In this document: positions 1 through 64,000 of the stretch, in pieces | Layout: each line of letters begins with the position of its first letter | Position numbering within the stretch: position 1 is the first letter of the stretch | Assembly (NCBI GenBank): GCA_001791305.1 | Contig: MGEI01000003.1 | Location: forward strand, 13,926 to 77,925 | DNA from: Candidatus Uhrbacteria bacterium RIFCSPLOWO2_01_FULL_47_17 | Lineage (GTDB): Bacteria > Patescibacteriota > Patescibacteriia > UBA9934 > GWF2-40-263 | Direction: 5' to 3' | Length of the DNA: 64,000 nt | The notes under the pieces: model-generated | What the model was told of the DNA's origin: nothing | The model's input: the letters and a program-made list of their open reading frames with translations, nothing else | Databases searched by the model: none | Made by a program: the position numbers and the translations under genes

Positions 1-965
1 TTCGCATGATGGCGGCTGTGCAGCCGTTCATCTCCGGTGCTATCTCGAAAACAGTAAACATGCCACACGAGGCGAGTGTTGAAGATATCGCAGAAGTGTA
101 CATGACCGGTTGGAAGCTCGGACTCAAGGCGATCGCGATTTATCGTGATGGTTCGAAGAGACAACAAGCGTTGACCACGTCGAAGGAATCAGATGCAAAG
201 AAACAAAATACAAAAGTTGCGGAAGCAAACGTTGAAACCCCACTTGTCGTGCCTGCGGTTTCTGCTTCCGTGCCTACCGTTACCGTCTCGGATGATCGTA
301 AAATGCGCCGTCGCAGAATGCCAGATGAACGTCGTGCGATTACGCACAAGTTTCAGATCGGCAATCATCAAGGATTTATTACCGTTGGATTGTATGATGA
401 CGGCACGCCGGGCGAAGTGTTCATCACGATGTCAAAAGAAGGAAGTGTCATCAGTGGACTCATGGATTCATTTGCAACGTCTATTTCGATTGGTCTCCAA
501 TACGGAGTGCCCCTCGAAGTTCTCGTAAACAAATTCGTTCACATGCGATTTGAACCTTCCGGATTTACCTCAAACCCACAAATCCGCATTGCAAAATCCA
601 TCACCGATTACATGTTCCGTTGGCTCGCGCTCAAGTTTCTTCCTCGGGAGTCACAGATCGCGCTTGGCATTCAAGTTGGTGAAGAAAGCATGACGGAAGC
701 GACAAACGTTGGGGAGAAGGCGGATGTTATAGGCGGGGTGCCCTCACCCCGCGTTGAAACGGTTTTGGAAGCGCAGCCGGAATTATTTTCCGTCAAAGCA
801 AAAGACGCCACATACCCACTCGGACAATGGGCACACAAAACACTTACATCGACATTCGACAATCAATCAGACGCCCCCGCCTGTGATTCCTGTGGATCCA
901 TGATGGTGCGCAACGCTGCGTGTTATAAGTGTTTGAACTGCGGAGCAACATCGGGTTGTAGTTGA
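1..965 (+). CDS. nrdJ: Class II (adenosylcobalamin-dependent) ribonucleotide reductase, C-terminal portion; 5' end lies outside the window
   Basis: ORF open to the left edge; conserved block KTVNMP...[20 protein letters not shown] typical of B12-dependent RNR; C-terminal CDSC...CYKCLNCG zinc ribbon. Confidence 0.8.
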
Positions 966-1007
966 TGTCTGTCAGTGCAAGGAGTTCGACGACGAAGCAA
1001 TCTTTTC

Positions 1008-1040
1008 GAACGAGAAACAGAGACCGTCATGGTCTCTGTT
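1008..1040 (+). terminator. Rho-independent terminator after nrdJ (hairpin CAGAGACCgtcatGGTCTCTG plus T-run)
   Basis: Perfect 8-bp stem and T-run read directly; near-identical copy at 2118-2150. Confidence 0.5.
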
Positions 1041-1090
1041 TTTGTTTGACGCGACACATTGTGGGTGTTATATTTTTTATGGAATCAAAC

Positions 1091-1453
1091 ATGGAGGATT
1101 TCATGGAAAAGCAACATGTTACGGTTGATGATATGGTTGTAACGCCATTTGATGTACATGAAAGAGATTTTCTTCATGAATTGAATCTTCTCCAGCTTCA
1201 TCGAATGATTCATTTTACAGAACCGTTTCTTTGGTTGGTGACTTTTCTTTGCTCGTCCATGCTTGTTTTTCTGTTCTTTCTATTCTTTCAGAATGACGAT
1301 TTTTATCATCGTTGTATTTTTGCCGTGTTGCTTTTAGGTTTCATGCCGCTTCCAGTAGGCTGTATGCAACAACTGCGAATGCATTTCCGGATAAAACACC
1401 ATGTGAAAGAACAGATCGATGCGTGCGGTATCTCAATCGACCAACTTCTCTGA
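1091..1453 (+). CDS. Small hydrophobic protein (predicted membrane), function unknown
   Basis: ORF 962..1453 trimmed to first ATG after the nrdJ terminator; Phe/Leu-rich predicted TM segments; no recognisable domain. Confidence 0.35.
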   Translation: MEDFMEKQHVTVDDMVVTPFDVHERDFLHELNLLQLHRMIHFTEPFLWLVTFLCSSMLVFLFFLFFQNDDFYHRCIFAVLLLGFMPLPVGCMQQLRMHFRIKHHVKEQIDACGISIDQLL

Positions 1454-1475
1454 ACCCACTCTGGGTTTTTTTATC

Positions 1476-1504
1476 TTGACATCATGAACGCGTCGCGTTA
1501 CTAT
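1476..1504 (+). promoter_or_regulatory. Sigma70-like promoter TTGACA-N17-TACTAT upstream of higB
   Basis: Consensus -35 and near-consensus -10 with 17-nt spacer, 24 nt upstream of the higB ATG. Confidence 0.45.
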
Positions 1505-1527
1505 GGCGTTAGCCCTTTCATCACTCT

Positions 1528-1809
1528 ATGATTCAAAGTTTTTCTGACAAAGAAGCAAAAAAGATTTTCGAACGAGAATATTCTGCAAAACTTCCAACAG
1601 ATATTCAGAGAATCATTTTACGCAAACTCCTCATGTTACACGCAGCGAACTCAATCAATGACTTACGTGTTCCACCTGGAAATCGTTTAGAACGATTGAA
1701 AGGAAATCGCAAAGATGAGCACAGTATCCGAATTAATCAACAATGGAGAATCTGTTTTGTTTGGACGGAAGGTTGTGCTCATAGCGTTCTTATTCAGGAC
1801 TATCACTAA
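1528..1809 (+). CDS. higB: HigB toxin (RelE/ParE superfamily, plasmid-maintenance killer)
   Basis: 93 aa; IQSFSDKEAKKIF...LRVPPGNRLERLKGNRKDEHSIRINQQWRICFVW matches the HigB family signature; followed by an HTH antitoxin. Confidence 0.85.
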   Translation: MIQSFSDKEAKKIFEREYSAKLPTDIQRIILRKLLMLHAANSINDLRVPPGNRLERLKGNRKDEHSIRINQQWRICFVWTEGCAHSVLIQDYH

Positions 1810-1819
1810 CATTTATTCT

Positions 1820-2116
1820 ATGAAAAAAATTTCCATTATTCATCCAGGAGAAATTCTCTTAGAGGAATTTTTGAATCCTCTCAAGTTGTCCCAGTATCGT
1901 GTTGCAAAAGATTTGAGTGTTCCACCGCGACGCTTAAATGAAATCGTTCGAGGACAACGTGCAATCTCGGCAGACACCGCATTGCGATTGGGAAGATATT
2001 TTAAAATGTCTCCCGAATTTTGGATGAATCTCCAAAGTCAATACGATTTAGAAAAACAACATGCTCTTCTTGGAAAAAGACTTGAGCGTGAGGTTTTACA
2101 ATCCGCGTTTGCGTAA
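1820..2116 (+). CDS. higA: HigA antitoxin, XRE-family HTH
   Basis: MKKISIIHPGEILLEEFLNPLKLSQYRVAKDLSVPPRRLNEIVRGQRAISADTALRL is a typical HigA HTH; ATG at 1820, in frame with ORF 1715..2116. Confidence 0.8.
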   Translation: MKKISIIHPGEILLEEFLNPLKLSQYRVAKDLSVPPRRLNEIVRGQRAISADTALRLGRYFKMSPEFWMNLQSQYDLEKQHALLGKRLEREVLQSAFA

Positions 2117-2117
2117 T

Positions 2118-2150
2118 AAAAAACAGAGACCCTCGCGGTCTCTGTTTTTT
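2118..2150. terminator. Bidirectional rho-independent terminator (CAGAGACCctcgcGGTCTCTG flanked by A/T runs)
   Basis: Hairpin with A-run 5' and T-run 3'; sits between convergent higA and the minus-strand gene at 2166..2684. Confidence 0.5.
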
Positions 2151-2165
2151 GTTGCACAAAAAAAC

Positions 2166-2684
2166 TCACGACGCGTTGTCGTGAGAGAAGTGGGTGAGCT
2201 TGAATGCGCGCCAGCGAGTGACGGCACTTGCTTTGAGTTCGCTTGCGAGGCGCCAGGCGGTCGACGCTTTCGCGTAGGCGACAACTTTGTGTTTCCAGAT
2301 CGTGAAGCGGTCATAGACGAAGGCGAACCAGGCGAGTTGTAGGAGGGTCGGTTTCGTGAGCGTGAACAGGCGCGCGACGATGGCGGTGCCGATGATCTTT
2401 GCTATCACGATAATCGCGAGACCAAGCATCGCGTGATCGCTTGCGATCAGCTTGAGTGCGAAGAGTTTGATGGGGAACAGGGTTGCTCCCGGAATGGCAA
2501 ACACCACGAGGGCGGGATACGGCGGAAGTTTGACGATCAGTCGCTCGATGTGGCGAAAGATCGGGAGCTTTGCGAATCGAGACGCAAGTCGCTGTAGCGG
2601 TTCCCAGCCCCATTCTTCGAACAAGATGATGAGAGCGATGATCCAGGACGCGATCGTCTTTACGGCTTTGAGCAATGTTTTCAA
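2166..2684 (-). CDS. Hypothetical integral membrane protein
   Basis: 172 aa with several hydrophobic helices; TTG start preceded by an AGGAG SD; overlapping Arg-rich ORF 2311..2742 judged a shadow. Confidence 0.45.
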   Translation of the reverse strand: MKTLLKAVKTIASWIIALIILFEEWGWEPLQRLASRFAKLPIFRHIERLIVKLPPYPALVVFAIPGATLFPIKLFALKLIASDHAMLGLAIIVIAKIIGTAIVARLFTLTKPTLLQLAWFAFVYDRFTIWKHKVVAYAKASTAWRLASELKASAVTRWRAFKLTHFSHDNAS

Positions 2685-2824
2685 GGTTCACTCCTGTGCG
2701 TCGAGAAACATCGACCAAGAAGAATAGCGCATTTTTGGTCATGCGTCAATGGATTGACGGGATGGCTTTTTCGTGCTATCTTGTAGCGTTCACAGGCACA
2801 ATTTTGTGCAGTAGGGAGGTGAAC

Positions 2825-3946
2825 ATGTTTGGTCGTTTTGTGTTGATTCCTTGTGTTTTGCTCGCGATGGCGGGCTGTCATGCAAAGTTTTCACATACGC
2901 CCGCTGAATCGAGCAGCGATTCTCCGATGCTCGTGCAGATTGATATTCCTCCTGAGTCCACAAAGACGCAAGCGGATACTTGTGACCATCCGGTTCATGT
3001 GAGGAATATGGATTCGACCGATGAGGAAGAAGTTGCGATCGCCATAATGGAATATGCGGACGTTTCGTTGCATCACCCGTCGTGTTATTCCGAGACGGAT
3101 CGTTCGCATTTTGCTTTGCAACTTGCGCGTGCCTATGTGCGCGAGATGGTTGAAGAACAGCCGGGTGCATTGACTCATGAAATGCAATGGAAGAAGATCA
3201 GGTCGTTGTTCGCCTTGCAGCCTCAACTTCCTGTTGCGAAGACCGCGCTTGAGCTCATGGATCTGTATCAGTCGATCGACAGCGAATTGACGCGGACGTT
3301 TGTGGAGGCATACGCGCGATTGAGTGCGATTGAACCCACGAAAGAAATGGCTGAATCCATTCGACAGGTGAAAGAAGCGATCGTGCGTGAAGCGCTCGTG
3401 TTCACTTATCGCCATGAGGCTGATCAAAATCGTGAACTCGATGCCGTGATCGGCGCATATCCGTATGATCGCGTGCAAGATCGAATCGCGTTTGCAAAGT
3501 CGGTGATCGATGCGTTTGATTGGCAAGGTTTTCGTGCCATGCCGCGTACGTTTTTGGATGAGGTCGGCTTGAATTCCGCGGGTCGCACAGAAGTGCTTGT
3601 GTATCTCGTTGCACCAAATGTTGACGAGGACGAGGATTACGCAGATGCCCTCGATCGCCGCGCACAGACCTATGTGAACGCGGGGTATGACGTAACGGAA
3701 GTGAACGCGGCTGCCGTGACAGATTTGATCGAAAGCGATCAGTTCGCAGACGCACTTGCGTATGCGCACAAACATTACGACGAAGGACAGATCGGCAACC
3801 TTGAAACGCGGCTCATGAAAATCATGCGCTCGCGCGGCTGCTACTCCATCATGGAAAACCCAGACGGCCACAAATACCCGCTTTACGACTTCAAACGCGG
3901 CTGCGATGACCCCGTGGATGATGAAGAATCGGACGAAAACGAATAG
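2825..3946 (+). CDS. Lipoprotein, function unknown (acidic C-terminal tail)
   Basis: ATG at 2825 with GGGAGG SD; signal MFGRFVLIPCVLLAMAGC with lipobox; no known domain. Confidence 0.5.
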   Translation: MFGRFVLIPCVLLAMAGCHAKFSHTPAESSSDSPMLVQIDIPPESTKTQADTCDHPVHVRNMDSTDEEEVAIAIMEYADVSLHHPSCYSETDRSHFALQLARAYVREMVEEQPGALTHEMQWKKIRSLFALQPQLPVAKTALELMDLYQSIDSELTRTFVEAYARLSAIEPTKEMAESIRQVKEAIVREALVFTYRHEADQNRELDAVIGAYPYDRVQDRIAFAKSVIDAFDWQGFRAMPRTFLDEVGLNSAGRTEVLVYLVAPNVDEDEDYADALDRRAQTYVNAGYDVTEVNAAAVTDLIESDQFADALAYAHKHYDEGQIGNLETRLMKIMRSRGCYSIMENPDGHKYPLYDFKRGCDDPVDDEESDENE

Positions 3947-3970
3947 ACTCTCATATATTAGGAGGCAGAG

Positions 3971-5284
3971 ATGCGAGACATTCTTTCACATTGGCAGATT
4001 TTCGAAGCTGTAACAGATTTGCGTAACACAGGAAAGCAGATCTTTCTTGTGACAACGGGTTCAACAGGCGGTCTTCTCGAAGCCCTTTGGGGACCGTTTC
4101 ACGCATCGAATCAACTGTTCGGACATCGCTTCTGCTATGCGCAGGAGGATCTCGCCGAGTTTCTCGGATTCAAGCCGAAGAAGTTCTGCTCGGAAGAGAC
4201 TGCGGCGCAGATGGCCGCACACGCCTACTGGCACGGCATGGAACTCGCGGTTCGCCGCAGGATCGCTGTCCCGGATGTGATCGGCGTCGGAATGACCGCG
4301 GTCGTGTCGAGTGATCGGCATCATCGGGGCGAAGAGCGCGTGTGCATCGCCGTCCGAACGCGAGAGAGCTTTCACAAGTTCGAAGCAACGTTCGAAAAGT
4401 GTGCGGAGGATACCTCGCCCGAGGATCGATATGCCGCGCGCATCGAACAGTCGCAACTCGCGGATGTGATGACACTCAACGTCATCCTTGATGCGGGTGG
4501 AATCACACAAATTCCGTTTCCAAAGAAGTGTGCACGCAGTTTCGACTTCATCGATTTTTCTGACAAGACGATCGTCGAACAGCTCGTTCCTTCTTTCTGG
4601 GCAAGCACCGAGAGTGGTATGCACATGGAAGTCGGCGCGGCTGGATGGCTGAAGGGATGCGACGAGGCGACCGATCGGAGGATCGAAGCCGCGCTCGCGA
4701 ATCCGCCGATTTACGGACGTGTGTCCTGGGATGGTCGTGATGAATATCGCGAACCGAATCTCGAAACGGATCTCAAGAATGCCGTGCTACTTCCAGGTTC
4801 GTTCAATCCGCTTCACTACGGGCACATCGCCCTTGCACGAACGGTTGAGAAGATGACAGGGAAGCGTGTGATCTACGAGATCACGAACACGCATCCATTC
4901 AAGCCGACGCGAACGCACACAGAAATGATGCAGCGTGCGGATCAGTTCCAGTTCTTTGCACCCGTGATCCTTTCGGACGACGCGCCGCTTTTCATCGACA
5001 AGGCGCGCAGATACCCGGGTGTGCCCATGGTCATGGGCGCGGACGCGATGCAGGCATTGCTCGACGTTCGTTACTACGACAATAGTTTGCAAAAGCTCTT
5101 CGACGTCCTCGACGAATTCCGTCGCCTCGGCACGGTGTTCTACGTGAATGGTCGCGATGTGAAGGGCATGTTCCTCACCCGCGACGATGTCGCTGTTCCA
5201 AAACGATACGAAGATCTCTTCCTCACCGTCAGCGGACGCGAAGACATCTCGTCAACGCAATTGCGAAACAAGACTCAAGCGTAA
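3971..5284 (+). CDS. Two-domain NAD-salvage fusion: N-terminal CinA-C/PncC-like (NMN deamidase) domain plus C-terminal NadD-like nicotinate-nucleotide adenylyltransferase domain
   Basis: N-terminus LVTTGSTGGLLEAL...LGF...SEETAAQMA...IGVGMTAVVSS...RVCIAV resembles the PncC/CinA-C consensus; C-terminus GSFNPLHYGH (H/TxGH motif) and terminal ISSTQLR match NadD/NMNAT motifs. Confidence 0.55.
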   Translation: MRDILSHWQIFEAVTDLRNTGKQIFLVTTGSTGGLLEALWGPFHASNQLFGHRFCYAQEDLAEFLGFKPKKFCSEETAAQMAAHAYWHGMELAVRRRIAVPDVIGVGMTAVVSSDRHHRGEERVCIAVRTRESFHKFEATFEKCAEDTSPEDRYAARIEQSQLADVMTLNVILDAGGITQIPFPKKCARSFDFIDFSDKTIVEQLVPSFWASTESGMHMEVGAAGWLKGCDEATDRRIEAALANPPIYGRVSWDGRDEYREPNLETDLKNAVLLPGSFNPLHYGHIALARTVEKMTGKRVIYEITNTHPFKPTRTHTEMMQRADQFQFFAPVILSDDAPLFIDKARRYPGVPMVMGADAMQALLDVRYYDNSLQKLFDVLDEFRRLGTVFYVNGRDVKGMFLTRDDVAVPKRYEDLFLTVSGREDISSTQLRNKTQA

Positions 5285-5418
5285 CCACAACTCGGTTGCG
5301 CTTTTTTATTTGTGTATGCTAAGCTTTTTGTACAACTTTATTCCTTCTGCCACAGGTGATTCGTGGCAGCGTCCCCTGGAGAACAACCTCGCAGGGAGTT
5401 TGACGTATGGAGAAAAAG

Positions 5419-5565
5419 TGGATGAGTGATGGAGTGGAAGAGTGAAGGAAGAAAAACAGTTTTTGTTTTTTGTAACGACTTTCTCCCTGTCTCTCACATT
5501 CCAAAATAAAAAAGATGCTCCCTTCTATCACTCTTCCACTCTGTCTTATGTCTTTCTCTCTCCAC
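5419..5565. repeat. Imperfect long palindromic element, family D copy 1 (core GAGTGGAAGAGTGA in both arms), overlapping the uvrB start
   Basis: Left arm gatgagtgatggagtggaagagtgaagga, right arm cttctatcactcttccactctgtc, AT-rich loop; related copy at 18338-18520. Confidence 0.45.
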
Positions 5566-7575
5566 TCCAAATACAAACCTGCCGGCGACCAACCAAAAGC
5601 CATCGAGCAACTCGTGGCCGGTCTTCATGATGACAAAAAATTCCAGACGCTTCTTGGCGTAACCGGATCGGGAAAAACGTTTACGATGGCGAACGTGATC
5701 CAGCAAACACAGCGCCCAACGCTTGTCATCGCCCACAACAAAACGCTCGCCGCACAGCTCTGTAACGAGTTCCGCGAGTTTTTTCCGGACAACGTCGTTG
5801 AGTACTTTGTTTCGTATTACGATTACTACCAACCAGAAGCGTACATGCCACGAACGGATACGTATATCGAAAAAGAAGCGATGATCAACGAAGAAATCGA
5901 TCGTTTGCGTCACGCGGCAACACAAGCACTGCTTACACGTCGTGATGTGATTATCGTCGCGTCGGTTTCGTGTATCTACGGTTTGGGTTCTCCAAAGGAA
6001 TATGAAGAAACGGTTTTGCATTTGAAGGTCGGCCCGTCTGCTTCTCGAACCGACTTGATCCGACAACTGATCTCCATGCAGTTTGAACGCACAAACACAG
6101 ATCTCACACGCGGACACTTTCGCGCGAAGGGAGACATCCTCGAAGTCATGCCAACGAACGAAGAAATGATTTATCGTTTGGTGATGTCAGACGAATCGAT
6201 CGAGTCGATTCAACAACTTGATCCCGTGACGCGCAAGATTCTCGACACACGAACCGATCTTTGGATTTTTCCAGCAAAGCACTACGTCGTTTCGCAAGAA
6301 CGTAAATCGAGAGCGATCGGACAAATTCGACATGAACTCGCGGAGCAGCTGAAGAAATTTGAAGAGAACGGACAAGTACTCGAAGCCGAGCGGCTTTCTC
6401 GAAGAACGCGATACGACATCGAAATGATCGAACAGATCGGTTATTGCAACGGAATCGAGAACTACTCGAGATTTTTCGACGGCCGCGCACCGGGCGAGCC
6501 ACCATATACCCTCATGGATTATTTCCCAGAAGATTTTCTCACCCTCGTGGACGAGTCGCACGTCACCATTCCACAAATCGGCGGAATGTATGCGGGAGAC
6601 CAAGCGCGTAAGAACTCGCTCATCGATCACGGATTCCGTCTGCCAAGTGCGCGAGATAATCGTCCGCTGCAATTCGACGAGTTCGAAAAAAAGATCGGCC
6701 AAACGGTTTTCGTTAGCGCAACGCCGGGGCCGTATGAGAAAAAGCATTCGCAAAAAATTGTGGAACAGATTATTCGTCCGACGGGTCTCGTCGATCCGGT
6801 GATTACCGTTCGACCCGTAACAGAATCAGAAAAGAATAAAGGTCAGATCGAAGACTTGATCATGGAAATCGAAAAACGCGTCGCGCTTCATGAGCGAACG
6901 CTTGTGACGACGCTTACGAAGAAGATGGCGGAGGACCTCTCGGAGTTTCTCAAGCAAAAAAATATTGCGGTGCAGTATTTGCACTCGGGTGTTGATACGC
7001 TTGATCGCATTACGATCCTCTCGGATCTTCGAAGAGGGAAGTATGACGTCCTTGTCGGCGTGAACTTGCTTCGTGAGGGTCTCGATCTTCCGGAAGTTAC
7101 CCTTGTCGCGATTCTCGACGCAGATAAAGAAGGATTCTTGCGATCTGATACATCGATTATTCAAACGATCGGACGTGCGGCACGTCACGTGAAGGGAGAA
7201 GTTCTGCTCTACGCAGATCACATGACCGGTTCGCTCGCTCGCGCGATCGAGGAAACGGAACGACGCCGCACGTTGCAGATCGAATACAATACGAAACATA
7301 ACATTACGCCGGTGAGTATCGTGAAAGAGATTCATGACATTCGCGCGATGTTCGGCGAGCGTGATGAGAAATCGATCAAAGATATTTTGAAACTCGAACT
7401 CAAAGCCGATTCGCATGAGATTCAGGAAGTGATTAAAGAGAAAGAGGTGGAGATGCGCGAGGTGGCGAGAAAGTTGGACTTCGAGACGGCCGCGCTATTG
7501 CGAGATGAGGTGACTATGCTTCGCAAAGAACTCGAGAAAAAGTCGACGGTGCCGAAGAGGGTGAAGAAAAAATAA
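5548..7575 (+). CDS. uvrB: Excinuclease ABC subunit B
   Basis: Strong UvrB sequence: [15 protein letters not shown], Walker A GVTGSGKT, helicase motifs, C-terminal UVR coiled coil; ATG at 5548 ([16 protein letters not shown]). Confidence 0.93.
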
Positions 7576-7581
7576 ACTTTT

Positions 7582-10308
7582 ATGCAAGACAAAATTATCG
7601 TGCGGGGTGCGCGCGAGCACAATTTGAAAAATATCAATGTTGAGATGCCTCGCAACAAGCTTGTGTGTATCACAGGTGTTTCGGGTTCTGGGAAATCTTC
7701 GCTTGCGTTTGATACGATTTTTGCCGAGGGGCAACGCCGATATGTCGAATCGCTCTCGGCGTACGCGCGACAGTTTCTCGGACAAATGGAAAAACCCGAT
7801 GTCGATGATATTGAAGGTTTGTCGCCGGCAATTTCCATCGACCAAAAGGCTCACTCGAGTAACCCTCGTTCTACCGTGGCAACCATCACGGAGATTTATG
7901 ATTATTTGCGTGTGTTGTATGCGCGTGTTGGAAAGCCGCATTGTCCAAAATGTGGAGAGCAAATTCAGAAATTGACGAATGAGGAGATGGTGGATGTTGT
8001 TTTGGGAAAGGTTGGAGAGGAAATGAAAGGATCGCTGAAAATTCTCGCGCCTGTCGTCGTCGGAAGAAAAGGGGAGTACTACCAGTTGCTTTATGATTTG
8101 TATAACGCCGGATTCGCGCGTGTGCGCATCGACGGAAAAGAATATCGACTCGATGAGAAGATTGAACTTGCGCGCTATCAACAGCACACCATCGAGGTTG
8201 TGGTCGACACGATACCGGTGGTGGAGTTACTCGAGACCTCATCTTCGAGTGCGACCCCTCTCCCCCCGCCCTCTCCCTCGAAGGGAGAGGGGGCTCGGAA
8301 GGAAACGCGTCAGCGTTTGGCGGAGGCACTCGAAACGGCTGTCGAAAAAGGGAATGATGTTGCGACGATTGTGTATCCAGATAAATCCGAACAAATGCTT
8401 TCGGCAAAGTTTTCGTGTCCGAATGATGGGTTTTCGTTTCCAGAAATCGAACCGCGCCTCTTCTCGTTCAACTCACCTTATGGTGCCTGTCAGGCATGTA
8501 CCGGACTCGGAACGGTCGAATTGTTTTCGGAAGAATTGTGTGAGACATGTCACGGCGCGCGTCTGCGATCGGAAGCGCTTCATGTTTGGCTGCCGGGGGT
8601 GGGGAAGGGCGGAAAGGTTGTAGGGGTGCCCTTTGCCTGCCACCCGCAGCATTTGCGTAGGGTGGTGGGTACCCATGCAGGGAAAAAAAAGAAAACACCC
8701 GTTGCACCGATCGAATACACGGAATCAGACGAGCTGATTCCGATGGCCGAAAAGAAAGGGGTTTCGATCGTGGACATTACGAATATGTCCATCGACGAAG
8801 CGGTTTTGTATTTCAAGACGATCGATGTTTCAGAAAAAGATTTGGAGATTGCGGGTTCTGTTTTGCGCGAGATTGAAAATCGTTTGAAGTTCATGCTCGA
8901 CGTGGGCTTACATTATTTGTCTCTCGATCGTCGCGCAGGCACGCTCTCGGGTGGCGAAGCACAGCGCATTCGACTCGCCTCGCAGGTTGGCTCTCGACTT
9001 GTAGGCGCGATGTACGTTCTCGACGAGCCAACGATCGGACTTCATCAACGTGATAATGACAAGCTCATCAAGACGCTTGAGAATTTGCGCGATCTCGGGA
9101 ACACGGTGATTGTGGTTGAGCATGATGAAGACACAATCATGGCGTCCGACTACATGATCGAGATCGGTCCGGGCGCGGGAGTGCACGGCGGATATGTTGT
9201 GGCTGCGGGTGAAACGCCTGCGATTTTCGAAGACAAGAAGTCGCTCACAGCGGCGTATCTTCGAGGAGATCAAAAAATCGAAGTTCCGGCACAACGTCGC
9301 CAAAATGACGGCGGATCGATTCGTCTCAAGGGCGCAACACAAAATAATTTGAAAAACATTGATGTAGAATTTCCGTTGCGCAAGTTTGTGTGTGTGACGG
9401 GTGTTTCTGGTTCGGGAAAATCAACACTCGCGTACGACACGATGTACAAGACCATCTCGAAACGACTTTATGGAGGATCGCAAACGCCAGGGAAGCACAA
9501 AGCACTCCTCGGACTCGAGTACATCGACAAAGCGATCTTGATCGATCAGGACGCGATTGGTCGCACATCACGATCGAATCCGGCGACGTATACCGGAGCG
9601 TGGGCACCGATTCGTGAGCTGTACGCCGAAACCGCGGAAGCAAAATTCCGTGGATATAAAGTTGGGCGATTTAGTTTTAATCGCCCTGGCGGACGATGTG
9701 AACATTGTGAGGGACACGGACTCATTTCCATCGAAATGCATTTTCTTCCAACGGTGTACGTGACGTGTGATATTTGTAAGGGGAAGCGCTTTGATCGCGA
9801 GACACTCGAGATCACGTTCAAAGAAAAGAACATTCACGATGTTCTCGAAATGACGATCGAAGAAGCGACGGTGTTCTTCAAAGAGATTCCTTACATCTAC
9901 GACAAACTCGCGTCGCTGAACGACGTCGGTCTCTCGTATGTTAAACTCGGCCAACCTGCGCCTACGCTCTCCGGTGGAGAAGCACAGCGTGTGAAACTCG
10001 CGACGGAACTTTCGAAGCGCCAGACGGGACGAACATTGTATCTCTTCGATGAACCAACGACAGGTCTCCACTTCGCCGATGTAAAAAAATTGCTCGAAGT
10101 GATGCACTCACTTGTCGACAAAGGAAACTCGGTTATCGTCATCGAACACAACCTCGACGTAATCAAAACCGCAGACTGGATCATCGACATGGGCCCCGAA
10201 GGGGGAGACAAAGGCGGAACGGTTGTGTACGCCGGCACGCCGGAGGAAGTGGCGAGACACAAGGGAAGTCACACGGGGGAGTATTTGAAACGGGTGTTGC
10301 GTTCGTAG
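7582..10308 (+). CDS. uvrA: Excinuclease ABC subunit A (carries two in-frame repeat-element insertions)
   Basis: 908 aa; twin ABC ATPase domains ([14 protein letters not shown]..., [12 protein letters not shown]..., second [14 protein letters not shown]...), zinc-finger Cys pairs. Confidence 0.95.
8255..8295. repeat. Palindromic GC-rich element family A, in-frame inside uvrA (encodes ...[17 protein letters not shown]...)
   Basis: cccctctccccccgccctctccctcgaagggagagggggct; reverse-complement copy inside cysS at 30621-30660. Confidence 0.6.
8620..8678. repeat. Palindromic element family B, in-frame inside uvrA (encodes ...[22 protein letters not shown]...)
   Basis: gtaggggtgccctttgcctgccacccgcagcatttgcgtagggtggtgggtacccatgc; shorter copy gggtacgtaggggtgccctttatgggtacccatgcc at 41153-41188. 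Confidence 0.5.
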
Positions 10309-10385
10309 AGGAGGGTCGTGACCCTCATGCGTAGACGAACAAACCTGTTGCGAGAAAAATAGAAATAGAGGAAAATGAGAGACAT

Positions 10386-11630
10386 ATGAAACGTCTCTCA
10401 TTTTTTGGTGTTGCGGTTGCGATTATCATTCTCTCCGCTCTCGGAATTTGGTTCGCGACCCGTCCCACGCCCGCGCCGTCCACATCCACTCCCGCCGCCA
10501 TCTCTCCTGCCGTGCCGGCCGATGCGCCCGCAACCGCATCACTCCTCGTGACGCCCATCGTCGCGTCTGTTGCGATTGCACCTTCCACAAATCCTTCCAC
10601 ATTTCAACCCATTACGGTTCCAACACAAGTCATCTCCGGTGCGCGTGTGAAGACAGATGTGACCGGTCGTGCACTCGTTGAAGGAACAAATACAACCGTC
10701 CTCGATTCAAATAGCGAGATGACGATTGCCGTCCTCGATACGCAAAAAAATCAAACACGTTTACAGCTCGAAGCGGGACAAGTTTGGTCGCGCGTCAAAA
10801 AACTTTCAGATAAGGGTGAGTTTTATGAAATTGAAACACAACTTGCACGCGCTTCCGTTCGAGGGACTTCATTTGGGATGAAGAAGGCTGGTAATGTTAC
10901 AACTGTGTATGTTGTCGAAGGGGTGGTAAATTTTGGATCACTTCCACCGGAAGAAAATATAGGATTTGAATCGATCGATGTCGTTGCAGGAAAAAAGGCT
11001 GTACTCCATGACTGGGATCTAAAACCCGTTGTGAGTGACATCACAGACAAAGATCGTCAGGACGCATGGTATGTATTCAACAATCCAACCAAAGCAACAG
11101 CCGCGGAATTGAATGTGGAGACAAGTTCGCAAACGTTTTTGAATCCTCCCACGAATACATCATCTACCACGGAAACTTCCGTGCCTCCTCGAACTCCAAC
11201 ACAAGCTACGCAATCTCCCACAACTCCTCGATCACCAACGCAAACAGCACAACCGTCAGCAGCGGAACCAGCACAAGAACCAGCTTCGTCGAGTCAGGAA
11301 GTTCAGCCAACAACACCAAATCAAACAATCTCTCCCGCAACGCCGGATTCTCCCGAACTTCTTCTTTCATCCGTTTCACCAAGTTCGCTTGTTGCAAGAA
11401 CCGGAGGAACGCTTACTTTGAAAGGGGCGGGATTTCAGGATGCACAGGTATTTTCCGTTTTTATTGGAAATACGCGCATCACATCTTTTACCACGATCGA
11501 CAATTCGACGATTCGACTAACCGTAAAAGCGTTTCAATTTGAACCGGGTGAATATGATGTCACAGTTGCAGGGGCATCGAACGCAACGGCAACGATTTCT
11601 TCTGCGCTCCTGATCAAATCCCAACCATAA
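10386..11630 (+). CDS. Exported or membrane-anchored protein with FecR-like domain, Pro/Thr/Ser-rich linker and C-terminal IPT/TIG-like domain
   Basis: N-terminal TM/signal anchor; FecR-like block (…ASVRGTSFGMKK…VYVVEGVVNF); low-complexity PT linker; IPT-like C-terminus. Confidence 0.5.
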   Translation: MKRLSFFGVAVAIIILSALGIWFATRPTPAPSTSTPAAISPAVPADAPATASLLVTPIVASVAIAPSTNPSTFQPITVPTQVISGARVKTDVTGRALVEGTNTTVLDSNSEMTIAVLDTQKNQTRLQLEAGQVWSRVKKLSDKGEFYEIETQLARASVRGTSFGMKKAGNVTTVYVVEGVVNFGSLPPEENIGFESIDVVAGKKAVLHDWDLKPVVSDITDKDRQDAWYVFNNPTKATAAELNVETSSQTFLNPPTNTSSTTETSVPPRTPTQATQSPTTPRSPTQTAQPSAAEPAQEPASSSQEVQPTTPNQTISPATPDSPELLLSSVSPSSLVARTGGTLTLKGAGFQDAQVFSVFIGNTRITSFTTIDNSTIRLTVKAFQFEPGEYDVTVAGASNATATISSALLIKSQP

Positions 11631-11639
11631 TTTTTTTAC

Positions 11640-13553
11640 ATGCGACATTCAAAACAATGGGCACCATTTATCGCATTTGTTCTCTGCACTATTTTGATTG
11701 TAGAGATTCCATTTGCGTTTGGACTGTTTCACACCGTGCAAGAAAAAATGACCGACCGATTATTTTTGAATCGACCTCCATCGCAAGATGTCGTGATTGT
11801 GGCGATCGATGATGCGAGCCTTCTCGAAATTGGACAATGGCCGTGGCCACGTGTGGTGTTTGCAGAAGCGCTCGATCAACTCACAAAACATACGGATGAG
11901 AAACCGCGTGCCATTGGTGTGGATGTCAGTTTTTCGGAACCCTCGAGTATTGGTTCCGTTGATGATCAAGCGCTCGTACGGACATTGGAAGATGCACAGG
12001 CTCGCGGTGTTCCGATCATTCTGCCGATCGATGTTGGATCGAAGAACCAGTTGATCAGCCAACCCCTCGCACCATTTCTTCCATCCACAAAACAAGGATT
12101 TATCGACAGCCCGATTGATGGCGATGGAGTGGTGCGTCGTGCGGAAACGCGGCGCGGCGCATATCAAAGTTTTGCGCATGCGCTTATCGGAGGTGATGCG
12201 CCCGATGCGTATCGCATCGATTATCATGGAACAAATGGATTCGTAACCGTTCCATTCACGGATGTTTTACATGGCCGCATTCCGGCGCGGATTTTTGCAA
12301 ATAAGATTGTGCTGTTTGGAGCCACTGCACCAAACTTGCACGACTTCGTTGCGACTCCATTCAACCAAATGCCGGGCGTTACATTGAATGCAAATCAGGT
12401 TGAAACCTTACGCGAAGGGAAATTTTTTCATGATGTGGATCCTCGCATCATGTACGGGGTGCTGGCTCTCATCGTCCTTCTCACGTGTTTGATTGTGCGT
12501 TTTGCGAAACGCCTGCGCACGCTCGTGCTGAGTCTCGTCGTGATTTTTTTCGTCCTCATCATCGACGCATCCATTGCATTTGGGATGTACACCATCGTTC
12601 CGATCTTTTACGAACTCCTTGCGTTCGCGTTTTCGATCATCACCGCGCTTGCGTTCCATTACATCACTACCGCAAAAGAAAAAGCGTTCATCAAAAATAG
12701 TTTTCAGTATTATTTGACACCGCACGTGATTGATCAGATTTTGAAAGATCCGGAGAAACTGAAGCTTGGTGGAGAGAAACGCAACATGACGATTTTGTTT
12801 TCCGACATTCGTGGATTCACCACGATCTCGGAAGCCCTCACGCCAGAAGAACTCACACAGTTGTTGAACGACTATCTCACGGCGATGACCGATATCATCA
12901 TGGATGAAAACGGCGTAGTTGATAAATACATCGGCGACGCGGTTATGGCTTTCTGGGGCGCGCCGCTTGATAATGCGGCACACGCATCTGATGCATGTCG
13001 AAGTGCTGTCCTCATGATGAAGCGACTTCGAGAATTCAATGCGCAATCAAAAACTCCATTGAATATCGGTATTGGATTGAATACCGGTGACGTTGTTGTT
13101 GGAAACATGGGTTCGCGCAAGCGTTTTAACTACACGGTGATGGGGGATGAAGTGAATCTTGCATCGCGTCTCGAAAGTTTAACGAAGTACTATCGCGTGA
13201 GTATTCTCGTCACGGAGGCAACACGTGACGCGGCGGAGAAACAGAACGAGGGAACACAATTGCATTTTCGCGAACTGGATCTTGTGATTGTAAAAGGGAA
13301 AAAAGAACCAAAGAAAATTTTTGAGTTGATCGTCGATGAGCCAAGTGAGGTTCTTGATCAAGCGCTCGAGCATTTCCAATCGGGCCGCCTCGCATACGCA
13401 CAAGGAAACTGGGATGCAGCGATTTCCGCATTTCAAAAAGCCATCGCGCTTCATGACGATGGCCCTTCGCACTTGTTTATCGAGAGATGCGAGAAGTTGA
13501 AATTTCATCCACCCGAAGATTGGAATGGGGTGTATGCGTTTGAATCGAAATAA
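11640..13553 (+). CDS. CHASE2 sensor domain / class III adenylate-guanylate cyclase with C-terminal TPR-like region
   Basis: N-terminal TM plus CHASE2-like periplasmic region, TM cluster, cyclase catalytic block FSDIRGFTTISE...KYIGDAVMAFWGAP. Confidence 0.8.
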   Translation: MRHSKQWAPFIAFVLCTILIVEIPFAFGLFHTVQEKMTDRLFLNRPPSQDVVIVAIDDASLLEIGQWPWPRVVFAEALDQLTKHTDEKPRAIGVDVSFSEPSSIGSVDDQALVRTLEDAQARGVPIILPIDVGSKNQLISQPLAPFLPSTKQGFIDSPIDGDGVVRRAETRRGAYQSFAHALIGGDAPDAYRIDYHGTNGFVTVPFTDVLHGRIPARIFANKIVLFGATAPNLHDFVATPFNQMPGVTLNANQVETLREGKFFHDVDPRIMYGVLALIVLLTCLIVRFAKRLRTLVLSLVVIFFVLIIDASIAFGMYTIVPIFYELLAFAFSIITALAFHYITTAKEKAFIKNSFQYYLTPHVIDQILKDPEKLKLGGEKRNMTILFSDIRGFTTISEALTPEELTQLLNDYLTAMTDIIMDENGVVDKYIGDAVMAFWGAPLDNAAHASDACRSAVLMMKRLREFNAQSKTPLNIGIGLNTGDVVVGNMGSRKRFNYTVMGDEVNLASRLESLTKYYRVSILVTEATRDAAEKQNEGTQLHFRELDLVIVKGKKEPKKIFELIVDEPSEVLDQALEHFQSGRLAYAQGNWDAAISAFQKAIALHDDGPSHLFIERCEKLKFHPPEDWNGVYAFESK

Positions 13554-13555
13554 AT

Positions 13556-14074
13556 TTATTCAACAACCAGCGTCCCCACCATTCCCATCGCACGATGGTT
13601 ACCGATGTCGCAATAGAATGGATAAGAACCCGGGGTTGTTGGGACAACAAATTCAAATCCAGATCCGTCTTTCACGGGTACGTTCACTTTTGCTTCGTCA
13701 ATAACAAATGTGTGTGTTCCAACATTGCCACGGAAATCAACACGTAACTTTTCTCCAGGTTTTGCTTTAATGATTTTAGGTTCAAAAAAGAAATTTCCTG
13801 ATTTGAGATCAATTGTTCTGACGGAATTTCCCGCATTGAGTTTAACATCAATAATTGGAGTCCCTTCATCATCTCGTTCAATATTTTTTACCTCTTTTCC
13901 ATCTTTTCCAACGACAATACTCTGTTCCGATGTTGTTCCATCTGAGTTTATTGTTGTAAATGAAACTTCTGGTGCTGATGTTTGAACAGTGTCTTCATTT
14001 GTTTGAACCGGCGTTTTTGCACATCCGGCGCCAATGAATACGAAAATAGATAGGGCGAAAATGATTTTTTTCAT
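13556..14074 (-). CDS. Lipoprotein cupredoxin (type-1 blue copper protein, plastocyanin/azurin-like)
   Basis: Lipobox FIGAGC; C-terminal YPFYCDIGNHRAMGMVG with the Cys-His-Met copper ligands. Confidence 0.7.
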   Translation of the reverse strand: MKKIIFALSIFVFIGAGCAKTPVQTNEDTVQTSAPEVSFTTINSDGTTSEQSIVVGKDGKEVKNIERDDEGTPIIDVKLNAGNSVRTIDLKSGNFFFEPKIIKAKPGEKLRVDFRGNVGTHTFVIDEAKVNVPVKDGSGFEFVVPTTPGSYPFYCDIGNHRAMGMVGTLVVE

Positions 14075-14096
14075 AGAATATGGTTAAATTTGTTTC

Positions 14097-15398
14097 ATGA
14101 TAACAGATCCTATCAAAATAAAGAATGGAGCGCTACCCGACGGTCCTGGGGTGTATTTTTATTTTGATAAAGCAAATCAGCTGCTCTATGTCGGCAAAGC
14201 GACGTCGCTCAAGTCTCGAGTTGGCTCATATTTCTCGAATAAACGTCTCGATCCGCGCATTTCGGAAATGGTTTCGCATATCATCCGGATCGACTACATC
14301 GAAACACCATCGGTTCTCGAAGCCCTCGTCCTCGAGGCGAACCAAATCAAAGCAAAGAAACCGAAGTACAATATTCTCCAGCGCGATGACAAAAGTTATC
14401 TTTACTTGTGCATCACGAATGAGGATTTTCCGCGTCCCGTTTTTCTCCGCGGCCACGAACTCGAAAAGTTTGGTGTGAAGCCGTTCGACAAGGAACTCTC
14501 TCGAGAAGCAAAGAAAAAGTTTTTGCGTGTGTTCGGTCCCTACACAAGTGGCGTCTCGCTCAAGCGCGCCCTCGAGTTGATTCGCCCCATGATTACGTGG
14601 AGCATGTGCGAGCCCAATGCGAAACGCGCATGCTTCGACTATCAACTCAAAAAATGTCCTGGCGTTTGTGTTGGCGCCATCTCGAAAAAAGAATACCGAC
14701 ATACGATCAAACAACTCATCCAATTTTTTGAAGGAAAAAAGACAGCGATCGTGCGCGACATGACAAAGGAAATGAACGCGGCGTCTCGAGCATTGCGATT
14801 CGAGGCGGCGGCGTTACTCCGCAAAAAGATTTTCGCGCTCGAGCATATTCGCGATGTCGCGCTGCTTACAAAAGAAGATTACGCACTGCCTATCGAGAAG
14901 CTCTCGGGTGATACGATTGACTTCGATGGTCGCATTGAGGCATATGACAACTCGAACATATCCGGAACAAGTCCCGTTGCATCCATGACCGTGTTTCTCG
15001 ACGGCAAACCAGCAAAGCATCTCTATCGCAAATTCAAAATCAAAACGGTTGTTGGCGCGAATGATGTCGCGACCATGGAAGAAGTACTACGTCGACGCCT
15101 CGCTCGTCTCGGAACAAAAGGCTGGGAACGACCAGAAGTGATGATCATTGATGGGGGAGAGCCGCAAGTGAATCGCGTCCAAGAAGTTCTTGATGAGTTG
15201 CATCTCGAGATTCCGATCATCGGAATTGCAAAAGGATTCGACAGAAAACAAGATCGACTGGTGTTTGATCGCACAAACAAAGATTTGGCGCGTGCAGCCG
15301 TTCGCGGAAAAGAAATTTTCCAACGTGTACGAGATGAAGTACACCGATTCGCCATCACGTTTCATCGCGCTCGACGATCAAAAAACTTCCTCCCCTAA
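14097..15398 (+). CDS. uvrC: Excinuclease ABC subunit C, short form lacking the C-terminal (HhH)2 domain
   Basis: GIY-YIG (GVYFYFDKANQLLYVGKATSLKSRV), UVR domain (EAAALLRKKIFALEHI), RNase H-like endonuclease domain; 433 aa. Confidence 0.85.
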   Translation: MITDPIKIKNGALPDGPGVYFYFDKANQLLYVGKATSLKSRVGSYFSNKRLDPRISEMVSHIIRIDYIETPSVLEALVLEANQIKAKKPKYNILQRDDKSYLYLCITNEDFPRPVFLRGHELEKFGVKPFDKELSREAKKKFLRVFGPYTSGVSLKRALELIRPMITWSMCEPNAKRACFDYQLKKCPGVCVGAISKKEYRHTIKQLIQFFEGKKTAIVRDMTKEMNAASRALRFEAAALLRKKIFALEHIRDVALLTKEDYALPIEKLSGDTIDFDGRIEAYDNSNISGTSPVASMTVFLDGKPAKHLYRKFKIKTVVGANDVATMEEVLRRRLARLGTKGWERPEVMIIDGGEPQVNRVQEVLDELHLEIPIIGIAKGFDRKQDRLVFDRTNKDLARAAVRGKEIFQRVRDEVHRFAITFHRARRSKNFLP

Positions 15399-15430
15399 GA
15401 ATAAGATGATTTTTTTGGTACAATACAACC

Positions 15431-16486
15431 ATGCATTTCAAGGCTATCAAGCATTTTTTTGAAAAACACGAACGTCTGCTCATGCCAGCGACGTTGATTT
15501 TGGGTACGGCGGTTGATTTTGTGACGTTTCTCACGATTAACATTGAAGCAACGTTTTGGATTTTGGGCGTCTATTATTGTGTTGCCGCAGGGTGTATTTT
15601 TGTTTTGAATACACGTAAAGAAGAGCGTTTGCGGTTGCTCGCAAAATTTCTCATGCAATTCACGTTTGGTGCGCTGCTCAGTGCCTCGCTCGTCTTCTAC
15701 TGGTTCAGCGGCGCCATTTCCGTCAGCTGGCCGATCATGATTTTGCTCGCGCTGCTCATGGTTTCAAATGAAGTGTTCAAAGAATATTATTTGAAACCCA
15801 TCGTCCAAATCAGTGCGTTTTATTTTGTATCGTTTTCGCTTGCTGCACTCATGTTGCCGTACGCTCGTAATTCCTTAGACCCCATTTGGTTTGTTGTTGC
15901 TGGTGTCGCGAGTTTTCTTCTTGTGTGGGGACTCATGACGCTTCTTGGTCACGAGGCAAATAAAGTTCGAGACGCACACAAATACACATTCATGATCATG
16001 GTGAGTATTTTTCTGGGTGTACAGGTTTTGTATTTTACAAATGTCATTCCGCCCATTCCACTTTCACTTCGCGAGGCGGGAGTTTATCACAACATTGTGC
16101 GCGTTGGGGACACGTATAAATTACGTGCGGAGGAGCAGACGTTTTTTGAACGGCTTGATCCCATTCAAACCGTTCATCTCACAAAAAATGATCGCGTCTT
16201 TTTGTACTCATCCATTTTTGCTCCCCTACAGCTAAACACGCAAATTTTTCATCGCTGGCAATATTTTGATTCTGAGAAACGTCAGTGGATCGATTCATCT
16301 CGACACGGATTTTTTATTACCGGTGGACGACAAGGTGGGTTTCGCGGATATTCCTTAAAGATCAATCCAACGCCAGGAATTTGGCGTGTTCAAGTCGAAA
16401 CAACCCGCCGGCAAGTGCTCGGACGCATAAAGTTTCGCGTCGAAGTTGTGAGCGAAGAGCCAACGTTGGTTGAAATTGAGCGCTAA
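15431..16486 (+). CDS. Hypothetical polytopic membrane protein with a soluble C-terminal domain
   Basis: About 6 hydrophobic helices then a 130-aa C-terminal domain; no confident family assignment. Confidence 0.45.
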   Translation: MHFKAIKHFFEKHERLLMPATLILGTAVDFVTFLTINIEATFWILGVYYCVAAGCIFVLNTRKEERLRLLAKFLMQFTFGALLSASLVFYWFSGAISVSWPIMILLALLMVSNEVFKEYYLKPIVQISAFYFVSFSLAALMLPYARNSLDPIWFVVAGVASFLLVWGLMTLLGHEANKVRDAHKYTFMIMVSIFLGVQVLYFTNVIPPIPLSLREAGVYHNIVRVGDTYKLRAEEQTFFERLDPIQTVHLTKNDRVFLYSSIFAPLQLNTQIFHRWQYFDSEKRQWIDSSRHGFFITGGRQGGFRGYSLKINPTPGIWRVQVETTRRQVLGRIKFRVEVVSEEPTLVEIER

Positions 16487-16520
16487 GAATGATTGACAAA
16501 TCATTCTTTTTGCTTTACAT

Positions 16521-16617
16521 TGTGTCATTCCGACCGAGGAGTCTTCGAGGAGTGGAGGAATCCCGTAAACAAACGAGATTCCTCGGCTACGGTCGAACCT
16601 TCGCTCGGGATGACACA
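16521..16617. repeat. MITE-like palindromic element family C copy 1 (TIR GTGTCATYCCGASCGAGG)
   Basis: gtgtcattccgaccgaggag...cgctcgggatgacacag; reverse-orientation copy at 53914-54003. Confidence 0.5.
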
Positions 16618-16632
16618 GTCCACGGAGGAACC

Positions 16633-17070
16633 ATGAGTGTTCTGAAACGTCTCGCGGCAAATTTGGCTCTCGGTGATTTGCTTCAAGATTTACATCGTAC
16701 AATCGGTCCTTCGCGACCCGTGACAGTTTGGAAGCAAACATGTAGCCACAGCGATGTCGTGATTCGCGTGCATGATCGGAAGGATTTACCGGGTCACATT
16801 CTCGTGATCGCGATTGATTGCAATGGGGGCGTCAAAGAAGTTCTATGCTTCGACGAAGTTCCAGATCGCTGGGCGCTCTGGCATTGGCGGTGCCCCTCGA
16901 ACCCCGAGTTCAAAGGCGACATCCCGCCACTTCTCGACAGTGCCCGAACCCAACACTGGTTCGACCCAAACGAAATCTGTGACGACAACAGTTATTGCGA
17001 ACTCCGACCCGAATTCCGCCAGCGCCAACGCGGTGGCGGATTCGTACCGATCGGCGATCCGCTTGCGTAA
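16633..17070 (+). CDS. Hypothetical protein (Cys/Trp-containing, function unknown)
   Basis: ORF 16489..17070 trimmed to the ATG at 16633 with a GGAGGA SD; upstream part of the ORF is the family C repeat. Confidence 0.35.
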   Translation: MSVLKRLAANLALGDLLQDLHRTIGPSRPVTVWKQTCSHSDVVIRVHDRKDLPGHILVIAIDCNGGVKEVLCFDEVPDRWALWHWRCPSNPEFKGDIPPLLDSARTQHWFDPNEICDDNSYCELRPEFRQRQRGGGFVPIGDPLA

Positions 17071-17119
17071 GCTATTCTGAACCCATCACGGGTTCTTTTT
17101 TTGTCATGATTTTATTTTT

Positions 17120-17344
17120 ATGATACGTTTTATCTGTATGACACTTAAATTAATGAATGAAAAATTACAAAAATTGAATCGTCGTGTGCGCACACTTGAA
17201 CAAAAAGTGGAAGATCCACTTGCGTCCATGCCAAGTCGTGAGAAAACTCAAGCGGCATTCAAGGCAGCATATGGTATTTGGGCAAAGAATCCGCGAACGC
17301 CGGCTGATTTGAAACGATTACGTAAACGCCTCGGATACGATTAA
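17120..17344 (+). CDS. Putative antitoxin partner of the PIN toxin (small coiled-coil protein)
   Basis: 74-aa ORF ending 3 nt before the PIN gene; Lys/Arg-rich; start may be the internal ATG near 17138 or 17153. Confidence 0.4.
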   Translation: MIRFICMTLKLMNEKLQKLNRRVRTLEQKVEDPLASMPSREKTQAAFKAAYGIWAKNPRTPADLKRLRKRLGYD

Positions 17345-17347
17345 TCT

Positions 17348-17704
17348 ATGATGCGTGTTCTTTTGGATTCAAATATTTTGATTGGTGTCTTGAACGGCTT
17401 GATTGATTGGGATTCTTCCTCTGCTTCTGATCTGACTTTTGTTTCCACAATGTCTGTGATGGAGGTTTTTGCGTTCTCCGGATTATCTGAACAAGAAAAA
17501 AAGACGATCGACCTTATGCTGGGGAATGTTATTCTAACGCCAGTATCCTACTCCATCGCGAAACGTGCCGGAGAGCTCGCTCGAACCCGGCGAATCGGAA
17601 AGGCCGATCTTCTCATTGCTGCAACAGCGCTCGAACTCGGATTGCCGCTCATGACCCGCAATGTGAAAGATTTTAAAAAGATTCCAGGTTTGAAACTCAT
17701 TTAG
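17348..17704 (+). CDS. vapC: PIN-domain ribonuclease toxin (VapC-like)
   Basis: MRVLLDSNILIGVL...LLIAATALELGLPLMTRNVKDF has the PIN acidic residue pattern and size. Confidence 0.75.
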   Translation: MMRVLLDSNILIGVLNGLIDWDSSSASDLTFVSTMSVMEVFAFSGLSEQEKKTIDLMLGNVILTPVSYSIAKRAGELARTRRIGKADLLIAATALELGLPLMTRNVKDFKKIPGLKLI

Positions 17705-17777
17705 TTGGTTTTTTTAAAAGAGTTCTCGTCGAGGACTCTTTTTTGTCGGTTATCCACAGCTTGCGTGGAACTTTGTG

Positions 17778-17806
17778 TTGACCCGTGGTTCGGCGTGGTT
17801 TAAAAT
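17778..17806 (+). promoter_or_regulatory. mraZ promoter TTGACC-N17-TAAAAT embedded in three GTGG direct repeats (putative MraZ operator)
   Basis: cGTGGaactttgtgTTGACCcGTGGttcggcGTGGttTAAAAT; the last two GTGG are 10 bp apart, as known for MraZ binding repeats. Confidence 0.45.
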
Positions 17807-17897
17807 GGTTGCAAGTGGTACAGAGTGGGGATCGGATGAACATCCGGTGCTCGCTTTTTTTCTAAAAAATTAAGCCACCACTTAACCCGCATCTTCT

Positions 17898-18329
17898 GTG
17901 TTCATAGGCGAGTATAAACACAACTTAGATGACAAAGGCCGCCTTGCGATTCCTACAAAGTTTCGCGCGGACTTGTCGAAAGGTGCGGTCGTTACTCGAG
18001 GTCTCGACACGTCTCTTTTTCTGTTCCCCAAGGAGGAGTGGGATAAGCTTGCGGAAAAGCTCGCAAGTTTGCCCCTGGGGCAATCAAATTCACGCGCCTT
18101 CGCCCGACTCATGCTTGCGGGTGCCATGGACGTGGAGGTTGATAAACAGGGAAGAGTCATGTTACCGGAATATCTCCGAGTGTACGCAGGACTTCAAAAG
18201 TCAGTGATCATCGCCGGACTCTACACACGTCTCGAACTTTGGGACGAAGCCACTTGGAACGCGTATAAATCCAAGATGGAGGAGGATGCAGAGTCCGTCG
18301 CTGAACAACTGGGGGAGTTGGGCGTGTAA
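17898..18329 (+). CDS. mraZ: Transcriptional regulator MraZ
   Basis: GTG start; MFIGEYKHNLDDKGRLAIPTKFR...two DXXXR-type repeats; first gene of the dcw cluster. Confidence 0.85.
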   Translation: MFIGEYKHNLDDKGRLAIPTKFRADLSKGAVVTRGLDTSLFLFPKEEWDKLAEKLASLPLGQSNSRAFARLMLAGAMDVEVDKQGRVMLPEYLRVYAGLQKSVIIAGLYTRLELWDEATWNAYKSKMEEDAESVAEQLGELGV

Positions 18330-18337
18330 CTCGGAGG

Positions 18338-18520
18338 GCCGGGAGGGAAGAAAACAGAGTGATTGAGTGAATGAGTGGAAGAGTGAATGAAAGAAGGCAG
18401 CTATTTGTTTAATGAGACAAGAAACAAATATGTTTCACGTTTCAAAAATAGTTAATTGTTTTTCCACCATCACTCTTCCACTCCATCACTCTTTCACTTT
18501 GCCTTTCCTCCCCTCCCGGC
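18338..18520. repeat. Imperfect long palindromic element, family D copy 2 (GAGTGAA-type repeats), between mraZ and rsmH
   Basis: gccgggagggaag...gagtgattgagtgaatgagtggaagagtgaatgaaag ... ccaccatcactcttccactccatcactctttcac...cctcccggc, with nested AT-rich central hairpin. Confidence 0.45.
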
Positions 18521-18541
18521 TAATAAGTCTGACAAGAATAT

Positions 18542-19417
18542 ATGACCAAGATCCAACATATTCCTGTCTTACTTGAGGAGGTACTGACCTACCTTCGACC
18601 GGAGCCGAATCAGGTTTTTATTGACGGAACCGTGGGGCAGGGAGGACACGCAGATGCCATCGCATCTCGTATCCTTCCTGGGGGCCGTCTTCTCGCGATC
18701 GATCGTGATCCAGTGAATCTGGCGATCGCAAGCGAGCGTTTAGAGAATTACAGCGATCGAATCGTTTATGTAAACGATTCGTATGCCAATGTAACCGAGC
18801 TTGCACTCGAGCATGATTTCAATCAGGCAAACGGAATGCTTCTCGATTTGGGATATTCCAGTTTGCATATTGAAGATGCATCACGTGGATTTTCTTTTAT
18901 GAAAGAAGGTCCGCTTGATATGCGTTATGATCCAACGTCGGACGTAACCGCCGCAAATATCGTGCAGGAGTGGAGTGAAGAATCATTGGCGAAGATCTTT
19001 CGCATCTATGGCGAAGAAGTGCGTGCTGCGCAGATTGCGCGCGTGATCTGTGAATCTCGACGTCACACTGCAATCGACACAACTACCGATCTCGCGAATC
19101 TCGTGACGACGGTTGTCCATGCGCACGGACCGATTCATCCGGCAACGAAAGTGTTTCAAGCACTCAGAATTGCGGTGAATGATGAACTCGGCGAACTCGA
19201 ACGCGCGCTTCCGCAATGTGTGGATGTGCTTGCAAGTGGAGGACGCCTGGGAATCATTACGTTCCATTCGCTCGAAGATCGCATTGTCAAAAACTTTTTC
19301 AAGTCGTATCCCGGCTTGGAGATTGTGACGAAGCGTCCTGTTGCACCATCTCGAGAAGAGGTAAAAGCGAATCCTCGATCAAGAAGCGCAAAATTGCGCG
19401 TCGCAGTAAAAAAATAA
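18542..19417 (+). CDS. rsmH: 16S rRNA (cytosine1402-N4)-methyltransferase
   Basis: MTKIQHIPVLLEEVL...FIDGTVGQGGHA...FHSLEDRIVK are classic RsmH/MraW motifs. Confidence 0.9.
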   Translation: MTKIQHIPVLLEEVLTYLRPEPNQVFIDGTVGQGGHADAIASRILPGGRLLAIDRDPVNLAIASERLENYSDRIVYVNDSYANVTELALEHDFNQANGMLLDLGYSSLHIEDASRGFSFMKEGPLDMRYDPTSDVTAANIVQEWSEESLAKIFRIYGEEVRAAQIARVICESRRHTAIDTTTDLANLVTTVVHAHGPIHPATKVFQALRIAVNDELGELERALPQCVDVLASGGRLGIITFHSLEDRIVKNFFKSYPGLEIVTKRPVAPSREEVKANPRSRSAKLRVAVKK

Positions 19418-19439
19418 AAATAAAAATAGCCCCCACGCT

Positions 19440-19805
19440 ATGTCCCCATTTGCTCAAACATCTTTTGTTTCGCATACGTCTCGACCATTTCGCGTAAACG
19501 CGATTCCGCTTTGGATCACGACAAATGTCACACGTGTGAACATGGTTACATTTGCCGTGCTTATAATTGTTTGTCTTGCTTACATCGTTCAAGTCAACAA
19601 TACAGCATCTAAAGGCTATCAAATTCGCGATCTTGAAAATACAATCCATCATCTGACCGTTGCCAACCAACAATCCGAATTAGAAATTCGCGAAGCACAA
19701 TCGCTCAACACTATTCAGCGTTCGGTAAAAATGATCGGAATGGTTCCGGCAGAACAGGCGGTGTATGTGGATGCACGCGGAGGATCGGTGGCATTTGCGC
19801 AATAA
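19440..19805 (+). CDS. ftsL: Cell division protein FtsL/DivIC-like (single TM plus coiled coil)
   Basis: Position after rsmH; one TM helix (FAVLIIVCLAYIV) followed by a coiled-coil segment; weak sequence conservation expected. Confidence 0.45.
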   Translation: MSPFAQTSFVSHTSRPFRVNAIPLWITTNVTRVNMVTFAVLIIVCLAYIVQVNNTASKGYQIRDLENTIHHLTVANQQSELEIREAQSLNTIQRSVKMIGMVPAEQAVYVDARGGSVAFAQ

Positions 19806-19810
19806 ACGAA

Positions 19811-19850
19811 AAACGTAGGGGAGGCTCGCGAGCCTCCCCTACGTTTTTTT
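19811..19850. terminator. Bidirectional rho-independent terminator (GTAGGGGAGGCTCGcGAGCCTCCCCTAC plus T8)
   Basis: 13-bp perfect stem and T-run between convergent ftsL and the minus gene at 19850. Confidence 0.6.
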
Positions 19851-20692
19851 TAATTTCGCGTTTCTTCTTTGATTGGTGCGTTTGTCGCATCAACTCGCAG
19901 ACGTGCGGCCGTTTGTGGATCTGTTTCTGCAATGGATTGAACGAGTTGATTCAATTCTCGACGCATGGCATCTGCATTGAACATGGAATCATGGGGATCC
20001 CCAAGCGCAACGAGTATGAGCGGTTTCTCAGCGGTAATCTTTTTTCCGAATCCGTGTGCGCCAAGCGCAATTTGAATGGCGAGTTTTGTATTGTCGAGGG
20101 CTGGCTTGTACTGGTTTTCTGTTGGATCATCCTCATTCATGTCATGGAGCAATCGACGACTAATGACAAATCCGGGAGGCAGAATATCTTTTGATGCCGC
20201 TTGATTGAATTGGCCCGTGCCATCGTAATAAACAACACGCGCATAGTGGAATTCTTTTGGACGTGAAACTTTTTCAATGTGTCCGAGATAGGGAACTCCA
20301 AGCTGTGTGGCCATATCTTTTGCTTTTTGAATGGCAACTTCCTCAACACTTTTGTCTGTAATGCCATTTTCTTTGCAGTATTTTTCCGCCGCCCCGCAAC
20401 CCTCATGGCTTTTTACGCCTTTTATTCCCATGGCTTGTAAACGATCCACAAGGTTTGCTCGCTCTTCATCGGATAAAAGAATACCGCTTCCAGCAACGCG
20501 AAAAAGACCATTGTCTGTTCCTTCGTCAATGCAGCATAAACAAGATTCGCCTTTTTCGAACAATGTTTCCGCGCTCTCCACAGCAAGAAGCCCTTCGATG
20601 CCTTTTTCATACAATTCACGCATCTGTTTTTGTGACTCCATCCACTTGTTTTCCATGACGGCTTCTACGGATTCGTATTCGATATTCGGCAT
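19850..20692 (-). CDS. Hypothetical protein (Cys-containing, function unknown)
   Basis: 280 aa from MPNIEY...; CLCCIDEGT and SHEGCG Cys clusters; no family assigned. Confidence 0.4.
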   Translation of the reverse strand: MPNIEYESVEAVMENKWMESQKQMRELYEKGIEGLLAVESAETLFEKGESCLCCIDEGTDNGLFRVAGSGILLSDEERANLVDRLQAMGIKGVKSHEGCGAAEKYCKENGITDKSVEEVAIQKAKDMATQLGVPYLGHIEKVSRPKEFHYARVVYYDGTGQFNQAASKDILPPGFVISRRLLHDMNEDDPTENQYKPALDNTKLAIQIALGAHGFGKKITAEKPLILVALGDPHDSMFNADAMRRELNQLVQSIAETDPQTAARLRVDATNAPIKEETRN

Positions 20693-20830
20693 ATGGCAAG
20701 AGTATAGCAAATAGTTTGTGTGATCAAAAGGATAGACGTGTGATGGAATAAAATGTTGTTCGAATATTTATCCACAGTAGAGAAAAAACATACTTTGCAT
20801 TTCAAATTTATGTTATACTAGTGTCAATAA

Positions 20831-23800
20831 TTGAATAATTTTGTTCCATTTTTTATGTTTGATTCTTTTTTTGAAAGAAGTGTTCGACAAGCTTCAAAGA
20901 CCCTGAAGTTTTGTGCGACGCTTTTTTTCGTCGCTGCAACATTCTTGTGGAGTGTGTCACCACTCGGTTTGTTGTCGGCGCGTCCGGTGTTTGCGGCATC
21001 TGCCGTCACGGTGTCAAATGGCACCATTAACGCAAACTTTCCTGGTGCGCTTATTCAAGCAAGTTCGCCAGCAACGTCCATTGCAAAGGTCAGTGTTACC
21101 GCGTCAGCTGCGAGTAAAACACTCACTTCCGTCCAAGTAAACTTTTCTGGATCGGGATTTGCAACGTCTGACCTTTTGGATCTTGCAACAGACGACGCGT
21201 CCGGAGTCGCCTTATATAATGATGCGGGTGGAACACCCGGATCTTTTGATGGCACAGACGCGGTTGTCACCCTTGCAAGCGGTCCAGCATTTTCTGGAAC
21301 AAACCTTGTTTTGACGCCGGCAACTCCCGTTGCACTTACAAGCGGCACAGCCGTCATTTTTCACGTTGTTATCAAAACAGCTGCTGGAATTACCCATAAC
21401 GATGTTATTGATGCAACCGTTCCAATCAACGGAGTTGTGACTTCAGATGGCAACGGCCCAACATCTGCATTTGTGGTGAACAATTTGCGTGCAGATACCG
21501 CTGCGGCAACCATTCAAAGCGTTTCTGGTTTCGCAGGTTCTCCAACATTAACCGTCAAGTTTTCAAAGCCAGTTCAAAAAGTTGGTATCGGAAACTTGAG
21601 TTTTGTTGGTGCCGGTGATCCATTTACGTATGTTGATGGTGGTGGTGGTGCAACCGCTCAAACCATTGTTGCTGTTCAACATACAGCAGGACAAGATTTC
21701 GCCACAGTGAACATGTCTACAAATCTTGATGCGGAAGATGTAGATGGATCGCCAGCGACCCTTGCTGCAGGGACAAACAAAATTGCAGACATGGCAGGAA
21801 ACGCACTCGGGACTTCAACGGTAAACATTGGAAGTCCGCTTGGAATTTCAACCGCAAACGTTCAGCTTGCGACAGTTGCTGCTGTTTATGATGCAAACTC
21901 CACTCTTGTGACATTTGAAGCCGTTGGTGGAACCTCACCTTATAGCTTTACGGCAAACAGCGCTGGGGATACAACCATTCTTTCCAATTTAGGCCTTTCA
22001 CTTGCAACAAACGGAAAACTGACAGGAACTGTTGCAAACAGGACAGGAACACATCAAGTAAACATTAAAGTAACAGACAGTACAGGAACTCCACTTACCT
22101 CAACACGTCTTTACAACATTAACGTCGCAACGTCTGGTGGAGCTGTTCCGGCCATCTCAGGTTTGAATCCTGCAGGAGGAGCGCAAAGTGCTTCCGCATT
22201 ATCCATAACGTTAACAGGACTCAACACGTCGTTTACCGGAAGTTCACCCGCTTCTTCGGTTTCTATTGCGCTTCCTTCTGGAGCATCTGAACCAAACGGC
22301 ATTACAGTTGGTGCTATTACAGTAAATAGTGCGACTTCGATCACATTTCCGGTCACAATCGCAGCAAACGCAACAACAGGACCTCGTGATGTTCAAGTTA
22401 CAACCGGATCTCAAACCGTTACCATGCCAAATGGATTTAACGTGTTTGCAAGCGGCGCATCTGGACTCACCTTGTTGCTTCCATCGGACGCATCCACGGG
22501 AAATCCAATGCCACCAACATTTCAATTCAACCCATCAAGCCATGCAGATACAACCGGATATCTCATAACGGTTGCGACGACTTCCAGTTTTTCAACGGTC
22601 GCGTGGCAATACATCTTTCCAAAGCCAGCTGATGCTCAAAATTCAAATGGCAGCCATTGTTCTACAACAAACTGTAATTTGACCTATGGTGCGGGAAATT
22701 TTTCGATCATGCGCCAACCAACGGCTCTTTCTCCGGACACGGTCTATTACTGGAAGGTGAGTACCTATTCAGGAAACTTCATCTCGATCAATCCGGACAC
22801 ATCCGTTCCTCTTGAGACAACAACGGTCCGTTCATTCAGGACAACTGCTTCCGTGCTTGATGCCTCCGCACCAAACATCATGCATCGTCCTGCGTTTAGT
22901 GCAACCGCAAGTACAAACCTTGTGTTGTTTGCACGTATTACGGATGATAAGACAACCGTGAGTACAACTCCAGCGCTCAGTACAAAATTATTTCATTGCC
23001 AAGGAGCAGCTTGTACACCAACAACCCAAGTAATCGGCACCTCTGTCGGGTCTGGATATTTCAGTTTCACCATTCCTAGTAACGCGATTGGAATTGCTGG
23101 AACCATTACACGTTATTACTTGCAAGCAACAGACAGTACCAATACCGCCAACTTTAAAAAGGCAGACGCGTCGCCATTTCAGCTCACATCTGCGGCGGCA
23201 GGTGCTTTCTCGATCGCGGGAACCGTTAAAGATTCCACCAATACCTGTAGCGCTGAAATTCAAGGTGCAAAGGTTTTTGCAGAAGGAAGCGGATTTTACG
23301 CAACCACAGACGGAAGCTGTGCATTTACCATTTCCGGATTGCCAGCTGGAACCTATGATTTAGTTGCGGTCATGGATGATTTTGCTGACCGAATGATTTC
23401 AAGTATTCCTGCCGGATCAACAGCAATTCCATTTAAGCTTACGAATGGAGTAGCAGGTGGAGCAGGGGGAGATATCACAAAACCTCGCGTCAAATTTTCA
23501 GGTCCTATGGATGGCATGACAAATATGCCAGGAGGGGACACGAACTTTAAGGTTTCTGTTGTATTTGATAAGGCGATGAGTCAATCGTCCATCAACGCCA
23601 TGGACCTTACGGTCAACGAAGTAAATCTCACAACAGGAGCTCTTACAGACATCACAAGCACAAAAGGTTCTTGGACCTATTACAATTCAGCTCCTTCGCC
23701 AGCAGTGATGGGAATTCCAAATGAATCCAACATGGCTGTTTGGGCGTTTACGGGAGGAAACACATTTGGTGATAATAAAACCATTGCCGTTGTTGCAACT

Positions 23801-26800
23801 TCTGGTGTGACAGATACTGCTGGTAACGCCATTCAAGGAAACCAATCTGATGGAAGTTACGTCTTTACGTTCACCACGAGTTCAACCGCCACTTTTTCCG
23901 GAAATACGCTTACGGGTGGAACATTTGGTTCCGGTGCCTTTGTTGCTCCACGCGTAAATGGAATTTCACCTGCTCCTGGATCAATAGATGTTGCACGTAA
24001 CCGAAAAGTGGTTATTGATTTTTCCGTCCCTATGGCAGATGACGGAGGTGGGTACACATTGAAGAGTACGGTAAAACTGTTTTCCGTCTCAGGAACAACG
24101 GAAACAGATGTAAGCTCAACTGCCATTGATACAGTGACGCTCAACTCCGCAAAGACGAGCGCAACCGTTTCGCTTTTGAGCACGTTTAATACGGGTTTGT
24201 TTGCGGCAAGCACGAATTATCGTGTGAAGATCATGGGAACAGCAAAGGCTGCAAATGGAATGACACTCGCTCCGCCAGCAAGTGCGTCCACAACGGTCTC
24301 GTTCATGGGTGACTTCAAAACGAGTGCGACATCAGATACAGCTGCTCCAACCATTGTTGGAACATTTCCGGATACAGACGCAACGAGCGTTCCTGTGAAC
24401 GTTGGTGCGGTAAGTGTTGGATTTAGTAAAGACATGGATGTTTCCACACTGACATCAAGCAATATTTATCTTTCTGTCGGTTCAACAACTGTAAACGGAA
24501 CATTGGAATATCGTCCTCTTGAGCGCCAAGCGTACTTCTTACCAAAATCCGCATTGAGTGGCGCAACGACATACACATTAACGCTTTCAACGGGTGTGAA
24601 AGCAGCAAACGGAGTTGCTCTTGCATCAGCTGTAACGCGTTCCTTCACAACAGGGGTAGCGGATAGCACAGCGCCATCCATTTCCTTCATGAACGCAGAT
24701 GATTATTCCATCGCGATTACGTTCTCGGAGCCGATGAATGCCGCAAAAGCAACAGATACATTGAATTGGTCAACATCCGTCATTAATCCAGCCGTTTACA
24801 ATGTATTGAAATATGGAGCTGCAGGATTCAACGTAAGTTCAGCTGGAACAGCCGTTGCTTTGACGAGTGCTCAATTTAAGTATGACGCTGTTACAAACAC
24901 GGTCGTTATTTCTGGCTTGAGTTTGACTGCAGCAATCGGTCAAGAATTGTATGTGTCCATGGATATTTCTGGAACACCATCAAGTGGTGCACAAATCGCT
25001 CTTGATTTGTCCGGAAATGCGATTACATCTGCAGGAAACTCCTCACGTGCAACGTTGAAAAATAGCGCGACAACAAAAGGTGCGCTTGGACCAATGGCCT
25101 CTTCAACGGATGCGTCAACAACGGCTGGACAATTTATTCCAACCAACTTCTCAACCAACACCTTCGGTTTCGCTCCGCCAGTTGAAGTGAAGCCAATGAC
25201 AACAGGTGCGGGAAAAATAACAACATACGCTGCCCGTATCCCAATTTCCACTCAAATTGCAGCTGGCGGAACAGCTGTTCTGACATTTCCAGCTGGGTTT
25301 GATGTTTCTCTCGCAAGCCAAGATATCAATCACCCAATGCGTACAGACTTGAATGGTCCGGGCTCCGGAACGATTACATTTAGGTGTTTAACAAATGTTG
25401 CAGGTGGAAAATCTTGTGCATCAGGCGCAAACAGCGATGATACGGGCGCTGCTCAAGGTGGACTTGCCGATGACGGAGTTGTTGTAAACACAGCAGCCAG
25501 ATCTGTTACGGTTTATCTTTCCGCGGCAACAAACAGCACAGGACATGATTTTCTTGAGATTTTTCTTGCTGGAATCAAGAACTCAACTGTTCCAAAAGAT
25601 TCCTCAACATCTGGTTATACGGTTGACATTAAGACAAAGAGCTCAACAACGGTTCATGAGTCTTTGACCTCCGCACCATTCTACATTCAAGGTGTAACAG
25701 GAACCGCTTACACATTGACCGGAACCATCACAGCAACATCGAACGACCAAACGGGAACCATGAAGGTTTTCCTCATGTCTCCAATGACGGGTCCAATGGA
25801 AACAACCTCCGCAGATTTTGCTAGTGGTGCAACGGCAGCGTTTTCGTTCACAAACTTGTCAGCAGGGGACTACATGCTCATGACAGAGCAGTCGATTACG
25901 CTTGGAAACCGTGAGTATGCAGGAAAAACGTTTCCGGAACGCGTTGTCATCAGCGAAGCGGCAGATATTGCAAACAGTGGAGATAATGACGATACCATTC
26001 CTTACAACTTCACCCTTGCAAGTAACACAAGTGGAATTCCTGTCACCATCTCTATTGATGGACCTAGTGCAGAGCCGGTAGATGTTTTTGCGATGTCCCC
26101 TTCAGGATTCAAAGTCAAACAAGTTACGCTTGATTCAAATGCAGGTGCACAAAACGTCACTCTGTATGTTCCTGCTACAGGAACATATCAAATCGGTGTA
26201 GGTCCTCAGATGCCAAAAGGCATTATGAGTGGTCCGCCTCCTGCTCCGTCTTACTTACCACCACGTCCGATTGAAGTTAAAGCTACTGCAGGATCGCCTA
26301 ATACATTTGTGGAAAATAGCGGAACGGCAAATGATGGAACATTGGTCTTCACTCTCACAGCTTCAAACAAATCAATTAAAGGACTCGTTCAAGACGCTGC
26401 TGGAAAAGTGATGGCAAACGCTGAAGTTTTTGCCTACTCACCAAATGGCGGAATGGGAACACGCGCACAAGCAGATTTGGCAGGTGCGTTTACCTTGAAC
26501 GTTGTGGACGGAAGCTACATTGTTGGAGCATTCATTCCAGGTATGCCGCCTTCAAAGGAAGTTGCTGTGGCGGTTACTTCACATGCAACCACTTACCTGC
26601 TCATCAATGGCGCAACAACAGCCATCACACCAGCGGCAGCGGCAACATCGTTTATTCTCAAAGTTGCAAAGCCTGATTACACGATTTCAGGAACGGTGAC
26701 GGACGGAACAAACGTTATAACGGGCGCATCTATTTATGCTTACAGAACAGATGCTCCTGGACACGCCAACGCACAAACAGATTCTTCTGGAAATTACACA

Positions 26801-29518
26801 CTCTATGTGAGCACCGGAACATGGAAAGTTGGAGTATTCGTGCCACAATACGGACAACTCACAGAAAAAGACGTTGTGATTACAACAGCAAATGCGACAA
26901 GTCAAAATTTTGCTCCTTCTTCGACGGGAACATTCTATTCCGTATCAGGAACCGTGACATCAAACGGTGCTGCTGTTACGGGGGCATTCGTTCGTATCAT
27001 GGGAAATGCCACGTTTAATGAAGCTGTTACGGGAGTAGACGGAACCTACAGCGTGAAAGTCCCGTCTGGAAATGGATATGTCGTGCGCGCGTTTGTTCCT
27101 GGTGTAGGAGATACACCGGAACTCGCTGCCTTTAACGTGACGGCAGACGTAACAGGAAAAGATATCACCGTTGGAACATTGAATACAGTAACTTTCGTGC
27201 TTTCAACCGCCGCAACTGCCATGATTGAAGCGTTCACATCAGATGGACGAGGAAATCGTATTCAAATCAATAACACAACATCCGGAACGATGTCATTGCC
27301 AAACGGTGATTACACCATCCGCGCAAACATTCAGGGAGTAAACATTGGTCTCACAGATATCGCAGCGACCAGTGGATCAACAGTTTATAGCTCAACAACA
27401 GGAATCGTAACGGTGAACGGAGCAGAATCCCTTACCATTACCCTTCCAACACAAAGAACGATTACGGGAACCGTTCGTGATAGTGCAGGACTTTTGGCTG
27501 ATGCGTGGGTTGAAATCAGTAGTGCAACATCTGGAATCCGTTTTGGAACAAAGAGTGATGTAAATGGAGCCTTTACGCTTAAGGTGGCAGATTCAGCAAC
27601 CGCTTATCGTCTGAACGCCATGAAGCCAGGATATTTCCGTGAGCCAAGCTCCCTTACCGTCAATGGATCAGATCCAGCGGCACAGGTCCTCACGTTAACA
27701 TCCGCAACAACAACCATTACCGGTCAAGTTCTGGTTGGATCTAACCCTGTCGCAAACGCCTTCGTACGTGCGGAAAAACAAGGAGGTGGATTTGCAGGAA
27801 CACAGGCAGATGCAAGCGGAAATTATACGTTGTCTGTTACGTCCGGCGTTTGGAGTGTTTATGCTGTCGGTCAGGGATATGCAGAAAAAGCATTTGCTTC
27901 AAACCCAATTGACGTCACTGCTGGATCCGTCACAGGAAAAACTATTACGCTGTCAACGACCGTGACGCTTGATCCACCAAAATCGAAGTCCATTACGCCA
28001 TCCTCAGGAGGAACCTTAGAAGATACAACCGCAGGAATTTCCTTAAACATTCCAGCGAATGCCTTTGGTTCCGTTTCTGAGGCTGCATCACTTACTTCGA
28101 CAGAAACAAGCAACATCCGCCGAACAGATTCTGCAAGACCTGTTAAAGGAATTGAAATTAAAGCGACGGATTCAGACGGAAATGCGATTACAACATTGAA
28201 TAATGACGCGACCGTCGAAATGACGTTAACACAGGCTGAGCTTGCTGCAACGGCTTCTGACTCAGACGCATCCATCAACACGATGGCGGAAGTCGACAAG
28301 TTGCGTATGGCCTACTTTGACGAAACAACCGCGAACTGGGTGACTCTTGAAACGACAAGAACATGTGAAAACGCAAGTGGTGTCGTGATTACAGATGCAA
28401 CGGCATTAGACACTGCCGTAGAATTTACAGATAATTGTGCTGTACTCAAAATTGCTGCGCTCACAGATCACTTTTCTCTCTACGCCCCAGTTGTCTCAAC
28501 AAGTTCTGAAGCCCCATCAACTCCAAGTGGATTTGCAGGATCTTCAAATTCTACATCTTCCGTAAACTTGTCATGGACTGTCGTGTCGGATGCAACTTCA
28601 TATGATATTTATCGAAGTAGTTCATCAAGTGGAACATTCACACGTCTTGGAAGTGAACCAACAGTCAGTTCTGGATCAACGGTCACATATGCCGACACAG
28701 GTCTCACATCTAGCACAGCATATTATTACAAGATCACCTCATTAAATACTTCGGGCGAATCCGCTTCGTCGAGTGTGATTTCCGTCATAACAGTAGGCGC
28801 AAGTGGTGGAGGTGGTTCATCAGGTCCTGTCACCCTTCCATCAACAACTACAACGACTACGACAACAACAACCGTCGCACCAACGACAACAACACCTGTC
28901 GCAGCTGCACCAAAGGTTGCTGAGGTTGTAACGGTTAAAGCAAGTCCGGTTGCACAGTTGATTCAAAATCCCGCAAAGGCGAGTGAACTTATCGCTGCGC
29001 TTGGCCTTACAACCAAACCAGCAGACGAAAAGAAATATTCAGCTCTCATAAAGTCTGATGCTCTCGCATTCAAAGTGAAATTAACCGCTGAGCAACAGAC
29101 CACGATTACAAACTTCGTCACATACGGTGCCTCTGCCGAAACCGTAAAACTCGGTGCGGGTGAACGTCGTGCGGTCGTTCGTGATTATCTTGAGACCGTC
29201 GGACGCTCAGAAGTGATCTGGGAAGATGTCCAGCGCATGGCAACAGGTCAAAAATTAGTCAATCGCAATTTGGCAAAAGAACAAGCGCAAGTAAACCGTG
29301 TGCTCGCAAACTTTAAGCACATGGTTGGCCACGCGCCAAACTTTAAAGTGCCAGCAGAAGATATCGCTTGGAACACCATGATGTATCGCATCCGTTTTCC
29401 ACGTGATCTTACTGTAGAAAAACAAGGAATCGTAGAATTCAAAGGGCTCTACAAGCGCAATCCAAGCACACCAATGGAATGGTCCATTGTGCGCGCTCTC
29501 GGATACGCCTTGAAATAA
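20831..29518 (+). CDS. Giant secreted surface protein (2,895 aa) with Ig-like, CarboxypepD_reg/PEGA-like and FN3 repeats, poly-Thr linker and distinct C-terminal domain
   Basis: N-terminal signal peptide; Thr/Ser/Ala/Gly-rich beta-repeat modules; repeated GTVTDG...GNYTL motifs; FN3-like LSWTVVSDATSYDIYRSS...YYYKITSLN; TTTTTTTTTT linker. Confidence 0.7.
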   Translation: MNNFVPFFMFDSFFERSVRQASKTLKFCATLFFVAATFLWSVSPLGLLSARPVFAASAVTVSNGTINANFPGALIQASSPATSIAKVSVTASAASKTLTSVQVNFSGSGFATSDLLDLATDDASGVALYNDAGGTPGSFDGTDAVVTLASGPAFSGTNLVLTPATPVALTSGTAVIFHVVIKTAAGITHNDVIDATVPINGVVTSDGNGPTSAFVVNNLRADTAAATIQSVSGFAGSPTLTVKFSKPVQKVGIGNLSFVGAGDPFTYVDGGGGATAQTIVAVQHTAGQDFATVNMSTNLDAEDVDGSPATLAAGTNKIADMAGNALGTSTVNIGSPLGISTANVQLATVAAVYDANSTLVTFEAVGGTSPYSFTANSAGDTTILSNLGLSLATNGKLTGTVANRTGTHQVNIKVTDSTGTPLTSTRLYNINVATSGGAVPAISGLNPAGGAQSASALSITLTGLNTSFTGSSPASSVSIALPSGASEPNGITVGAITVNSATSITFPVTIAANATTGPRDVQVTTGSQTVTMPNGFNVFASGASGLTLLLPSDASTGNPMPPTFQFNPSSHADTTGYLITVATTSSFSTVAWQYIFPKPADAQNSNGSHCSTTNCNLTYGAGNFSIMRQPTALSPDTVYYWKVSTYSGNFISINPDTSVPLETTTVRSFRTTASVLDASAPNIMHRPAFSATASTNLVLFARITDDKTTVSTTPALSTKLFHCQGAACTPTTQVIGTSVGSGYFSFTIPSNAIGIAGTITRYYLQATDSTNTANFKKADASPFQLTSAAAGAFSIAGTVKDSTNTCSAEIQGAKVFAEGSGFYATTDGSCAFTISGLPAGTYDLVAVMDDFADRMISSIPAGSTAIPFKLTNGVAGGAGGDITKPRVKFSGPMDGMTNMPGGDTNFKVSVVFDKAMSQSSINAMDLTVNEVNLTTGALTDITSTKGSWTYYNSAPSPAVMGIPNESNMAVWAFTGGNTFGDNKTIAVVATSGVTDTAGNAIQGNQSDGSYVFTFTTSSTATFSGNTLTGGTFGSGAFVAPRVNGISPAPGSIDVARNRKVVIDFSVPMADDGGGYTLKSTVKLFSVSGTTETDVSSTAIDTVTLNSAKTSATVSLLSTFNTGLFAASTNYRVKIMGTAKAANGMTLAPPASASTTVSFMGDFKTSATSDTAAPTIVGTFPDTDATSVPVNVGAVSVGFSKDMDVSTLTSSNIYLSVGSTTVNGTLEYRPLERQAYFLPKSALSGATTYTLTLSTGVKAANGVALASAVTRSFTTGVADSTAPSISFMNADDYSIAITFSEPMNAAKATDTLNWSTSVINPAVYNVLKYGAAGFNVSSAGTAVALTSAQFKYDAVTNTVVISGLSLTAAIGQELYVSMDISGTPSSGAQIALDLSGNAITSAGNSSRATLKNSATTKGALGPMASSTDASTTAGQFIPTNFSTNTFGFAPPVEVKPMTTGAGKITTYAARIPISTQIAAGGTAVLTFPAGFDVSLASQDINHPMRTDLNGPGSGTITFRCLTNVAGGKSCASGANSDDTGAAQGGLADDGVVVNTAARSVTVYLSAATNSTGHDFLEIFLAGIKNSTVPKDSSTSGYTVDIKTKSSTTVHESLTSAPFYIQGVTGTAYTLTGTITATSNDQTGTMKVFLMSPMTGPMETTSADFASGATAAFSFTNLSAGDYMLMTEQSITLGNREYAGKTFPERVVISEAADIANSGDNDDTIPYNFTLASNTSGIPVTISIDGPSAEPVDVFAMSPSGFKVKQVTLDSNAGAQNVTLYVPATGTYQIGVGPQMPKGIMSGPPPAPSYLPPRPIEVKATAGSPNTFVENSGTANDGTLVFTLTASNKSIKGLVQDAAGKVMANAEVFAYSPNGGMGTRAQADLAGAFTLNVVDGSYIVGAFIPGMPPSKEVAVAVTSHATTYLLINGATTAITPAAAATSFILKVAKPDYTISGTVTDGTNVITGASIYAYRTDAPGHANAQTDSSGNYTLYVSTGTWKVGVFVPQYGQLTEKDVVITTANATSQNFAPSSTGTFYSVSGTVTSNGAAVTGAFVRIMGNATFNEAVTGVDGTYSVKVPSGNGYVVRAFVPGVGDTPELAAFNVTADVTGKDITVGTLNTVTFVLSTAATAMIEAFTSDGRGNRIQINNTTSGTMSLPNGDYTIRANIQGVNIGLTDIAATSGSTVYSSTTGIVTVNGAESLTITLPTQRTITGTVRDSAGLLADAWVEISSATSGIRFGTKSDVNGAFTLKVADSATAYRLNAMKPGYFREPSSLTVNGSDPAAQVLTLTSATTTITGQVLVGSNPVANAFVRAEKQGGGFAGTQADASGNYTLSVTSGVWSVYAVGQGYAEKAFASNPIDVTAGSVTGKTITLSTTVTLDPPKSKSITPSSGGTLEDTTAGISLNIPANAFGSVSEAASLTSTETSNIRRTDSARPVKGIEIKATDSDGNAITTLNNDATVEMTLTQAELAATASDSDASINTMAEVDKLRMAYFDETTANWVTLETTRTCENASGVVITDATALDTAVEFTDNCAVLKIAALTDHFSLYAPVVSTSSEAPSTPSGFAGSSNSTSSVNLSWTVVSDATSYDIYRSSSSSGTFTRLGSEPTVSSGSTVTYADTGLTSSTAYYYKITSLNTSGESASSSVISVITVGASGGGGSSGPVTLPSTTTTTTTTTTVAPTTTTPVAAAPKVAEVVTVKASPVAQLIQNPAKASELIAALGLTTKPADEKKYSALIKSDALAFKVKLTAEQQTTITNFVTYGASAETVKLGAGERRAVVRDYLETVGRSEVIWEDVQRMATGQKLVNRNLAKEQAQVNRVLANFKHMVGHAPNFKVPAEDIAWNTMMYRIRFPRDLTVEKQGIVEFKGLYKRNPSTPMEWSIVRALGYALK

Positions 29519-29586
29519 GGGAAAGAAAACATCTCGCCTCGGCGGGATGTTTTTTTCTCTGTGTCTCTCTGTTATACTTCTTTCGT

Positions 29587-30996
29587 ATGCAGCTCTATAA
29601 CACTCTCACCCGATCAAAACAGGAATTCAACCCAATTCAAAACAAACGCGTCGGTGTCTATTCCTGTGGCCCAACTGTGTATTGGTTTGCGCACATCGGA
29701 AACATGCGCGCGTTTCTGTTTGCGGATCTTTTGTGCCGGGCGCTTCGGATGAATGGGTACGCCGTCGAACAAATCATGAACATCACAGACGTTGGGCACC
29801 TCACAGATGATGCAGATGAAGGGGAAGACAAGATGATGGTTGCCATGAAACGGGAGGGAAAAACCGCGTATGACATAGCGGAATTTTACGCGCAAGCGTT
29901 TTTTAAGGACCTCGAGGCACTCAACATCACACCAGCTTCAAGATACCCTCGAGCAACGGAACACATTGCCGAGCAGATTGAAATGATCGAAGCACTCGAG
30001 AAAAACGGATTCACATATCAAACAAGTGATGGAATTTATTTCGATACCTCGAAGCTCGCAGATTACGGTCGACTCTCGGGACAGAAGTTGGATGAGAAAC
30101 AAGCAGGCTCTCGCGTCGACATGGGGGAGAAAAAAAATGCGACGGATTTTGCGTTGTGGAAATTTAGTCCCACAACAGGCTCGGGAAATACAAAAAGGCA
30201 AATGGAATGGGAATCTCCGTGGGGAATTGGTTTTCCTGGATGGCACATCGAGTGTTCAGCCATGTCGAAGAAATATCTTGGTGTGCCGTTTGATATTCAT
30301 ACAGGAGGGATCGATCACATCGCGGTTCATCATGAGAATGAAATTGCACAGACAGAGGGGGCGGAAGGGAAGCTTGAGGCGAATTATTGGATGCATAACG
30401 AGTTTATTACGGTTGATGGTGGCAAGATGTCGAAGTCGCTTGGAAATGTTTATACGATCGAGCAGCTTGTCGAAAAAGGCTTCGACCCGCTCGCGTTTCG
30501 ATATCTTTGTTTACAAGCGCACTACCGATCGAAGCTGAATTTTACTTGGGAGTCTCTCGAAGCTGCACAGAATGCACTGAATCGTCTTCGAAGTACTATC
30601 CGAGAATGGGACGCACCTCTAGCCCCCTCTCTCTTCGAGGGAGAGGGCGGGGGGAGAGGGATCGCGCTCGAAGCGCGCTTCTCCCAAGCGATCAATGACG
30701 ATTTGAATACACCCGAGGCTCTCTCAATCCTATGGCAACTCGTCGACTCCGACTATCCAACTTCCGCAAAAGCGGAATCACTCTTGAAATTTGATCAAAT
30801 TCTCGGTTTACACCTCGATCAGTTTATCGGGAAGTCCGTCGAGATTCCTCCCGAAGTACAGAAGCTTCTCGACGAGCGCGCGCATGCTCGCACAGAAAAG
30901 AACTGGAGTGAATCCGATCGTCTGCGCACAGAAATTGAGGAACGCGGATTTATCGTTGAGGATAAACCAGAAGGACAGAATGTGCGAGAAATGTGA
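29587..30996 (+). CDS. cysS: Cysteine--tRNA ligase (carries an in-frame family A element)
   Basis: CGPTVYWFAHIGNMRA (HIGH), KMSKSLGN (KMSKS), zinc Cys residues; ATG at 29587. Confidence 0.9.
   Translation: MQLYNTLTRSKQEFNPIQNKRVGVYSCGPTVYWFAHIGNMRAFLFADLLCRALRMNGYAVEQIMNITDVGHLTDDADEGEDKMMVAMKREGKTAYDIAEFYAQAFFKDLEALNITPASRYPRATEHIAEQIEMIEALEKNGFTYQTSDGIYFDTSKLADYGRLSGQKLDEKQAGSRVDMGEKKNATDFALWKFSPTTGSGNTKRQMEWESPWGIGFPGWHIECSAMSKKYLGVPFDIHTGGIDHIAVHHENEIAQTEGAEGKLEANYWMHNEFITVDGGKMSKSLGNVYTIEQLVEKGFDPLAFRYLCLQAHYRSKLNFTWESLEAAQNALNRLRSTIREWDAPLAPSLFEGEGGGRGIALEARFSQAINDDLNTPEALSILWQLVDSDYPTSAKAESLLKFDQILGLHLDQFIGKSVEIPPEVQKLLDERAHARTEKNWSESDRLRTEIEERGFIVEDKPEGQNVREM
30621..30660. repeat. 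Palindromic GC-rich element family A, inverted copy in-frame inside cysS (encodes ...[16 protein letters not shown]...)
   Basis: agccccctctctcttcgagggagagggcggggggagaggg is the reverse complement of the uvrA copy with 1-2 mismatches. Confidence 0.6.
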
Positions 30997-31011
30997 TACA
31001 ATATCTGTGTT

Positions 31012-31590
31012 ATGGATCCGATCCCTGCAGCAAAAAAAGAACAACCGAAAGAAGTTGTTCAGCCACAATCGGAAGGTGTTGTTGAACAACCATCCGCACC
31101 GGAAGTTTCTCCGGTTGTTGAGGTTGAGGGAAAAGGCGTAGAGGTGGCAGAGGTCACAGAGGCGACAGAGGCAGCAAAGACGGCAGAGGAAGTAAAAGAA
31201 CAAGAGCAGATGGTTGAGCAGCCGCAAGTTGTTGAACAAACACCTCCGTCACCACCGCCCACACCAGTCGTTGTCGCAAAACCTGTCAAAGATCGTTTCA
31301 CACAAGAGTTGGAAGAAGTCCTGGAAGAGGATTTGAAAGAACTGTACATGGCCATGCCGAAAGAAAAACAGGCGGAGTTTCGTCAGAAAGGCGAAGAAAC
31401 CCTTTCGGCCGTTCGTGAGCTTGTGCGCGCCGCACATGTCAATGTCAAAAAAATTTTTCAATTGATCCGCGACTGGCTTAAAATGATCCCAGGCGTGAAT
31501 CGTTATTTTCTTGAACAAGAGGCAAAAATAAAAACAGACAAAATTATTTTGGTCTCGGAAGAAGAAAAGAAACGTGGATCACAACTTTAA
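31012..31590 (+). CDS. Acidic Glu/Pro/Val-rich hypothetical protein
   Basis: Low-complexity acidic N-terminal half, helical C-terminal half; directly upstream of and overlapping the ATPase gene. Confidence 0.3.
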   Translation: MDPIPAAKKEQPKEVVQPQSEGVVEQPSAPEVSPVVEVEGKGVEVAEVTEATEAAKTAEEVKEQEQMVEQPQVVEQTPPSPPPTPVVVAKPVKDRFTQELEEVLEEDLKELYMAMPKEKQAEFRQKGEETLSAVRELVRAAHVNVKKIFQLIRDWLKMIPGVNRYFLEQEAKIKTDKIILVSEEEKKRGSQL

Positions 31591-34159
31591 TGTGATGCTT
31601 TTCGCCCTTGGCTTTGAAACCGAACAAGCAACCCCGCCTGTCGTGAGTGCCACGGCCGGATTTGATTTAACCTACGCATACATTATTTTTGCGTTCCTTG
31701 GTGTTGGGCTTGTGGTCGTGGCCGCCCTTTACGCGTACCGGTATTTTTTGCGCACCTTTACAAGAGTTCGCAGTAAAACATTTGAGAAAATCATTTTACA
31801 AGTGACGCTTCCAAAGTTTCGTCACGAAGAAGAAAGTCAACGCGGACCACAAAAAGAACAGGTGCATGAGGCGATTGCCGCTGCAGAAACGTTTTTTGCC
31901 GCGATTGGTGGACTCAAAGCCGAAAAAGGATTTCACGCATGGTTGCACGGCAGAAGCGACGAATTTTCGTTTGAGATTGTTGTGCAAAAAAAACTCATCA
32001 AGTTTTTTCTTGTGGCTCCGGCACGTCTGAAAGAATTTGCCGAGCAACAAATCAGTTCGGCATTTCCGTTTGCCCACGTTGAGGAGGTCGAAGATTATAA
32101 CATCTTTCATCCGCAAGGCACCATTCTTGGAAGTTATCTTGCGTTTAAACGCGAAAGCGCATTTCCGATCAAGACATACAAAAAGTTGGATAAAGACCCA
32201 TTGAACGCCCTCACAAACGTATTTTCAAAACTCCCAGAAGATGACGGAGCGGCGTTTCAGTTTATTGTGCGTTCTGCGCGAGCCACATGGCGCCAGCGCG
32301 GAATCCAAATCGCAAGCCGCATGCAACAAGGAATGAAAATGAGCGAAGCGATTGCGGGAAAGAAAGGGGGCTCGCAAGGATTGGTCGGTGAATTTGCAAC
32401 CTTGTCAGGAATCGCAAGTAAGCCAGAAGAATCCAAAGAGAAAAAAGAACACCGATTAGGTCCGCAAGAAGAAGAGGTGGTGAAAGGTCTCGAAGAGAAG
32501 GCAAGCAAAGCGGGAATGGATGTGTGTATTCGTTTGATTGCGTCATCCACAAACGCTCCCGCTGCACAAATGCTCATGCAAAACATGTTGAATGCGTTTT
32601 CGCAGTACAACATTTATGAGTACGGAAATTCGTTCGTGAAAGTTGTGCCGCCATCCGAAAAGAAGGTGGTGCAGAAATTTATTTATCGAACATTTGACCA
32701 TCGCAACAAACTCGTCATGAACTCGGAAGAGATGGCGAGCCTTTGGCATTTGCCGCTTGCGTGGACCGAAACTCCAAATATTCAGTGGCTCATTGCGCGT
32801 AGAGGTCCTGTTCCGTCCGGTGTTCCATCGGGTCCAGAAACGGGTGACATCCAACTTGGATACAATACGTATCGTGGAATCAAGACAGAAGTTTGGATGA
32901 AGTCACCAGATCGCTCCCGTCACATGTACATTATTGGAAAATCCGGTTCGGGTAAGTCTGAAACGATTGCACGTTTTGCGCTTGAAGATATTAACGCAGG
33001 ACACGGTGTTGCGGTTGTAGAGCCGCACGGCGACCTGATTGAACGCATCTTACAAAACATCCCACGCGAACGTATTGATGATGTGATTGTATTCAATCCA
33101 TCTGATTTAGAGCGCCCAATGTGTCTGAACATGCTTGAAGTCAAAGATGAAAGCATGAAAGACATGGCCGTTCAAGAAATGATCGCCATTTTCTATAAAT
33201 TATTTCCCCCAGAAATGATCGGTCCGATGTTTGAACATCATATGCGCAACGCCATGTTGACCTTGATGTCCGATCCAGAAAATCCCGGCTCGATCATTGA
33301 AATTCCCCGCATGTTTTCGGATGTGGATTTCCAGAATAAATGGCGTGCAAAAATTACAGATCCCGTCGTCATGTCTTACTGGGTGAATGAGGTTGATAAA
33401 ACGTCAGATTTTCACAAATCAGAAATGCTTGGATATTTGATTTCGAAAGTTGGACGATTTGTGGAAAATGAAATGATGCGCAACATCATTGGGCAACAAC
33501 GGAACAGTTTTGATTTTCGTGAGGTGATGGATAAAAAGAAAATCTTGCTTGTGAATTTATCCAAAGGAAAGACCGGAGACGTAAACTCAGAGTTGCTTGG
33601 ACTCATCATCGTATCGAAGTTGCAGATGGCCGCTCTTGGGCGTGCAGATATGGCAGAAGAAGATCGAAATGATTTTTATTTGTATATCGACGAGTTTCAA
33701 AATTTCATTACAGATTCGATCGCGACGATTTTGTCTGAGGCACGTAAATATCGATTGAACTTGATTATTGCTCACCAGTACGTCGGGCAGCTTGTCAAAA
33801 ACAATGATACAAAGATTAAAGACGCGGTGTTTGGAAACGTCGGAACCATGTTTGTTGCGCGTATCGGTCCAGAAGACGTGGAGGTGTTTGAAAAAATTTA
33901 TGCGCCAGATTTTTCGGGATACGATTTAATGAACTCGGACAAATTTACGTGGTACGTAAAAATGATTGTGAACAATGCGCAAGAAAAGCCGTTCACGATG
34001 AATATCTTTCAAGCGCCAAAGGGAGATAAAAAACTCGCAGAGGCGATTAAAGAATTATCCCGTCTGAAATACGGACGCAACAGACAAATCGTTCAAGAAG
34101 AAATTTTGGAAAGAACATCTTTGTTGCAGGGCGCGCCTCTTACAACAACAGATGCATAA
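31574..34159 (+). CDS. Membrane-anchored P-loop ATPase of the TraG/TraD/VirD4 (AAA_10) coupling-protein type
   Basis: N-terminal TM helix; Walker A IIGKSGSGKSE; Walker B YLYIDEFQNF; C-terminal AHQ motif; real start may be the ATG near 31595. Confidence 0.55.
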   Translation: MDHNFNVMLFALGFETEQATPPVVSATAGFDLTYAYIIFAFLGVGLVVVAALYAYRYFLRTFTRVRSKTFEKIILQVTLPKFRHEEESQRGPQKEQVHEAIAAAETFFAAIGGLKAEKGFHAWLHGRSDEFSFEIVVQKKLIKFFLVAPARLKEFAEQQISSAFPFAHVEEVEDYNIFHPQGTILGSYLAFKRESAFPIKTYKKLDKDPLNALTNVFSKLPEDDGAAFQFIVRSARATWRQRGIQIASRMQQGMKMSEAIAGKKGGSQGLVGEFATLSGIASKPEESKEKKEHRLGPQEEEVVKGLEEKASKAGMDVCIRLIASSTNAPAAQMLMQNMLNAFSQYNIYEYGNSFVKVVPPSEKKVVQKFIYRTFDHRNKLVMNSEEMASLWHLPLAWTETPNIQWLIARRGPVPSGVPSGPETGDIQLGYNTYRGIKTEVWMKSPDRSRHMYIIGKSGSGKSETIARFALEDINAGHGVAVVEPHGDLIERILQNIPRERIDDVIVFNPSDLERPMCLNMLEVKDESMKDMAVQEMIAIFYKLFPPEMIGPMFEHHMRNAMLTLMSDPENPGSIIEIPRMFSDVDFQNKWRAKITDPVVMSYWVNEVDKTSDFHKSEMLGYLISKVGRFVENEMMRNIIGQQRNSFDFREVMDKKKILLVNLSKGKTGDVNSELLGLIIVSKLQMAALGRADMAEEDRNDFYLYIDEFQNFITDSIATILSEARKYRLNLIIAHQYVGQLVKNNDTKIKDAVFGNVGTMFVARIGPEDVEVFEKIYAPDFSGYDLMNSDKFTWYVKMIVNNAQEKPFTMNIFQAPKGDKKLAEAIKELSRLKYGRNRQIVQEEILERTSLLQGAPLTTTDA

Positions 34160-34188
34160 AGGATGAATCAAAAACAAACACAAAACAT

Positions 34189-34806
34189 ATGAACGAAGAC
34201 GAATTCGAATTTGAACCAGACCCTTTCAAAATAGGCGGGGTTCCGAGACCCCGCGGAGAAGATCCAGATGTCCGATCAAAGCTTGCGCTTCAAATGTTGA
34301 AACAGGTTCAGCAATCCCTTGCGCATGTCATCCAGCTTTTGGAGGATGGAGACACCGCGCGCGCCACGCTCGGAATGGTGAATTTCGTTATGGGCAAAAA
34401 AGCGTTTGAGCAAACGCTGGAACGAGAAACGGGCGCGCGAACACATGAAGGTGTGTTTGACGGGATGTTTGTTGTCACGTCCGAGGGCGCGCGTCATCCT
34501 GTTCCAGAGAATTATGCGTCGAAATCAAAACTTGTCGAAGGGGACATGATGAAACTCATTGTGACGCCGGATGGACGACATGTGTATAAACAAATCGCCC
34601 CGGTTGAACGAAAGCGCATTGTGGGCGTTTTAGGTCAAGATATACTTACCAACACCCCCGTTGTCATGGTTCAAGATGTTGTGTATAAAGTTCTTCAAGC
34701 AAGCGTTTCGTATTTCAAAGCCGTTCCCGGTGATGAAGTCGTAATTCTCGTCCCGGGAAGCGGAAGATCCGTTTGGGCCGCTCTCGAACGTATTGTTTCC
34801 AAATAA
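34189..34806 (+). CDS. Hypothetical protein, possibly co-transcribed with the ATPase
   Basis: 205 aa, 30 nt downstream of the ATPase stop; no known domain. Confidence 0.35.
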   Translation: MNEDEFEFEPDPFKIGGVPRPRGEDPDVRSKLALQMLKQVQQSLAHVIQLLEDGDTARATLGMVNFVMGKKAFEQTLERETGARTHEGVFDGMFVVTSEGARHPVPENYASKSKLVEGDMMKLIVTPDGRHVYKQIAPVERKRIVGVLGQDILTNTPVVMVQDVVYKVLQASVSYFKAVPGDEVVILVPGSGRSVWAALERIVSK

Positions 34807-34818
34807 TGACATGAGTGT

Positions 34819-36462
34819 ATGTTGGCGTTGTATCGAACGTATCGTCCCGCTGTTTTTGCTGATGTCACGGGCCAAGAACACGTGACACAGACCATTCAGA
34901 ACCAGATTTTATCTGGTTCTGTTTCGCATGCGTATGTTTTTACGGGGCCGAGAGGGATCGGAAAAACAACCGTTGCGCGCCTTCTCGCAAAAGTGGTGAA
35001 TTGTGTTTCTCGAAACGGCACAGAACCGTGTAACACGTGTGAGGCATGTCTCTCCATCATAAGCGGAAAAGCTATGGATGTGTTTGAGATTGATGCTGCT
35101 TCGAACACCGATGTCGACAATGTGCGTGAGAATATCATTCGCAACGTGCGGTTCGCGCCGTCTGTGCTTACAAAAAAAGTGTACGTGATTGATGAGGTGC
35201 ACATGCTCTCAACGAGCGCATTCAATGCACTCCTAAAGACGCTCGAAGAACCGCCGGCACACGCTCTGTTCATTCTCGCCACAACAGAGATTCATAAAGT
35301 GCCGGCGACTATTTTGAGTCGCTGTCAGCGTTTTGATTTTAAAAAGATCTCGAGGGAAGCCATGGTGACACGTCTTGCCTCGATCGTGAAACAAGAAAAA
35401 CGAAAAGTGGATGAGGATGTTCTTGTTGGAATCGCAAAACATTCCGGTGGATCTGAGCGTGATGCGGAAAGCATGCTCGGTCAAATTTTGTCGCTCGACG
35501 AAGGAAAAATTACCATGGACATTGCCTCGCTCGTGCTTCCAATAACCACGGACGTGATTGTGAACGAATTCATCGACGCGCTCTCAGCGCGTGATGCCGC
35601 ATCCGCCATCAGACAACTCAATGCACACATTGAACAGGGGGTCGATCTTACGCATTTTCTTGATGATGTCATTTCAACCATGCGCGATCAACTACTCGCA
35701 TCCGTCGCAGATCGAAGCGCATCAGACCGCATGTCATTCTTGAATCACGCCATTGAACTTTTTCTCGCCGCACGCCGTCACATGAGAACAGATGAGATTC
35801 CACAGTTACCGGCGGAGCTCGCGATTGTAGAGTTGTGTATGGATGTGGATCGTAGGGGCGCGGTCTTGTGCCCGCCCTCGAATGTAAATTTTAAACAACA
35901 AGGGGTTGATTCGGGTCGAGTCATCGAGACCTCTGTTATGGGTGGGGTCACCAGACCTCACCACAATGCAATCGTTATCGAGAAGCCCATCGCCGAAAAA
36001 CCCATCGAAGAACCCCACGTCACCCTCGAACCCATCACCGAAACAGCCACCACCGTTCCTGTCATGGAAATGGTCGATCAGTTCGTCCTTGAGCCGGTTA
36101 CGATCGAACCATTCACAACAAGTGAACAAGTGTTTGACAGCGTCCCCGTCATCAGTGTTGATGAAGTCCGTCGCAAATGGCCGGAGGTGTTTGCGCAAGT
36201 CCAAGAGTGCAACGCATCGCTCCCACTCTTTTTGCAAGCGTGTGAAGTGAACAGTGTTGGAAATGATCTTGTTGAACTCGCGTTTGAATATGATTTGTAT
36301 GTGCAAACCGTGAACAAAGAAAAAAATCGCAAACTCGTCGAGAGCATTCTCGAACGTGTCCTCGGCAAAGCGGTAAAGATCCGCGCCGTGCTAGGTAAAG
36401 CAAAAGAGAAAGATGAAGTCGTCGCATCACTCGTGGATGCGTTTGGTGGGAGCACGGCATAA
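34819..36462 (+). CDS. dnaX: DNA polymerase III subunit gamma/tau
   Basis: LYRTYRPAVFADVTGQEHV, Walker A GPRGIGKTT, zinc Cys cluster CVSRNGTEPCNTCEAC, SRC motif. Confidence 0.9.
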   Translation: MLALYRTYRPAVFADVTGQEHVTQTIQNQILSGSVSHAYVFTGPRGIGKTTVARLLAKVVNCVSRNGTEPCNTCEACLSIISGKAMDVFEIDAASNTDVDNVRENIIRNVRFAPSVLTKKVYVIDEVHMLSTSAFNALLKTLEEPPAHALFILATTEIHKVPATILSRCQRFDFKKISREAMVTRLASIVKQEKRKVDEDVLVGIAKHSGGSERDAESMLGQILSLDEGKITMDIASLVLPITTDVIVNEFIDALSARDAASAIRQLNAHIEQGVDLTHFLDDVISTMRDQLLASVADRSASDRMSFLNHAIELFLAARRHMRTDEIPQLPAELAIVELCMDVDRRGAVLCPPSNVNFKQQGVDSGRVIETSVMGGVTRPHHNAIVIEKPIAEKPIEEPHVTLEPITETATTVPVMEMVDQFVLEPVTIEPFTTSEQVFDSVPVISVDEVRRKWPEVFAQVQECNASLPLFLQACEVNSVGNDLVELAFEYDLYVQTVNKEKNRKLVESILERVLGKAVKIRAVLGKAKEKDEVVASLVDAFGGSTA

Positions 36463-36497
36463 AGAAAAACACTCACCAAAAGGTGAGTGTTTTTCTT
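36461..36497. terminator. Bidirectional terminator hairpin (ACACTCACCaaaaGGTGAGTGT flanked by A/T runs) between dnaX and tRNA-Gln
   Basis: 9-bp perfect stem with flanking A and T runs. Confidence 0.5.
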
Positions 36498-36571
36498 TGG
36501 TTCCCGAGCAGGGATTCGAACCCCGATAAACAGATCCAGAATCTGTTGTCCTGCCGTTAGACGACTCGGGA
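36498..36571 (-). tRNA. tRNA-Gln (anticodon CUG), CCA encoded
   Basis: Manual fold of the reverse complement: acceptor TCCCGAG/CTCGGGA, D arm GTCT-AACGGCA-GGAC, anticodon stem ACAGA/TCTGT with loop TTCTGGA, T arm CGGGG-TTCGAAT-CCCTG, 74 nt. Confidence 0.75.
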
Positions 36572-36693
36572 AGGAATGAACGCGGAAAATATATCAATGA
36601 TTGTCGAAGGAGTCAATCGTGAATCGTTTCTTGACCTTTCGATTTTTTTCCCTTATGATCTCCTCTCGTTCCTTTCATGAGCGAGGAGGTTTC

Positions 36694-37389
36694 ATGAATC
36701 CATTGTTGATTCCGTATCCAGAGACGGTCGTTTTCATTCGTCATGCAGAATCCGAAGGGAACGTTCGTACACGAGAGGAACAACGTTGTTTTCCCGTTGG
36801 AACGAACGCGTACAAACTTTCGCCTCGTGGGCGAGAGCAGGCACGGATCACGGGAGAACGTGTTCGGGAGTTGTTTCCGAAACCGGATCGTGTGATCCGT
36901 TCGTATTATGCACGGACGAATGAGACGGCTCGCATCATCTATCCAGATCTTGAGATACGTGAGGATCCGCTTCTTGCAGAGCGTGATCGTGGTATTTGGA
37001 CGAATGCGACAGAGAAAGAGGTGTCGGTCTGTATGCCATGGGAAATTCGACGGCGTGATGAACAAGGCGTTTATCATTATCGCGCTTCCGGTGGCGAAAA
37101 CATTCCAGATGTTGAACGCCGGGTTCGTGAATTTCGTCGCAGTATTCGTTTTAACTATTCTGGCAAAACGATCGTCGTTGTCGGCCATTCGCAATGGATT
37201 CTGCTTTGGCAGAAGATTGTGCACGATTGGCCTATGGAAGAAACGATGCGCCGATTCATAGCCGGTGAATGGGTGGAAAATGCCTCAATCCTTATCTATC
37301 ACAACACCTGGAGCGAAGAATTCGGCAAGCACATTTTGACTCACGACCCCGAAACGGACTACGAAGTGCCATGGAAAGACAAACTCTGA
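36694..37389 (+). CDS. Histidine phosphatase superfamily protein (phosphoglycerate mutase-like; CobC-like role possible)
   Basis: FIRHAESEGN (RHG-type catalytic motif), later GHSQWI (His); ATG at 36694 with GAGGAGG SD. Confidence 0.65.
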   Translation: MNPLLIPYPETVVFIRHAESEGNVRTREEQRCFPVGTNAYKLSPRGREQARITGERVRELFPKPDRVIRSYYARTNETARIIYPDLEIREDPLLAERDRGIWTNATEKEVSVCMPWEIRRRDEQGVYHYRASGGENIPDVERRVREFRRSIRFNYSGKTIVVVGHSQWILLWQKIVHDWPMEETMRRFIAGEWVENASILIYHNTWSEEFGKHILTHDPETDYEVPWKDKL

Positions 37390-37471
37390 GCCATTCTCGG
37401 CTCTTTTTTATTTGGGTTGATCGATCCGCCCGTCTCCGATATACTTTTACCAAGCCTTTCTACTTCCCCCT

Positions 37472-37981
37472 ATGCCAAAACCAACCGGACTATTCATCGG
37501 CCGCTTTCAGCCACTTCACAATGGACACATGCTTGTGATTGAAGGGATGACCAAAGTTTGTGGCAAGATTTGGATTGGGATTGGGAGTTCGGAGAAGCAT
37601 CATGAGAAGGAAAATCCATTTACCGCTGCGGAGCGCCGAGAGATGTTGCAACGTGCGCTTCAGGATAAAAACTTGATCCCGATGTTTGATATCAACTTTG
37701 TGGAGCTTCCAGATGAAACGGATGATGTTGTGTGGCGCGACAAGGTTCTCGAGAAGACAGGAGTTGTTGATGTTGTGTGGACGGGAAATGATCAAACGGC
37801 TAAATGTTTCGAGGGTAAAGTTCCCGTAAAGCCCATTAAAGAAGTTCCTGGAATCTCGGCACATGAAATTCGTAAGATGATGGTAGAGGAAGATATGAAC
37901 TGGAAAAAGAAAGTTCCGAACGACGTTATGATGTTTATCGGAGAAATTGACGGTGTTGCACGAGTGAAAGCGTTGGAGTAA
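37472..37981 (+). CDS. nadM: Nicotinamide-nucleotide adenylyltransferase, archaeal/NadM type
   Basis: GLFIGRFQPLHNGH (H/TxGH), 169 aa, C-terminal SAHEIR-type motif. Confidence 0.8.
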   Translation: MPKPTGLFIGRFQPLHNGHMLVIEGMTKVCGKIWIGIGSSEKHHEKENPFTAAERREMLQRALQDKNLIPMFDINFVELPDETDDVVWRDKVLEKTGVVDVVWTGNDQTAKCFEGKVPVKPIKEVPGISAHEIRKMMVEEDMNWKKKVPNDVMMFIGEIDGVARVKALE

Positions 37982-38064
37982 TCCACGCTTTTTTGTTTGA
38001 CGTATTTTCCCCTTGTGATACCTTGCCACGTGGCGCGTTCGAGAGATTCGCGCATGAGGTTTAC

Positions 38065-39348
38065 ATGCCAGCAACGGTCGTTCTTGGTGCTCAGTGGGGC
38101 GATGAGGGGAAAGGGAAGATCATCGATGCACTTGCGGAAGACGCAGACGTCGTGGTTCGATTCCAAGGCGGAGCGAACGCGGGGCACACGATCGTGATTG
38201 GCGACAAGACCTACCCGATTCACTTGCTCCCGAGCGGAATTTTTCGCAAGGGCAAACTGAACTTGGTCGGGCCCGGCGTCGTGTTTGATCTTGCGGTTGG
38301 ATTGCAAGAACTCGAACTCGCAAACGAGTTCGGTTCGCGCGTCATGCTCGACGAGCAGACCCCTATTGTTCTTCCGATGCATCGACTGATTGATGCGGCA
38401 CGTGAAGTAGCGGCGGGGTCGTCGGCGATTGGGACAACCAAGCGCGGCATCGGTCCGGCGTACAGCGACTTCTGGCTGCGGCGATCTGTCACGTTCGACG
38501 ACCTGCGTTCACGCGAGAAGCTTGAAGCGGCGCTTAGTCAACAATACTGGAACGAGATGTTCGCCGTCGTTTCCATGCTCGGCGGCGCCAGCATTGATTT
38601 TCGTTCGCTCGGTATGCCATTCAATCCGCTTCATCGAGAAGACACGATTGACTGGTGTCTGAGCGCGGGCGAAGTCCTTGCGCTGCACATTAGTGACACG
38701 CGCGCGTGCGTTCACAATGCGCTCACACGAAACCAAAATGTGTTGTTCGAAGGCGCACAAGGCGTCATGCTCGATGCCTATCACGGCTCACGTCCGTACG
38801 TGACATCATCGCTTTGTACCGCCGCGGGCGTTTCGGCGTCGTTCGGTGTCTACACGTTCGACCGTGTGATCGGTGTCGCGAAAGCGTACACCACGCGCGT
38901 GGGCGCCGGGCCGTTTCCAACGGAACGTCTCGATACACAAGGGGAAGAACTGCGTCGTCGTGGTCATGAATTCGGAACGACAACAGGACGTCCACGTCGA
39001 TGCGGATGGCTGGATCTTCCGGCGCTTCGCTACGCGTGTCGTGTGGGCGGAATCACGGAACTTGTGATCACGAAGCTTGATATTCTGACTGATCACCCCC
39101 GTATTTTTGTCTGTGATGATTACGCAAACTTTGATGAGCACGCAACGCTCACACATTCCGTTTTGCAATCGGCTAAGACACGCTACCGACGCATGTGTGG
39201 TTGGAAAGAAGACTTGTCGATGCATGAGCATTTCAACGATTTGCCTCTCTCGGCACATATGTACATTGACTACATCGAAGTGGCCACCTACACAGCCGTT
39301 TCCGGCGTCGGTGTCGGCGCAGAACGCAATCAGATTCTCTGGCGTTAA
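38065..39348 (+). CDS. purA: Adenylosuccinate synthetase
   Basis: VVLGAQWGDEGKGKIID...RFQGGANAGHT, GIGPAYSD, TTGRPRRCGW are PurA signatures; ATG at 38065. Confidence 0.9.
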   Translation: MPATVVLGAQWGDEGKGKIIDALAEDADVVVRFQGGANAGHTIVIGDKTYPIHLLPSGIFRKGKLNLVGPGVVFDLAVGLQELELANEFGSRVMLDEQTPIVLPMHRLIDAAREVAAGSSAIGTTKRGIGPAYSDFWLRRSVTFDDLRSREKLEAALSQQYWNEMFAVVSMLGGASIDFRSLGMPFNPLHREDTIDWCLSAGEVLALHISDTRACVHNALTRNQNVLFEGAQGVMLDAYHGSRPYVTSSLCTAAGVSASFGVYTFDRVIGVAKAYTTRVGAGPFPTERLDTQGEELRRRGHEFGTTTGRPRRCGWLDLPALRYACRVGGITELVITKLDILTDHPRIFVCDDYANFDEHATLTHSVLQSAKTRYRRMCGWKEDLSMHEHFNDLPLSAHMYIDYIEVATYTAVSGVGVGAERNQILWR

Positions 39349-39410
39349 CCTAATCGATCAGAAATGGTCGATTTTTTTATTGTTCAAATCGTGTGCTATC
39401 ATAACCGCCT

Positions 39411-40391
39411 ATGGAAAAGAAATTCGTCTCCAATAAAGCGTTTCTCGTAAATCCGCAAGGGAAAATCTTGTTTGTTCGGCATACGGGCAAAAATCCGGAT
39501 GCGTGCTATGAACCACCGGGCGGGCGCATGGATGCAAATGAATCTTTGCTCGAGGGGCTTCAACGAGAATTGCGTGAGGAGCTTGGAATTGAAATCGAAC
39601 CATCAAAAGCGCGACCGTTCCACACGGACCATTGGCGATTTGAGGATGGTGATCAGGACGCAGTCGTTGGAATTTTTTACATTGTTCCGATCGGAGACGT
39701 TTCTGTTCAACTTTCGCATGAGCACACAGAACATGTCTGGATTGATCCGCGACAAGAAACAACGGTTCCTATGTTCGAGTCTCTCCGCCGCGCTCTCGAC
39801 GTGTATCGCGCGCATGAGGGAATTGTGATCGCAAACGATCGTGATCTCATCGGCCATCAAGGTTTCGGCCTCATTCAAGTGATCACCGGAAACGGAAAAG
39901 GGAAGACCACGTCCGCGACCGGACTTATGGTTCGCGCGGTTGGTGCCTCGAAAAAAGTTGGTGTTGTGTATTTCGACAAAGGCGGTGAGTCGCATTATTT
40001 TGAACGTGATGTTCTGCGCAACCTCGGTGTCGATCTTGTAGCAACCGGTCGAGACAGAATCGATCCCATCACAGGTCGATTTGATTTTTCGATTCAACAC
40101 GTCGATCGAGAGGAAGCCGCTCGCGGACTTCTCGAAGTTGAGCGCATGTTCGAAGCAGGCTACGACCTCATCATCATGGACGAGATCAACTCGACAACGG
40201 ATCTTGGAATGCTCGCCGCTGAGGATGTTCTCGCATTACTCGAGAAGAAGCCCGAGAAGACAGAGCTCGTGTTTACAGGACGAAACGCCCCGCAGGCATT
40301 CCGCGATCGCGCGCATCTCGTGAGCGAGGTTGGACTGAAGAAACATTATTTCTATTCTGGCGTGAAAGCGCGCGAGGGATTGGATTTTTAA
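39411..40391 (+). CDS. Fusion of an N-terminal Nudix hydrolase and a C-terminal ATP:cob(I)alamin adenosyltransferase (CobA/CobO/BtuR family)
   Basis: Nudix box GGRMDANESLLEGLQRELREELGIE; C-terminal GLIQVITGNGKGKTTSATGLMVRAVGASKKVGVVYFDKGG...DLIIMDE matches the CobA/BtuR P-loop family. Confidence 0.65.
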   Translation: MEKKFVSNKAFLVNPQGKILFVRHTGKNPDACYEPPGGRMDANESLLEGLQRELREELGIEIEPSKARPFHTDHWRFEDGDQDAVVGIFYIVPIGDVSVQLSHEHTEHVWIDPRQETTVPMFESLRRALDVYRAHEGIVIANDRDLIGHQGFGLIQVITGNGKGKTTSATGLMVRAVGASKKVGVVYFDKGGESHYFERDVLRNLGVDLVATGRDRIDPITGRFDFSIQHVDREEAARGLLEVERMFEAGYDLIIMDEINSTTDLGMLAAEDVLALLEKKPEKTELVFTGRNAPQAFRDRAHLVSEVGLKKHYFYSGVKAREGLDF

Positions 40392-40416
40392 AAACACCCA
40401 CACGGGTGTTTTTTTA

Positions 40417-41148
40417 TTATTGTTTATACCTCTTCACAAACCGTTTCAAAATTTCCATCGGTACGGTGATGTTCTCGCGTCTCACTTCATCCTTCACTTG
40501 TTCCGCTTGATCAAGAGGGAAGTAGCCAAGATGTTTGTAGATTTCAATACGCACGCACATTCCTTCGACATCGAGTTCTGGGTGAAATTGTGAGGCATAC
40601 ACATTTTGTCCCATACGGAACAGATGTGGTGGACAGTCTTTCGACGATGCGAGTAATGTTCCGCCTTCCGGAACTCGCGCCGCCGCCTCTTTGTGTCCAA
40701 CAAATCCGCGGAATTTTCGAGGAAGCCCTGCGAGCAGTGGATCGTATGTACCTTCTTCCGTCACGAACAGATCGACGGCGCCTGGTTTTTCATGAAAGTC
40801 ATGTGTGATTTCGACATCAAGTGCCTTTGTGAGAATCTCAAGTCCGTAGCAAATCGCAAAACACGGAAAATCTTTTTCAACCACTTCACGCATGAGCGGC
40901 ATGAACTTTTCTTCGGCCTGCTTTTGCACTTCCGTTTTTTTCTCATCCGGATCCCCTGGATTCCAAGGTCCTCCACCGATCATCACTGCCGAGTAGTCCT
41001 CGAAGTTCACCTCCGGCACACCGACTTGCTCAACACGCACGCGATGCACATCATCCGCCGAGAGTTCTCCGAATTTCAAAATCGCTTCATACTCACCATC
41101 TGATGCCGCGTCTTCTGGTCGAATCTGGAGAAGGAGAATGGGTTTCAT
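40417..41148 (-). CDS. Class I glutamine amidotransferase-like protein
   Basis: CFAICYGLE (nucleophile elbow Cys) and QFHPE (His-Glu) in GATase1 spacing. Confidence 0.55.
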   Translation of the reverse strand: MKPILLLQIRPEDAASDGEYEAILKFGELSADDVHRVRVEQVGVPEVNFEDYSAVMIGGGPWNPGDPDEKKTEVQKQAEEKFMPLMREVVEKDFPCFAICYGLEILTKALDVEITHDFHEKPGAVDLFVTEEGTYDPLLAGLPRKFRGFVGHKEAAARVPEGGTLLASSKDCPPHLFRMGQNVYASQFHPELDVEGMCVRIEIYKHLGYFPLDQAEQVKDEVRRENITVPMEILKRFVKRYKQ

Positions 41149-41152
41149 AGTC

Positions 41153-41188
41153 GGGTACGTAGGGGTGCCCTTTATGGGTACCCATGCC
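41153..41188. repeat. Palindromic element family B, short intergenic copy
   Basis: gggtacgtaggggtgccctttatgggtacccatgcc shares both termini with the uvrA copy at 8620-8678. Confidence 0.45.
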
Positions 41189-41195
41189 TATTCAT

Positions 41196-41942
41196 TTATT
41201 CAAACTGTAAATACATCGCGGCATGGTCGGAAACCTCGTCGGGGAGTACTTGAAACTTGTTCACGAGAATTTCAGGCGATACAAGCGTGTAGTCCGCAAA
41301 TTTTTCCGGCTTTGTGTAGAACGAGGTACGTGTTGAGGTGATGTTGTTCTCGCGGATCAGATTACGCAAGCCGAGCATCTCGAATTTTTTTAAACTTTCC
41401 GTTTCAGGAGTGAGATTAAAATCGCCGCATAACACAACGGGATTGTCGATTGACTTAATCAACTCAATAATGCGATCCGATTGTGCGAGTCGATCTGGAG
41501 TATCCGTTTTGCCCTGTCCGTTCCAAAGTCCATGAAAATTCATGATCGTCCGATTTCCCTGTGGAGTCTCAATCGTAACATATTGCACGTTGCGTGCATG
41601 CGTCCCAATATCTCCTTCCGGAAGATATCCTTTAAAGTGATGCACAAAGACTTCGCCTTCCTCGATAACAGACAAATCTTTTTTGATGAGCATCATGAGG
41701 CCATAATCATTCAAGACATGGGGACGGAAATACACAGCATGATTCGGAAGGAGAGCGGAAATTTCTTGCATGCCGCTTGTCATGACATGTGTTTGATCGA
41801 TCTTGTCCTTTAAGGATTCATACGGTGCTGACCAAATCTCTTGTAAACAAAACACATCCACATCTTTGTATGTTTCAAAAAACGCAAGCAGATTTTCTTT
41901 CCCGGCGCGTCCGCCCCAGGTGTTGAGAGAGATAAGTTTCAT
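41196..41942 (-). CDS. Endonuclease/exonuclease/phosphatase (EEP) family protein
   Basis: MKLISLNTWGG...DVFCLQE...GDFNLTPE...SDHAAMYL: EEP catalytic motifs. Confidence 0.6.
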   Translation of the reverse strand: MKLISLNTWGGRAGKENLLAFFETYKDVDVFCLQEIWSAPYESLKDKIDQTHVMTSGMQEISALLPNHAVYFRPHVLNDYGLMMLIKKDLSVIEEGEVFVHHFKGYLPEGDIGTHARNVQYVTIETPQGNRTIMNFHGLWNGQGKTDTPDRLAQSDRIIELIKSIDNPVVLCGDFNLTPETESLKKFEMLGLRNLIRENNITSTRTSFYTKPEKFADYTLVSPEILVNKFQVLPDEVSDHAAMYLQFE

Positions 41943-41943
41943 A

Positions 41944-43158
41944 TTACTTTCCAAGCGCATTTAATCTTGCCGCAAGATCGATGTTTTTTGGTGTTGTCAC
42001 AAGAAGGATTAAACTGATGACGCATGTGACAACACCAATGATGCCGATCGTTTGCAAATGTCCGAATGCGCCAGAGAGGGATCCCGCAAGGACCGGACCA
42101 ACAATAAAGCCAAGATTGGTAAATGAATCCTGAAGTAATTCAATATCCTGTTCTTTGTTTGGAACATCAGAGACGTAATCTGCATACGCGCCGCGAATGG
42201 CGGGCCAGGTAATGCCTGTACAGACCGCACAGAGAAAACTAAGAAAGATAAGCGCGAACGGATTGCGGACGACCAAAAAAAGCATCATGAGTGTGGAGCC
42301 AACGAGAAGGGTGACAAATGCAACGCGTTTTTTTGAACGCTTTCCAATAATTTCTCCAATGATCCAACCAACAATTAAAAGAGGAAGTTCATGGGCAAAA
42401 AGAAAGAGTCCATTAAATTCAAATGGCCACGATGTTGGAAGTTCAATAAGCGGAGCGATCATCCAATACGTGGATTCGATCATCATGAGCATGGTTGAGA
42501 CCAAAAAAACGGGAAACAAGATACTGACCATGTCTTTGTGAAGATGCATTTCGGAAAAAAACGTGACAAGATGTTTTTTTGTTTTGGGTGTGTGTTTTTC
42601 TGGAGAGATGCGTCTGAGAACAAGATAAAAAATAAACGCGATTCCAAGAAATCCCCAGGCAAAGTAAAAAAGACTTGCGTCTAAGGAATCCTTCATGAAG
42701 GTGCTTGCAAGGATTGGCGCGATCAAATATCCAAACGCAATAAATACATCCACAACTCCGGCGCTCGACGCATGTTCTTCTTTTGGTTGTGTGCGTCCAA
42801 TAAAATCGAGCGTTCCGCAATTATACAAATCGTAATAAATGCCCCAGACAATCATTCCAAGAAACAAAAGCGGCATCGATTGCCCTTTCCAAAGAATGAG
42901 TGGAAACGTGGCAGCCATGAGAAGCATGACCAAAAACATGCGCCGATAGGTTGCTTTCTTTAAAATGTGTGTAAGCAGAAAATCAAAGATAATTCCCGCA
43001 ATCGATGAGCTTCCAATAATAAGTCCCATCTGCGCTTCTGATAACCCGGCGCCCGTAATAATAAGCGGCACATGAAACATCATCATTCCATCAAAAATGA
43101 GGAAAAAGAATAACATGATGCATAAGACATAGAGCGAACGGTGTGTTTTTCCATACAT
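41944..43158 (-). CDS. MFS transporter
   Basis: 12 predicted TM segments, MFS-like loop motifs; start trimmed to MYGKTHRS. Confidence 0.65.
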   Translation of the reverse strand: MYGKTHRSLYVLCIMLFFFLIFDGMMMFHVPLIITGAGLSEAQMGLIIGSSSIAGIIFDFLLTHILKKATYRRMFLVMLLMAATFPLILWKGQSMPLLFLGMIVWGIYYDLYNCGTLDFIGRTQPKEEHASSAGVVDVFIAFGYLIAPILASTFMKDSLDASLFYFAWGFLGIAFIFYLVLRRISPEKHTPKTKKHLVTFFSEMHLHKDMVSILFPVFLVSTMLMMIESTYWMIAPLIELPTSWPFEFNGLFLFAHELPLLIVGWIIGEIIGKRSKKRVAFVTLLVGSTLMMLFLVVRNPFALIFLSFLCAVCTGITWPAIRGAYADYVSDVPNKEQDIELLQDSFTNLGFIVGPVLAGSLSGAFGHLQTIGIIGVVTCVISLILLVTTPKNIDLAARLNALGK

Positions 43159-43296
43159 TTTGACATGAGAAAAGACGTGATAGATATTTGGCACATGCGT
43201 GAATTTAAGAATTGCTCTCAGTATATCATGGTTTTTAAGGGGTTTTGGATTGTTTCGAAAAAGAAAAAACCCATCGCTGTTCGCGAGGGGTTGAGG

Positions 43297-44268
43297 TTAC
43301 CGACCCAGACTTCCGGGATCTTTCCAGCTGTCGTAATCCACATACGCGGCGAAGATGGGCGCCGTGACGCCGTTGCGGGTGATGGCGAGCAGGAACGGCT
43401 TGTCGATGATGAGCTTGTTGTCGTGTGGCGACATGCTGCGCGACACCATCATTTCGTCCGCCGCACGAGCGCGCGCGCCGGTTTCGTTCATCTTGAGCGT
43501 GGCCTGCTGCATCGCTTGCGCGATGACGGCATACATTCCATTGTCACCGGTTGTGTGGAGTCCCGGCAACCAGTCGAGCGACTGCTTGCATGCAAGGTCC
43601 ACTTTTGGAATCACGACCGTGCACGAGCGCGCGCTTTGCTGGGCGCCTTTGATCATGACGTCGACGAGATTGAGCAGATTGAGAACATCCACGGGCGGAC
43701 GTTCCGCTTCCATGATGTGCACGATGTCACCGGACTTGGTACTGAGCATGATGTGATGACCGACCATCTGAAGATGTTCGTTGATGGCGGTCGGTTCAAA
43801 CGGATCATTCTTCAGTTCGAATCCAGCAAAGTGCTGGCCGCCTGGAATGATGATCGGAGTATTTGTGCCCGCCTTCAGCCACTCGACAAGAACGTCGAGA
43901 ACGGCCGCGGTGGCGATCGCCCCGTCCGTGAGCGGATCGGTGATCTGAGCCTGCCAGCCATGCTTGCGCAGGAAGGCGATGTGATTCTCAATGCTGTCGG
44001 TCGCGTTCGCTTCGATTTCGGGCACACGCGAGAGATCACGCATACCCGGTCCGTACGTGTATTGGAGCCAAAGATTCTGAACCTCGTTTGTGGGCTTCCA
44101 CACGCGATTTTCGCCGAGCATGAGATCCACGGCCTTGAGAGCCGCGACGGTGGTCAGAGGGGAAGTGGCAAGACTGCTCACGATGTTTTCCTTTGAAAGA
44201 GGCCTTTCTGCGTCAAACCCACCTTGGGTAGGACGCGTGAGAATACCGCATTTTGGGGATTTTGTCAA
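43297..44268 (-). CDS. Serpin-family protein (compact; true start probably downstream of the annotated ATG)
   Basis: C-terminal hinge and strand s1C motifs KMNETGARARAADEMMVSRS...IIDKPFLLAITRNGVTAPIFAAYV; N-terminal NIVSSLATSP like serpin N.FSP.S; GC-elevated; a promoter-like 16-mer lies inside the first 45 nt of the ORF. Confidence 0.5.
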   Translation of the reverse strand: MTKSPKCGILTRPTQGGFDAERPLSKENIVSSLATSPLTTVAALKAVDLMLGENRVWKPTNEVQNLWLQYTYGPGMRDLSRVPEIEANATDSIENHIAFLRKHGWQAQITDPLTDGAIATAAVLDVLVEWLKAGTNTPIIIPGGQHFAGFELKNDPFEPTAINEHLQMVGHHIMLSTKSGDIVHIMEAERPPVDVLNLLNLVDVMIKGAQQSARSCTVVIPKVDLACKQSLDWLPGLHTTGDNGMYAVIAQAMQQATLKMNETGARARAADEMMVSRSMSPHDNKLIIDKPFLLAITRNGVTAPIFAAYVDYDSWKDPGSLGR

Positions 44269-44453
44269 TGGTTTGACGTTCTTTTTCTTTGTGTTACGAT
44301 GAATTCAGTATGAAATCCCTCGTAACGCAATCCGTTCGTCGCGGAGCCCCCATTTGATGGCTCATCTTTGCGTTTCATTCCTGAAAATCAAAAACGAGTC
44401 ATCAAGTTGATGGCTCGTTTTGTTTCTCGAAAGGGGAACGCGGAGAGTGTGTC

Positions 44454-44969
44454 ATGTCAAACAACAAGCGTCCGAGCATCAAAGACATTCCAGATCGCTG
44501 CTGGGATGAATTGTCTCAGAACCTTCTTCCCGAAAAGGCGATTCTGCATACGCGCACGACGCCGGATCAGCTGAAGCGTGTCTATGAGGATGGATACGCG
44601 GTCATTGAATTGCGCGATGAACAGATCGTCGGATTTTTCGCCGCATGGCCGGTCGCTGAAGGCTTTCATGAAGTCGGAACGGCTTGGGTTCGCCCAGATT
44701 TGCGCGGTCACGGCATCGGACACGATTTGTATCTTGCCATGAAAGCATTGCTTGAGGTGCAAGATCGTTTGATCTTTGGTGTGACCACAAACCCGATTTC
44801 GGTTCATCTTGGTCACTTGATGAACCTTACGTCGCACACGAATTGGCGCGATCCCATTCCCTGGGAACTCACCTGCGGCCGCTGCGATAAATATCCTGAC
44901 CATGAAAAACATGCATGTCCGATTCGTGACACGGAGTGTCGTCTGCGGGTGATGAAGCCCGTGTCCTGA
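44454..44969 (+). CDS. GNAT-family N-acetyltransferase with Cys/His-rich C-terminal tail
   Basis: VGFFAAWPV...VRPDLRGHGIGHDLYLAMKAL = GNAT motif A (R-G-x-G-x-G). Confidence 0.6.
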   Translation: MSNNKRPSIKDIPDRCWDELSQNLLPEKAILHTRTTPDQLKRVYEDGYAVIELRDEQIVGFFAAWPVAEGFHEVGTAWVRPDLRGHGIGHDLYLAMKALLEVQDRLIFGVTTNPISVHLGHLMNLTSHTNWRDPIPWELTCGRCDKYPDHEKHACPIRDTECRLRVMKPVS

Positions 44970-45033
44970 CTGTGATTTTTGATCACAGTCTTTTTTTGAC
45001 GTGTTTACTTCAAACGACTAAAATACGTGGCAT

Positions 45034-48000
45034 ATGCCAGATGGATCACATCCAGGATACTCCGGATATAATGAAAAAAAGGGTTACGGTATTCACACAG
45101 AGAAACCAAAACCTGTTGAAAACATTCGACCTCCGGAAAAAGATCCGAAGAATTTTTTTGATCGAAAACGAGACGAATGGATGAATGCAATGAATGATCG
45201 AAATCTCGCGTCAGATATTGCCCAATCGATTCGTTCTGTTCTCTTTGCGATTCCAGAGGGAAAAACTCCGCGTACGCAAGAAGAGACGCACACGTTATAT
45301 GAAGGAATTGAAACACTAGTCCGAAATAAAATGATCTCGATGCGTCTTTCAGGGCTCTATGGAGATGACTTACGTTTTGTCACGCTACCACCCTGGTATC
45401 GAAAAGATTTTTTTGAATTTATTGATCACAAAATCCCATCCCTGCTTTTGGATAATCCAAAACAAGATCTTGATTCGTTTGCCATACTTGAGTCTGTTGA
45501 TTATGTGAACGACAAGACGCGTTGGCAACAAGAACATCGAGACGTCATTCACTCAAGTGAGCGTCTGGCAAAATTTGCCGATGCTGTTTCTCAGATTTTT
45601 ATTAAGGGAGATTATACATTGAGATATTTTGTGAATGCGTTTGAAACGTCCTATGCGGCTCCGCGCAGGGCGTATGGCTTTCATCGAGATTGGGGTTGGA
45701 GAGACGGTGCACAACAAGAACGAGAAGATGCCTATGAAAAAGAGATGGTTCAATTTAATGAGCAGGTAAAAGATGATGCGCTTTTTGATGCAACCATAGA
45801 AACACTCAAACAAATCACGTTACAGAATGACTCTTATCAATCTGAGATGGATTACGAAGGTTTCATCAGGCTGACTCCTGAAGATCGTGTTGAATTTTTG
45901 AGTAAGGTGCCACAGTTTTCTGCTAAGGGGATCGGTGCATCTTTTCTTTTGAATCATCGCGCTTACTTTAAAAACGCAGACCCATCGAAAGAGGGATTTG
46001 CGATGTTTCAAACCCCAAAAGAAAAATATGAGTGGCTTGATCGATGTTTGAATGCGATGTTTAATGGATATAGTCAAAAAAATAATGAACTCGTTGGAAT
46101 GTTTGTAAAAGAGGCGCTCGCGAATCCTGTACGTGATAAGAAGAAACAAAGTGGCATTGGATCCGCACAGTTAAAAGGAATCGATCCACGCATGGCGAGC
46201 GAAATCGACGAAGACTTGGATGAGGATCAAGATGACTCTTCGCGTGAAGCGCGTGAAGCAAACAATTTGCAAAGGCGTGCAAAAGAATTCGTTCAAAAGG
46301 CAATGGTGTCCGCAATTGACAATGGGTACATGTCTTTTGATACGTTTTCTAAGATGGAGAAACTGCTCGGAGAAACAGGATTAAAAATGGCTCGTGAATT
46401 CGATCGAACAGCCATACAGGTGATAAAGGATGAAGATTTGGGAAGTGCGGTGGGTTATGTGAATGATAAAAAGTTTGGAAGATATCTTCCAAACACCCAT
46501 AAGCAATTTGTTGCACGTATCATTGAAAAAGTCGGGGTTGATGCTTGGATAAGTGAAAGTGTTGCAGCGAGCTTTTCTTCTTTTATTAACCGACCGGACG
46601 CAGAAGAACTGGCGCGTAAGTTGTCGGGAAAACTTTCAAACGCACAAGCACTTTATAAATATTTTCTTGATTCTTCCGAATCAAAGCCTTGGCAAAAGAA
46701 TCTCATGTCAGAGATGGAAGCCATGTATACATCTGCCGTGTTAAACCCACCACCGCCAAAATCGCGCGATTTTGGAACAAAAGAAACGTTTCTTGATGCG
46801 GATCCATATGAAAAGCACCCACATAAATATGGGGGCAGCAGCATGCGTTTGGGTGATGTGATGTCCGGAAAGAAAACACCGGAAGAAATCGGGCTTGATT
46901 TGAATCCTGAAAACGTGGAATTTTTGCGTGAAGCGAATCGTATTTTGGATGAAGAGCATCAAGCATTTTTGGGTGCGGTTGATAAAAGCGCCCTCATTCC
47001 GCCGGAAGACAAGATTGCCTACATGAATCCGAAGGAAAGTTTGGTGAAGATGAATGATGTGAAAGAGACCGTTCGCGCATTTCTTGCGCGTTACTTGGCT
47101 CAATCGGTCGTAAAGCGCACAGATCAATTGACATCAAAGACGTTTTCATCTGAAGCACTTCGCGTCTTGATTCATGATGGGTATGCAAATTTCTTGGATG
47201 TCTACGCAACCGACATTCCGCTTTACGATAAGCTGTACGAAGAATTTGATGCGCTTCGTGAAGCCGGACGTTCTCCGCTTGAGGTGTATCTTGGTCGTGA
47301 CGGCATTTATGCCTACATTGGACGCAAAGCGCAAGACGCAATGCGTAAAGCGGTTCTTGGAAAAGAAAAAGTAGAGGGATTGCGCGCGGAGGGTGAGGTC
47401 GTTACGATCGAACCAAAATATTTGGTCTATCCAAGTTATGTGCGCGATGAGGTTGCGACAGACACAAAAATAGAATATTTGAATTACAGTGGCGTCACAA
47501 AAGAATCCGATCCCCTTTTTTATGACACAGGGTTTTCAGGAAGTATCCCTCAACAAATCATGCAAATCATGGGATTTGATAAAGCTCAAATTGAAGAGCG
47601 CATTCGCCTCCTTTCGGCTCCAACGAATGCACGTCGTATGCGCGGAATTCCGGCCAATGCAACATCAGATGTGGTTGGAAAAATTGAAGGGAATGCAAAA
47701 TCGGAAGACACAGCAAGTGGACTTGTCAAAAACAAAGAGACGGGAAGGATCACGCATTCTGCGAGGCCCGCACGCCCCGAGGATCAATTTAAGTTTTCCT
47801 TGATTCGCCAAGCGATTGCGCGTCATTACCTCATTCAGGAAAAATTGCATTACAAAGTTCCAGAAAATACGATTCTTGATTCGGAAAAGTTTACCCTGCG
47901 TATTCGTTCAGAATATGCGGAGCAGTTACCAGATGCATTCAAAAACAACCCGATCCAATTTTTAGAAACACAAGGCACGCCGGAAGACGGAGCGGTCCTC

Positions 48001-48498
48001 ATGAAACTCAAAGATGGAACGGAAGTGATGGCGCGTCGTGTTGCGTGGACAAAAACCGAGCAGGCTCAAACGGAATACGCGATTTTGATTTCCGCCAAAA
48101 AAGCCGGCGTGCCCGCTGCCGAACCAGTTGGGTTTGTCACAGGAAAATCGAAAGAAGATGAGAGTGTGATTCTCTCAAAGAAAATTGAGGGAGTTCCGGG
48201 AAAGCGTTTTGAGAAAACATTACGTGAGTCTGGATACACAGAAGAAAAAATCGCGGAGCTCATGCGCGAGCTTCAGGGACAGATCGAAGCGGTGACGTCT
48301 TTGCTCAAACAAACATTAAACATTACGGGAAACTGGAAGGTGAATGACGTCGCCGTTCAGTTCAATGAAGAAACAGGTGTAATTGAGCGCGTGATTCCGC
48401 TCAAGTGGGAACAAGTAAAACGACGCGATGAGGAAAAAGAAAAACGCGTGAGGGAATTGATTAAAAAGCCTGAAAGAGCTGATTATTATGACAGATAA
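45034..48498 (+). CDS. Large orphan protein (1,154 aa), mostly helical, C-terminal region with weak protein-kinase-like fold features
   Basis: No signal peptide or TM helix; no confident domain; C-terminal ...KKAGVPAAEPVGFV...ILSKKIEGVPG...NITGNWKVNDVAVQF only loosely resembles the RIO/Kdo-kinase layout. Confidence 0.5.
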   Translation: MPDGSHPGYSGYNEKKGYGIHTEKPKPVENIRPPEKDPKNFFDRKRDEWMNAMNDRNLASDIAQSIRSVLFAIPEGKTPRTQEETHTLYEGIETLVRNKMISMRLSGLYGDDLRFVTLPPWYRKDFFEFIDHKIPSLLLDNPKQDLDSFAILESVDYVNDKTRWQQEHRDVIHSSERLAKFADAVSQIFIKGDYTLRYFVNAFETSYAAPRRAYGFHRDWGWRDGAQQEREDAYEKEMVQFNEQVKDDALFDATIETLKQITLQNDSYQSEMDYEGFIRLTPEDRVEFLSKVPQFSAKGIGASFLLNHRAYFKNADPSKEGFAMFQTPKEKYEWLDRCLNAMFNGYSQKNNELVGMFVKEALANPVRDKKKQSGIGSAQLKGIDPRMASEIDEDLDEDQDDSSREAREANNLQRRAKEFVQKAMVSAIDNGYMSFDTFSKMEKLLGETGLKMAREFDRTAIQVIKDEDLGSAVGYVNDKKFGRYLPNTHKQFVARIIEKVGVDAWISESVAASFSSFINRPDAEELARKLSGKLSNAQALYKYFLDSSESKPWQKNLMSEMEAMYTSAVLNPPPPKSRDFGTKETFLDADPYEKHPHKYGGSSMRLGDVMSGKKTPEEIGLDLNPENVEFLREANRILDEEHQAFLGAVDKSALIPPEDKIAYMNPKESLVKMNDVKETVRAFLARYLAQSVVKRTDQLTSKTFSSEALRVLIHDGYANFLDVYATDIPLYDKLYEEFDALREAGRSPLEVYLGRDGIYAYIGRKAQDAMRKAVLGKEKVEGLRAEGEVVTIEPKYLVYPSYVRDEVATDTKIEYLNYSGVTKESDPLFYDTGFSGSIPQQIMQIMGFDKAQIEERIRLLSAPTNARRMRGIPANATSDVVGKIEGNAKSEDTASGLVKNKETGRITHSARPARPEDQFKFSLIRQAIARHYLIQEKLHYKVPENTILDSEKFTLRIRSEYAEQLPDAFKNNPIQFLETQGTPEDGAVLMKLKDGTEVMARRVAWTKTEQAQTEYAILISAKKAGVPAAEPVGFVTGKSKEDESVILSKKIEGVPGKRFEKTLRESGYTEEKIAELMRELQGQIEAVTSLLKQTLNITGNWKVNDVAVQFNEETGVIERVIPLKWEQVKRRDEEKEKRVRELIKKPERADYYDR

Positions 48499-48537
48499 AA
48501 AAGATGAACCGGAAACGGTTCATCTTTTTATTTTCGA

Positions 48538-49077
48538 ATGTTATACTTCGTTCATATGTGGATCCTCTTTCTCTTCGGCTTCATCCTCCTCGCCTCCTTC
48601 GCCTACGCCGCAAACGCCGGCGCGCCTTGGGTTCCCACATGGAAAAAAGATTTTGAACGCATTGTAAAACTCGCGGATCTTAAACCTGGTGAAACATTCA
48701 TCGAACTTGGATGTGGAAACGGACGAGTGTGTCGTGCGGTTGCGGCGAGATCGAAGGGTGCGCATGTTATTGGCCTTGAGCTTTCACTGCTTCAAGTTTG
48801 GATCGCTTGGCTACAGTCGAGAATTAGCGGTCTCACGAACATCAAAATCAAACTCGGCAATGCATTTCACACAAACCTCTCGAGCGTCGATGTTGTTTAT
48901 ATGTTTCTTATGCCGGAGACGTACGAGAAGATTCGTCCCAAACTCGAAAAAGAACTAAAGCCTGGCGCACGGGTGATCACCTATGTGTGGCCAATTCCAG
49001 GATGGACGCCGGATGTTGTGGATGAAGCGGAAGGGAGTCAGAAGATTTATTTATTCATCAAAAAACCCAACGGATAA
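48538..49077 (+). CDS. Class I SAM-dependent methyltransferase (small, N-terminal TM or signal helix)
   Basis: FIELGCGNGR motif I; VVYMFLMPE motif. Confidence 0.6.
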   Translation: MLYFVHMWILFLFGFILLASFAYAANAGAPWVPTWKKDFERIVKLADLKPGETFIELGCGNGRVCRAVAARSKGAHVIGLELSLLQVWIAWLQSRISGLTNIKIKLGNAFHTNLSSVDVVYMFLMPETYEKIRPKLEKELKPGARVITYVWPIPGWTPDVVDEAEGSQKIYLFIKKPNG

Positions 49078-49096
49078 TCCGTTGGGTTTTCGTTTT
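49066..49096. terminator. Bidirectional terminator hairpin CCCAACGGAtaaTCCGTTGGG with flanking A/T runs
   Basis: 9-bp perfect stem; A6 upstream, T-run downstream; lies between the convergent methyltransferase and the minus gene. Confidence 0.5.
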
Positions 49097-50639
49097 ACTT
49101 TCCAAGCTCGATATTCTTTTTTCTCTTCAGCGCGCCAATAATTCCAAACGGAATCATGCGCTTCACAATCTCGAGCACTTCTTCGCCACTCATGCGCGTG
49201 GCCGGGGTGGTTCCTGGATTCACACCGCCGTTTTGAATGGTGTTTGCTGCGTCGTCGTAATACCACTCGTCGAGACCTTCGATGCGACCGGGGGACTGGA
49301 ACAATACGCGGTCAAATTTGATTCCTGTGTCTTTGCGTTTCGCCTCTTCTTTGCGCAGTGCCTCGACGACAGGTCGAAGATCAATGCTGCGAAGTTGTCG
49401 AGTAATAATATTTGTGTGTCCACTCGACGCGCGTCGTTGTACAACAAGATCCATTCGTTTGGCCGCGCGGAGGAATCCGGCAAGCGCAATGTTGTCTGTC
49501 TCGAGGTACGCGCATTTCAAATCCGCATTGCCTTGTTTTAGATCGAACTGGTTTGCTTTGCCTGTGTCGAGTAGTATCTGCCATTCGAGCGGGAGTTCTT
49601 CCGATCGTTTTGTTTCTTCGAGGACATGAAAATGGATGAGCGGGAGAATATAATCGAGCGTGCGTTTTGGATCATCTGGCAACGCGCGGTTTAAATTCAT
49701 CATGAGTCCGGAAAGTCCAAACGCGCGATCAAGCGGATCGTCGCTTATGGTTCCTTTACCCTCGAGGTCATCGCGTTTCGCCCAGGCGAGACATTTTTTG
49801 AGCGCGTTGTTTTGATCGATGCCGAGATACTTTGCGATGAGTGTCGATGCGCAATCTTCACGCTTACCTGATTCTGTGTTTGCAATATGGTGATCGAAGA
49901 GTCCGCCACCGAGGTCTATTGTGAGCACGCCTTCGGCCAGAAGTTGATCCGGATTTTTTCCTTCTGGAAGCGAAGACCAAAACAAAACAGGCGCGACATC
50001 AATTCCAGGAAACGCTTCTTTGCCGAAACGTGCGAGGATGTAGAGGGCGACACAAGTGTCCGCTTGGATTTTTGGAAAGATGACGACAGCCTCTACAGGA
50101 ATAGGTGCGTGTGTTTGTTTTGCGTTCGGATCGATAAAGGTTTGTTTCGCATCATCCCAAAACAGTTTCACAAATTTTTCACCCTCTTTTCCAACAAGCA
50201 CAAGACGCCCATTTACTGTGAGGGTAGGTACAAGGTCTGCTTCTTTTGGTTTACTACTCGTAAATGGATCGGCACCTCCGATCGACAAATGAAAATCTTT
50301 GTCGTTTTCTGGTAAAAGAAGCTGATCATCAAGAATAGTTTTTCGAACGGCATTCGATGGGTTCTCCTCAGTCAGGTTTGGAGTAAGATAGGTATATCCG
50401 TCGATCACGCCAAATCCATCAAACACAACAGAAGTTTGTGAAAGGGGAATGCCAAGTTTTTTTAACGCATCGGTGAGTTTATTTGAATCAACAGAATCAA
50501 AATACCCGAGCGTCATATGATGCTCCGGCATTTTCACACGTTTCTCTAACCCATTTTTTCGCCATTTCACAATCTGTGGATGCGCTTCAACGGTGTCGAA
50601 CGGAAAATTGTAACCAATCCATGCGGACTTTAATTGCAT
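49095..50639 (-). CDS. Two-domain protein: N-terminal 2H phosphoesterase (LigT-like, two H-x-T/S-x motifs) fused to an uncharacterised domain carrying a GGGLFDHH motif
   Basis: HHMTLGYF and FHLSIGGA about 90 aa apart = 2H superfamily signature; C-terminal 350 aa of unknown family with DLGGGLFDHH. Confidence 0.5.
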   Translation of the reverse strand: MQLKSAWIGYNFPFDTVEAHPQIVKWRKNGLEKRVKMPEHHMTLGYFDSVDSNKLTDALKKLGIPLSQTSVVFDGFGVIDGYTYLTPNLTEENPSNAVRKTILDDQLLLPENDKDFHLSIGGADPFTSSKPKEADLVPTLTVNGRLVLVGKEGEKFVKLFWDDAKQTFIDPNAKQTHAPIPVEAVVIFPKIQADTCVALYILARFGKEAFPGIDVAPVLFWSSLPEGKNPDQLLAEGVLTIDLGGGLFDHHIANTESGKREDCASTLIAKYLGIDQNNALKKCLAWAKRDDLEGKGTISDDPLDRAFGLSGLMMNLNRALPDDPKRTLDYILPLIHFHVLEETKRSEELPLEWQILLDTGKANQFDLKQGNADLKCAYLETDNIALAGFLRAAKRMDLVVQRRASSGHTNIITRQLRSIDLRPVVEALRKEEAKRKDTGIKFDRVLFQSPGRIEGLDEWYYDDAANTIQNGGVNPGTTPATRMSGEEVLEIVKRMIPFGIIGALKRKKNIELGK

Positions 50640-50780
50640 ATACGGCTAGTATACTCGATTAGAAATGGAGTGCCTAGATTATAAATGCAAAATTTTTCAA
50701 AAAGAAAACCCCGAGCTGTGAAGAAGGAAACGTCGAGCTACGCTCGGGATTCTTCTTCTTGCTCAGGGCAAGGGGGTCGC

Positions 50781-51347
50781 TTACGCCGCGGGCTGGGTGA
50801 GCTTCGCGCGGCGGGGCTTGCGGGCACCGCGGACGGGAGCGCGCAGGTAGGCGGCTTCGTCCATGATGATGATGTGCTGGTCGCGTTTCTTGTCGTTCGA
50901 CACGTGGGCGAAGTTGCCGTCCAGGTCGATCATGTGCGCGTACTCGCGGCCCTGGTAGTCGGACGCTTCCGTGTCGTGGATGATCACGTTGCACTCCGAA
51001 GGCTTCGTGCTCGGCCAGACGTTCATGTGGAAGCCGTAGTTGCAGGTTCCGTTGCCGTCGGCCTTGTGCCAGACACGCAATTTGATCTCGATGCGACCCG
51101 AGACCACACCGTCAGCGTTCGGCTGGAGGCCGTCGCGGAGATGGATGTCGACCTCGTTGATCTTCGTGTGGAGGAACTTGTTGCCGTCACGCTCGCCGGG
51201 GGCGAAATCGAGACCGACCACGTGCAGCGTGCCTTCGACCGTCTTGAGTGTGTAGACCCGCTTGCGCAGGACGCCTTCGACATTGTCGCGGTCGGCCGTC
51301 AGGGTGGCGATGAAACGTTCGAAAACACCGTTCGTCTGCAAGGACAT
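50781..51347 (-). CDS. Hypothetical protein encoded in a strongly GC-rich (about 63-65%) island; probable horizontally acquired gene
   Basis: ATG at 51347 with AGGAG SD; third-position GC bias very different from neighbours; long antisense shadow ORF on the plus strand. Confidence 0.4.
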   Translation of the reverse strand: MSLQTNGVFERFIATLTADRDNVEGVLRKRVYTLKTVEGTLHVVGLDFAPGERDGNKFLHTKINEVDIHLRDGLQPNADGVVSGRIEIKLRVWHKADGNGTCNYGFHMNVWPSTKPSECNVIIHDTEASDYQGREYAHMIDLDGNFAHVSNDKKRDQHIIIMDEAAYLRAPVRGARKPRRAKLTQPAA

Positions 51348-51652
51348 GGGGAACTCCTGAAAAGAGCACGCGGAGTGCTCGTTGGTGCATTGCATTTGCT
51401 TTGCACACGCTTGGGCTTCATCCAACCTAGGATTCGACCACTTCGCTCACGGCTTTACAAAGCCAGGAACGAAGAGGCCGCATCTCATGGTCGAGAACAC
51501 AATATACCATAAAAATGCACTTTTGTCAAGAGTTGAGCGAAGAAACTGCCCGTAAAATGGGCTTATTTCGTGAGTAGACAGAATTTCGTTATCGAGTATA
51601 ATCGCCAAAGAAGTAAAAAAATAAGGAGGAACTGCTCCAACGTAAAATACAT

Positions 51653-52093
51653 ATGAAAATCAGCGATCTTTTGGCCATGGAATTAGGTGAGAGTGTGAGT
51701 GTCGCAAATGAACCGTTTACAAAAATTGGACAAGCGGAAATTACGCTTGATGATGGGACCGCGATGTTTTGGTTGTATGACGATGAAGACAACATGTTGT
51801 CTGTCGCGCCAAAAGAAGACGAGATCGTTCTCTTTCATCAGATTACAGAAGAGATCGAACCGTCTGAAGTCATTCTTTTTCAAAACAAAGAATACGAATT
51901 TAGTTACGAAGACGCTGGAGTTGTGAAGCAGGTGGATGGCGATGCTCTGCTTGAGGAGGAAGATCGCAATGGATTCTCGGATTATCAATCCAAAGACGGA
52001 GAGACCCTTCGTGTGATCACAAATGAAAATTCGGGTGAGGCTGTTGCGTATTTCGGAAGAGTTGTCGCGGAAGATGACCTTTCAGAGATTTAA
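51653..52093 (+). CDS. Small acidic hypothetical protein
   Basis: 146 aa, pI very acidic; followed by a good terminator at about 52100-52140. Confidence 0.35.
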   Translation: MKISDLLAMELGESVSVANEPFTKIGQAEITLDDGTAMFWLYDDEDNMLSVAPKEDEIVLFHQITEEIEPSEVILFQNKEYEFSYEDAGVVKQVDGDALLEEEDRNGFSDYQSKDGETLRVITNENSGEAVAYFGRVVAEDDLSEI

Positions 52094-52154
52094 AAAGACA
52101 GGTAAAATACAGACGACGAACACGCGTCTGTATTTTTGTTTCGTGTCTTTTTTC

Positions 52155-53909
52155 ATGAAACCTCGCAAACAGTGGCAACAACAAACGGGGATAAAACGTG
52201 AGTGGCGCATGGATGCGTTGCGCTCGGTCTTTTTGTTGTTTGCCGTTCTCATCATCCTCAAATTATTTTTCATTCAAGTTGTGCAGCATGAAAATTATGC
52301 CGCGCTCGCAAACGGCCAGCATGAGATTTTTCAAAAGTTGTACCCAGAGCGCGGACAGGTGTTTGTGCATGATGGGGATTCCTTAACGCCCGTCATCACA
52401 AATCAACAGCTCGCATTTGTGTATGCAGATCCAAGATATGTGAAAGATCCAAACGCAACTGTGGAAGCTCTTTCGCCTCTTCTTTCATTTGATGATGAAC
52501 GTAAAGCACTTCTGAAAACAAAATTTGCAAACACGAAAGATCCTTATGAACCCATTCAGCGAGGAGTGACAAAAGAGACGCTCGATAAAATAAGCGCGTT
52601 AAAACTCCCGGGGATTTTCTTTCTCATGGAATCAACGCGTTTGTATCCGGAGGCAAACATGAGTGGTCAGATTTTGGGATTTTTGGGTTCGGATAAAGAA
52701 GGAAAACAAAAAGGACGTTACGGGATTGAAGGATATTTTGAAAAAGAACTTGCGGGGTCGCAAGGATTTTTGAAATCGGATCGCGACATTGCGGGAAATA
52801 TTATTGCGGTTGCGGATCGATCATTCACCCCCGCGCAACATGGATCAGACATTGTTCTGGCTCTCGACCGCACGATTCAATTTAAGGCATGTACGTTGCT
52901 TGCCGCGTCCGTAAAAAAACACGGAGCAGATGGAGGAAGTATCATTGTGGTGGAACCAAAAACGGGACGCATTCTTGCGATGTGCGGCGCACCAGACTTT
53001 GATCCAAACAAATTTGGAGAAACAAAAGATGCAAACGTTTTTAACAACCCAGCCATTTTCGGATCGTATGAACCGGGTTCCATTTTTAAACCCATCACGA
53101 TGGCGGCGGCAATAGACGTTGGTGCGGTTTCACCATCCACGTTATTTAATGATACGGGAGAGGCGATGGTAGAAGGTTGGCCAAAGCCCATCAGAAATGC
53201 GGAGAACAAAAAATACGGAATGGTTGATATGACGACCGTGCTTGAAGAATCCATTAACACCGGAATGATTTTTTCCATGCGACAAATGGGAGGAGATATT
53301 TTTGCGGACGCCGTCAAAAAATTTGGATTCGGAAAAAAGACCGGCGTGGAACTTGCAACGGAATCTGTGGGGGATATAAGTTCCATGGAAAAGAAATCCG
53401 AAATTTATCGCGCGACCGCGTCTTTTGGTCAAGGAATTTCCGTGACGCCGCTTCAAGTGGTGATGGCATATGCGGCGATTGCAAACGGAGGTGTGTTGAA
53501 AAAACCGTTGATCGTGGATGAAATTCGTGTCGCAGATGGAACGGTTGAAAAACGTTCTTCTCAAGATATTACGCAAGTGATGAGTCCAAAAACATCGCGT
53601 ATGTTAGGCGCCATGCTTGTTGCGGTGGTTGAAAACGGACACGGAAAGCGCGCGGGCGTGCCTGGATATTATATTGCGGGAAAAACGGGAACCGCACAGG
53701 TGGCAAGTGAAAGCGGAGGATATGAGTTAAACAACACCATCGGGTCATTTGCCGGATTCGGTCCTGTCGAAGATCCAAAATTCGCGATGATTGTACGTAT
53801 CGATAATCCACGAGATGTCATTTGGGCAGAATCCACCGCCGCCCCACTCTTTGGTGAAATGGCCAGATTTCTGTTACAGTATTTCAAAGTAGCACCGACG
53901 AGGAAATAA
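52155..53909 (+). CDS. ftsI: Penicillin-binding protein 2/3 (FtsI-type transpeptidase)
   Basis: N-terminal TM anchor, dimerisation domain, transpeptidase motifs SxxK-like (STFKPIT), SIN (SxN), KTGT. Confidence 0.85.
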   Translation: MKPRKQWQQQTGIKREWRMDALRSVFLLFAVLIILKLFFIQVVQHENYAALANGQHEIFQKLYPERGQVFVHDGDSLTPVITNQQLAFVYADPRYVKDPNATVEALSPLLSFDDERKALLKTKFANTKDPYEPIQRGVTKETLDKISALKLPGIFFLMESTRLYPEANMSGQILGFLGSDKEGKQKGRYGIEGYFEKELAGSQGFLKSDRDIAGNIIAVADRSFTPAQHGSDIVLALDRTIQFKACTLLAASVKKHGADGGSIIVVEPKTGRILAMCGAPDFDPNKFGETKDANVFNNPAIFGSYEPGSIFKPITMAAAIDVGAVSPSTLFNDTGEAMVEGWPKPIRNAENKKYGMVDMTTVLEESINTGMIFSMRQMGGDIFADAVKKFGFGKKTGVELATESVGDISSMEKKSEIYRATASFGQGISVTPLQVVMAYAAIANGGVLKKPLIVDEIRVADGTVEKRSSQDITQVMSPKTSRMLGAMLVAVVENGHGKRAGVPGYYIAGKTGTAQVASESGGYELNNTIGSFAGFGPVEDPKFAMIVRIDNPRDVIWAESTAAPLFGEMARFLLQYFKVAPTRK

Positions 53910-53913
53910 AATT

Positions 53914-54003
53914 GTGTCATCCCGAGCGGAGCCGAGGGATCTCACATTTATAAAACGCGAGATTTCTCCGTTCGTCGATGACTCCTCAGTCGGAATGACA
54001 CAG
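53914..54003. repeat. MITE-like palindromic element family C copy 2 (reverse orientation) between ftsI and murF
   Basis: gtgtcatcccgagcggagccgagggatc...ctcctcagtcggaatgacacag; aligns end-to-end with 16521-16617 in reverse complement. Confidence 0.5.
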
Positions 54004-54017
54004 ATGCCAAAAATATT

Positions 54018-55334
54018 ATGAAAAAAACTCTTGAAAAACTCCTCGCCAACAAAGCTCGCGCTTTCCTCGACAAGCACCACCCAATCATTATTGGCGTTAC
54101 TGGCTCCGTTGGGAAAACCTCGACGCGTCATGCGATCGCGACAATTCTTTCGGCGAAGTATTCGGTTGTGACCTCGATTGAGAATTACAATAATGAGCTT
54201 GGGTTACCTCTCTCGATTCTTGGCGAGAAGTCACCGGGAAAGAATGTGTTTGGATGGTTGAAGATTCTGTGTTCCTCGAAACGCAAAGCGGCGGAGGTGT
54301 ATGTGCTTGAATATGGCATTGATCATTCAGGTGACATGGATGCGCTTGTGGCGATTGCAAAACCATCGATTGCGGTGATGACCGCGCTCTCGCCAGTTCA
54401 TGTGGAATTTTTTTCATCGGTTGAACAACTCGGTGAAGAAAAGGCGAAACTGCTCGCAGCGGTTCCCTCGGACGGACTTGTTGTGTTGAATGCGGATGAC
54501 CCGAATGTTGTTGGACTCGGAAGCCATGCAGTTGCGCCAATTGTCACGTATGGGTTTCGAGAAACAGCGGATGTACACGCAACAGATTACGCGATCGAAA
54601 CGCGATCGGATTTTTCCTTCCAACCCGGCGAACAATTTTCGGAATTGCATGTGAATGTTCATGTATCGAATGCACGGGATGGTCATGACCATCCCCTACA
54701 ATCGATGGAATCGATTTTGATTACGCTTACGAATCAGCTTGGCAAAAGTGCAGTCAGTTCTGTGCTTGCGGCCATCGCTGTTGCGAAGCATCTCGAACTG
54801 TCCGATGATCAAATCCTCTCTAAACTTCCTGAACTCAAAAATGAACCCGGCCGCATGAATCCGATTCCGGGAATCAAAGGTTCACTCATTCTCGATTCAA
54901 CCTACAACGCCGCGCCTGCGTCCATGATGGCCGCTCTCTCGGTTTTGTCCGAGTTTCAGCCGGTCGAAAATGCAAAACGCATCGCGGTCCTCGGACACAT
55001 GGCAGAGCTTGGTGCGCAAACGGAACAAGAACACAGAATGGTCGGCATGCGTGCGGCGGAAGTGTGTGACCGATTGATTACGGTTGGAGAAGCGGCGCAT
55101 CATATTCGTCATGCCGCCATTGAAGCGGGAATGCCGGAAGAACATACGGCGGAATTTGCGCATCCCGTCGAGGCGGGACGATGGCTGGATCACGAAATCA
55201 AAAAAGGAGACATTGTGCTTGTAAAAGGTTCACAAAGCGCACGCATGGAAAAGGTTGTGAAAGATGTCATGGCCGAACCACTTCGAGCGCGGGAGTTGCT
55301 TGTGAGGCAGTCAAAGAAGTGGATCAAGTCATAA
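54018..55334 (+). CDS. murF: UDP-N-acetylmuramoyl-tripeptide--D-alanyl-D-alanine ligase
   Basis: IIGVTGSVGKTSTRH (P-loop), Mur ligase middle and C-terminal domain motifs. Confidence 0.85.
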   Translation: MKKTLEKLLANKARAFLDKHHPIIIGVTGSVGKTSTRHAIATILSAKYSVVTSIENYNNELGLPLSILGEKSPGKNVFGWLKILCSSKRKAAEVYVLEYGIDHSGDMDALVAIAKPSIAVMTALSPVHVEFFSSVEQLGEEKAKLLAAVPSDGLVVLNADDPNVVGLGSHAVAPIVTYGFRETADVHATDYAIETRSDFSFQPGEQFSELHVNVHVSNARDGHDHPLQSMESILITLTNQLGKSAVSSVLAAIAVAKHLELSDDQILSKLPELKNEPGRMNPIPGIKGSLILDSTYNAAPASMMAALSVLSEFQPVENAKRIAVLGHMAELGAQTEQEHRMVGMRAAEVCDRLITVGEAAHHIRHAAIEAGMPEEHTAEFAHPVEAGRWLDHEIKKGDIVLVKGSQSARMEKVVKDVMAEPLRARELLVRQSKKWIKS

Positions 55335-55417
55335 AGATGAATGGACGTCCCTCTCGACGTTCATTTTTTTTGCACAAAAAAATCACCCGTTCGCTATTGT
55401 GCTTTGGGTGAGTAAGG

Positions 55418-56122
55418 TTAGGCGGGAAATTCCGCGAGATCGGCTTTCGCAATCATGACGAGAATATGATAACGCACTGAGATTGTCTTGCGATCATATT
55501 CGTTTGTCGCTGGGTCGTAGTATGTCTCTGTCAGAGTTTTGAGTTCGTTTTGAATGTGTCTCACAACCGAGCGACGCTGTTTGTGTGTGAGACCTAAATC
55601 CTCATCCGAGAAACCTCCACGCGTTTTTGCTAGGCGAATTTCGTGAAGCTCCCAGACAAGAACGTCAATGGTTTTGGACAGATCTTTTATTTCGCGTAAA
55701 TGTTTGACGAACAAACGTCCATGTTCAAACCAGTACGCGCGTTCAAGAAGCTCGATAGTTCGTTCAGTGAGATTGAATTCAGCAAGGGTGAACTTGTAGC
55801 GTGTTGTCATGTTCTGAACAAATTTGAGGAGCGTTGGAGTCGACTCGATAAGAAACGTATTGCTTGTTGCACGCGCAACAGCGTCTTTGATTGCAAGGAT
55901 CGCTCCTTCTCGTTCAAGCTCCATAAGCTCATCTGTGGACGCGCCAAGTTGGCTTGGGGAAATGCGTCGCTTGAGCATTTGTTCTGTAAAAGACAATCCG
56001 ACACGACACACAATGTGTGGGTGCGGTTTTGCTGTACGAGCTATTTCGAGTTCCTCGCGAAGACATCGAATGATGGCTTCAATAGGAATCTGCTCATTAA
56101 GCAAAATAGGATCAAAGATCAT
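55418..56122 (-). CDS. Solitary hypothetical protein with a C-terminal R-x4-H (HEPN-like) motif
   Basis: 234 aa, helical; ...HKQRRSVVRHIQNE contains R-x4-H; flanked by terminators; no other domain recognised. Confidence 0.35.
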   Translation of the reverse strand: MIFDPILLNEQIPIEAIIRCLREELEIARTAKPHPHIVCRVGLSFTEQMLKRRISPSQLGASTDELMELEREGAILAIKDAVARATSNTFLIESTPTLLKFVQNMTTRYKFTLAEFNLTERTIELLERAYWFEHGRLFVKHLREIKDLSKTIDVLVWELHEIRLAKTRGGFSDEDLGLTHKQRRSVVRHIQNELKTLTETYYDPATNEYDRKTISVRYHILVMIAKADLAEFPA

Positions 56123-56272
56123 GTTGCCTCCGTTTTCAAAGAACGAGAGAGATGTTTAACACAAATAGAATGGGTACGTCAATGATCCCATATACGTTGA
56201 CGACAAGCATGTCTTTCGGTATTATTTCGCCAGTTCTTTCACTCTGATCACTAGCGCATCCTGGAGGATCTC

Positions 56273-56902
56273 ATGTCCATCACTGTTTCTCAGCACCCGA
56301 TCGTGCGCACTGCGCTTACGCATCTACGCGACAAAAAGACAACGCCGGAAGTGTTTCGCCGTGAATTGCATCGTCTGAGTCAGGTGCTCGCGGTGGATGC
56401 AACACAACATCTCGTGATCGATGGGTATTCCGTTCAAACCCCCCTTGCGAAAGCACCAGGGTTCGAGCTGAGTGGACAGCAAGCGTTGATCCCGATCATG
56501 CGTGCGGGTAGCGGCATGCTCGCTGCGTTTCTCGGTTTCCTGCCGAACGCATATGTCTGGCACATGACCATGTCGCGTAACGAGGAAACACTCGAGCCTG
56601 AGTTTCATGGAAGTAAAGTTCCCGCAAAGATCGCGCCGAACATCGACACGTGTTTCATTCTCGACCCCATGCTCGCAACGGGCGGCAGCGCGTGTCTCGC
56701 GATTGATTATGTGAAGAAGGCAGGTGCAGAACGCATCGTCTTTGTCGGTGTGCTCGGTGCACCAGAAGGCGCGGCGCGTTTGCAAAACGCACATCCGGAT
56801 GTCCCGATCATCATCGGTGCGATGGACGAACGTCTGAACGAACACGGGTACATCATGCCCGGTCTCGGTGACGCAGGCGATCGCTTGTTCCCGACAACAT
56901 AA
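56273..56902 (+). CDS. upp: Uracil phosphoribosyltransferase
   Basis: PRPP-binding FILDPMLATGGS and C-terminal YIMPGLGDAGDRLFPT. Confidence 0.9.
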   Translation: MSITVSQHPIVRTALTHLRDKKTTPEVFRRELHRLSQVLAVDATQHLVIDGYSVQTPLAKAPGFELSGQQALIPIMRAGSGMLAAFLGFLPNAYVWHMTMSRNEETLEPEFHGSKVPAKIAPNIDTCFILDPMLATGGSACLAIDYVKKAGAERIVFVGVLGAPEGAARLQNAHPDVPIIIGAMDERLNEHGYIMPGLGDAGDRLFPTT

Positions 56903-56964
56903 ACCTATCGCGTCTGAACGACTCGATTTTTTTTTGAAAGAAAAAACACACTCGAGTGAGTGTG

Positions 56965-57744
56965 TTAGAGATGCGAGTCGGCGAAAAGATCGATGGCGGA
57001 TGTGACGTAGCCCATGGCTTTTCCGTCGTGCATCGCATCTTCAGGCTGCGGAGTTCGAAGTCGACCTTCCGCATCGATGTTGATGTTCGGAAATTCTTTC
57101 ACGATTGGTGCGAGCAGATGGATGGTCTCTTGCGAGAGTCCACCCGCGACACCGGTTCCAAGATTTGGATGACGTGTGCGAACCGCGCGCAGGACCTCAA
57201 TCGCTCGCGCGGAATCCATCTCGAGACCATGTCCGCCCGAGAGGTCGAACAAAATGTCCGTGACGTGATCTTTGTACTCGTCCAGCCGTTCCGCAAGACG
57301 CTGCGGATTTTCGTCTACCTGTCTGAATGCCGTTGCTCCGATTTGGAGAACAACGCGCCGCATGCGCTTGGTCAGCATCGCTGTGGCGAGCTGATCTATG
57401 TTCGGCCACACCATGTTCAGTTGCACGCCGTCGCAAAACGGTCCCGCACGATCCATGAGTTGCATGAGCTGAACGTCGATCGTGTCGCGGTCATCGGTCG
57501 CGAAATGCGCGAGGTTGATCGCGAGCGGATCGTTCACAAAGCACGAAGCCAAGTCTTCAATGAGCGGCGTTCGCCCGGGCCACTTGTTTTGTTCACCACG
57601 GAGCGTTTTCGCACTCGCGAGCGCACCGACCATGAGATGATGATGAACTTGGAAGTGACCACGGATCGTCGCGAGCAGAAACTGTGCAAGATCATGATTT
57701 GCCTGGATAAATCCCGTCACACCAATGTAGGGTTGCGGACGCAC
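56965..57744 (-). CDS. TIM-barrel protein resembling phosphoribosylanthranilate isomerase (TrpF-like); function uncertain
   Basis: GTG start with AGGAG SD; CDGVQLNMVWP, ILFDLSGGHG, GVAGGLSQETIH resemble the TrpF phosphate-binding elements. Confidence 0.35.
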   Translation of the reverse strand: MRPQPYIGVTGFIQANHDLAQFLLATIRGHFQVHHHLMVGALASAKTLRGEQNKWPGRTPLIEDLASCFVNDPLAINLAHFATDDRDTIDVQLMQLMDRAGPFCDGVQLNMVWPNIDQLATAMLTKRMRRVVLQIGATAFRQVDENPQRLAERLDEYKDHVTDILFDLSGGHGLEMDSARAIEVLRAVRTRHPNLGTGVAGGLSQETIHLLAPIVKEFPNINIDAEGRLRTPQPEDAMHDGKAMGYVTSAIDLFADSHL

Positions 57745-57850
57745 GTGTTTCTCCTTTGTATGAGATCGACATTCCCGGTCGATCGGGGTCAAATGACAGC
57801 GATTTATAATATAAAAGAGCAGATTTGTCAATTTATGCTGTTTGATGAGA

Positions 57851-57886
57851 TTGACAATTGGCGGTTTTTTTGGTATTCTCACGCGT
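57851..57886 (+). promoter_or_regulatory. Promoter TTGACA-N17-TATTCT plus conserved downstream CACGCGTC, upstream of the TerC gene
   Basis: The 16-mer GGTATTCTCACGCGTC recurs (minus strand) at 44227-44242 with its own TTGACA 17 nt upstream. Confidence 0.4.
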
Positions 57887-57944
57887 CGATTTTGGAACGG
57901 TTCCAAGTTCGATAAAGTGTTCAATACAGGAGAAAAAAAGACAG

Positions 57945-58688
57945 ATGGTCGAAAACATCATTGCGTTTCTAACCCTCGTCCTACTTGAGGTGGTGCTCGG
58001 TTTCGACAACATCGTCATGGTCGCAATCAACGTGTCACGTTTGCCGGCCGCGCTTCAGAAGCGCGCTCGGACGATCGGCATGGCGGGTGCGCTCCTCATG
58101 CGCGTTGGGCTTCTGTGCACCATCAGTTGGGTGATGGGACTTGTACAACCAGTGTTCACGTTGTCGGATCACGCATTTTCCTGGCGTGACCTCATCTTGA
58201 TCATGGGTGGTTTGTTCCTCGTGTACAAAGCCTCGACAGAAGTCTTTCGTGAAGTCGAAGGAATGCACGAACATCATGTGCACGGCGAGGGTGCACCAGC
58301 GGTCAGCTTCAACCGTGTTCTCGTTGAGATCATGCTTCTCGATGCGATCTTTTCACTCGACTCGGTCATCACCGCGGTCGGCATGGCAAAGGAAATCAGC
58401 ATCATGATCGCGGCGGTTGTCGTGTCCATGATTGTCATGATCATATTCGCAAAGGTGATCGGTGATTTCATCCAGAAGCACACGAGTGTGAAAGTGCTCG
58501 CGCTTTCATTCCTCGTGCTCATCGGCGCCATGCTCATTGCAGAAGGTTGCGGCAAGCATGTGGAAAAGGGATACATCTATGGCCCCATGGCGTTTGCCTC
58601 ATTCGTCATCGGCCTCGAACTTCGCCGTCGCAGCAAAGCCGCAAAGCGCGGCGTCGTGACGCGAAATGAACGCACGCAACTTGCGTAA
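57945..58688 (+). CDS. TerC/Alx family integral membrane protein
   Basis: LEVVLGFDNIVMVAI and second DSVITAVGM repeat typical of TerC. Confidence 0.8.
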   Translation: MVENIIAFLTLVLLEVVLGFDNIVMVAINVSRLPAALQKRARTIGMAGALLMRVGLLCTISWVMGLVQPVFTLSDHAFSWRDLILIMGGLFLVYKASTEVFREVEGMHEHHVHGEGAPAVSFNRVLVEIMLLDAIFSLDSVITAVGMAKEISIMIAAVVVSMIVMIIFAKVIGDFIQKHTSVKVLALSFLVLIGAMLIAEGCGKHVEKGYIYGPMAFASFVIGLELRRRSKAAKRGVVTRNERTQLA

Positions 58689-58830
58689 CAACCGGCGCGA
58701 CGCGCCATGGAGAAAAAAAAGCTTTACCGGTCTGTAGAAACACAGCCGGTTTTTTTGTTTTGGACTTTCTGTTATGATTTCGTTGCAAAGCAGGGCGGGT
58801 CGTGACCCGCCCCTACACATACATATATTT

Positions 58831-59142
58831 ATGCAAAAACAAATCCAATGGGTCGACTTGATTGCTTGGGATCCTGTTCAAAAAAAGGGGACGATGTGTG
58901 CCCGTGTTTTGTTTCGTGATGAAAAGATTCAATTTCAAGGTGAACTCGCGCTTGTGAGTGAATTGAAAGATGGACTTACCACATATCCGGACGCGCAGTT
59001 GGTGTATCCGGAAGATGGAATGAAATTTTTGGAAGCGGTCGCCGCGTCGTTTCGCTCTCCCTCACTGCTTGCAACAGACATTCAGAGCGCAGATGAACCG
59101 TCGCCTTTTGGTGATCGTGCAATGACATTTAAACAGGAATAA
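58831..59142 (+). CDS. Small hypothetical protein, first gene of a two-gene operon with the atypical kinase
   Basis: 104 aa from the ATG at 58831; stop overlaps the kinase start (ATGA-type junction at 59142/59144). Confidence 0.3.
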   Translation: MQKQIQWVDLIAWDPVQKKGTMCARVLFRDEKIQFQGELALVSELKDGLTTYPDAQLVYPEDGMKFLEAVAASFRSPSLLATDIQSADEPSPFGDRAMTFKQE

Positions 59143-59143
59143 T

Positions 59144-60817
59144 ATGCAACGATCTGAATTCTCTGAAGGTCAACCACCGGAAATACCAAAACCAAAAGAG
59201 TCGAAAGAGCCTTCGATGGCTTCGTTTGTGCATGAGGCACTTGCGCATGAATGGAAGCAATTGAAATTTAATGCATTGATGTATGAAGATGTGGTTCAGA
59301 TGTTTGAAAACATTCGCGGTGTTTGTGAGGACAAATTCGTAAAGCTAGTTTTAGATAAAGAAGAACGCGCGGCAAAGCTGCGCGAGATTGCGGAGATTCT
59401 TTTAACAGACTTTACACGCATGTTGCCCGCTCGCGTGAATGCGGATTTATTTGATGTTGTCGCGGATATTTTTCCGGAAGTCAAAGAGGATGTGGCAGTT
59501 TTTGCGCTTTCAAATCTTCCAGAAACATCAGAATTTGCCAAGTGTCGATTTCGATTTATCCAAGGATTGTACCGTGGTGATCGAATAAAGTTTGTAAAGA
59601 TTTTTTCAGAACTTTCTTCATTGGAACGTCTCGAGGCAGTGCGTTTAGCATCCTCTATGGATCGCGAGCCTGTTTTTGTTTGGTATGAAAAAATGGGTAT
59701 GGAGCCGGATGATGCGACCGTTGCACAAATCATCGAAGATGATCCAAAAACCATTGTTGGATATGCAACCGTGCATAAACTCACGTCGAATCAAGTGAGA
59801 TCCATGCTTGAACAATTTGATTCCTTCACACAAGATTCCGCACGTCGTGCGCTGCAGATTCCATTGCGCTTTAGAGCGCATGAAAAAGAATTTGCCGAAG
59901 ACGAAGAGGACGAACCTCCACGACGCATGAAGGATGAGAACGAAGTGAGTCGTGAGTTTGCCATTGATGTTGAGCGCATGAAAGACCTCTCGAACAAGCT
60001 TGCAGACGCGATGATCCGTGCGTATCCAGAACGCGCGGAATATTTACGCGCAAAAAAAGAAAAAGAGGCAGTGTTGTTTGGCTCCATCGAACGCTATGGA
60101 GAACTTTCGAGTGGAATGAACAGTCCGTTGTTTGTGTATTTGAAAGACAAAGATCACACGCCTGCGGTTTATAAACCACAAAAGCGTGAAGCAAAAGGAT
60201 TGCGCGAAAACATTCCGGCGGGTTCATACGCGGCCCGCGAATGGCTCGCATATCAAATCGATCAAGCCTTACAAATTGGAACAACCCCTGTCACAATTTT
60301 GCGTGAAGGCGTGCTTGGAGTTGGTTCTGTGCAAGAATGGAAAGTAGGAAGAAATGCGTTTCGTGGGGATTATAAAAACAAACCAAACCCTGAACAGTTG
60401 GAGGATTTGGTGTTTGATGACGTGGTGAAACAAAACACGGATCGTCACGGACAAAATGTGATTATTGGGTTTGATGGTTCTGTGAACGGAATTGATCATG
60501 GATTAATTTACACAGAAGACGAACAATATTGGATCATCTGTTCACCTGGATATGAGTTTCGCGGCAAAGAGCCATCTGAGCGTGTGCAAAATCGCATTAA
60601 GCAATTTCGTGCGGCAGAGGAGGTGGGTACCATTTTACGCGAGTGTTTTGATGCCGCCCTCGGACGCGCGGCAAAACGCGCTTGGGGAAAATTTGAATAC
60701 GGAACCGAATTTTTATCGCCAACCTATCCAGAGCACAGCCCAAGGTTTCCGCTTACCATTCAACGCGCATCGTTATCCCAAAGGGAGCATGAGTTAAGAA
60801 GCGCGGGTAAAAAATGA
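59144..60817 (+). CDS. Atypical kinase with PI3K/PI4K/HipA-like catalytic core and helical N-terminal domain
   Basis: C-terminal ...AVYKPQ (Lys) ... NTDRHGQNVII (D-R-H-x-x-N catalytic loop) ... IDHG (DFG-equivalent); N-terminal 330 aa helical repeat. Confidence 0.5.
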   Translation: MQRSEFSEGQPPEIPKPKESKEPSMASFVHEALAHEWKQLKFNALMYEDVVQMFENIRGVCEDKFVKLVLDKEERAAKLREIAEILLTDFTRMLPARVNADLFDVVADIFPEVKEDVAVFALSNLPETSEFAKCRFRFIQGLYRGDRIKFVKIFSELSSLERLEAVRLASSMDREPVFVWYEKMGMEPDDATVAQIIEDDPKTIVGYATVHKLTSNQVRSMLEQFDSFTQDSARRALQIPLRFRAHEKEFAEDEEDEPPRRMKDENEVSREFAIDVERMKDLSNKLADAMIRAYPERAEYLRAKKEKEAVLFGSIERYGELSSGMNSPLFVYLKDKDHTPAVYKPQKREAKGLRENIPAGSYAAREWLAYQIDQALQIGTTPVTILREGVLGVGSVQEWKVGRNAFRGDYKNKPNPEQLEDLVFDDVVKQNTDRHGQNVIIGFDGSVNGIDHGLIYTEDEQYWIICSPGYEFRGKEPSERVQNRIKQFRAAEEVGTILRECFDAALGRAAKRAWGKFEYGTEFLSPTYPEHSPRFPLTIQRASLSQREHELRSAGKK

Positions 60818-60919
60818 TGGGGATACAAAAAGAGTTCAGTATTTACTGAACTCTTGATTCTTTTCTGATTTATTGTTACTCTTTTGCCGAAACACGTCAC
60901 ACCTACAAGTACATCGCGT

Positions 60920-61044
60920 GCATAAACTTCTAAAATTGGATGAGATTTTGTTCGGATGCGAGCACCGGAGTAAGCTGTGGAGATACTACTGCGTCGAGGA
61001 GCACAGCAGCCGAACAAAATATCGCCGATTTTAGAAGTTTATGC
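60920..61044. repeat. 125-bp element bounded by 20-bp inverted repeats (GCATAAACTTCTAAAATTGG / CCGATTTTAGAAGTTTATGC) abutting the 5' end of tRNA-Glu
   Basis: 19/20 IR match; nested second IR TTTTGTTCGG / CCGAACAAAA; right arm ends exactly where the tRNA begins. Confidence 0.4.
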
Positions 61045-61119
61045 GGCCTCATCGTCTAACGGTTAGGACAGCAGGTTCTCATCCTGTAAATCGGAGTTCG
61101 ATTCTCCGTGGGGTCACCA
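61045..61119 (+). tRNA. tRNA-Glu (anticodon CUC), CCA encoded
   Basis: Manual fold: acceptor GGCCTCA/TGGGGTC (2 G-U pairs), D arm GTCT-AACGGTTA-GGAC, anticodon stem GCAGG/CCTGT with loop TTCTCAT, T arm CGGAG-TTCGATT-CTCCG, 75 nt. Confidence 0.7.
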
Positions 61120-62623
61120 CAAGGGACTCGCCATCATGGCGGGTCTTTTGTTTTTGTAAAATGAGCGAAATTCTTGTAGTTCCAAAACCTTTTCCCTTAA
61201 AATACGGAATTCCTTCAGGAAAAATCAATTTTTGGAACTTAATTCTTCGTTCTCCTTGTAAGTCATTCCATTGTTGATCAAGATGCTCAACAAATTTGGT
61301 TGCATAAGTAATTGCGAATTCAACATCTAGTTGGTCAGTCTTGTAATCATTCATGGATACGCGGATTGTTGCCATTTCGTTTTCAATCTCAGATTTTCGT
61401 TCTTGATATACCTCTTTCGTATAAGATCCATCCTCAAACATCTCACAAATTCTTTTGCGCTTGGTTTCCAACACACCAAGTTGTTTTACGTATTTTGTTG
61501 CATCTGATTCAAAACTACCGCGTTCTTCTGCCCATCTATCAATTACGCTTTCTCGTAAAAGATCTAAGTGCTGTTTAGTCGGTTCTAATTCTTGCAGAAC
61601 TTTCATAAAGTCTCTTTCCACCGTTTCTTTTGAGAGTGATTTGTTTTGCATGGCACAATCTGGAGTGTAGCAATGATAATATCCGTACTGACCGCCAACT
61701 CCTCTCGATCGACTACCAGTGACAGTGTTGTTACATGCTCCGCATCGAAGAATCTTCTTTAATGGAAAAAGAGGATTAAAGCTTGATCGCGGTTGTTTCT
61801 TAATGCGTTTGCCTTTTCGGATTGCGATGATCTGATACATTTCATCTTCTGTGATCATCGCTGTGTGAAGACCTTTTATCTCTTCATCTTTCACCCATGG
61901 ATTCTGAATAATCCCGGCATAGTATTTCAAATACTGACCAAGCATCTTGTCGACCATTTGCTTTGTCGTTTTTCTATTACGTATTTTCTCTAAGCCTTCC
62001 TGTTTCAAGTAAGCACAAATTTCAGATAACTCGATCTCACCACGAGAGAATCTTTTTAATGCTCTCTGGAGAATAGGAAAAACAACCGGATCAATCCCAT
62101 CAGCTGTATTTTTCTTCTCTCCGTGCATCTTGGAACGATTACTCAAATAACCGAGCGGAGGCTTCCACGGCGTAATTCCTTGCCTTACACGCGCGATCAT
62201 TCCGTCAACGCTTCTTTGAGAGCGAACTGCGTTATCAAACTCTGCTGTTCCGGCCAGAATTGTTTCAAGAAACTTTTGCGAAGGATTGTTTCCAATAAGT
62301 TCCGTGACTGAATGAAGGGTCGTACCGTAATCTTGTAAGAGCTTGCGAATGCTGAAATGATCTTCCGTATTTCTTGCAAAGCGATCAACTTTTACAACAA
62401 CAAATGCATCTATCTTTCCTTTATTCTGATGACAGAATGCAAGTGCACGAAGAAACTCAGTTCGCTCAGACGATTTTGCAGACTCTCCCTCTTCTCGGAA
62501 GACCTTAAGAACTTCTAAACCTTTTTCCAGACAATACTGTCGACATTTTCTTTCTTGATCTTCAAGAGATGTACCATTAACCTGTTCATTTGAACTAACG
62601 CGTGTGTAAATAATTGCTTTCAT
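61079..62623 (-). CDS. Large serine recombinase (integrase) of an integrative element
   Basis: MKAIIYTRVSSNEQ resolvase-type catalytic Ser; recombinase domain; C-terminal Cys zinc ribbon/coiled coil; 3' end overlaps tRNA-Glu by about 40 nt. Confidence 0.85.
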   Translation of the reverse strand: MKAIIYTRVSSNEQVNGTSLEDQERKCRQYCLEKGLEVLKVFREEGESAKSSERTEFLRALAFCHQNKGKIDAFVVVKVDRFARNTEDHFSIRKLLQDYGTTLHSVTELIGNNPSQKFLETILAGTAEFDNAVRSQRSVDGMIARVRQGITPWKPPLGYLSNRSKMHGEKKNTADGIDPVVFPILQRALKRFSRGEIELSEICAYLKQEGLEKIRNRKTTKQMVDKMLGQYLKYYAGIIQNPWVKDEEIKGLHTAMITEDEMYQIIAIRKGKRIKKQPRSSFNPLFPLKKILRCGACNNTVTGSRSRGVGGQYGYYHCYTPDCAMQNKSLSKETVERDFMKVLQELEPTKQHLDLLRESVIDRWAEERGSFESDATKYVKQLGVLETKRKRICEMFEDGSYTKEVYQERKSEIENEMATIRVSMNDYKTDQLDVEFAITYATKFVEHLDQQWNDLQGERRIKFQKLIFPEGIPYFKGKGFGTTRISLILQKQKTRHDGESLVVTPRRIELRFTG

Positions 62624-62633
62624 ACGTTGATTC

Positions 62634-63773
62634 TTACATTTTGGTTTCGAAGAGGTTGATGTATTTTGAGAATACGAACATTCGATTTCTTTTGAATCCG
62701 GTTGTTTCCTTCAAAATCCCTAATTTTTCAAATTCAGTGAGTAAAGTAATTGCAGACGGTGTTGAAATATTCAACCACTGAACAACTTGCTTACTGTTTA
62801 CGATTGGTTGTGAATAAAGTTTATTTAAGAACTCACGCGCAACAGGTGCACGTTTTCCCATTTTCAGAATGCGTTTTTCAAGATCCTCACGCAGGTCGAT
62901 GATTTTTTGGAATGTTTCGACTCCACTTTTAGCCGTTTCTGCAACACCAACAAGAAAGAATCTGATCCAGTGTTCAATGTCATTTGATGTTCTTACATGT
63001 GTCAGTGCATCGTAGTATTTGCCTTTATTACGCTCAAAAAAATCCGATAAATACAACGTGGGCTTTTGAAGCAGGTTGTTATTCACTAAATAGAGCGTAA
63101 TCAAAAGACGACCGATACGTCCGTTTCCATCTAAGAAAGGGTGAATGGTTTCAAATTGATAATGACTGATCGCGACACGGATCAAATGTGGAACCTCAAT
63201 CTTTTTGTTGTGCCAAAACTTTTCCAGATCACTCATGAGTGCAGAAACTTCGGTTGGATGTGGTGGAATAAAGATAGCGTCTTTAAGTGTTGCACCCCCG
63301 ATCCAGTTTTGACTCGTTCGAATATCACCCGGCATTTTGTGCTTTCCCCTTACGCCTGAAAGAAGAATCTTGTGAGTGTCTTTTAAGAGCCTTGTTGAAA
63401 GAGGTGTCTTCGAGAGCTCCTTAATCGCTCCGTTCATCGCCTTGGTGTAATTTTGAACCTCTGACCAGTCATCACGACGTTCAGGATCAATCTCTTCTTC
63501 TGGCAACAACGCCTCATCCATGCCCGTTTTTGTTCCTTCAATGCGACTCGATGTTGTTGCTTCTTTAAGGACGTGCATTCTGATATAGAAATCAACGTCC
63601 GGAACGAAACGAGAAAATGCATTCAGTTCGGCAAGATGGCGTGTTGCTTCTTCGAGAAGAACGTCGATTCTTGGGTCGGTCCAGGAAAACGGATGATTAA
63701 CCGGAGTAGGACTAAAACTTTTGTACTTATCCTGTTGCTTATAGATTCCTGCTTTGAAGACATTGCTTTGCAT
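62634..63773 (-). CDS. Fic-family AMPylator (class II, N-terminal inhibitory motif) with C-terminal winged-helix region
   Basis: Canonical [12 protein letters not shown] Fic motif; upstream TSSRIEGT = (S/T)xxxE(G/N) inhibitory motif. Confidence 0.85.
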
Positions 63774-63864
63774 AAGAATTGAACTTTTAGTATGGATTCT
63801 CTTACTTAAAGTTTATCTACTAACTTTTATTATGTCAAATCATACTAAAAGTTACTTATCCGCT

Positions 63865-64000
63865 TATTTTCCTTCAATCATGCCTTTGTATCGCTGCTTT
63901 CGATAGTTCAAATCCAAACACACACGACAACCAATAATTTCGGAAATATAGTGCTTGAACAACACTCCAACTCGTCGTTTACATTGAGGACATTTGAACC
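63865..64000 (-). CDS. Partial gene, C-terminus of a zinc-ribbon (CPxC...CxxC) protein; continues beyond the window
   Basis: Frame translation ...FKCPQCKRRVGVLFKHYISEIIGCRVCLDLNYRKQRYKGMIEGK*; identity uncertain. Confidence 0.25.

What the first reader, a model, noticed from the sequence alone, without database searches (positions are those of the whole stretch)
61045..64000. Integrative element at tRNA-Glu carrying a large serine recombinase and a class-II Fic AMPylator
The serine integrase gene starts next to and overlaps the 3' 40 nt of tRNA-Glu(CUC), the classic arrangement in which an island restores the tRNA 3' end. The cargo visible so far is a Fic protein with intact [12 protein letters not shown] and an N-terminal SxxxEG inhibitory motif (autoinhibited AMPylator, toxin-like), plus a zinc-ribbon gene. 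A 14-bp dyad aacttttagtatgatt / aatcatactaaaagtt at about 63790-63880 lies between Fic and the next gene. The element continues beyond the window.
Basis: partly seen in the sequence, partly recalled or inferred. Interest (0 to 1): 0.6.

Follow-up and report, generated by a model that had tools for sequence, protein, structure and literature searches.

The report
Serine-integrase island split at tRNA-Glu
A 13.6-kb mobile island carrying a SoFic-type anti-phage gene sits at the end of a tRNA-Glu gene, put there by a serine integrase whose recombination site lies inside its own coding sequence, so insertion swaps the enzyme's C-terminal tail; this design recurs in many ultra-small (CPR) bacteria.

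Summary
tRNA-Glu(CUC) lies at 61045-61119. A 514-aa large serine recombinase (LSR) is antisense at 61079-62623 and overlaps the tRNA by 41 nt. A full-length SoFic-type class II Fic, a zinc-ribbon gene and an operator-like dyad follow.

Contigs that extend past the window show a 13,640-bp low-GC island. Only the last 9 nt of the tRNA (GGGTCACCA) are repeated at the far end, next to the original tRNA terminator. The 41-nt overlap is therefore not the restored segment: the LSR reading frame simply runs across attL into host DNA.

Joining the two island ends gives a 531-aa LSR with a C-terminal 'WN..IEEL..W' helix. That helix is conserved in homologs, including one on a circular 15.8-kb contig. 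attP therefore lies inside the integrase gene, and integration swaps the tail.

In 46 of 80 homolog loci, mostly Patescibacteria, the LSR runs into an antisense tRNA of eight amino-acid types. Ten loci carry the detached tail upstream of the LSR, and it is in frame in nine.

I found no description of serine integrases that target tRNA genes or of this split-gene design. The function of the tail and current mobility of this copy are unproven. No empty site or excised circle of this exact element was found.

The parts
61045..61119 (+). tRNA-Glu(CUC), intact, with encoded CCA; this is the host target gene (attB lies at its 3' end)
   Evidence: ARAGORN; Rfam tRNA model, 57.1 bits, E=1e-11
61111..61119 (.). 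attL core GGGTCACCA, the last 9 nt of the tRNA. It is repeated once at the far end of the island (L019 7637-7645, window-equivalent 74751-74759). The crossover must lie within it; a weak dyad suggests the TC of GTCA.
   Evidence: A 9-nt match is not significant on its own. Its position at the GC step, next to the tail-coding segment and a terminator, is what identifies it. The dyad evidence is weak.
61119..61160 (+). Intrinsic terminator for the tRNA (15-pair hairpin plus T-run), supplied by the island and encoded inside the linker-coding part of the LSR ORF
   Evidence: Terminator scan. The hairpin is kept through 4 compensatory pairs among 5 elements of the tRNA-Glu clade.
61079..62623 (-). 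Large serine recombinase in its integrated form (514 aa). Codons up to 61111 are island DNA. The last 10 codons plus the stop (61079-61110) are read from the antisense of the tRNA body.
   Evidence: Pfam; catalytic R8/S10 and four zinc Cys invariant in 33 homologs; 1295 homologs at E<=1e-10; tail analysis
62634..63773 (-). SoFic-type class II Fic (Fic_N + Fic + C-terminal domain), 10 nt upstream of the LSR on the same strand and probably co-transcribed with it
   Evidence: Pfam; PDB SoFic 3eqx/3zcn, E about 4e-37 over residues 16-375; PADLOC SoFic, E=7e-122
63782..63853 (.). Operator-like dyad. There are three copies of AACTTTTAkTATG: two direct and one inverted. They overlap a promoter-like site (TTGACA-17-TAAACT, - strand, 63838 to 63810) upstream of Fic-LSR.
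   Evidence: Function is inferred only.
63864..64000 (-). 3' part of a 109-aa zinc-ribbon gene (CPQC...CRVC); the full gene is L001 9581-9910

Best explanation
This is a 13,640-bp non-viral, plasmid-like integrative element. Its gene order is LSR, SoFic, zinc-ribbon protein, 203-aa and 62-aa proteins, Prim-Pol/PriCT primase (787 aa), a 48-aa protein, DUF5659, a 380-aa protein, then a divergent operon of small membrane proteins and a 521-aa protein. It is inserted at the extreme 3' end of tRNA-Glu(CUC) in a CPR bacterium, probably Candidatus Uhrbacteria. A large serine recombinase inserted it, and that enzyme's attP lies inside its own reading frame, in the sequence coding for a disordered linker between the zinc-ribbon domain and a conserved C-terminal helix.

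Shown: recombination within the 9-bp core GGGTCACCA left the tRNA unchanged. It gave the tRNA a new terminator that is encoded within the LSR gene. It separated the last 18 codons of the LSR (LERLDWNLMIEELNGWMR...) from the gene and placed them 13.6 kb away at attR, next to the original tRNA terminator. The integrated LSR instead ends in 10 codons of antisense tRNA.

Inferred: the free circular form makes the 531-aa enzyme that carries out integration. After integration the enzyme lacks the helix, and its mRNA runs head-on into the tRNA gene, so the enzyme's activity, directionality or expression differs between the two states. SoFic is defence cargo.
For: The far end was located by a GC step right after the 521-aa gene, by the 9-nt core and by a terminator. 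Joining the two ends gives a 531-aa ORF, the same length as the closest intact homolog P0011 (67% identity), with an alignable tail. An HMM of 41 homolog tails was run against the six-frame translation of window+L001+L019 (180,620 aa). It gave one hit, exactly at the far end (E=3e-5; the next best hit had E=1). It gave no false hits in 1.2 M aa of unrelated loci.

P0011 sits on a 15,841-bp contig with a 30-nt terminal overlap, which indicates a circle; 12 control contigs had no overlap. That contig has no tRNA, and its attP DNA is homologous to the one reconstructed here. P0010, L023 and L024 show the same 41-nt overlap with other hosts' tRNA-Glu(CUC).

In 46 of 80 genome loci the LSR 3' end runs into an antisense tRNA: Ala, Met, Glu, Lys, Arg, Ile, Tyr or Leu. 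All 33 tail-HMM hits in those loci lie on the LSR strand. Ten tRNA-integrated loci carry a detached tail 2.6-9.8 kb upstream of the LSR, in most cases preceded by a 5-9-nt core that is the reverse complement of the tRNA 3' end. In 9 of those 10 the tail is in frame, giving reconstructed ORFs of 530-540 aa.

The tail shows a coding-type conservation pattern, with codon-position entropies of 0.95/0.60/1.15. An AlphaFold2 model of P0011 is folded to about residue 490, has a disordered linker at 492-509 and a helix at 510-530. The terminator hairpin shows covariation. The family is absent from 2.9 M viral contigs (best hit 36% identity), and the island proteins tested gave no PHROG hits.
Against: No empty attB and no attP junction of this exact element was found. 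Every contig that carries the flanking gene also carries the island, so current mobility is unproven. The 9-nt repeat is insignificant on its own. The crossover dinucleotide is only weakly indicated. The invariant TGGAAC in the tail, including a synonymous position, shows that part of the tail's conservation could be a DNA-level att-arm constraint rather than selection on the peptide. Homologs with intact tails also occur on large chromosomal contigs with no tRNA nearby, which the simple 'intact means excised' rule does not explain. No recombination directionality factor was identified. The Pfam Recombinase domain scores just below its cut-off.
Confidence: 0.85

Rival explanations
1. This is a classic tRNA island. 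The element carries a copy of about 40 nt of the tRNA 3' end, which is the part the integrase overlaps, and restores it on insertion as tyrosine-integrase islands do.
For: The tRNA is intact, the integrase abuts it, and the island starts at the tRNA.
Against: No second copy of the 41-nt segment exists within 23 kb beyond the tRNA. Only 9 nt are repeated. The integrase is a serine recombinase, not a tyrosine recombinase. In relatives the shared core is 5-9 nt.
Confidence: 0.03
2. This is a fixed, no longer mobile remnant. The element integrated as described but is now a stable part of this lineage's chromosome. The LSR/tRNA overlap is just a frozen scar.
For: All 10 displayed places that carry the 557-aa flank gene also carry the island. 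No attP-form protein of this element is in the 5.8-billion-protein collection: cluster P0006 has a single 514-aa sequence. No attP junction was found in IMG/VR.
Against: The LSR ORF, the Fic gene, Prim-Pol and the detached tail are all intact, and the tail is still in frame. Several independent assemblies break within about 250 nt of attR. A relative with 67% identity was assembled as a circle.
Confidence: 0.25
3. This is a small temperate virus of a CPR bacterium whose structural genes are too divergent to recognise. The operon of nine orphan genes would encode virion proteins.
For: Nine consecutive orphan genes, several encoding small membrane proteins, plus a primase.
Against: The ten orphan-gene products tested gave no PHROG hit. 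The LSR family has no member above 36% identity in 2.9 M IMG/VR contigs. Relatives carry plasmid/ICE-type and defence genes: ParB, a restriction-modification system, CBASS, ArdC and a TraG-like coupling protein.
Confidence: 0.08
4. The conserved 'tail' is only the P arm of attP, a DNA binding site for the integrase. It happens to be translated, and the peptide has no function.
For: TGGAAC is invariant even at the synonymous third base of Asn and lies about 20-25 bp from the core, where LSR zinc-ribbon domains contact attP (general LSR knowledge).
Against: Conservation extends about 60 nt beyond the core, which is longer than an LSR half-site. It follows a codon pattern (position 2 < 1 < 3), with synonymous variation at E, L, W and L positions. 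The frame and total length are kept in 9 of 10 other elements. The segment is predicted as a helix at moderate confidence.
Confidence: 0.3

Closest known systems
Large serine integrases of phages and mobile elements (phiC31, Bxb1, A118, SPbeta SprA, TnpX, CcrAB)
   Same: The domain order is the same: resolvase catalytic domain, recombinase domain, then a zinc ribbon with a long coiled-coil. The att identity is very short (a 9-bp core). The enzyme sits at the edge of the element.
   Different: The target is the 3' end of a tRNA gene. The 2014 Islander paper states that serine integrases are not known to target tRNA or tmRNA genes (PMC4383910), and the 2022 LSR survey never mentions tRNA (PMC10083194). 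attP lies inside the integrase ORF, so integration changes the protein. A terminator for the target gene is encoded within the ORF.
tRNA-gene genomic islands with tyrosine integrases (Islander-type signature)
   Same: The island lies between an intact tRNA gene and a repeat of its 3' end. The element restores the gene and carries defence cargo.
   Different: The recombinase family is different. The repeat is 9 nt, whereas the Islander signature is a detectable fragment of the tRNA gene. Only the terminal nucleotides and the terminator are supplied by the element.
SSV1-type archaeal integrases (attP inside the int gene, tRNA target)
   Same: attP lies within the integrase coding sequence, and integration into a tRNA gene partitions the gene (review PMC8371274, listed; the mechanism is from my own knowledge).
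   Different: Those are tyrosine recombinases of archaeal viruses, and the split cuts off a large part of the enzyme. Here the enzyme is a bacterial serine recombinase and only an 18-codon C-terminal helix is detached.
Integration-dependent immunity of mycobacteriophages (BPs, Brujita)
   Same: attP lies inside a coding sequence, so integration changes a protein's C-terminus and with it the protein's behaviour (abstract of PMC4557955).
   Different: In those phages the split gene is the repressor and the integrase is a tyrosine recombinase. Here the integrase itself is split, and no functional consequence has been shown.
SoFic anti-phage defence / class II Fic AMPylators (Shewanella oneidensis SoFic)
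   Same: Full-length match with the catalytic and inhibitory motifs in place.
   Different: This copy is carried on a CPR mobile element directly upstream of the integrase. Its activity and target are untested.

Membership tests
Large serine recombinase (serine integrase) | N-terminal resolvase catalytic domain with the catalytic serine | tested here: met
   PF00239 E=2.3e-32, residues 3-149. R8, S10 and R81/R84 are invariant in 33 homologs.
Large serine recombinase (serine integrase) | Recombinase domain (PF07508) after the catalytic domain | tested here: inconclusive
   19.8 bits against a cut-off of 21.1, E=9.6e-4, residues 183-271. A few homologs carry a precomputed PF07508 hit.
Large serine recombinase (serine integrase) | Zinc-ribbon domain with four Cys and an inserted coiled-coil | tested here: met
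   PF13408, 27.1 bits against a cut-off of 25.3. C294, C297, C318 and C323 are invariant. The AlphaFold2 model of homolog P0011 has long helices at 350-398 and 403-431.
Large serine recombinase (serine integrase) | Short att sites that share only a few bp around a 2-bp crossover | tested here: met
   The core is 9 bp here and 5-9 bp in nine relatives. The crossover dinucleotide itself cannot be tested with these tools.
Class II Fic / SoFic defence protein | Fic motif HxFx(D/E)GNGRxxR | tested here: met
   [12 protein letters not shown] aligns with HPFIDGNGRTGR of SoFic.
Class II Fic / SoFic defence protein | Inhibitory motif (S/T)xxxE(G/N) on an N-terminal helix of the same chain | tested here: met
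   SSRIEG aligns with SSEIEN of SoFic. Fic_N E=6e-24.
Class II Fic / SoFic defence protein | Full-length similarity to the SoFic defence family | tested here: met
   PADLOC SoFic E=7.1e-122, profile positions 4-359 of 361.
Class II Fic / SoFic defence protein | AMPylation activity and protection against phage | not testable with these tools
   Needs biochemistry or infection assays.
tRNA-gene genomic island (Islander signature) | Intact tRNA gene plus a fragment of it flanking an integrase-bearing island | tested here: met
   The tRNA is at 61045-61119 and its last 9 nt recur at L019 7637-7645. The island between them is 13,640 bp. The fragment is far shorter than is usual.
tRNA-gene genomic island (Islander signature) | Tyrosine-family integrase | tested here: not met
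   The only recombinase in the island is of the serine family. No Phage_integrase hit was found among the island proteins.
Prophage | Recognisable virion or packaging genes, or relatives among viral contigs | tested here: not met
   No PHROG hits for ten island proteins. The best LSR relative in IMG/VR has 36% identity.
Split-integrase elements (attP inside int) | Joining attR-left to attL-right restores a longer, conserved integrase ORF | tested here: met
   The reconstructed ORF is 531 aa. Tail HMM E=3e-5, unique hit. The same holds in 9 of 10 other loci. An intact form sits on a circular contig.

The most novel reading that the evidence does not exclude
This is a large, mostly CPR family of serine integrases that target tRNA 3' ends and carry attP inside their own gene. 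Integration removes a conserved C-terminal helix. That removal would act as a built-in sensor of the integrated versus free state, controlling directionality or expression without a separate directionality factor, or together with one. In some relatives the same intragenic site appears to accept small cassettes that each bring a fresh copy of the tail. This gives integron-like arrays next to the integrase (L045: four cassettes; L043: one CBASS-bearing insert).
Probability: 0.3. Interest if true: 0.85.

Novelty: new variant of a known kind. Interest (0 to 1): 0.66.

Why it matters
Serine integrases are the main enzymes used for inserting large DNA segments. They are thought to avoid tRNA genes and to need a separate protein to reverse direction. 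Three features of this family bear on that.

- Its attB is the conserved 3' end of a tRNA, so it could provide insertion sites that already exist in most genomes.
- A self-splitting integrase gene suggests a new and very compact way to couple enzyme form to integration state.
- The family appears to be a major vehicle for defence genes (SoFic, restriction-modification, CBASS) in CPR bacteria, whose mobile elements are poorly known.

The split design also means that automated annotation will report these integrases with wrong, tRNA-derived C-termini. Some pipelines will drop them altogether: in the loci retrieved here, the JGI and NCBI gene calls omit the LSR.

Tried and rejected
- **Repeat search.** I looked for a copy of the 41-nt tRNA segment in 10 kb and then 23 kb beyond the tRNA. 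None was found, only chance 8-12-mers.
- **Walking the contig.** A homolog search with the 233-aa N-terminal fragment of the 521-aa protein returned only five distant hits, not the protein itself. IMG/VR had no relative of that fragment. The single metagenome scan finally gave L019, which holds the far end.
- **Empty site.** The 557-aa flank protein has no relative in the GTDB representative genomes. All contigs that carry it hold the island. Look-ups of the right-flank antiporter and of its 85% and 62% relatives gave the same junction, contigs that start too close to the gene, or lost synteny.
- **Excised form.** The attP junction 21-mer is absent from IMG/VR.
- **Dyad centre of attP across the family.** The signal is weak. 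The top-scoring symmetry is the terminator hairpin, and the att centre ranks only third to fourth.
- **Apparent deletion in Prim-Pol.** The 52-bp 'deletion' in the NCBI copy proved to be an N-run scaffold gap.
- **Source of the window.** I first took the window to be MGEQ01000007.1. It differs from that record at one base (61124) and is identical to the ENA scaffold over 59144-64000, so the exact source record is undetermined.
- **Hairpin upstream of the tRNA.** Rfam has no family for the long hairpin upstream of the tRNA.
- **Structure of the tail.** The structure prediction gave only a moderate-confidence helix for the tail and no information on what it contacts.
Full report
**1. What is in the window**

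ARAGORN and the Rfam tRNA model place tRNA-Glu(CUC) at 61045-61119 on the + strand, with an encoded CCA. On the opposite strand an ORF runs from 62623 to 61079 (514 aa). It matches Resolvase (E=2e-32) and Zn_ribbon_recom above the cut-off, and Recombinase just below it.

It is the 3' end of this gene that overlaps the last 41 nt of the tRNA. Ten nucleotides upstream on the same strand lies a 379-aa Fic_N+Fic protein. It aligns over its full length with Shewanella SoFic (PDB 3eqx/3zcn, E about 4e-37), including [12 protein letters not shown] and the inhibitory SSRIEG. It hits the PADLOC SoFic defence model at E=7e-122.

The gene cut by the window end encodes a 109-aa CPQC...CRVC zinc-ribbon protein. 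Between it and Fic lies an imperfect 32-nt dyad (63782-63813 / 63822-63853) whose perfect part is 13 bp. The dyad overlaps a promoter-like site that faces Fic.

**2. Extent of the element**

Exact-protein look-ups found the same locus on many metagenome contigs and in two NCBI MAGs. The window is identical to an ENA scaffold over 59144-64000 and differs at one base from MGEQ01000007.1.

- **Genes beyond the window.** They encode a 203-aa and a 62-aa protein, a 787-aa Prim-Pol/PriCT primase, a 48-aa protein, DUF5659 and a 380-aa protein. A divergent operon of nine orphan genes follows, four of whose products are small multi-pass membrane proteins. The last gene of that operon encodes a 521-aa protein.
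- **Composition.** GC is 0.29-0.42 throughout, against about 0.45-0.55 in the chromosome. The drop begins at the tRNA.
- **Far end.** A JGI contig (L019) carries the far end. GC jumps from 0.31 to 0.45 immediately after the stop of the 521-aa gene.
- **Repeat.** The sequence there reads ...CAAGTCTCTCAA GGGTCACCA AAAACACTCAGCTTCGGTTGGGTGTTTTTG.... That is the last 9 nt of the tRNA followed by a terminator hairpin, then a membrane-protein gene and a Na+/H+ antiporter gene.

The island is 13,640 bp from core to core. No longer copy of the tRNA exists in the 23 kb beyond the tRNA. A 9-mer match is not significant on its own; its position is what identifies it.

**3. attP lies inside the integrase gene**

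The LSR ORF crosses the core, and its last 10 codons (PRRIELRFTG) are antisense tRNA.

The 120 best homologs (50-76% identity, of 1295 at E<=1e-10) share the protein up to '...KSxLV' and then fall into two kinds:

- 66 of the 120 end in peptides that are recognisable translations of antisense tRNA (GIEP, GFEP..TSxLQMRRSTN).
- 41 of the 120 end in a conserved 'xxxxxWNQIIxELxxWxxL' tail.

Joining the far end of the island to the LSR through the core gives a 531-aa ORF ending ...SLVVTLERLDWNLMIEELNGWMRFREVCAVGV. This is the same length as the closest intact homolog P0011, which ends ...SLVVTLRRLPWNQFIEELRGWTSFQQLASTIR.

An HMM of the 41 tails, built without the residues shared before the core, was run against all six frames of window+L001+L019. 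It found only this segment (E=3e-5; the next best hit had E=1). It found nothing spurious in 1.2 M aa of unrelated loci.

P0011 lies on a 15,841-bp contig with a 30-nt terminal overlap, the signature of a circle in a k=31 assembly; 12 control contigs had none. That contig has no tRNA. Its attP DNA (GAGTCCCTTGTGGTGACCCTTCGGCGACTT...) is homologous to the one reconstructed here.

**4. The design is general**

A scan of GTDB representative genomes with an LSR alignment returned 80 loci. Most are Patescibacteria, and the nearest are Candidatus Uhrbacteria.

- In 46 of the 80 the LSR 3' end runs 32-193 nt into an antisense tRNA: Ala, Met, Glu, Lys, Arg, Ile, Tyr or Leu.
- All 33 tail-HMM hits in these loci lie on the LSR strand.
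- Ten tRNA-integrated loci have a detached tail 2.6-9.8 kb upstream of the LSR. In most of them it is preceded by a 5-9-nt core equal to the reverse complement of the tRNA 3' end, and often by a terminator.
- In 9 of those 10 the detached tail is in frame with the LSR at the junction. The reconstructed ORFs are 530-540 aa and the elements are 4.2-11.3 kb.
- P0010, L023 and L024 repeat the 41-nt overlap with the tRNA-Glu(CUC) of other hosts.

**5. Coding and structural details**

An AlphaFold2 model of P0011 (51-sequence alignment, mean pLDDT 82) is folded to about residue 490. It has a disordered stretch at 492-509 and a helix at 510-530 with block pLDDT of about 56-78.

The disordered linker is encoded by exactly the DNA that holds the att core and, on the tRNA-sense strand, a 15-pair terminator (61119-61151 plus a T-run). 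That hairpin is kept through four compensatory pairs among five elements of the tRNA-Glu clade. The element therefore supplies the tRNA with a terminator hidden inside its integrase gene.

Across 25 tails the codon-position entropies are 0.95/0.60/1.15, with synonymous changes at E and L. This pattern indicates selection on the peptide. TGGAAC is nevertheless invariant even at a synonymous site, so a DNA-level role as part of the attP arm is also likely. A dyad centred on TGAC (crossover GA/TC) is visible by eye in the tRNA-Glu clade but weak across the family.

**6. Mechanism**

Shown:
- the anatomy of attL, attR and the reconstructed attP and attB;
- the tail swap;
- the recurrence of the design across tRNA types;
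- a circular relative.

Inferred:
- The 531-aa protein from the free element integrates it at the tRNA end.
- In the integrated state the enzyme lacks the helix, carries 10 residues encoded by antisense tRNA instead, and is transcribed head-on into a tRNA gene. Its activity, directionality or level would then differ between the two states.

A precedent for an extreme C-terminal element of a serine integrase affecting directionality exists for SprA: Abe et al. 2021, cited in PMC11722253. I could not read that paper itself. I give the functional-switch idea a probability of about 0.3.

**7. Nature of the element and its cargo**

The island proteins tested gave no PHROG hits. The LSR family has no member above 36% identity in IMG/VR. 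Relatives share a module of DUF5659, a small protein and a primase or helicase. They carry restriction-modification, PIN, ParB, CBASS, AAA_21/RloB, toxin-antitoxin and TraG-like genes.

The best description is a plasmid-like integrative element that ferries defence genes. Here the defence gene is SoFic.

**8. Comparison with what is known**

The Islander paper states that serine-family integrases are not known to target tRNA or tmRNA genes (PMC4383910). The 2022 survey of thousands of LSRs analyses protein-coding targets and never mentions tRNA (PMC10083194). Searches combining serine recombinase or integrase terms with tRNA, CPR or Patescibacteria, or with 'within the integrase gene', found no description of this design. 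A later description cannot be excluded.

The closest analogues are SSV-type archaeal tyrosine integrases (attP inside int, tRNA target) and integration-dependent immunity in mycobacteriophages. Both use a different enzyme family.

**9. Limits**

No empty site and no excised form of this exact element was found, so current mobility is unproven. Several assemblies do break within about 250 nt of attR, which hints at heterogeneity in the population.

Homologs with intact tails also sit on large chromosomal contigs of non-CPR MAGs with no tRNA nearby. This is unexplained.

**10. Verdict**

This is a serine integrase family that targets tRNA 3' ends through an attP embedded in its own gene, so the gene is split on integration.

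Noticed in passing
L045 (= L046) 9983-16482: An intact LSR is followed by four cassettes of 1.0-1.45 kb. Each has one variable orphan gene, a conserved 300-nt module with a 62-73-aa ORF, a terminator-like segment, the core GTGGTGGTC and a full copy of the LSR tail-coding segment. The most distal tail equals the tail of related LSRs (L051), as if insertions at the LSR 3' end had pushed the original tail outward. The logic resembles an integron.
   Followed up: partly
L043 11587-17085: A 5.4-kb block lies between the intact LSR tail and a second, degenerate tail copy. It carries a CBASS-like pair (Cap15 receptor domain and SMODS CD-NTase) and an IrrE/HTH pair. It looks like a single cargo insertion at the same site.
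   Followed up: partly
L039, L043, L069, L071, L082, L086 (LSR at about 10001-11600 in each): LSR homologs with intact 'WNQI' tails sit on 84-789-kb contigs of non-CPR MAGs, with no tRNA within 10 kb. How these elements are held in the chromosome is unexplained.
   Followed up: partly
window 60920-61044: A long, nearly perfect hairpin of about 125 nt directly abuts the 5' end of tRNA-Glu. Folded together with the tRNA it gives z=-6.7 against shuffles. There is no Rfam match, and it is absent upstream of tRNA-Glu in four relatives.
   Followed up: partly
L019 5961-7526 (521-aa gene) and L001 884-4278: The last island gene encodes a 521-aa protein with a PD-(D/E)xK-like motif (SD...EYIFQIECK) near its C-terminus. 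It follows four small multi-pass membrane proteins and other orphan proteins. The set could be a second defence or exclusion module. Only five distant homologs were found.
   Followed up: partly
L019 about 7384-7778 (attR region): Three independent assemblies end within about 250 nt of attR: JGI C687J35504_10001039, ENA k141_404009 and NCBI MGEQ01000007.1. Contigs of an 85%-identical relative start just beyond it. This may reflect strain heterogeneity at this junction.
   Followed up: no
window 61124: There is a single-base difference between assemblies 5 nt from the att core, inside the terminator stem. One mismatch per 401 nt against six of eight contigs, and against MGEQ01000007.1.
   Followed up: no
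L003-L005, L007, L010, L011, L013, L014, L016, L017 (JGI and NCBI gene calls): The JGI and NCBI gene calls for this locus omit the LSR gene altogether, probably because it overlaps a tRNA. The ENA calls keep it. Automated annotation therefore hides this integrase family.
   Followed up: no
L020 8712-10097 and L161 12070-12864: Related elements carry a second, shorter serine recombinase in addition to the tRNA-targeting LSR.
   Followed up: no
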